Part shown: in pieces, positions 1 to 32,000 of the stretch
Position numbering within the stretch: position 1 is the stretch's first letter
How the letters are laid out: every line of letters begins with the position of its first letter
Assembly: GCF_001598795.1 (NCBI RefSeq)
Contig: NZ_BCZP01000009.1
Coordinates: 120,001-152,000, forward strand
DNA length: 32,000 bases
Source of the DNA: Delftia acidovorans NBRC 14950
Lineage (GTDB): Bacteria; Pseudomonadota; Gammaproteobacteria; Burkholderiales; Burkholderiaceae_C
Direction of reading: 5' to 3'
Made by a program: the position numbers and the translations under genes
Notes under the pieces: model-generated
What the model was told of the DNA's origin: nothing
The model's database searches: none
Seen by the model: only the letters and a program-made list of their open reading frames with translations

Positions 1-471
1 GCGCAGTTTTTCCTGCTCGAACAGGCTGGCCAAGGCCTCGCGCTGGTGGGCGGGAAACTCCAGAACCCGCCAGGGGTGCAAGGCACCGTGGTCCGGAGCG
101 CATAGCGCCGCCTCGATCATCAGCTCCATGTCGCCATTGTCCGGACCCGGCATGGCCAGCCGCCTGGGCGAGACGGAGCGCCGCGCCAGCAGGGGCGCCA
201 GGCCCGCCCGCTTGCGCGTGTCGGCAAAGCAGTGCTTGAGTGCATCCACCGCCTGGGCGAACTGCCGGGCCCAGGCCAGCACCTGTTCACCCTCCAGCGT
301 GAACCCCTGGAAGGGCCGGCCCGCGCGCACCAGCGCGTGGCCGAACTCCGCCTCGGCCGAGCGTATGGCCTGGGCCAGCGCGTTGTCGGAGATGCCGCAG
401 GCCTGCGCTGCGCGCGCCCAGTCACGCTCGCGGTCCAGGGCCAGCAGATGGGGGATGTATTTTTGCGTCAA
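1..471 (-). CDS. LysR-type wHTH domain fused in frame to a YdjA-like nitroreductase domain (5' part only; the gene runs off the window start)
   Basis: The minus-strand frame is open from TTG at 471 to base 1, with GGAGA at 478-482, 6 nt upstream. My translation begins LTQKYIPHLLALDRERDWARAAQACGISDNALAQAIRSAEAEFGHALVRAGRPFQGFTLEGEQVLAWARQ, which fits the LysR HTH pattern. It continues RSVSPRRLAMPGPDNGDMELMIEAALCAPDHGALHPWRVLEF, which fits a YdjA-type nitroreductase N-terminus. It is absent from the ORF track because it is truncated by the window edge. Confidence 0.6.
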   Translation of the reverse strand, partial: MTQKYIPHLLALDRERDWARAAQACGISDNALAQAIRSAEAEFGHALVRAGRPFQGFTLEGEQVLAWARQFAQAVDALKHCFADTRKRAGLAPLLARRSVSPRRLAMPGPDNGDMELMIEAALCAPDHGALHPWRVLEFPAHQREALASLFEQEKLR

Positions 472-706
472 GTCGGTTCTCCAGCGCGGGCCTGTGCTCC
501 GTGTATGGCATCGTTATATCTGAAAGAATACAATGAAATACGTCATGCCAGCTTGAACCGGCGGCGGGCTGCGGTGGGCTGGCCGGGGGCGGGCGCACGC
601 GTGTGACAGGTGCATGGTGCCCTTGCCGAACTGCGGGATTGAACCGATTGCGCAGGCACCGGCACTACAATCCCCGGCCATGTTGCATGCCATCCGGAGC
701 CTATCC

Positions 707-1123
707 ATGCGGAGCGCCTTGCTGCTGCTCATCATGGTGGCGCAGCTGCTGATACCGCTGCTGCACAGCCATTTCGGCACTCCGAACCAGGCCGGCTTGC
801 ACATCCACGCGGCGCCGTCGCGGGTGGCCGACTCGCATTTCCACCTGTTCGTGGTCCACGGCTCCTTCACCGATGTGGATGAAGACCATGTCGAGCCTTT
901 CGAGGTCGATGTGCAGGACGCCATACAGCCGCTGGACCTGCTGCCCATGCCTTTGCTGGCCGTGGTCGGCCTGGTCTTGCTCACCCTGGGCCTGCGTGCC
1001 GCGCGCATGCGCTGCATTGCGCCCCGGCCCGCCCTGCCGCTGCAGCCCATGCGCCTGAGTCCGCGCTGGCGCGGGCGCGTGATACGGCCTTCTCCCGCCC
1101 AGGCACCGCCCCTGGCTTCCTGA
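707..1123 (+). CDS. hypothetical His-rich membrane-anchored or secreted protein at the head of the efflux operon
   Basis: Track ORF 614..1123. I prefer ATG 707, which has GGAG at 696-699 with a 7-nt spacer. This gives MRSALLLLIMVAQLLIPLLHSHFG (hydrophobic N-terminus) followed by H-rich HIHAAPSRVADSHFHLFVVHGSF and a second hydrophobic stretch LLPMPLLAVVGLVLLTLGL. Same strand as the adaptor gene and directly upstream of it. Confidence 0.4.
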   Translation: MRSALLLLIMVAQLLIPLLHSHFGTPNQAGLHIHAAPSRVADSHFHLFVVHGSFTDVDEDHVEPFEVDVQDAIQPLDLLPMPLLAVVGLVLLTLGLRAARMRCIAPRPALPLQPMRLSPRWRGRVIRPSPAQAPPLAS

Positions 1124-1225
1124 CCTCCCCGGCCTGGTCCACAGGCCCGCCTCAGTCCTTCTTCGCCCGCGCGCCGCGAACCGCCTGCGCGTGGACGGCG
1201 TTCGTCTTTTTTCCCGGAGTCAGGA

Positions 1226-2377
1226 ATGATGTTTTCCCCATGGCTGCTGGCCGGCGCACTTGCGCTGCCAGCCGTCGGCATGGCCGCCCAGGCCCAGGCC
1301 GCACCCGCAAGCCCGTCCAATCCCCCGTCCGCACCCACATCCGGATCTGCATCCACGCCCACATCCGTTGCCTTGTCCGCCGAACAGGCACAGGCGCTGG
1401 GCGTGCGTTTCGAACCCATTCAGGCGGCACAGCGCATCGAGGTCTCGGCCCACGCGCGCGTCGTGCTGCGGCCCGATGCCCAGGCCGTGGTGGCCGCCCC
1501 CTATGCAGGCGCGGTGCCGCGCGTGCTCGTGGCCCTGGGCCAGACGGTGCGCACCGGCCAGCCGGTGGCGGTGTTCACCAGTCCGCAGCTGTATGAGGCG
1601 CGGCGCGCGCTGCTGGAGGCCGAGTCCCAGTCGCGCCTGGCACGCCAGGCCCTGGCGCGCGACCAGGCGCTGCATGAGGACGGCATCATCGCCGCCAGCC
1701 GCTGGCAGGCCACCCAGGCCCGCGCCGCCGAGGCCGCGGCCATGGCCCAGGCGCGGCGCGCCGAACTGGCCGCCAGCGGCCTGCAGTTCGTGGGCAACGA
1801 GGTGCACCTGGTGGCGCCCCGCGCAGGCCTGGTGACCGAGGTGCTGGCGGTGCCGGGCGCGCGCGTGGAGGCCTCGGCGCCGCTGCTGCGCGTGGCCGAC
1901 CCCAAGGCGCTGGAACTGGACCTGCTGCTGGGCCGCGAGGTGCCGCTGCCCGGCGTGGGCGACCGCGTTCAGGTGGCGGCGCGCGGTGCGCAGGGCAAGG
2001 TGGCTGGCATGGCCCCGGTCGGTGATGGATCGGCCGGCATGCGGGTGCGCGTTGCGCTGGAACGCGCTGGCGACCTGCGCGTGGGCGAAAGCGTGACCGC
2101 GTCGCTGGCCCTGGCCGGTGCGGACGCCGGGCCTTCCGGCGGATCTGCCGGTGGCTCTGGCGGTGCACGCCTGCGCGTGCCCGCTGCGGCGCTGGCGCAT
2201 TGGAACAACCGCACCGGCGTCTTTGTCGCCACCGGGCAGGGCGCGCGCTTCATGCCGCTGTCCGTGGAGGCCAGCGACGAGGCCACGGCCGTGGTGCGCG
2301 GCACGCTGCCGCCCAAGGCGCGCATTGCCGTGACGGGCATTGCCGCGCTCAAGGGCCTGCTGGGCGGGGGTGAGTGA
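1226..2377 (+). CDS. efflux RND periplasmic adaptor subunit (MFP; CzcB/CusB-like)
   Basis: 383 aa with a signal-like N-terminus (MMFSPWLLAGALALPAVGMAAQA) and an Ala/Pro/Ser linker. Adaptor-like motifs are present (VAAPYAGAVPRVLVALGQTVRTGQPVAVF; LVAPRAGLVTEV..PGARVEASAPLLRVAD). GGAG at 1216-1219. The stop overlaps the GTG/ATG start of the RND gene (2374-2377). Confidence 0.85.
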   Translation: MMFSPWLLAGALALPAVGMAAQAQAAPASPSNPPSAPTSGSASTPTSVALSAEQAQALGVRFEPIQAAQRIEVSAHARVVLRPDAQAVVAAPYAGAVPRVLVALGQTVRTGQPVAVFTSPQLYEARRALLEAESQSRLARQALARDQALHEDGIIAASRWQATQARAAEAAAMAQARRAELAASGLQFVGNEVHLVAPRAGLVTEVLAVPGARVEASAPLLRVADPKALELDLLLGREVPLPGVGDRVQVAARGAQGKVAGMAPVGDGSAGMRVRVALERAGDLRVGESVTASLALAGADAGPSGGSAGGSGGARLRVPAAALAHWNNRTGVFVATGQGARFMPLSVEASDEATAVVRGTLPPKARIAVTGIAALKGLLGGGE

Positions 2378-5307
2378 TGCTGGCGCGTCTCATCGATTTT
2401 TCGCTGCGCCAGCGCGCGCTGGTGCTGATGGCCGCCTGCGCGCTGGCCCTGGCCGGTGCCTGGGCCTATGTGCACCTGCCCATCGATGCCTTCCCCGACA
2501 TCTCGCCCACCCAGGTCAAGGTGATCCTGAAGGTGCCCGGCATGACGCCCGAGGAGGTGGAGCAGCGTGTCTCCACGCCTGTCGAGCAGGAACTGCTGGG
2601 CCTGCCGCACAAGACCATGGTGCGCTCGGTGTCCAAGTACGGCATCAGCGACGTGACGGTGGATTTCAGCGAAGGCACGGACGTGTACTGGGCGCGCCAG
2701 CAAGTGTCCGAGCGGCTGGCCGGCCTGCAGCGCGACCTCCCCGCCACGGCCGAAGGCGGGCTTGCCCCCATCACCACGCCGCTGGGCGAGATGTTCATGT
2801 TCACCATCGACGGTGAGCAATGGTCTCTGGCCGAGCGCCGCCATGTGCTGGACTGGGTGATTCGCCCTGCGCTGCGCACCGTGGCCGGCGTGGCCGACGT
2901 GAATGCCCTGGGCGGCATGGTGCGCGGCTACGAGGTGATCCCCGACCCCGCCCGGCTGCGGGCGCGCGGCGTGACGCTGGACCAGCTGCGCCAGGCGCTG
3001 GAGGCCAACAACCGCAACGACGGCGCAGGCCGGCTGGACCGAGGGGAAGAGCACTGGGTGGTGCGCGTGGAAGGCGGCGTGCGCGGGCTGGACGACCTGC
3101 GCGCCATTGTCGTGGCGCCCGCCCATGAGGGGCTCGTTGCCGCCACCGTGGGCGATGTGGCCACCGTGCGCCTGGGCGAAGCCACGCGCAACGGCGCCGT
3201 CAGCCGCGACGGGCGTGGCGAAGCCGTGCAGGGCCTGGTGCTGGGACTGCGCGGGGTGGATGCGCGCAGTCTGGTGGACGCCGTGCAGGCGCGGCTGGAC
3301 GAACTGGCTCCCCGGCTGCCCAAGGGCATGAGCACCCAGGTCTTCTACAACCGGGGCGACCTGGTCTCGCGCGCGGCGGGCACCGTGGTGCGCGCCCTGG
3401 TCGAGGCCAGCGTGCTGGTGCTGGTCACGCTCTACCTGTTCCTGGGCGGGCTGCGTGCGGCCCTGGTGGTGGCGGCCACGCTGCCGCTGTCCATGCTGGC
3501 CACCTTCCTGCTGATCCGCCAGGCGGTCTCGGCGGTCTCCGTGCCCATGCTGGCCGGCGTGTCCATCATCGCCATCGTGTTCCTGCCGCTGCTCACGCTG
3601 CAGGGGCTGGAGGGCAAGCTGTTCGCGCCCGTGGCGCTGACCATCGTGCTGGCGCTGGGGGCCTCGGTACTCATCGCCTTCACCGTGGTGCCTGCGCTGG
3701 CCTCGCTGCTGCTGCGCTCGCATGGCGGCGATGAACCCTGGCTGATGCGGCGCGTGGCCCGGGGCTTTGAGCGGATGCAGCGCTGGAGCCTGGCCCACCG
3801 GCCTGCGGTCTTCGGCATTGCCGGGGCATCGCTGGCCGGGGCGGCCGTGCTCTACCTGTCCGTGGGCAAGACCTTCATGCCCACCATGGATGAGGGCGAC
3901 ATGATCGTGCAGCTGCAAAAGACGCCCTCCATCTCGCTGGCCGCTTCGCTGGACATGGACGGGCGCGTGCAGCGCGCGCTGCTGGAGCAGGTGCCCGAGA
4001 TCCGCTCCATCGTCGCGCGCACGGGCTCGGACGATCTGGGCCTGGACCCCATGGGCCTGAACGAGACCGATACCTTTCTGGTGCTGCGTCCGCGCGACGA
4101 GTGGCGCGGCAGCAAGGAAGACATCGCCGAGGCCATACGCCACGTCATGCAGGGCTTTCCGGGGCTCATCTACGGCTTCACCCAGCCCATAGAAATGCGC
4201 GTCTCCGAAATGCTGACCGGCACGCGCGGCGACGTGGCCATCAAGATCTTCGATCCCGACCTGGCGCGGCTGGACACTGCCGCCCAGGCCGTGGCCGCGC
4301 GCATGCGCGCGGTGGCCGGGGCCTCCGAAGTCATCGCGCCCAGCAACAGCGGCGTGCAATACCTGCAGGTGGCGCTCAACCGCGCGGCGCTGGGCCAGTC
4401 CGGGCTCAGCGGCGATGGCCTGCAGGCGCAACTGCGCGCCCTGGTGGAAGGCGAGCGCATTGGCATCGTGCCCGAAGGCGTGGCGCGCACGCCGCTCATC
4501 CTGCGCGGCGGGGCGGCGCTGCGCCAGTCGCCCGAAGGCCTGGCCGGGCTGCTGGTGACGGCGGCGGACGGCAGCAACTGGCCATTGACCTCCCTGGCCA
4601 CGCTGGCGGCCCGCGACGGCCCCGTGCGCGTGGACCACGAAAACGGCGCACGCTTCGCCGTGGTGCAGGTCAACGTCGAAGGGCGCGACCTGGCCAGCTT
4701 TGTGCGAGATGCCCAGGCGGCCGTCGCCGGTGATGCCGGCCTCAAGGACATGCGCATCGTCTGGGGCGGCCAGTTCGAGAACCAGCAGCGCGCCGCCGCA
4801 CGGCTGGCGCTGGTGGTACCGCTGGCGCTGAGCGCCATCTTCGTGCTGCTGGTGCTGACCTTCCGCTCGCCCAGACAGGCGCTGCTGGTCATTGCCAACA
4901 TCCCGTTCGCGCTGGTGGGCGGCATGGCCGCGCTGAGTGCTGCGGGCGAGTACCTGTCGGTGCCTGCCTCCGTGGGCTTCATCGCGCTGCTGGGCATTGC
5001 GGTGCTCAACGGCGTGGTCCTGGTCTCTCACTTCAACAACCTGCTGGCTGCGGGCCAGCCCCTGTCCCAGGTGGTGCGGCACGGCGTGCGCGACCGGCTG
5101 CGGCCCGTGCTGATGACGGCCTGCATCACCGCGCTGGGCATGGTGCCGCTGCTGCTGGCCAGCGGGCCGGGCTCGGAGATCCAGCGGCCGCTGGCCATCG
5201 TGGTGGCGGGCGGGCTGGTCAGTTCTACGGCGCTGACCCTGCTTCTGCTGCCCTTGCTGTTCGAGCGCTTCGGCCTGCCGCGGCGTGAGCGGGAGGCCCG
5301 GTCATGA
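2374..5307 (+). CDS. heavy-metal-efflux type RND transporter (CzcA/CusA family), apparently lacking the TM4 segment
   Basis: 977 aa. The N-terminus LIDFSLRQRALVLMAACALALAGAWAYVHLPIDAFPDISPTQVKV and the C-terminal RDRLRPVLMTACITALGMVPLLLASGPGSEIQRPLAIVVAGGLVSSTALTLLLLPLL are typical CzcA/CusA. The conserved DFG-DGA-VEN TM4 block is not found anywhere in the translation (see finding). Confidence 0.9.
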   Translation: MMLARLIDFSLRQRALVLMAACALALAGAWAYVHLPIDAFPDISPTQVKVILKVPGMTPEEVEQRVSTPVEQELLGLPHKTMVRSVSKYGISDVTVDFSEGTDVYWARQQVSERLAGLQRDLPATAEGGLAPITTPLGEMFMFTIDGEQWSLAERRHVLDWVIRPALRTVAGVADVNALGGMVRGYEVIPDPARLRARGVTLDQLRQALEANNRNDGAGRLDRGEEHWVVRVEGGVRGLDDLRAIVVAPAHEGLVAATVGDVATVRLGEATRNGAVSRDGRGEAVQGLVLGLRGVDARSLVDAVQARLDELAPRLPKGMSTQVFYNRGDLVSRAAGTVVRALVEASVLVLVTLYLFLGGLRAALVVAATLPLSMLATFLLIRQAVSAVSVPMLAGVSIIAIVFLPLLTLQGLEGKLFAPVALTIVLALGASVLIAFTVVPALASLLLRSHGGDEPWLMRRVARGFERMQRWSLAHRPAVFGIAGASLAGAAVLYLSVGKTFMPTMDEGDMIVQLQKTPSISLAASLDMDGRVQRALLEQVPEIRSIVARTGSDDLGLDPMGLNETDTFLVLRPRDEWRGSKEDIAEAIRHVMQGFPGLIYGFTQPIEMRVSEMLTGTRGDVAIKIFDPDLARLDTAAQAVAARMRAVAGASEVIAPSNSGVQYLQVALNRAALGQSGLSGDGLQAQLRALVEGERIGIVPEGVARTPLILRGGAALRQSPEGLAGLLVTAADGSNWPLTSLATLAARDGPVRVDHENGARFAVVQVNVEGRDLASFVRDAQAAVAGDAGLKDMRIVWGGQFENQQRAAARLALVVPLALSAIFVLLVLTFRSPRQALLVIANIPFALVGGMAALSAAGEYLSVPASVGFIALLGIAVLNGVVLVSHFNNLLAAGQPLSQVVRHGVRDRLRPVLMTACITALGMVPLLLASGPGSEIQRPLAIVVAGGLVSSTALTLLLLPLLFERFGLPRREREARS

Positions 5308-6644
5308 GCACCACCCACACCACCACCACCTCTCCCCACTGCAGGGCGCAAGGCCTTGCCGGACTCTCTTTCAGGAACATGCCCATGAAACCCCTGCTGC
5401 ATGCCTGGGCCGCTGCCTTGCTGTGTGCCTGCGCTGTCCAGGCCCAGGCCCAAAGCCATCTGCCGCCCGAGGCCGCCGTGCGCGAGGCCGTGGCCCGCTC
5501 TCCTGCCGTGCAGGCGGCCGATGCCGCGCAACGCGGCGCTGCGGCGCGCGCCCAGGCCCTGCGCGCCGGCCCGCATGAAACCGTGGTGCGTGCCAGCGGC
5601 CAGCGCCGCTGGGTGCACGACGGCTCGGGCCAGCGCTTTACCGAAGGGCAGATCGCCATCGAGCGCCCCCTGCGCCTGGGTGGCAAGGCCGAGTCCGATG
5701 CGCAGCTTGCCGAAGCGGCCCAGGCCGCATCGCGCGTGGCGGCCCAGGATGTGCGGCACGAAGCCGCACGCCAGTTGCTGGCGCTGTGGTTTGCCGCACA
5801 GCGCGCAGGCCAGGCGCAGCAGACCGCCCGGGACAATGCCGACGCTGCCGCCGAACTGGCCCGCGTCACCGAACGCCGGCTGCGCGCAGGCGATGCGGCC
5901 AGGCTGGACGCTGAACTGGCCGCAGCCGAGCACGCGCGCATGCAGGCCGCGCTGGCAACGGCCCAGGCCGCGCACCAGGCGGCCCAGGCGGACCTGCAGG
6001 CGCGCTTTCCGTGCCTGGAGGCTGCCCGGGCGAAGGAGGGGGAGGCTGCGCCACCGCTGCTGGATCTGCCACCGCTGCCGCAGCAGCCACCGGCCCAGCT
6101 GCGCCTGCGCTACATAGAGCACAGCCACGAGTACCTGCTGGCCCAGGCCGAGGAAACCCTGGCACTGCGCCAGGCCCGCCGTGCCGACCTGGAACGCCGG
6201 CCCGACCCCACCGTGGGCGTGTTCGCCACCAGCGAGCGGGGCGGCAGCGAGCGCATTGCGGGCGTCAGCCTGTCCGTGCCCCTGGGCTCGGTGCACCGCC
6301 AGGCCCAGGCCGACCAGGCCCTGGCCGATGCCGACGCCGCGCTGTCCCGCCGCCTGGCGGCCGAGCGCCGCCTGGGCGCGGAGTTCGACGTTCTCTGGAG
6401 CCTGCTGGCCGGCAAGCGCGCCGCCGCCCAGGCCCAGGCCCGCGCCGCCACGCTGCAGCAGGGCGCCGCCGACCGCGCACTGCGCGCCTACCGCGCCGGT
6501 GAGTCGGGCCTGACCGAACTGCTGGCCGTGCGCCGCACCCTGGCCGAAGCGCTGCTGGCCGAACGCCTGGCCCGCAGCGAGGCGCTGGAGGGCGACAGCC
6601 GCCTGCGGCTGGATCTGCATGAGCTGTGGGATTTTGATGACTGA
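5304..6644 (+). CDS. outer membrane efflux protein (TolC/CzcC family outer-membrane factor)
   Basis: 446-aa ORF whose ATG overlaps the RND stop as ATGA (5304-5307). A signal peptide, MKPLLHAWAAALLCACAVQAQA, begins at ATG 5385 (AGGA at 5373-5376), so the true start may be 5385. The rest is Ala/Leu/Arg/Gln-rich repeated helical sequence typical of outer-membrane factors. Confidence 0.8.
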   Translation: MSTTHTTTTSPHCRAQGLAGLSFRNMPMKPLLHAWAAALLCACAVQAQAQSHLPPEAAVREAVARSPAVQAADAAQRGAAARAQALRAGPHETVVRASGQRRWVHDGSGQRFTEGQIAIERPLRLGGKAESDAQLAEAAQAASRVAAQDVRHEAARQLLALWFAAQRAGQAQQTARDNADAAAELARVTERRLRAGDAARLDAELAAAEHARMQAALATAQAAHQAAQADLQARFPCLEAARAKEGEAAPPLLDLPPLPQQPPAQLRLRYIEHSHEYLLAQAEETLALRQARRADLERRPDPTVGVFATSERGGSERIAGVSLSVPLGSVHRQAQADQALADADAALSRRLAAERRLGAEFDVLWSLLAGKRAAAQAQARAATLQQGAADRALRAYRAGESGLTELLAVRRTLAEALLAERLARSEALEGDSRLRLDLHELWDFDD

Positions 6645-6673
6645 GTGGGCGAGCAGAAGCCGCTGCGGATTTC

Positions 6674-7576
6674 TCAGGCAACTCCAGACTTGCTCTGCGC
6701 TTGGCCCAGCGTCGCAATCAACTGCCCGTACATGGCATCCACGGCCGCCGAGCCCTGCGAGGCCTTGCTGCGCAGGGCCGACACTTCCATGGACACCAGC
6801 GGCGGCAGCTCGAAGCCGGCCGGCAGGTTCTGCAGCACCTGCAGGTGCGGGGGCACGCTGCAGCGCGTGAACACGGCCACGGCCAGGCCGCTTTCCACGG
6901 CGGCCAACTGGCCGGCAAGGCTGGAGCTGTGATAGACCACGCGGTGCGCGCGCCGCTGGGCCGCAAGGCTGGACAGCGCGGCCGTGCGGGCCAGGCTGGC
7001 GGCCTCGTAGACGGCAATCGGCAGGGGATTCTTCCTCCACACCTCGTGCTGCGGCGCGCCCACCCAGACCAGGGGCTCGTGGAACAGCAGGCGCCCACGC
7101 TGGGGCCTGTCGCGCGAGACCAGGGCCAGGTCCAGCGTGCCGCGCACCACCTGCGGGATGAGTGCAGTGGACTGCTCGCAGGTCAGCTCGATCTCCACGC
7201 CCTGGTAGCGGCCTGCAAAGCTGCGCAGTACGGGCGTCAGATAGGTGGATGCGTAGTCGTCCGGCACGCCCAGCCGCACGCGCCCGGACAGGTCGGGGCC
7301 GAACAGGGCCGCCTGCGCCTGGGCCTGCAGCTCCAGCATGCGCCGCGCATAGCCCAGCAGCTCGGCGCCTGCGGGCGTGAGCTGCAGATGGCGCGGGCCG
7401 CGCAGCAACACGGGTTGGCCCAGGGCGGTCTCCAGCTTCTTGATCTGCATGCTCACGGCGGCCTGTGATCGGTGCAGCAGCGGCGCGGCAGCCGAGAGCG
7501 AGCCCGCATCCACCACGGCCACCAGGGCACGCAGCCAGTCGATCTGCAGGTCGGGGTGGTTCACGGCACGCTCCAT
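6674..7576 (-). CDS. LysR family transcriptional regulator
   Basis: 300 aa. N-terminal wHTH IDWLRALVAVVDAGSLSAAAPLLHRSQAAVSMQIKKLETALGQPVLLRGPRHLQLTPAGAELL, followed by a LysR substrate-binding-like C-terminus. Divergent from the DMT transporter gene. Confidence 0.9.
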   Translation of the reverse strand: MERAVNHPDLQIDWLRALVAVVDAGSLSAAAPLLHRSQAAVSMQIKKLETALGQPVLLRGPRHLQLTPAGAELLGYARRMLELQAQAQAALFGPDLSGRVRLGVPDDYASTYLTPVLRSFAGRYQGVEIELTCEQSTALIPQVVRGTLDLALVSRDRPQRGRLLFHEPLVWVGAPQHEVWRKNPLPIAVYEAASLARTAALSSLAAQRRAHRVVYHSSSLAGQLAAVESGLAVAVFTRCSVPPHLQVLQNLPAGFELPPLVSMEVSALRSKASQGSAAVDAMYGQLIATLGQAQSKSGVA

Positions 7577-7578
7577 TG

Positions 7579-7593
7579 ATTCGAATATCGAAT
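7579..7593. promoter_or_regulatory. perfect palindrome ATTCGAATATCGAAT (contains T-N11-A), candidate LysR box in the divergent intergenic region
   Basis: Half sites are ATTCGA / TCGAAT separated by 3 nt. The site lies 3 nt upstream of the LysR start codon and 58 nt upstream of the DMT gene start. LysR regulators classically bind T-N11-A dyads in such divergent promoters. Confidence 0.4.
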
Positions 7594-7651
7594 ACTAAAC
7601 CTGCAAACTATTTGCTTTACGAGAATTTCCTGCCACGAGACGATCGCGGCC

Positions 7652-8590
7652 ATGCAAGACAGAACCCATTCCTTACAGGCCGCATCCGTAGCCTCCGCCA
7701 CGCCCGCACAAGCCGCTCCCACAGCGCAGGAGACACGCGGCCAGTGGCTGATGATCGCGGGCGGCGTGCTGCTGGGCACCGTGGGCGTATTTGTGGAAGA
7801 GGCCCGCCAGCACCCGTTGGTCACCGTGCTGTTTCGCTGCGTCTTCGGCGCGCTGGCGCTGCTGGCCTGGGGCCTGGCCACGGGCCGCGTGCGGGAGCTG
7901 CGCGTGCGCGGCAGAAGCTGGGCGGTGGTGGTGGCCACGGGCCTCCTCATGGTGCTGAACTGGGCGCTGTTCTTTGCCGCCATACCGCGCACCTCCATGG
8001 GCGTAGCCACCATCGTGTTCCACATCCAGCCGGTGTGGATCATGCTGTTCGGCACCCTGGTGCTGCGCGAGGCCGTGGCACCACGGCAGGTGGCGGCCGT
8101 GCTGGCGGCGTTGCTAGGACTGGTGTTGACCACGGGGCTGCTGGGTGGCGATGCGGCGGCCTGGGGGCCGGACCATGTGTCCGGACTGCTCATGTGCTTG
8201 GCCGGCTCGCTGTGCTATGCGGCCGTGACCATCCTGGCCAAGACCGAGAAAGTGGTCACGCCGTTTGCGCTGGCCTGGTGGCAGTGCGCGGTCGGCACCG
8301 TGCTGCTGCTGTGGGTGCCGCTGGTTCATGGCTGGCCGCAGGCGCCGTCGTCCTGGGCGTGGCTGGCAGGGCTGGGCGTGCTGCACACCGGCCTGGCCTA
8401 TGCCATCCTTTTTGCGGGCATGGCGCGCCTCACGCTGGGCCGCATCGCCGTGCTGCAGTACGTCTATCCGCTGACGGCCATCGTGCTGGACTGGGTGGTC
8501 TACGGGCGCGCGCTGGGCGCCGTGCAACTGGCCGGCGTAGGCCTGATGGCCGGGGCGCTGCTGGTGGTCAAGGCCCGCCAGCTGCGATGA
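7652..8590 (+). CDS. DMT superfamily (EamA-like) transporter
   Basis: 312 aa and highly hydrophobic, with about 10 predicted TM segments in two halves (..LMVLNWALFFAAIPRTSMGVATIVFHIQPVWIMLFG.. and ..LHTGLAYAILFAGMARLTLGRIAVLQYVYPLTAIVLDWVVYG..). This is typical of the EamA repeat. Confidence 0.85.
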   Translation: MQDRTHSLQAASVASATPAQAAPTAQETRGQWLMIAGGVLLGTVGVFVEEARQHPLVTVLFRCVFGALALLAWGLATGRVRELRVRGRSWAVVVATGLLMVLNWALFFAAIPRTSMGVATIVFHIQPVWIMLFGTLVLREAVAPRQVAAVLAALLGLVLTTGLLGGDAAAWGPDHVSGLLMCLAGSLCYAAVTILAKTEKVVTPFALAWWQCAVGTVLLLWVPLVHGWPQAPSSWAWLAGLGVLHTGLAYAILFAGMARLTLGRIAVLQYVYPLTAIVLDWVVYGRALGAVQLAGVGLMAGALLVVKARQLR

Positions 8591-8597
8591 GCCGTGC

Positions 8598-8614
8598 GGG
8601 CCCTGGCGCAGGGC

Positions 8615-8616
<2 letters not shown>
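8598..8616. terminator. GC hairpin between convergent DMT and asdA genes (possible bidirectional terminator)
   Basis: GGGCCCTG-gcg-CAGGGCCT: a 7 bp stem plus a G.T wobble with a 3-nt loop, sitting between the two stop codons. There is no clear U-tract, hence the low confidence. Confidence 0.3.
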
Positions 8617-10264
<1,648 letters not shown>

Positions 10265-11956
10265 TCAGGCAAAGGCGATGACCAGCGGCCCCAGCAATGT
10301 GAGGAACACATTGGCCAGCGCATAGGTGATCGCAAACGGTGCCGTGGGAATCGAGTTGCCGGCCTTGTCCAGAATCTCGCCAAACGCCGGATTGGCGCTG
10401 CGCGCCCCCGACAGCGAGCCCGCGAACACGGCCACGTTGTCATAGCGCAGCACGTACTTGCCGAACAGCATGGCGATCAGCAGCGGCACGATGGTCACCA
10501 CCACGCCCAGCAGGAACAGCGTCAGGCCCTGCTGCATCACCGTGGTCACGGCCTGCTGGCCCGACTGCAGGCCCACCATGGCCACGAAGCCGGCCAGGCC
10601 CAGGTCGCGCAGCAGCGTGGACGCTGCCGTGGGCATGTTGCCGAAGGTGTGCTTGCGGCTGCGCCACCAGCCGAACAGCAGGCCCGCCAGCAGGGCGCCG
10701 CCGCCGCTGCCCAGCGTGATGGGAATGGAGCCCAGGCGCAGCACCAACAGCCCGATCAGCAGGCCCACCGTGATGCCCAGGCCGTGGAAGACAAAGTCCG
10801 TCTTGTCGCTGGGCACGATGATGGGGCCCACCGACTGCGCAGCCTTTTGCACATCCTGCGGCGTGCCGAACAGCGTCACCACATCGCCCGGCATCACCAT
10901 GGTGGCCGGCGCAATCGGCACCGGCGTGCCCGCGCGCATCAGCGCCACTGCGTACACGCCGTGCTTGAACTCCTGCGACAGGCTGTCCAGGATGTCCTTC
11001 ACGCTGCGGTTCAGGTACTGGTTGTTGGAGATGGCCACGTCGCGCCGCACCATCACCACGTCCATGCCCTCGGCGCCCTGCAGCTCCTCGCCCACCGAGG
11101 CGCCCAGCGCCACCACGGCCGCGCGCCGGCCCACCAGCAAGATGATGTCGCCGGCCTCCAGCGCCAGGCTGCCGTCCACGCCCACCATCGCGTTCCTGCG
11201 CTGTATGCGCTCCACCGTCACCGTGCCGCCGTTGGCGGTGGCGCTGGCTTCCAGCTCCGCCACGGTGCGGCCCGCCTGTCCCACACGGAAAATGCGGCCC
11301 ACCAGATCCGGCACGGCCGGTGACTCGCCGGTTCCGTACACGCGCACGCCCTTGAGCAGCTCCTGCTCGGCCTGGATCGCGTCCTCGCGGATCTTGCGGC
11401 CCGTCAGCCACTGCAGCACGTTCACGCACATGATGATGGCGCCGAAGGAGCCGAAGATATAGGTCACCGCATAGCCGATGGCCACATTGGCCTGCATGCG
11501 CTGCACCTCGTCGGGCGCCAGCCCCAGCTTCTCGATGGCCGAGCCCGCCGTGCCGATGATGGCCGACTGCGTCAGCCCGCCAGCGGCCAGCCCCGCCGCC
11601 AGCCCCTTGTCCAGATGGAACACCCGGGCGATCACCACCACCGTGACCAGCCCCGACACGGCCACCACCAGGGCCATCAGGATCTCCTTGACCGACTGCC
11701 GCCCCAGCGAGCGGAAGAACTGCGGCCCGCTCTCGAAACCCACGGCATAGATGAACAGCGCGAACAGCACCGCCTTGATGCCCGAATCAATGGTCACCCC
11801 CACCTGGCTGATCAGCACCGCCGCCAGCAGCGACCCCGCCACGCCCCCCAGCTGGAACGACCCGAACCTGAACTTGCCCACCCAGTAACCGAGCGCTAAG
11901 GCCGCGAACAGCGCGATTTCCGGAGCCTGATGAAAGATGCTTCTGAGAAAGTCCAC
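10265..11956 (-). CDS. aspT: aspartate:alanine exchanger family transporter (AAEx; AspT/YidE/YbjL type)
   Basis: Track ORF 10265..12001. I prefer GTG 11956 (AGAGG with a 5-nt spacer), giving VDFLRSIFHQAPEIALFAALALGYWVGKFRFGSFQLGGVAGSLLAAVL, which is the family N-terminus. Two membrane halves flank central TrkA_C-like repeats (..VTVERIQRRNAMVGVDGSLALEAGDIILLVGRR.. and ..VYAVALMRAGTPVPIAPATMVMPGDVVTLFG..). It lies 54 nt upstream of asdA on the same strand. Confidence 0.75.
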   Translation of the reverse strand: MDFLRSIFHQAPEIALFAALALGYWVGKFRFGSFQLGGVAGSLLAAVLISQVGVTIDSGIKAVLFALFIYAVGFESGPQFFRSLGRQSVKEILMALVVAVSGLVTVVVIARVFHLDKGLAAGLAAGGLTQSAIIGTAGSAIEKLGLAPDEVQRMQANVAIGYAVTYIFGSFGAIIMCVNVLQWLTGRKIREDAIQAEQELLKGVRVYGTGESPAVPDLVGRIFRVGQAGRTVAELEASATANGGTVTVERIQRRNAMVGVDGSLALEAGDIILLVGRRAAVVALGASVGEELQGAEGMDVVMVRRDVAISNNQYLNRSVKDILDSLSQEFKHGVYAVALMRAGTPVPIAPATMVMPGDVVTLFGTPQDVQKAAQSVGPIIVPSDKTDFVFHGLGITVGLLIGLLVLRLGSIPITLGSGGGALLAGLLFGWWRSRKHTFGNMPTAASTLLRDLGLAGFVAMVGLQSGQQAVTTVMQQGLTLFLLGVVVTIVPLLIAMLFGKYVLRYDNVAVFAGSLSGARSANPAFGEILDKAGNSIPTAPFAITYALANVFLTLLGPLVIAFA

Positions 11957-12066
11957 AGCCACCTCTGCTTCTGGGTTGAGGTCCACGGCGGCGCAAGGCA
12001 ACGGAAGCTGCTGCCCCGGGAGGGCAGGAGGGCATTGCGTGCGCGTGGACTGGGAAACGGCGAGTC

Positions 12067-12136
12067 GCTATTGGAAATAGCTATCGAAAATACTTCTGCA
12101 CAAATGATTGTGACCAAGAAATATTCAATCGAATAT
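12067..12136. promoter_or_regulatory. AT-rich leader of the aspT-asdA operon with two palindromes (GCTATTggaAATAGC at 12067-12081; ATATTCaatcGAATAT at 12121-12136)
   Basis: Both dyads were read directly from the sequence. They lie 65-180 nt upstream of the aspT start in clearly AT-richer DNA. Function is unknown (operator or promoter elements). Confidence 0.25.
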
Positions 12137-12322
12137 GGCTATTTCATTGGCTTCTTTGGGTCAATCCTTGTTGAGAACAGAGCCACTATTCACGACAAAG
12201 ACCAACGGCAATGTAGGACTGCGCCGTCAGCAAAAGCGGATACATATACAGAATTCCTTGCATGCAGGCCCTGGGCGCCAGTTTTCGAATTAAACCTATT
12301 GGCAGCGAGATGAATTCATCAA

Positions 12323-12706
12323 TTACGCATCTCGCGCCCAGATGAGGTGGAGTTCTCCATCCACAAAACCGGCGCTCACCGCTTGCGACTGGCGCAGCCG
12401 AAGGGCTCCTGCCGCTTCCGAGGCCACGTAGGAGCCAAGCAGCTTCCTGGCAGCAGCAAGCCCTTTCTCCCACTCGCTTCCCACGACGTCATGCGGCAAC
12501 TCGAAGTGAGGATCGTCGGACATGAATATGTCATCGCACGCCCAGTCCGGGTCCTGCGGGTCGTAGGTCGGGCAGCCCACAATCTGGAGCTCGTGCGATG
12601 TGGGCGAGTCATACAGATTGAAGTGGAATGCCGCGATTCCTTCTGGCAGATCGCCGGACAGTGTTTCGTCAACCCATTGGGAGAATTGCTTTTCAATTGC
12701 TTTCAT
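12323..12706 (-). CDS. small acidic cytoplasmic hypothetical protein (immunity-protein-like)
   Basis: The track ORF starts at a TTG (12727). ATG 12706 gives MKAIEKQFSQWVDETLSGDLPEGIAAFHFNLYDSPTSHELQIVGCPTYDPQDPDWACDDIF.. (127 aa). There is no signal peptide or TM segment, and the sequence is rich in Asp/Glu/Trp. It has protein-like composition and intermediate GC. The immunity function is inferred from size, composition and neighbourhood only. Confidence 0.5.
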   Translation of the reverse strand: MKAIEKQFSQWVDETLSGDLPEGIAAFHFNLYDSPTSHELQIVGCPTYDPQDPDWACDDIFMSDDPHFELPHDVVGSEWEKGLAAARKLLGSYVASEAAGALRLRQSQAVSAGFVDGELHLIWARDA

Positions 12707-12789
12707 GGTTTCAATATTCTGATGCAATGTGGATCAAAAAATCTTTCCATCATATAGGGAAGTCTGAAAAAATAATTGATTCGCATGCT

Positions 12790-13165
12790 TCAAAAAATAT
12801 CCGGCTCCGGCACAGCCCTCCCAAAGCCCGTCTCCAGAAAATCAAAATCGCATCCCTCATCGGCCTGCAGGATATGGCGGCCGAACAGCCAGCCGTAGCC
12901 GCGCTGGTAGCGCGCGGGCGGGGGCGTCCATGCGGCGCGGCGCATGAGCTTTCGCGTGGTCGAGCGCCTGCGCACATCCCGTGGCGCGTGACCCGACCGG
13001 GGCCGCAGCGCGCAGGAACTGGACACCGACCTGATGCTCTTCGAGCAGCGCTACCCCACGCTCGGTCCAGCGGCCCAGCATGAGTTGCTGGTACAGGCCA
13101 TGTCACCGGGCCTGCACTGGACGCCCCTGGGCCTGCGCGCCACCCGCCTGTTCCTGGGCCGGTAG
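12790..13165. other. GC-rich patch of apparent gene relics inside AT-richer DNA
   Basis: Minus frame: MRRAAWTPPPARYQRGYGWLFGRHILQADEGCDFDFLETGFGRAVPEPDIF (12947->12790). Plus frame: MSFRVVERLRTSRGA-TGA(12989-12991)-PDRGRSAQELDTDLMLFEQRYPTLGPAAQHELLVQAMSPGLHWTPLGLRATRLFLGR, with stop at 13163-13165. Neither is a convincing intact gene. Confidence 0.3.
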
Positions 13166-13206
13166 GCCATTCGACCCTCTTTACCTACCCGGGAAAAATC
13201 ATCTGG

Positions 13207-13698
13207 TCATTGGGCAAGACGGGCTTGCTCTTTGACCCATTCCCGGCTTTTGCCACGCACGCACCAATCTGGATTCTTAACCCAGTCCGTAAAATATATG
13301 GTGGGGTGGTCTTTCAAAACGTTGCAGCGGGTATAGCCCATTTTTGGCATAGCATAGTACTGATAAGGCGTAATTGCAAAAAGACAAAAAAACATAATAA
13401 AAACTCCTGCGGCTATGGCGGATAAAAAAATACGCGTTGGAATTTTTATGGCGTCCTCCATGCAAGGGATTGCTTTTTGTATTGCAATGATAATTCCTGT
13501 GATTGAAATTATTGGCACACACAACGCAATTGGATCAAATGGTGTGATTCTTACTGATGGAGCGAGTTTATTTAAATCATCTACGGTTTGATATAGAGAA
13601 TATAAAATACTCCAAATTGACATTGCTAGAAGCAGCAGAAAAAGTGGAATATTCCAGATTAGTGATTTTCTGATTTCGGTTAAATTTCTTTTGTCCAT
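13207..13698 (-). CDS. small integral membrane protein, paralog 1 (3 predicted TM helices plus a Cys-containing C-terminal tail; DUF1240-like; candidate immunity protein)
   Basis: 163 aa. TM-like stretches are IWNIPLFLLLLAMSIWSILYSL, PIALCVPIISITGIIIAIQ and IFLSAIAAGVFIMFFCLFAITP. The tail is QYYAMPKMGYTRCNVLKDHPTIYFTDWVKNPDWCVRGKSREWVKEQARL. It is clearly paralogous to 14021..14530. The DUF1240 resemblance (Y..C...[DN]P...YV..C tail) is from memory only. Confidence 0.75.
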   Translation of the reverse strand: MDKRNLTEIRKSLIWNIPLFLLLLAMSIWSILYSLYQTVDDLNKLAPSVRITPFDPIALCVPIISITGIIIAIQKAIPCMEDAIKIPTRIFLSAIAAGVFIMFFCLFAITPYQYYAMPKMGYTRCNVLKDHPTIYFTDWVKNPDWCVRGKSREWVKEQARLAQ

Positions 13699-14020
13699 TT
13701 AAAGACTCATAAATTTTTGCGACTGATCAGGCATGGTCGGTTATTAGGAAATAATTTTTTTATTTCCCGGTGTTTATAGATTCTATTTAAATCTATCCCG
13801 GTAGGGGTGCCATTAAGGCCATGGCTGGGCGTTTCGGGTCCAGTACCCGCTTCATTCGACCGCTATTCGCTGCCGCCACCGCTGCTAAGGACTGGGCCTA
13901 GTGTTTGCGCGGAAGCGTAGTGATTTCTGGGGAGCCAGCGAGGAGTTGTTCTGACACACATGCAACCACACTACGCGGATAGGTCAGAAAGATGTAGGCC
14001 TTGTGATCTGCACTTTTTGT

Positions 14021-14530
14021 TTATGGATTTAGCTTGGTGCTACCGCCTAGACGGGCTTGCTCATTAACCCACTCCCTGCTTTTGCCGCGTACGCACCAGT
14101 CAGGGTTTTTCACCCAGTCTGAAAAATAAATATTTGGATGGCCTTCTAATATATTGCAGCGTGTATATCCTAATCTGGGCATGGCGTAGTACTGAAGAGG
14201 TGTAACAACAAGAAGACAGAAGAGCATAATTCCTCCCCCTGTGATTACGGAGATCGCAAGAATGCGTTCTGAGATTTTTAAAGTTCCTGCTTTGCAGGGG
14301 ATTGCTTTTTGTATCACTGATACAAGTATCGTAGCTCCCATTATTGGGAAATATACCCCGACCAAATCACCAGGTGTGATTCTTACCGAGGGGGCTGAAT
14401 TTTTTAAATCGGCGATTGTTTTTAGAAATGAATTTTCTGTATTCCAAATTGAAAAAAATAAAACAAATAGAATTGATGGAATTCCATATATTAATGATTT
14501 TCTAATATCGGTTAAGTTGTTTGTTTTCAT
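14021..14530 (-). CDS. small integral membrane protein, paralog 2 (candidate immunity protein)
   Basis: The track ORF begins at TTG 14545. ATG 14530 gives MKTNNLTDIRKSL, which aligns with MDKRNLTEIRKSL of paralog 1. The tail QYYAMPRLGYTRCNILEGHPNIYFSDWVKNPDWCVRGKSREWVNEQARL is near-identical to that of paralog 1. It starts 11 nt after the stop of the upstream glycine-zipper gene. Confidence 0.75.
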   Translation of the reverse strand: MKTNNLTDIRKSLIYGIPSILFVLFFSIWNTENSFLKTIADLKNSAPSVRITPGDLVGVYFPIMGATILVSVIQKAIPCKAGTLKISERILAISVITGGGIMLFCLLVVTPLQYYAMPRLGYTRCNILEGHPNIYFSDWVKNPDWCVRGKSREWVNEQARLGGSTKLNP

Positions 14531-14541
14531 TTTTATATCCG

Positions 14542-15489
14542 TCAATTTTTCCTGTTGATAGGAAGTAGCAAGCTATTATTTGGTTCCGAAGACGCATAAT
14601 TGTATTTTATTCTTTCACTTTGGCCATTTAATTTTTTCTCAGTCACAGCATTGGGATTGATGCGATATATCCCATGGGGAGTACTGTCTGTTTGCATTTT
14701 TAATGCGAAAATCACATTCTTCTTTATATCCCAAGTCTCGTCAATTCTATTCAAAGCTATCCCAGACAAGAACACTGCGACAGCCATTGTGACTAACGGC
14801 AAGATGGCAAGAGTTGCTGCACCTACGCCCACCACTAATCCTGCTCCAAGGCCCACCATCGTCGCCAACCCAGCCTTGACCGCCTCCACTCCAATCCCTC
14901 CCACCAGGTCATGCATGGTCTTCTCGTCGTTGAAGATGAAGTCCAATGTCTCCACGCCGATACCCACAACCAAGCTCAAGATGAAGCCCCCTCTGGCCAC
15001 GCCCTGAAGGCCGCGCATGCCCAGACCCATCTGGACCATGCGGGGATTGGTGGTGAGAAAGCGCGTGCCCTGCAGCAGATTGCCGCGAAACCCGGCTCGG
15101 CCCGTGATGATGATATAGGTGCCTTTGGGCGTCGCCTTGACATAGGTGCGCGCACCGGCAAGGCGCAATGCAATCAGCGTTCTGGTGAACAGGTACGCGT
15201 CATTGGCCAGCATGGAGGCGGGGATGGTCCAGGGTTTGCCGGCATTGGGGCTGGCCGTCTGCGTCCAGTACCGGCCCAGGGCGCTTTGGGCCAGGATGGC
15301 GCGCAGGCTGGCCTCCAGGCGCGGGTCATTGCGCGACCTGTCTTGCAGGACGCCTAGGAACTCTTGCGGCGTGAGTACCACCACGTCCACCTGCTGGCTG
15401 TCCATGGCGCGGGTGATCTGCCTGTTGAAGGCCTTTTCATAGCTGATATACGGGCGGGTGAGATCTGTGGATGTTGCCATGGCCTGCAA
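14542..15489 (-). CDS. glycine-zipper-rich membrane-inserting protein (candidate membrane-disrupting toxin/effector)
   Basis: 315 aa. A soluble N-terminal part of about 150 aa is followed by Gly-rich hydrophobic segments GLGMRGLQGVARGGFILSLVVGIGVETL and LVGGIGVEAVKAGLATMVGLGAGLVVGVGAATLAILPLVTMAVAVFLSGIAL (repeated GxxxG/A), then a polar low-GC-encoded tail. It is followed by two small membrane-protein paralogs. Confidence 0.7.
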   Translation of the reverse strand: MQAMATSTDLTRPYISYEKAFNRQITRAMDSQQVDVVVLTPQEFLGVLQDRSRNDPRLEASLRAILAQSALGRYWTQTASPNAGKPWTIPASMLANDAYLFTRTLIALRLAGARTYVKATPKGTYIIITGRAGFRGNLLQGTRFLTTNPRMVQMGLGMRGLQGVARGGFILSLVVGIGVETLDFIFNDEKTMHDLVGGIGVEAVKAGLATMVGLGAGLVVGVGAATLAILPLVTMAVAVFLSGIALNRIDETWDIKKNVIFALKMQTDSTPHGIYRINPNAVTEKKLNGQSERIKYNYASSEPNNSLLLPINRKN

Positions 15490-15626
15490 GCGAATGGTTA
15501 ATGGAATGAATAAGGAAATGGTGGTTTGCCAAATGCCAGAAAAATCACAAACGCAGGCCTCCCATCAGGCCTGCGGCAAATCAGGTCCGATCAAGGTATG
15601 AGTGTGGGAATTACGCGTTCACAATC

Positions 15627-15662
15627 ATTCCCAAGGCCAATGTCAATCAATGGCCTGGGAAT
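15627..15662. repeat. long imperfect stem-loop ATTCCCAAGGCCA-(11 nt)-TGGCCTGGGAAT, with a third GGGAAT copy at 15606-15611
   Basis: Read directly from the sequence: 12 bp of pairing with one bulged A. The upstream GGGAAT could pair alternatively with ATTCCC. It lies in ORF-free DNA about 140-175 nt upstream of the glycine-zipper gene start. No U-tract on either strand. Confidence 0.4.
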
Positions 15663-16066
15663 TCCGTTGTGGGAGTCCGGCTATTTGATTTCTTGGGTAT
15701 CTGGAAGTCAAGCAGAAAGGCTTGTGGCTGATTATTTTCAGATTATTCCTAGATGCATATATGAGATGCACGCCTTGAGTGCAGTCGATATGGACTTGGA
15801 ATGAGGAAGAGGGCGGTGACAAGGCTTTGCCAGTCAATACAGCCATTTGCCCCAGTGGACGCAGGCCATCCGACACCGCCGTGCTGCGGGCCTTTGCGGC
15901 CACAGGCACGGCGCCGTGGCGATACGGTCGTGAAGACCAGGTACAAGGAAACCGCGCGCAGCGGGCTGGCGGTCCATATCATCGAGTGCTGCGCGGGCCT
16001 GGCGGCGCAGCACCAACGGCAACGGCAAGCCGCCATCATCCAGCCCGGTCACAACCTCGTATATCC

Positions 16067-16465
16067 ATGACAGCCAGTGAAAGATTGAAGGCCTGGGCAC
16101 GACGCATCAAGCGCGATGGCGTCACCCTGTGGTTTGCCTGCAAGAGCCCGCAGACGCCCTGGTATGCCAAGGCCTTGGGCGCCTTCGTGGTCGCCTACGC
16201 CCTGAGCCCCATCGACCTGATCCCCGACTTTATCCCCGTGCTGGGCTATGTGGATGACGTCCTGCTGCTGCCCGCGCTGATCTGGCTCACCGTGCGGCTG
16301 CTTCCCCCGGCCGTGTTGGCCGACAGCCGCCAGCAGGCCGAGGCCTGGATGCAGGCCCAAGGCCGCAAGCCCCGAAGCCGTGCCGGAGTCGCTCTGGTGG
16401 TGGGCGTCTGGCTATGTGTTTGCGTGGGGGTCTTCTTTGCGTTCCGAGAGCGCTGGGGGCTTTGA
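16067..16465 (+). CDS. DUF1232 (YkvA-like) membrane protein
   Basis: This is the C-terminal 132 aa of track ORF 15779..16465, from ATG 16067: MTASERLKAWARRIKRDGVTLWFACKSPQTPWYAKALGAFVVAYALSPIDLIPDFIPVLGYVDDVLLLPALIWL. The SPIDLIPDFIPVLGYVDD motif is characteristic of DUF1232. The 96 codons upstream are Arg/Gly/Pro-rich and not protein-like. Confidence 0.7.
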   Translation: MTASERLKAWARRIKRDGVTLWFACKSPQTPWYAKALGAFVVAYALSPIDLIPDFIPVLGYVDDVLLLPALIWLTVRLLPPAVLADSRQQAEAWMQAQGRKPRSRAGVALVVGVWLCVCVGVFFAFRERWGL

Positions 16466-16624
16466 GCGCGGAGCCTTGCCGGGCTGAGCGGCGGCGGGCG
16501 GGCAACACAAGGATGCGGGAGCTGCGCCTGAGCGCTGTATCATCTCGCCCAGGTGCTGAACACACCTTCACAGGCGGTCCCGCCACACTCCCGAAAGCAG
16601 TTGGACGTACTCACAGGAGGCCTC

Positions 16625-16741
16625 ATGGCTGCTTTCCTTGCGGGCGTATCAATGCCCGAACCCTCTCCCAATACTTTGCGTGGTCCCGTGCTTCGAGCAC
16701 TTGGGCATTCCTTTGCGTCAGCCGCCAAGCGTGCTCATTGA
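16625..16741 (+). CDS. possible 38-aa ORF
   Basis: AGGAGG at 16615-16620, then ATG 16625 (a short 4-nt spacer). Product MAAFLAGVSMPEPSPNTLRGPVLRALGHSFASAAKRAH. Its stop lies inside the SD of the next ORF. There is no homology support. Confidence 0.2.
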   Translation: MAAFLAGVSMPEPSPNTLRGPVLRALGHSFASAAKRAH

Positions 16742-16750
16742 GGAGTTGCC

Positions 16751-16969
16751 ATGCTGTACTTTCAACTTTCCGAGCCCGAGTACAACTGCCTGCGGCGCGT
16801 GCAGGATCAGTTGGGGCTGATTTCCAGTTTGATCATTGGCGCCTATCCAGGGCATGCCTTGGAGCCGGTGACTCCTGGGCAATTGCTTGCGTTTATTCAG
16901 GCGCAGGAAGAGGCGCTTGAGGGGGTGATGGGGGGAGTTAGTGAGCGCGGGGTGGTGCGGGGGGAATAA
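16751..16969 (+). CDS. 72-aa hypothetical protein
   Basis: GAGGAG at 16740-16745 with a 5-nt spacer to ATG 16751. Protein-like sequence MLYFQLSEPEYNCLRRVQDQLGLISSLIIGAYPGHALEPVTPGQLLAFIQAQEEALEGV. It is followed by a good intrinsic terminator at 17006-17034. Confidence 0.45.
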   Translation: MLYFQLSEPEYNCLRRVQDQLGLISSLIIGAYPGHALEPVTPGQLLAFIQAQEEALEGVMGGVSERGVVRGE

Positions 16970-17005
16970 TAGCGGATGACTAGAAAATCTGGTGAAAACA
17001 CTATG

Positions 17006-17034
17006 CAGGCAAGAGTGATTTTGCCTGTATTTTT
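17006..17034 (+). terminator. Rho-independent terminator
   Basis: CAGGCAA-gagtgatt-TTGCCTG followed by TATTTTT, 37 nt downstream of the 16969 stop. It coincides with the left edge of the AT-rich cassette. Confidence 0.55.
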
Positions 17035-17186
17035 GAATTTTGCTGCTCAAGAGCTTTCCCTTAGAAAAACTATCAAGCTATTTTGATTATAAAATCAGCC
17101 ATGAAAACTGATTATTATTAATAATGCTGGTGTCTCTGTGCAATAGTGGGATGGTGCTAATAATTAGTGTTAGGAAAGAAGTCTGG

Positions 17187-17861
17187 CTAGAAAAGTAGAC
17201 CTTGATCTTTTTTTCTGTCAAAATTTTGAGGGGGAATGCCATATAGCTCACTCATTCCATTGCGAAAATCATTGATTCCCCCATAGCTTGGATGACGAAT
17301 GGTGATAACTTCTAGCCCAAATCTTCTTGCATATTGCGATGCATCTTGGCCGATTGCAACTATGCGACGAATCTTGAGCCAACTAATCAATATTTCGTTT
17401 AGCTCTTCAACTAGTAGAAGCTCTCGGACTGTAAATTTTCGATTAGAGAATGGATTATCCGGCTCGTGTGGATGAAATGGGAAAACATTCCATAAAAGTG
17501 GTGGTAGCGCTAGGGAGCGAAGTACGGACCAAATTTCTGATGCAGTTCGTTCAGAGATAGCGGGGCCCAGCGTAGCTCGTTTAAAATTGGTTCCTGGGTA
17601 GCGCTGAGTCATTTCAGGTAAATGAAATTCATCCGTTAGTGCTATGCCAGTGCGGCGGCCTCCGCGGTAACCAAGGTCTCTACCCATCCAAATAGTATCT
17701 ATACCGATAGTTAGCGCTGCTTTTAGATATCCTTGTAGATTGCGACGGCGAGCGGATGCTGCGTCCGGGCGATCGTTAACAGCACAGATGTCCGAATAGG
17801 GATTAAAAACGTTATCCAGCTTCACTTGGGATAGCGCGTTCACGAAGTCGTTAGGAGTCAT
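17187..17861 (-). CDS. uracil-DNA glycosylase superfamily protein (divergent UDG fold)
   Basis: 224 aa. It has a motif-A-like GRDLGYRGGRRTGIALTDE, a central LLWNVFPFHPHE, and a motif-B-like VITIRHPSYGG (the HPS signature). The N-terminal NPYSDICAVND..RRRNLQGYL resembles family-4/5-like UDGs. The ATG overlaps the upstream stop as ATGA (17858-17861). Confidence 0.7.
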   Translation of the reverse strand: MTPNDFVNALSQVKLDNVFNPYSDICAVNDRPDAASARRRNLQGYLKAALTIGIDTIWMGRDLGYRGGRRTGIALTDEFHLPEMTQRYPGTNFKRATLGPAISERTASEIWSVLRSLALPPLLWNVFPFHPHEPDNPFSNRKFTVRELLLVEELNEILISWLKIRRIVAIGQDASQYARRFGLEVITIRHPSYGGINDFRNGMSELYGIPPQNFDRKKDQGLLF

Positions 17862-19072
17862 GGCGAACAGTCCCTGTCAGGAGCTGTGAAGGTTATGGCA
17901 TGCTGTAGAACGTCCACGGTCACAATGCCCCCGCGGTGCTCCTGTAGCTTGCGAAAAATCTTAAATCCTTCAATTATAGCTTGCTCCCACTGCCAAAGTT
18001 GACATTTTTCTACTTCGTAGCCTTTTACCATGCTGCTAATCTGTTTGAGCAAGCCGTAGTCTAAACCCCTAGTCTGATCATCGGTATAAAAGTTTTTTTC
18101 TTTGGCATGATTAAAAATCCAAGTAGCAATACCTTCCTCAATAATCGCTGCACGGGCTCCATCTTCATTCTCATCTATTCGAGGATCGGACTTTCGTTTT
18201 CTTTTTAATAGTCCGCGAAGAACTGGCGACCATCCGAGAAATGCCAAATATGCGAGATGGAAAACATCGTGAAAACGATAGTCATCAGGCTCATTGCTAT
18301 TGTCAGTTAGGCGGTCACCTATAAAAACTTCATTAAGGCTTTGAACGACGTGCCCGTTCTCTCGTGTGCCTCGTTCGATGAAGTTTATTTCTATTTTTGC
18401 AGGAAAGCGTTCGTGTTCAGCGAATCCTTCATCAAACGGCAGTGGATATGTTTTTTGCTCGCCAGGCCACCGGCTATGGATCTTTATAAGATTACTTCGA
18501 GCTACATCTTCTAATTTTAAATCGAAGCTGGCACAGCATATGGCAATTTCTGATAGGTGTTTTCCTATATCCTCCGCGCAATTTAGATTGGCCATGCTTT
18601 GATATTCAGTCAATCTCCTGTTAGCCATAGATCCTGCGTGATATGCAAGGATGCCTAGTTGGTGAGATCGATCAAGCGATTCAGGAGTGCGGCGGATCTC
18701 AAGTAGACTATCTATATGTCGAAAGGTTACGGGTTTGACCGCGTCTTGTAAGGACTCATGGTTTCTATTTCGCAAAGTCTTGATGCATTGTTCGCCGACA
18801 TGATCTATGTCTATTTGTAAAAAAATTGCGATATTTATTAGATACCAAAGTGCATCCCCCAGTTCTTCTCCAGCTAACTCTGCTTCTGTAGAGGCTATCT
18901 TGTCTCGTCCAATCTTTTTGATGGCAGCGAGAAGCCCACCAATCTCACCAAAATAGCCAAATATGATTTTTCGGAAACCGTCATCATTCTGTTGAAACTG
19001 ATTCGTTGAGAAAGCCTTTGCCTTGTAATCGGCAATCGATAGCGGGGCGGGTTGAGGTGAAAGCTTAAGCAT
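17858..19072 (-). CDS. MazG-like all-alpha NTP pyrophosphohydrolase domain protein (N-terminal MazG repeat, second degenerate repeat, unassigned C-terminal domain)
   Basis: 404 aa. FRKIIFGYFGEIGGLLAAIKKIGRDK...AELAGEELGDALWYLINIAIFLQIDIDHV fits the MazG E-x-x-E / E-E-x-x-D helix pair. A second repeat, LGILAYHAGSMANRRL...AEDIGKHLSEIAICCASFDLKLEDVARSNLIKIHSRWP, follows. The C-terminal ~190 aa (DDYRFHDVFHLAYLAFLGWSPVLRGLL..EDGARAAIIEEGIATWIF) is unassigned. Confidence 0.7.
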   Translation of the reverse strand: MLKLSPQPAPLSIADYKAKAFSTNQFQQNDDGFRKIIFGYFGEIGGLLAAIKKIGRDKIASTEAELAGEELGDALWYLINIAIFLQIDIDHVGEQCIKTLRNRNHESLQDAVKPVTFRHIDSLLEIRRTPESLDRSHQLGILAYHAGSMANRRLTEYQSMANLNCAEDIGKHLSEIAICCASFDLKLEDVARSNLIKIHSRWPGEQKTYPLPFDEGFAEHERFPAKIEINFIERGTRENGHVVQSLNEVFIGDRLTDNSNEPDDYRFHDVFHLAYLAFLGWSPVLRGLLKRKRKSDPRIDENEDGARAAIIEEGIATWIFNHAKEKNFYTDDQTRGLDYGLLKQISSMVKGYEVEKCQLWQWEQAIIEGFKIFRKLQEHRGGIVTVDVLQHAITFTAPDRDCSP

Positions 19073-19124
19073 AAAGAAGAATATCTTTCAAGAAAGTTTC
19101 TATATTTCTGTGCTGGCTATCTGC

Positions 19125-19165
19125 TGTTTATATTATAGCTTTTGACTCTGCTTTTTAGAATAAAA
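19125..19165 (-). promoter_or_regulatory. candidate internal promoter for the MazG-like/UDG-like gene pair
   Basis: There is a perfect TATAAT on the minus strand (19137-19132) in the 136-nt AT-rich spacer, about 60 nt upstream of ATG 19072. The -35 at a 17-nt spacing is weak (TTCTAA). Confidence 0.25.
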
Positions 19166-19208
19166 ATCGAGATTTGCTATTCTGGTTTTGTCATATTTAG
19201 CAAGATAG

Positions 19209-19823
19209 TTACCAACATTTAGGGCGGCCGCGATTTCCTCTTTCTGGTAATTTTGTGAACCAGTCAACTACTTCATCTATAAATGCATTTGAATAATTTG
19301 ACCTATAATTTCGACCATTTGGATATAAATCTTCCTGATTGAATTGCCTAAGATGAATTGGTATCATAGGTGCATTGTCACCCCAGTATATAAAGTCATT
19401 ACTTATTAAAACATTTTTAGACCCAAGATCTCGATCGAAATTCAATTGATTTACTACACCACCTTCGTAACTGTGGTGAGAATCTTCTTGGAGCCATTGC
19501 CCTTCGTAGAAATGATAGATATTGTCGCCATAAGCAGCAGATTTGCTTGAATCAAAGCTCGCTTTTTTGGCCGAAAATCTGGGGTCATCCCAGTATTGTT
19601 GAAAATTCAGCTTCTCAGTTACGCGCATGGCAAAGATCATTCTTTCTTGAAGATTGATGGCTTTGCTGCCGCAGCCGACTACAATATCTCCAACCTGAGC
19701 ACCTTCTCTAATTTGTGGTTTACACGTTGCAAGTGTGCAAACTCCATGGAATGGGTTGGGGGCAAAACCGTAGTCCCTTGATAGCTTGTACGAAAAAATT
19801 CTTGGCCGGCTCTTCATTGGCAT
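19209..19823 (-). CDS. Nmad2-like (nucleotide-modification-associated domain 2) protein
   Basis: 204 aa (or 202 aa from the second ATG at 19817, which forms ATGA with the upstream stop). The N-terminal RIFSYKLSRDYGFAPNPFHGVCTLATCKPQIREGAQVGDIVVGCGS is the signature I associate with Nmad2-family proteins. That family assignment is from memory and has not been searched. Confidence 0.6.
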   Translation of the reverse strand: MPMKSRPRIFSYKLSRDYGFAPNPFHGVCTLATCKPQIREGAQVGDIVVGCGSKAINLQERMIFAMRVTEKLNFQQYWDDPRFSAKKASFDSSKSAAYGDNIYHFYEGQWLQEDSHHSYEGGVVNQLNFDRDLGSKNVLISNDFIYWGDNAPMIPIHLRQFNQEDLYPNGRNYRSNYSNAFIDEVVDWFTKLPERGNRGRPKCW

Positions 19824-20269
19824 TTGATCCTGGGAATTTTACGTCCTGAAGTTGAGTCTTTGGGCGATTCCCATACTTCCTCGCAGTTAAGCGCTCTGGG
19901 TAATTGTGGGCTGCCGACACCCACGACTGCAGTGGATATCTCGTCGAAGATTTGGGGAAGGGAGTTTGTACTTTCTACAACGGCAATAATCTTTGTTCCT
20001 AGTGCTCCTGCATGTTTGGCTGCACTCGTTAAGCTTTCGGGGGATTTTTTAGGAATCAAAAAAATGCAAACTTCTGCATTCTCAATGCACTCTTTTATCT
20101 CGGTATTCACTTTGCTGAGATTCCCTGCTTGCGCCGCCTCTGCTGCATCTTGATCTGCAATTGAAACGCAGACCTCAAATCCATTTTCACTGAGATGCTC
20201 AACTATTTTTGGTAAATCTTCCTCAAAATCACTGGTGTATACTATGCAGGCTTTTTTTTGCATGGACAT
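19814..20269 (-). CDS. TIR-like / DUF1863-like (or nucleoside 2-deoxyribosyltransferase-like) Rossmannoid domain protein
   Basis: 151 aa. The beta-alpha pattern is KACIVYTSDFEEDLPKIVEHLSENGFEVCVSI ... EIKECIENAEVCIFLIPKKSPESLTSAAKHAGALGTKIIAVV. It is the first gene of the AT-rich operon and has no obvious SD. Confidence 0.5.
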   Translation of the reverse strand: MSMQKKACIVYTSDFEEDLPKIVEHLSENGFEVCVSIADQDAAEAAQAGNLSKVNTEIKECIENAEVCIFLIPKKSPESLTSAAKHAGALGTKIIAVVESTNSLPQIFDEISTAVVGVGSPQLPRALNCEEVWESPKDSTSGRKIPRIKCQ

Positions 20270-20506
20270 ATTTGGTTTGTTTAAATAATGTTAAGAAGCT
20301 TTATTTTTTGAAATACAAGTTCGCTAAATATTTTGAATATTTGAATTTATATGCAACCCCTATATTTAATAGTTAATCGATGCAATCTCATATAATATAT
20401 TAAGTATGAGCGTAATAGTGGATATTTAATTCTCCTAATAAAAGATATTTCACATCAGGCGCACTTTTTCTCATAGAGAACCTGTCGTTCTCCAATCGGA
20501 ACATAT
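20270..20506 (-). promoter_or_regulatory. very AT-rich upstream region of the four-gene operon (promoter presumed; contains TTGAAT direct repeats and a CTCATA/TATGAG dyad)
   Basis: This is 237 nt of ORF-free AT-rich DNA. TTGAATATTTGAATTT occurs around 20333-20348, and CTCATAtaatatattaagTATGAG around 20387-20410. I could not pin a convincing -35/-10 pair. Confidence 0.3.
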
Positions 20507-20929
20507 TCATAACCCCATAAGGCCTGCCGCCGGCTCTTTGACGCTTTTGCCGCGCTTGCCTAATCCCCCGCCGACCAGCGTTTCAAACTCTCGCCATGAC
20601 ATGTTGTTCAGCGCATCCGCGCTGGAGCTAGCCGAGATGGTTTCGAACAACCGGCTTCGGCGGCGCTGGCGCACGGCGGAAATGGCCGCGCCGGCCAAGC
20701 AGATGATGGGCAGGATGTATTGGCCTGCAGTGGCCAGGCCTTGCCAGATGGCTGTTGTGGCCAATTGGTCGATTTGCTGCGGGCTTTGTGCTGCAGGCAG
20801 GGGACGGATGGCAGTGGAGTGCAGCACCATGTAGCAGGCAATTGCCAATGCAGTGCCGGCCCACCAGGGGAGCGTGGCGATCAGATCCATGAGGTCTTCC
20901 GCCGTGCTGGACTTGCTTTTTCTTGCCAC
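20507..20929 (-). pseudogene. 5' fragment of a membrane-anchored Mrr-type restriction endonuclease gene, truncated before the nuclease domain
   Basis: MARKSKSSTAEDLMDLIATLPWWAGTALAIACYMVLH...YILPIICLAGAAISAVRQRRR...ADALNNMSWREFETLVG matches the N-terminal two-TM module plus the MSWREFE.LVG entry into the Mrr_cat domain of a common ~300-aa family. Here the ORF stops about 20 aa later, exactly where the GC content collapses (about 20507-20515). Confidence 0.6.
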
Positions 20930-21419
20930 TCCTGCCCCTCCCTTGCTTCAAGTTGCAAAACATTTTGCGACATTTGAGGGCTAAATGCATTCCTGAGTCA
21001 ATGGGTGCGGTGAAATGCATAGAAATTGACAATGACGATTTTTTCTGAAATGGCAGTCAATTCTTGCTATTTGCTATTGATTGAGTAGCGGGCAATGCAA
21101 GCCTGGCCTATGCAATTGCGGAGGCTTGCCGTTTGAGGCAATGGCGTGACCGTGCTCATTGCCGTGAGTCGCGCAGGGGACAGGATCCTTGGGGTGTGAG
21201 ATAGCAATCCGGCTGCTGTCCTTATCCCCAGTGCTGTATGAATTTGTGTCACTTGTTTGGGGGACATACAGGGCCATGGCGGCTGCCTAGCATTCGGTCG
21301 ACTGGAGCGCAAAAGAAGGACGGGCGATGACTGCGGTGCGGTCATTTCTTCAACGCCGCCGCTTGTTTGCACACCGATTCGAGGCCGAATCCGGCCTTTC
21401 ACCATCAGGAGCCTTCGCC

Positions 21420-22658
21420 ATGTCCGACTCTGCAAATTCAACGAATGCCTTCACTCCGTCTGCCGATATCTACAAGGGAATCTCCGTTCTCAGTTCAGAG
21501 GACTGGATCGGACTGACGACGTTCTTCGAGTCTGCAGTCACCGACAACCCGACCACTACGGAGCTGATGCGCGCCATGCTGGGCATGCAGAAGCAGGATG
21601 CTTTCAGGCCGGAGTTTTCCGAAGCGGTGGAGCTGTTCGTCACGCTCAAGGGTGTCGGCCAGAAGTTCAAGGCCGATGTACAGGACAAGATGCTGACCCT
21701 TGCCGACGATATCGTTCAGTACAACGATGTGGCGGCAACCACCTATGAGCGGTTGATCGAGCTGGTGGACCGTTTTGATCTGGAGGGAGCGCCCACCCCA
21801 TCGGCGGAGCCGGCAGTGGAAGCGAAATGGAAGGCCCTGGTCAAGGTTTGGGAAAGCGATACGCCCAGCGGGCGTTCGGAGCAGATCAAGCGCAATTTCA
21901 GCAGCGCGCTGGAGCAGTTGATTGAAGACGCCAATGCGCGCTCGGTGCGTGCCTTCGCGCTGCAGAACTCCATTCTTGACAACGGCAACGGAATACTGGT
22001 GCGCCTGAATGCCTGCAAGACCGCATTCAATGGACAAAAGCAGAAGTTCACGACCACTCTGGGCGCCGAGGGTGCTGCCAACCAGAAGCTGAAGGCCGCC
22101 GTGGAGAAGCTGGAGAACGACTTGAAGGCCCTGCGCCGCAAGGAAAAGGATGAAGTCATCGTGCTGTCCACGTCTCCGGCCTATCTGGCGATTCCGCTTT
22201 TCGGGCCGCTGATTCTGGCGGGGGTGGATATCGGCGTGGGTGCGGACCTTGCGGTCACGCGAAGGAAGATTGCCGAGAAGGTGGATGAGGTGAGAACCAT
22301 CCAGGCCACGATGGCTACGAACGAGCGATTCATCGGCTACTACAACCGAAGCAATGATCGCTTTGACAGCATCAGCAAGAGCATTGAAGACCTGGGTCCC
22401 AAGCTCAAGACGCTGGGCGAGGCATGGCGTGCGATTTCTGCCGATCTGGGCAACATACACAAGGTCTTGAGCACCACCGGCCGCAAGTCCCTGCAAGGGG
22501 AAAACTGGTTCAGCGTGACGGTGGTGCTGGGCACGGCCAAGAAGGGCTGGGCGCGTGTCGCCGGACACGCAGACCATTTCCGCCGTTTCGGCGGCACGCC
22601 GAAGAAGGCGCAGAGCGTGGACCAACTGGTGGAGCTTGCCAGCAAGAAGGCAGCCTGA
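21420..22658 (+). CDS. ClyA-superfamily-like alpha-helical pore-forming toxin component (XaxA/YaxA / Hbl-Nhe / Ahl-Mak-like architecture)
   Basis: Track ORF 21327..22658. I prefer ATG 21420 (AGGAG at 21407-21411, 8-nt spacer), giving 412 aa. The protein has long charged heptad-like helices (NQKLKAAVEKLENDLKALRRKEKDE; TRRKIAEKVDEVRTIQATMATNERF) flanking one ~35-residue hydrophobic segment, VIVLSTSPAYLAIPLFGPLILAGVDIGVGADLAV. No signal peptide. Confidence 0.5.
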   Translation: MSDSANSTNAFTPSADIYKGISVLSSEDWIGLTTFFESAVTDNPTTTELMRAMLGMQKQDAFRPEFSEAVELFVTLKGVGQKFKADVQDKMLTLADDIVQYNDVAATTYERLIELVDRFDLEGAPTPSAEPAVEAKWKALVKVWESDTPSGRSEQIKRNFSSALEQLIEDANARSVRAFALQNSILDNGNGILVRLNACKTAFNGQKQKFTTTLGAEGAANQKLKAAVEKLENDLKALRRKEKDEVIVLSTSPAYLAIPLFGPLILAGVDIGVGADLAVTRRKIAEKVDEVRTIQATMATNERFIGYYNRSNDRFDSISKSIEDLGPKLKTLGEAWRAISADLGNIHKVLSTTGRKSLQGENWFSVTVVLGTAKKGWARVAGHADHFRRFGGTPKKAQSVDQLVELASKKAA

Positions 22659-22723
22659 GCGGCCTGCTCCGGCCTTTGTCTAATCGCTGCACAGGTGCAG
22701 TGCCTTACCTGGAACCACCCGCC

Positions 22724-25144
22724 ATGACTTCAGCAATGACTCCCCTTGAATTGCGAACCCTGATCGATCGCTACCGAGCCGAGGGCCTGGTGCCGCCAGG
22801 GCCGCTGGTCTGCAGCGGTGGCCGCGCGCCGGACGGCAGCTTCAATCCCTTCGGCATCGTGGCCGATCTGGTGGTGGACCTGAAGGTGTCGCTGGACGAG
22901 GCCGACGCGGCCGGCCTGCAGGCGCTGGACATCCATGCCGATACCGTGGTGGTGCCCGAGGGGTTCGATAGGCGGCTTGACGGCTCGGTGCGGCGGCTGA
23001 CGGTGGTTGCCCGCCGCATTGTTTCCGAAGGCACGACGGTGTTGCGCATGCTGCATGACGAGGACAACGAGCTCAGCAGGGTGCGCATTTTCGTGGAAGC
23101 CGTGGAGGGCCGGTTCACGCTGTACGGCGGCCCCACGCGCGACACCCCTTATGCGTTGGAGGCGGTCTGGGACACGGTGACGCGGCCGCAGTTCAGCAAT
23201 TTCCTGTGGCAGGACAACCGGGCTGTGGTGAAGCACACCCCCGTGCCACCCGGCCTGTTGGAGCATGGCGAGCCGATGCACAGGGTGCTGGCCGCGCTGT
23301 TTGCCCTGAGCGCCGGCATGGCGGGCAGGCCCGGCCACAGCGAGGCTGAGCTGGCGTTGTGCCATGAGGCGCTGGCCTGGATCACGCGCTGGTCAGGGGT
23401 CGAGTCCGGGTTTGGCGAGTTGATCCAGGCGGCGGGTTCGCTGCAGCGTCTGCTGCCTGTCATGGGCGTTGACGGGTTGGCCAGGCCGATTCCTGATCTG
23501 AGCGCCGGCAGCTATCTGTCGCTGGCCAAGGCCCGGCAGGAGGTGATGGCGGCCATGGAGGCACACCTGCGCAGCCTGCGCGCCAGCGGCGAGCTGGCAG
23601 GTGCCGTGGGCAGCGTCGCGCAGGCGTTTGCAGACCGGGACACCTTGGACCTCAAGACGCTGGAGGCACGTTGCACCGAGCTGGAGCAGCGGTTGATTCA
23701 GCAGATCGAGGCCCTTGACCGCGCCGCACGCACGGTGCGCCAGGAGGAGCTTGAAGCGGAACTTGCCGCCATGCGGCTCAAGCTTGAAAGCGACGTTGCC
23801 CAGATCGTGCGCACAGTGAAGATGAGCCTGGAAATCGCCTTTGGCGTCATTGCGGTCGCGGGCAGCGTGGCGGCCCTGTGCGTGGGCGTGCCGCCCGACC
23901 CGAAGGCGTTGACCGAGACCGGTCAGAAAGGCGTGCTCGGCCTGAAGGATTTGTACGGGCAGGCCAAGACGCTTGGCGGCAGCATAGACGGCCCGCTCAA
24001 GGCGCTGAAGGCCCTGGGCCAGTCGTTTGCCATTCCGCTGCAATGGGCCAGGCACAACTCCAGCACGCTCAAGAATCTGGTGGATCCCGCCAAGGGCGCA
24101 TTGAATGCGGTGCTGCCGGTGATCCGTGGGCCGCTGGGCGGGCTGGATGTCGAGGGGATTTCCCGGGAGCTGGGCGACACCATGCGTGCACTTGCGCTCA
24201 TGCCGGATGCCAATGAAGCCAAGGCCGCCTGGACGGTGCTGGAGAACGATGCAGTCAACCGGCTGGATCTGGTGCTTGCCACGGAAGGCACCGAGGCTGC
24301 CGTGCGCAACGCCGCCAACACCCTCAAGACACAGGTGCAGAAGGTGGCCATCTATGGCCGCCTGCTGGCAGAGCAAAGCGCATCCAAGAATGCCATTGCC
24401 CGTGAGCTTGCCACGCTCAAGCTGGAGTACGTTGCGGTGATCGGCAAGCGCAAGCGCCTGCAGGCGCTGGAGCAGCAGGCGCTGACAGAGCTGGAGCGCA
24501 GCGCGCGGCTGCAGGGGGAAATCACCCTCAGGGCAGAAAGTGCGCGCCGCGGCTTCTACGTGGACTGCTTCGGGGTCCGCGCCGCACAGGCCTACGAGAC
24601 AGGCAAGCAGCCTGGTCACCGTCTTTCGATGCCGGGCACGGCCGCTGCCATGGCAGATGCACACGCCACCCTGCTGGCAGACCACGCCAGCGCGCAGGCC
24701 GCCAATGCGAGGACCCAAGGGGATCTGCGGCGGGAATTGCGGGTCACTGACGCCGCGCTGCTGCAGCAGCTGGCGCATGGGCAGCCCATCAGCCTGTCCA
24801 TTGCCACCAGCCATCCGGCACTGGCCAGCTACCGCCGCATCCGCCTTTCGTCGGTGCAGGCCTGGCTGGAGTTTGCCGATGTCTCGGCCCAGCGCATCAA
24901 TGTCGACATGGTGACTGGCCGCGACTTTCACGACAGCACGGGCAACGGGGACGAGAGGCTTTTCTGCTCGCCCCTGAAGATCAACTTCACCTACGCCGGC
25001 GACCAGATCGAGTTCTCGCAGCATCTGGGAGACGTCTGCCCGACGCCGTTCACGACCTGGCTGATCGAAGTGCTGGAGCCCCGACAGATGCCGGCAGCGC
25101 CTCGGGCCCTGCGCCTGTTGATGGCCGGCACTGCAGCCAAATGA
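22724..25144 (+). CDS. large (806 aa) coiled-coil protein with a single central hydrophobic helix; putative second toxin component
   Basis: Track ORF 22424..25144. The first ATG downstream of the upstream gene's stop codon is 22724 (weak SD, so the start is uncertain). Coiled-coil stretches (LEARCTELEQRLIQQIEALDRAARTVRQEELEAELAAMRLKLESD; KRKRLQALEQQALTELERSARLQGE) flank IAFGVIAVAGSVAALCVGV. The N- and C-terminal domains are unassigned. Confidence 0.5.
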   Translation: MTSAMTPLELRTLIDRYRAEGLVPPGPLVCSGGRAPDGSFNPFGIVADLVVDLKVSLDEADAAGLQALDIHADTVVVPEGFDRRLDGSVRRLTVVARRIVSEGTTVLRMLHDEDNELSRVRIFVEAVEGRFTLYGGPTRDTPYALEAVWDTVTRPQFSNFLWQDNRAVVKHTPVPPGLLEHGEPMHRVLAALFALSAGMAGRPGHSEAELALCHEALAWITRWSGVESGFGELIQAAGSLQRLLPVMGVDGLARPIPDLSAGSYLSLAKARQEVMAAMEAHLRSLRASGELAGAVGSVAQAFADRDTLDLKTLEARCTELEQRLIQQIEALDRAARTVRQEELEAELAAMRLKLESDVAQIVRTVKMSLEIAFGVIAVAGSVAALCVGVPPDPKALTETGQKGVLGLKDLYGQAKTLGGSIDGPLKALKALGQSFAIPLQWARHNSSTLKNLVDPAKGALNAVLPVIRGPLGGLDVEGISRELGDTMRALALMPDANEAKAAWTVLENDAVNRLDLVLATEGTEAAVRNAANTLKTQVQKVAIYGRLLAEQSASKNAIARELATLKLEYVAVIGKRKRLQALEQQALTELERSARLQGEITLRAESARRGFYVDCFGVRAAQAYETGKQPGHRLSMPGTAAAMADAHATLLADHASAQAANARTQGDLRRELRVTDAALLQQLAHGQPISLSIATSHPALASYRRIRLSSVQAWLEFADVSAQRINVDMVTGRDFHDSTGNGDERLFCSPLKINFTYAGDQIEFSQHLGDVCPTPFTTWLIEVLEPRQMPAAPRALRLLMAGTAAK

Positions 25145-32000: not shown

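Follow-up and report, generated by a model that had tools for sequence, protein, structure and literature searches.

A window of Delftia acidovorans DNA (the whole stretch analysed, 32,000 nucleotides) carries a four-gene cassette of a type conserved across many proteobacteria and that figures in the literature as a predicted, experimentally unvalidated anti-phage system. Our preferred reading, held tentatively and at somewhat less than an even chance, is a two-module anti-phage cassette directed at nucleotides and DNA that contain non-canonical pyrimidines of the 5-hmdU type; it is probably aimed at phages with unusual DNA bases. Gene C, a MazG pyrophosphohydrolase fused to MazG_C, would rid the nucleotide pool of a non-canonical (deoxy)nucleoside triphosphate, while gene D, a SMUG1-like glycosylase, would cut the matching pyrimidine out of DNA and leave abasic sites that block phage replication. 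Gene B, an Nmad2 protein with a PUA-like (ASCH/EVE/YTH-like) core, may bind or process the unusual base or nucleotide as a sensor or specificity factor, and gene A, TIR-derived and apparently catalytically dead in the Delftia lineage, could serve as adaptor or regulator of Nmad2. The likeliest targets would be uracil derivatives of the 5-hydroxymethyl-dU type, as thymidine-hypermodifying Delftia and Pseudomonas phages (PhiW-14, M6, YuA) would have to make 5-hmdUTP and carry 5-hmdU transiently in replicating DNA. In favour of this reading, PhiW-14 infects D. acidovorans itself and has its T replaced via a 5-hmdU intermediate (PMC8989533).

A foreign four-gene cassette

An open reading frame check found four intact minus-strand ORFs at 20269-17187, exactly where a first-pass annotation of the sequence had placed them; its two ATGA overlaps, its 136-nt spacer with TATAAT and all four peptide motifs that it quoted were also recovered. 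The features, in window coordinates, are:

20270..20506, minus strand: upstream region, AT-rich, presumed to contain the promoter of the cassette
19814..20269, minus strand: gene A, 151 aa, a degenerate TIR-like protein related to ThsB; it opens the TIR-Nmad2 module
19209..19823, minus strand: gene B, 204-aa Nmad2-family protein (Pfam Nmad2)
19073..19208, minus strand: spacer between B and C, 136 nt, AT-rich (sequence)
17858..19072, minus strand: gene C, 404-aa MazG-type NTP pyrophosphohydrolase fused to MazG_C (Pfam, PHROG)
18761-18958, minus strand: MazG core of C, residues ~39-104 (Pfam MazG)
17882-18439, minus strand: MazG_C domain of C, residues 212-397 (Pfam MazG_C)
17187..17861, minus strand: gene D, 224-aa UDG-superfamily glycosylase-like protein, translationally coupled to C (model, Foldseek)

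The A stop (19816-19814) overlaps the second ATG of B at 19817, which is likely the B start, and the C/D overlap lies at 17861-17858. Most starts had been said to lack a Shine-Dalgarno sequence; this holds for A and C, while B and D have weak ones (AGGA/GGGA). The cassette has 42.8% G+C against 68.4% in the window outside 12000-21500, and 500-nt windows within it span 35 to 50%, slightly wider than the 35-42% first given for what is indeed a low-G+C cassette. This composition points to a foreign, horizontally acquired origin and was counted in favour of the preferred reading.

Positions 20001-20500 have 35% G+C, and a consensus scan of 20270..20506 called no promoter. Inside the B-C spacer, minus-strand positions 19137-19132 form a perfect TATAAT; no -35 box to go with it came up in the consensus scan, and Rfam matched nothing in the 136 nt. 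An internal promoter may be present. The spacer is specific to the lineage of the Delftia cassette: in most TIR-Nmad2-MazG-UDG loci the equivalent gap is at most 31 nt, or the genes overlap. The cassette sits at one fixed chromosomal site in many Delftia strains. Defence-island neighbours had been proposed for it, but PADLOC and Pfam searches of the flanks matched no known defence genes, a result that weighs against the preferred reading.

The MazG/MazG_C and UDG-fold proteins

Gene C matched Pfam MazG (E 7e-5, 23.4 bits, cut-off 22), as first proposed, and PHROG 229 'MazG-like pyrophosphatase' (E 7e-34). The ~190-aa C-terminal domain originally noticed is real but not unassigned, being Pfam MazG_C (E 6e-79); the second repeat of the suggested tandem MazG is weakly supported (E 0.003, probability 9%). 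MazG_C is termed a 'predicted nucleotide kinase' where it is discussed in the DefensePredictor study (PMC13092281), a label that fits poorly with a simple pool-sanitising role and so counts against our reading. Among 70 homologues, E43, E69, E70, D73, K52, K53, R56 and D57 are at least 95% conserved, as are the MazG_C motifs YRFHDVFH and DENxDGARAxIIEEGIATW. The conserved MazG acidic residues favour the preferred reading; the change of the second Glu of the ExxE motif to Gly does not.

MazG-family enzymes hydrolyse canonical (d)NTPs, and with its conserved MazG core C might do the same. In such an abortive-infection scheme the TIR-like/Nmad2 module would sense and MazG/MazG_C would hydrolyse canonical dNTPs/NTPs, or convert them via the putative kinase domain, starving phage replication as the dGTPase and dCTP-deaminase defences do, with D secondary. 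The foreign, mobile nature of the cassette agrees with this, as does the reported action on unmodified lambda of DS-4, a system with TIR-Nmad2 in common (see below). We nevertheless consider pool depletion unlikely: it leaves a near-obligate, translationally coupled UDG-fold partner unexplained, A lacks the TIR catalytic residue and would thus not signal by NAD-derived messengers, and PADLOC gave no match to known depletion systems.

Gene D has 5,549 homologues, carries the NCBI name 'uracil-DNA glycosylase', and has no sequence match in Pfam, NCBIfam, PADLOC or PDB; that it matches no UDG sequence model counts against the preferred reading. Its AF2 model (pLDDT 87, pTM 0.85) nonetheless bears out the UDG fold proposed earlier: the top 15 Foldseek matches are all SMUG1 (E 2e-7, TM ~0.6), followed by family 4 UDG, UdgX and UNG, so that D is, as modelled, structurally nearest SMUG1. 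Invariant residues comprise G60-R-D62-L-G-Y after strand 1, with an Asp in the catalytic loop, L-L-W-N125 at the end of strand 122-125, and, beyond the last strand, H190-P-S-Y-G-G with its HPS motif; the first and the last of these favour our reading. SMUG1 enzymes remove U and 5-hmU, and the structural nearness of D to them is a further point for the preferred reading. D shares their general topology and also the HPS motif, but sequence identity is 14-18% with no HMM-level match, and the D loop, GRDLGY with Asp, is nearer the GQDPY of family 1 than the GMNPG (with Asn) of SMUG1, as these motifs are generally known. D is a family separate from SMUG1.

A core pair with exchangeable partners

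Synteny was surveyed in 67 species-level loci. C and D, coupled by ATGA, are neighbours in about 63 of them, with D nearly always behind MazG/MazG_C, in support of the preferred reading, and the third partner is mostly DUF4031 (~47/67), plus a protease/regulator block. TIR-Nmad2 accompanies the pair in exactly the Delftia order in 8/67 loci, and about 8 further loci have TIR-Nmad2, or Nmad2 alone, in shuffled arrangements. Because the identical order recurs in these eight loci, and also in several Pseudomonas and viral-bin contigs, the arrangement is far from chance. The genes therefore behave as the syntenic, horizontally acquired unit first proposed, but the unit is not a single four-gene system: with DUF4031 mostly replacing TIR-Nmad2, it is a composite of a MazG/MazG_C-UDG core and a portable TIR-Nmad2 module.

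Other partners are consistent with the preferred reading. HMUDK_hel, a family found in DS-4, stands for MazG directly upstream of D in one locus (L071) and comes after TIR-Nmad2 in two others (L078, L079). Homologues of D were recorded on 44 plasmids, usually adjoining a gene annotated as MazG-type or NTP pyrophosphohydrolase; none was found in 50,697 phage records, and almost none in 2.9 million viral contigs. All of this favours an anti-phage role.

On conjugative plasmids the core pair adjoins transfer genes, which also suits a role in DNA hygiene. A dUTP pyrophosphatase and a UDG form the classical uracil-exclusion pair, and MazG/MazG_C-UDG could be its analogue, keeping uracil or damaged bases out of plasmid and island DNA without any immune role; the NCBI name of D and the Delftia flanks, without PADLOC or Pfam defence matches, are in keeping with this. 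We find it decidedly unlikely, since standard repair enzymes are already present in the host, the cassette is strongly foreign in composition, and the recorded partners (TIR-Nmad2, HMUDK_hel, or XRE/ImmA-type regulators and proteases) are atypical for housekeeping repair. DefensePredictor, in its account of this system, also scores the pair as defensive (PMC13092281).

The TIR-Nmad2 module

Gene A, annotated by NCBI as a 149-aa product starting at Met3, matched Pfam TIR_2 below the cut-off (E 0.009) and PADLOC ThsB1 at E 7.8e-5. It aligned with the DS-4 TIR protein (hhalign, probability 96.3%, E 2e-9) and with the canonical partner in locus L045 (BLASTP, 26% identity over 151 aa, E 5e-8), and in locus L069 its position is taken by a genuine ThsB_TIR (E 6.5e-24). 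The FISH and WVxWEI (WxxE) motifs are missing, catalytic Glu included, while C8, C61 and a C-terminal R-x-K-C-Q are conserved in the family (62 clusters at 50% identity). The earlier TIR-like label thus stands in a qualified form: A is related to ThsB-type TIR proteins but is degenerate, its catalytic Glu having been lost. Given the sub-threshold TIR_2 match and the loss of both motifs, a Thoeris-like NADase role is unlikely.

A dead TIR could instead be a decoy shielding the element, with MazG degrading an alarmone or immune signalling nucleotide. There is precedent in Atd1, a phage MazG-like protein that hydrolyses (p)ppGpp and blocks TIR-driven abortive infection (10.1101/2022.06.09.495361), and the plasmid-borne core pairs would suit such an anti-defence or regulatory module. 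To this possibility we attach very little weight: phage records lack D, the cassette is chromosomal at its fixed Delftia site, and the UDG-fold partner has no place in it.

Gene B is an Nmad2 protein, as first annotated (Pfam, E 7.9e-67, 225 bits), with 3,972 homologues and invariant residues that include R16, D17, C34, K35, C51, S115, H116 and H117. Its AF2 model (pLDDT 91) resembles ASCH/YTH/EVE/DUF3850 PUA-like domains and also McrB-N, weakly and consistently in two libraries, and this likeness to modified-base readers and hydrolases (ASCH, YTH, EVE, McrB-N) favours the preferred reading; the weakness of the matches (TM 0.36-0.57, best E 8e-4) speaks against it.

The name Nmad2 means 'nucleotide modification associated', the NCBI product name of B is 'putative nucleotide modification protein', and the Pfam names of both Nmad2 and MazG_C derive from associations with nucleotide-modification genes. 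The cassette might accordingly modify the DNA of the host or the element by making or installing an altered base, with MazG processing a modified precursor, the UDG fold exchanging the base and Nmad2 modifying it; relatives adjoin HMUDK_hel and a radical-SAM enzyme gene, and DS-4 contains thymidylate-synthase and kinase homologues. This we regard as improbable. Among the cassette genes there is no synthase, transferase or kinase of a known type, nor any methyltransferase or restriction partner that could 'police' a mark. Phages, in which such pathways concentrate, have almost no members of the family, and we know of no UDG-fold base-exchange enzyme.

Comparison with known systems

In the literature searched, none of the experimentally characterised systems has this combination, in line with the first-pass annotation, yet the combination had not gone unnoticed. 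DefensePredictor (Science 2026, PMC13092281, Fig. 6F/S12B) shows MazG/MazG-C/NMAD/UDG as a predicted defence system, sometimes inside defence islands, and this scoring is an independent point for the preferred reading; against it, the text on that system describes all of these domains as unvalidated. By domain names the set equals Delftia B, C and D, and the description given there has neither a degenerate-TIR first gene nor the DUF4031 architecture. Within what is reported of the E. coli screen, the unrelated single-gene UDG-like candidate 'UDNG' is given no DS name, which also counts against our reading.

The TIR-Nmad2 module links the cassette to DS-4 ('NTTI'), which the same study (PMC13092281) validated for defence in E. 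coli. At the end of DS-4 a TIR gene and an Nmad2 gene overlap, as in A-B. The DS-4 Nmad2 shares 46% identity with B, a point for the preferred reading; the DS-4 TIR is a profile-level homologue of A but keeps the catalytic Glu motif that A has lost. Where the Delftia cassette has MazG/MazG_C and UDG, DS-4 has thymidylate-synthase, dNMP-kinase and HMUDK_hel. Its reported ~9-fold EOP drop on lambda, a phage with unmodified DNA (PMC13092281), implies that TIR-Nmad2 systems do not necessarily require phage DNA to be modified, contrary to our reading.

Thoeris has a ThsB-type TIR related to A, and sister cassettes begin with a genuine ThsB_TIR. In contrast to Thoeris, the Delftia cassette has no ThsA-like effector, A has no catalytic Glu, and the obligate partner of the TIR is Nmad2 instead of a SIR2 or Macro-SLOG protein.

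For D, precedents in favour of the preferred reading are Brig1, a UDG-fold enzyme that alone is anti-phage against glucosyl-hmC phages (PMC11078745), and Brig2, also of UDG fold, which protects Pseudomonas against the thymidine-hypermodified phages M6, YuA and Ab18 (10.1101/2025.10.29.685425). Compared by description, the Brigs are single genes, whereas D is coupled to MazG/MazG_C and further partners, and the best structural match of Brig1 is family 4 UDG, that of D SMUG1. Brig1, Brig2 and D nonetheless have UDG-superfamily folds in common, which the Brigs use to excise modified pyrimidines for immunity, and both Brigs are AT-rich and mobile, like the Delftia cassette.

The cassette and its surroundings

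We examined an AT-rich cassette that a first-pass annotation, made from the sequence alone, had proposed as a four-gene defence or DNA-modification system. The proposed layout was borne out by four intact open reading frames (ORFs), all on the minus strand.

Genes of the cassette
20269-19814 (-): gene A, TIR-like, 151 aa, intact ORF
19823-19209 (-): gene B, Nmad2, 204 aa, intact ORF
19072-17858 (-): gene C, MazG/MazG_C, 404 aa, intact ORF
17861-17187 (-): gene D, UDG-like, 224 aa, intact ORF

In the sequence the stop codon of A forms an ATGA overlap with an ATG of B, as the stop codon of C does with the start of D, and the 136-nt spacer between B and C carries a perfect TATAAT (19137-19132), again as described earlier. 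A scan for -35/-10 consensus elements found no -35 box for this TATAAT, which is not called as a promoter, and an Rfam search of 16800-20700 gave no match. The cassette has a G+C content of 42.8%; outside the low-GC stretch at 12-21.5 kb, the window has 68.4%. In many Delftia assemblies the locus occupies this chromosomal site too, and its genes are identical or nearly so. A tRNA gene and flanking repeats were sought as marks of an island border and none was found. We conclude that the cassette is genuine and intact, was acquired horizontally and is conserved widely.

The defence-island context that had been read from neighbouring 'truncated Mrr' and 'toxin/immunity' genes found no support in Pfam or PADLOC. 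The first of these neighbours is a 140-aa ORF (20507-20929, minus strand) with an N-terminal membrane segment, ending in MSWREFETLVG at the edge of the AT-rich cassette. This ending looks like the beginning of a nuclease domain of Mrr type, with no support from Pfam, and the ORF may have been truncated through insertion of the cassette. A second AT-rich patch (40-45% G+C; 13207-13698, 14021-14545 and 14542-15489, all minus strand) contains a gene for a 315-aa protein, hydrophobic in its C-terminal half, and downstream of it two genes for membrane proteins of ~165 aa that are paralogues of each other. Such an arrangement is reminiscent of a toxin gene accompanied by immunity paralogues, and Pfam and PADLOC returned no match. 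Three large adjoining genes (21327-26439, plus strand; annotated in public Delftia records at 412, about 806-817 and 432 aa) belong to no Pfam family and adjoin the cassette in all Delftia loci seen.

Gene D is a divergent member of the UDG superfamily

The domain calls of the first-pass annotation proved largely right. Searches of D against Pfam (including UDG PF03167), NCBIfam and PDB sequences gave no match at E values up to 1-10, nor did PADLOC or PHROGs give any; its family comprises 5,549 proteins and bears the NCBI name 'uracil-DNA glycosylase', and one protein of Delftia acidovorans matches the D product at 100% identity. An AlphaFold2 model of D (pLDDT 87, pTM 0.85) was compared with the PDB using Foldseek, and nearly all of the top 50 matches were UDGs, led by SMUG1 (E 2e-7, TM about 0.6), with family 4 UDG, UdgX and UNG next. 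As modelled, D thus has the alpha/beta UDG fold. Two invariant motifs, placed by predicted secondary structure, occupy the places that motifs A and B hold in the UDG topology: G60-R-D62-L-G-Y after the first strand (56-60) and H190-P-S-Y-G-G after the last (184-188).

SMUG1, of UDG family 3, carries GMNPG with the catalytic Asn and HPSPRN. Gene D has GRDLGY and HPSYGG instead; it is 14-18% identical to SMUG1 structures and gives no profile match to the SMUG1 chains in the PDB. Because the UDG-like fold and motif positions come without a match to any sequence model, D is a distinct family of the UDG superfamily rather than a SMUG1 orthologue.

Gene C joins a MazG-like domain to MazG_C

The N-terminal match of gene C to Pfam MazG (PF03819), a family of all-alpha NTP pyrophosphohydrolases, is marginal, at 23.4 bits against a cut-off of 22. 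The metal-binding pattern of MazG enzymes is ExxE...ExxD. In gene C the second Glu of the first ExxE is replaced by Gly46, and E43, E69, E70 and D73 are conserved in at least 95% of 70 homologues. The C-terminal part, which had been left unassigned, matches Pfam MazG_C (PF18722) over profile positions 5-188 of 190 (E 6e-79, 264.5 bits against a cut-off of 29.7); the match is so strong that this part is a named, if uncharacterised, domain. Its motifs YRFHDVFH and DENxDGARAxIIEEGIATW are conserved in at least 95% of the same 70 homologues, and no relative of it was detectable in the PDB. The idea that MazG_C is a cryptic second MazG repeat was rejected at an hhalign probability of 0.1%; a weak hint of such a repeat comes from segment 116-205 in the middle of the protein (E 0.003, probability 9%).

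Gene B is an Nmad2 protein

Gene B matches Pfam Nmad2 (PF18753) over profile positions 2-194 of 200 (E 7.9e-67, 225 bits against a cut-off of 26.1) and has about 4,000 homologues. It has no match in PADLOC, NCBIfam or PHROGs, and sequence and profile searches of the PDB found nothing significant. A model of B (pLDDT 91) matched, weakly but consistently, PUA-like domains involved in reading or hydrolysing modified bases: ASCH, YTH, EVE/THYN1 and McrB-N in the PDB (best E 8e-3), and ASCH/DUF3850/EVE in a viral structure library (best E 8e-4). On this model, we tentatively assign Nmad2 a PUA-like fold. Invariant Cys and His residues of the family are C34, C51, H116 and H117.

Gene A is a degenerate TIR homologue

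Gene A falls below the gathering score of Pfam TIR_2 (17 bits, cut-off 28) and has no ThsB_TIR match, and only 3 of 48 members of its family reach TIR_2 at E<0.01. Sequence and profile searches of the PDB with A gave no significant match. Its relationship emerged from other comparisons: with the TIR of DS-4, a validated E. coli defence system (hhalign probability 96.3%, E 2e-9), with genuine TIR proteins (hmmsearch, 3e-14), with the canonical TIR partner in one related locus, L045 (BLASTP, E 5e-8), and with PADLOC ThsB1 (E 7.8e-5). Moreover, the first gene of sister cassettes is a genuine ThsB_TIR, the positional orthologue of A in L069 matching that family at E 6.5e-24. By these alignments gene A is homologous to ThsB-type TIR proteins.

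The Delftia/Pseudomonas A subfamily retains neither the FISH motif of the N terminus nor the WVxWEI helix that holds the catalytic glutamate. Where the canonical partners have WVxWEI, the aligned positions of the subfamily read xxxAAxxA, so that the Glu of the WxxE helix is gone, and a test of this helix across the 48 A-family members found no conserved acidic residue. Three cysteines and a C-terminal R-x-K-C-Q are retained. Given the loss of FISH and of the catalytic helix, NADase or signal-generating activity of A is unlikely. No ThsA match turned up among the cassette proteins and nine flanking ones, the ThsB1 match of gene A being the sole PADLOC match. The analogy drawn between A and Thoeris should accordingly be toned down.

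Two other views of gene A were discarded. That it is an orphan rested on a word-indexed search that returned only the self-hit, an artefact: an exhaustive HMMER search gave 62 clusters of ~150-aa proteins, and homologues at 48% identity exist in Pseudomonas. A 'no homologues' result from word-indexed search is not trustworthy for short, fast-evolving proteins. That it is decaying in other Delftia strains was ruled out, since the gene is intact there and merely uncalled. One complete Pseudomonas chromosome (L006:7545-8004, plus strand) has an A-type gene split by a frameshift in an otherwise intact four-gene cassette; metagenomic copies (L007, L008) have it intact. The TIRs partnered with Nmad2, degenerate and canonical alike, share a conserved C-terminal Cys (R-x-K-C-Q or R-Y-S/T-C; in A the tail lies at 19817-19831). 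At the interface of A and B, the tail could conceivably insert, or the two proteins could share a metal site.

The cassette combines two modules

A synteny census was anchored on D with one genome per species, giving 67 loci from beta- and gammaproteobacteria, which were classified with locally built HMMs.

Gene arrangements in the D-anchored census
D directly after MazG/MazG_C: about 63/67 loci
DUF4031-MazG/MazG_C-D: 40 loci and about 7 variants
TIR/A-Nmad2-MazG/MazG_C-D, the arrangement of the window: 8 loci
TIR/A-Nmad2 pair, or Nmad2 by itself, in another place or orientation (among them a recurrent MazG_C-TIR-Nmad2 unit): about 8 loci

In every locus with both genes detected, Nmad2 directly follows the TIR-like gene. 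The four-gene order of the window is found in Pseudomonas contigs too, and more divergent copies of it lie on viral-bin contigs. When the window is compared with its orthologues, the four genes co-diverge, with conservation falling in the order D > C > B > A. The census replaces the single four-gene unit of the first-pass annotation with a composite of two modules, a MazG-UDG core joined either to TIR-Nmad2 or to DUF4031 with proteases. Homologues of D number 0 in 50,697 phage records, are nearly absent from 2.9 million viral contigs and occur on 44 plasmids.

The DUF4031-type loci, of which the window is not one, carry a conserved convergent block encoding a ~276-aa protein, a C1 peptidase, an ImmA/IrrE peptidase, an XRE regulator and a ~100-aa protein; 47-49 of the 67 loci have the block, and alphaproteobacterial conjugative plasmids carry it as well. 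With the DUF4031-MazG/MazG_C-UDG genes it makes an element of about eight genes (L009-L073, e.g. L054:5707-9600; plasmids L082 and L083), in which the C1 peptidase is papain-like, the ImmA/IrrE peptidase is of family M78 and a divergent HTH gene is often present. A relationship between DUF4031 and Nmad2, TIR or MazG was considered and rejected. The 276-aa neighbour (L054:5707-6534, minus strand, and orthologues) has invariant PCLSHLSFK and YRSHxYxxRALGNLxGL and no match in the PDB or Pfam; its candidacy as a thymidylate-synthase-like protein was dropped, its motifs being in register with the DS-4 thymidylate synthase at an hhalign probability of only 1% (E 0.055). Pseudomonas cassettes L006-L008 (e.g. 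L007:372-1988) adjoin a pair of MazG-like (PF12643) and NOV_C genes, inside an island with DUF927 primase-like and AlpA genes.

A possible two-level mechanism

Beyond domain identity, fold, synteny and composition, what follows about the cassette is what we infer. The best-supported reading, held with somewhat less than even confidence, is an anti-phage cassette that hits non-canonical pyrimidines at two levels: MazG/MazG_C would act on the triphosphate pool and the SMUG1-like glycosylase D on DNA, with the dead TIR as adaptor of Nmad2, itself a putative PUA-like sensor or specificity factor. Several points count against it. The MazG motif of gene C is imperfect, MazG_C bears an unexplained 'kinase' label in DefensePredictor, the Delftia flanks are without known defence genes, and DS-4 has a phenotype on lambda, whose DNA is unmodified. 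Rival readings are that the cassette depletes the canonical nucleotide pool, that it serves DNA hygiene of a mobile element, that it forms a modification pathway, or that it has an anti-defence role like that of Atd1 (10.1101/2022.06.09.495361).

A specialised version of the two-level pyrimidine reading, which we consider rather improbable, is two-layer immunity against thymidine-hypermodifying phages. Here Nmad2 would be a new PUA-like sensor or enzyme for nucleotides of the 5-hydroxymethyl-dU type, MazG/MazG_C would destroy or divert the phage's non-canonical dNTP, the new UDG family would shred replicating DNA transiently substituted with 5-hmdU, and the dead TIR would be a non-enzymatic scaffold, the whole serving Delftia acidovorans as a natural defence against PhiW-14-like phages. 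The DNA of PhiW-14 (Delftia) and of M6 and YuA (Pseudomonas) is built via a 5-hmdU intermediate (PMC8989533). As Delftia acidovorans and PhiW-14 are a natural host-phage pair, the hypothesis is concretely testable.

Should the cassette prove to act in defence, it would be the first pairing of a nucleotide-pool enzyme with a DNA glycosylase, and the phage's unusual base would be attacked both before and after incorporation. Three widespread families now lacking a function would gain one: Nmad2 (about 4,000 proteins), MazG_C and the UDG family (about 5,500, missed by sequence models). For mapping modified bases, a glycosylase with specificity for 5-hmU-type or hypermodified thymidines would be useful. 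The division into modules, in turn, indicates which parts are likely effectors and which likely sensors.

Comparison with known systems

The first-pass annotation had taken the combination to be uncharacterised; it has already been flagged computationally. DefensePredictor (PMC13092281) predicts, as yet unvalidated, a system of MazG, MazG-C (labelled 'predicted nucleotide kinase'), NMAD and UDG, which by the legend of Fig. 6F/S12B places the same domains in one operon. DS-4, validated in the same paper, is described there as homologues of thymidylate synthase, dNMP kinase and HMUDK_hel, followed by a TIR gene overlapping Nmad2. Its Nmad2 is 46% identical to gene B, but the window has only the TIR-like and Nmad2 genes of the full set, and phmmer found none of the DS-4 thymidylate synthase, dNMP kinase and HMUDK_hel proteins in the window. 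HMUDK_hel recurs among the related loci: it replaces MazG upstream of D in L071 (L071:6840-7961, plus strand) and follows TIR-Nmad2 in L078 and L079. The first of the latter, on a viral-bin contig (L078:7505-10595, plus strand), encodes ThsB_TIR, Nmad2, HMUDK_hel and a radical-SAM/SPASM protein, and an integrase adjoins.

Thoeris differs from the cassette, in which no ThsA-type effector lies beside the TIR gene. Brig1 (PMC11078745) and Brig2 (10.1101/2025.10.29.685425) are proven single-gene defences with a UDG fold, directed against modified-cytosine and modified-thymidine phages, respectively. We conclude that the cassette is a candidate variant of glycosylase-based defence and of TIR-Nmad2 systems.
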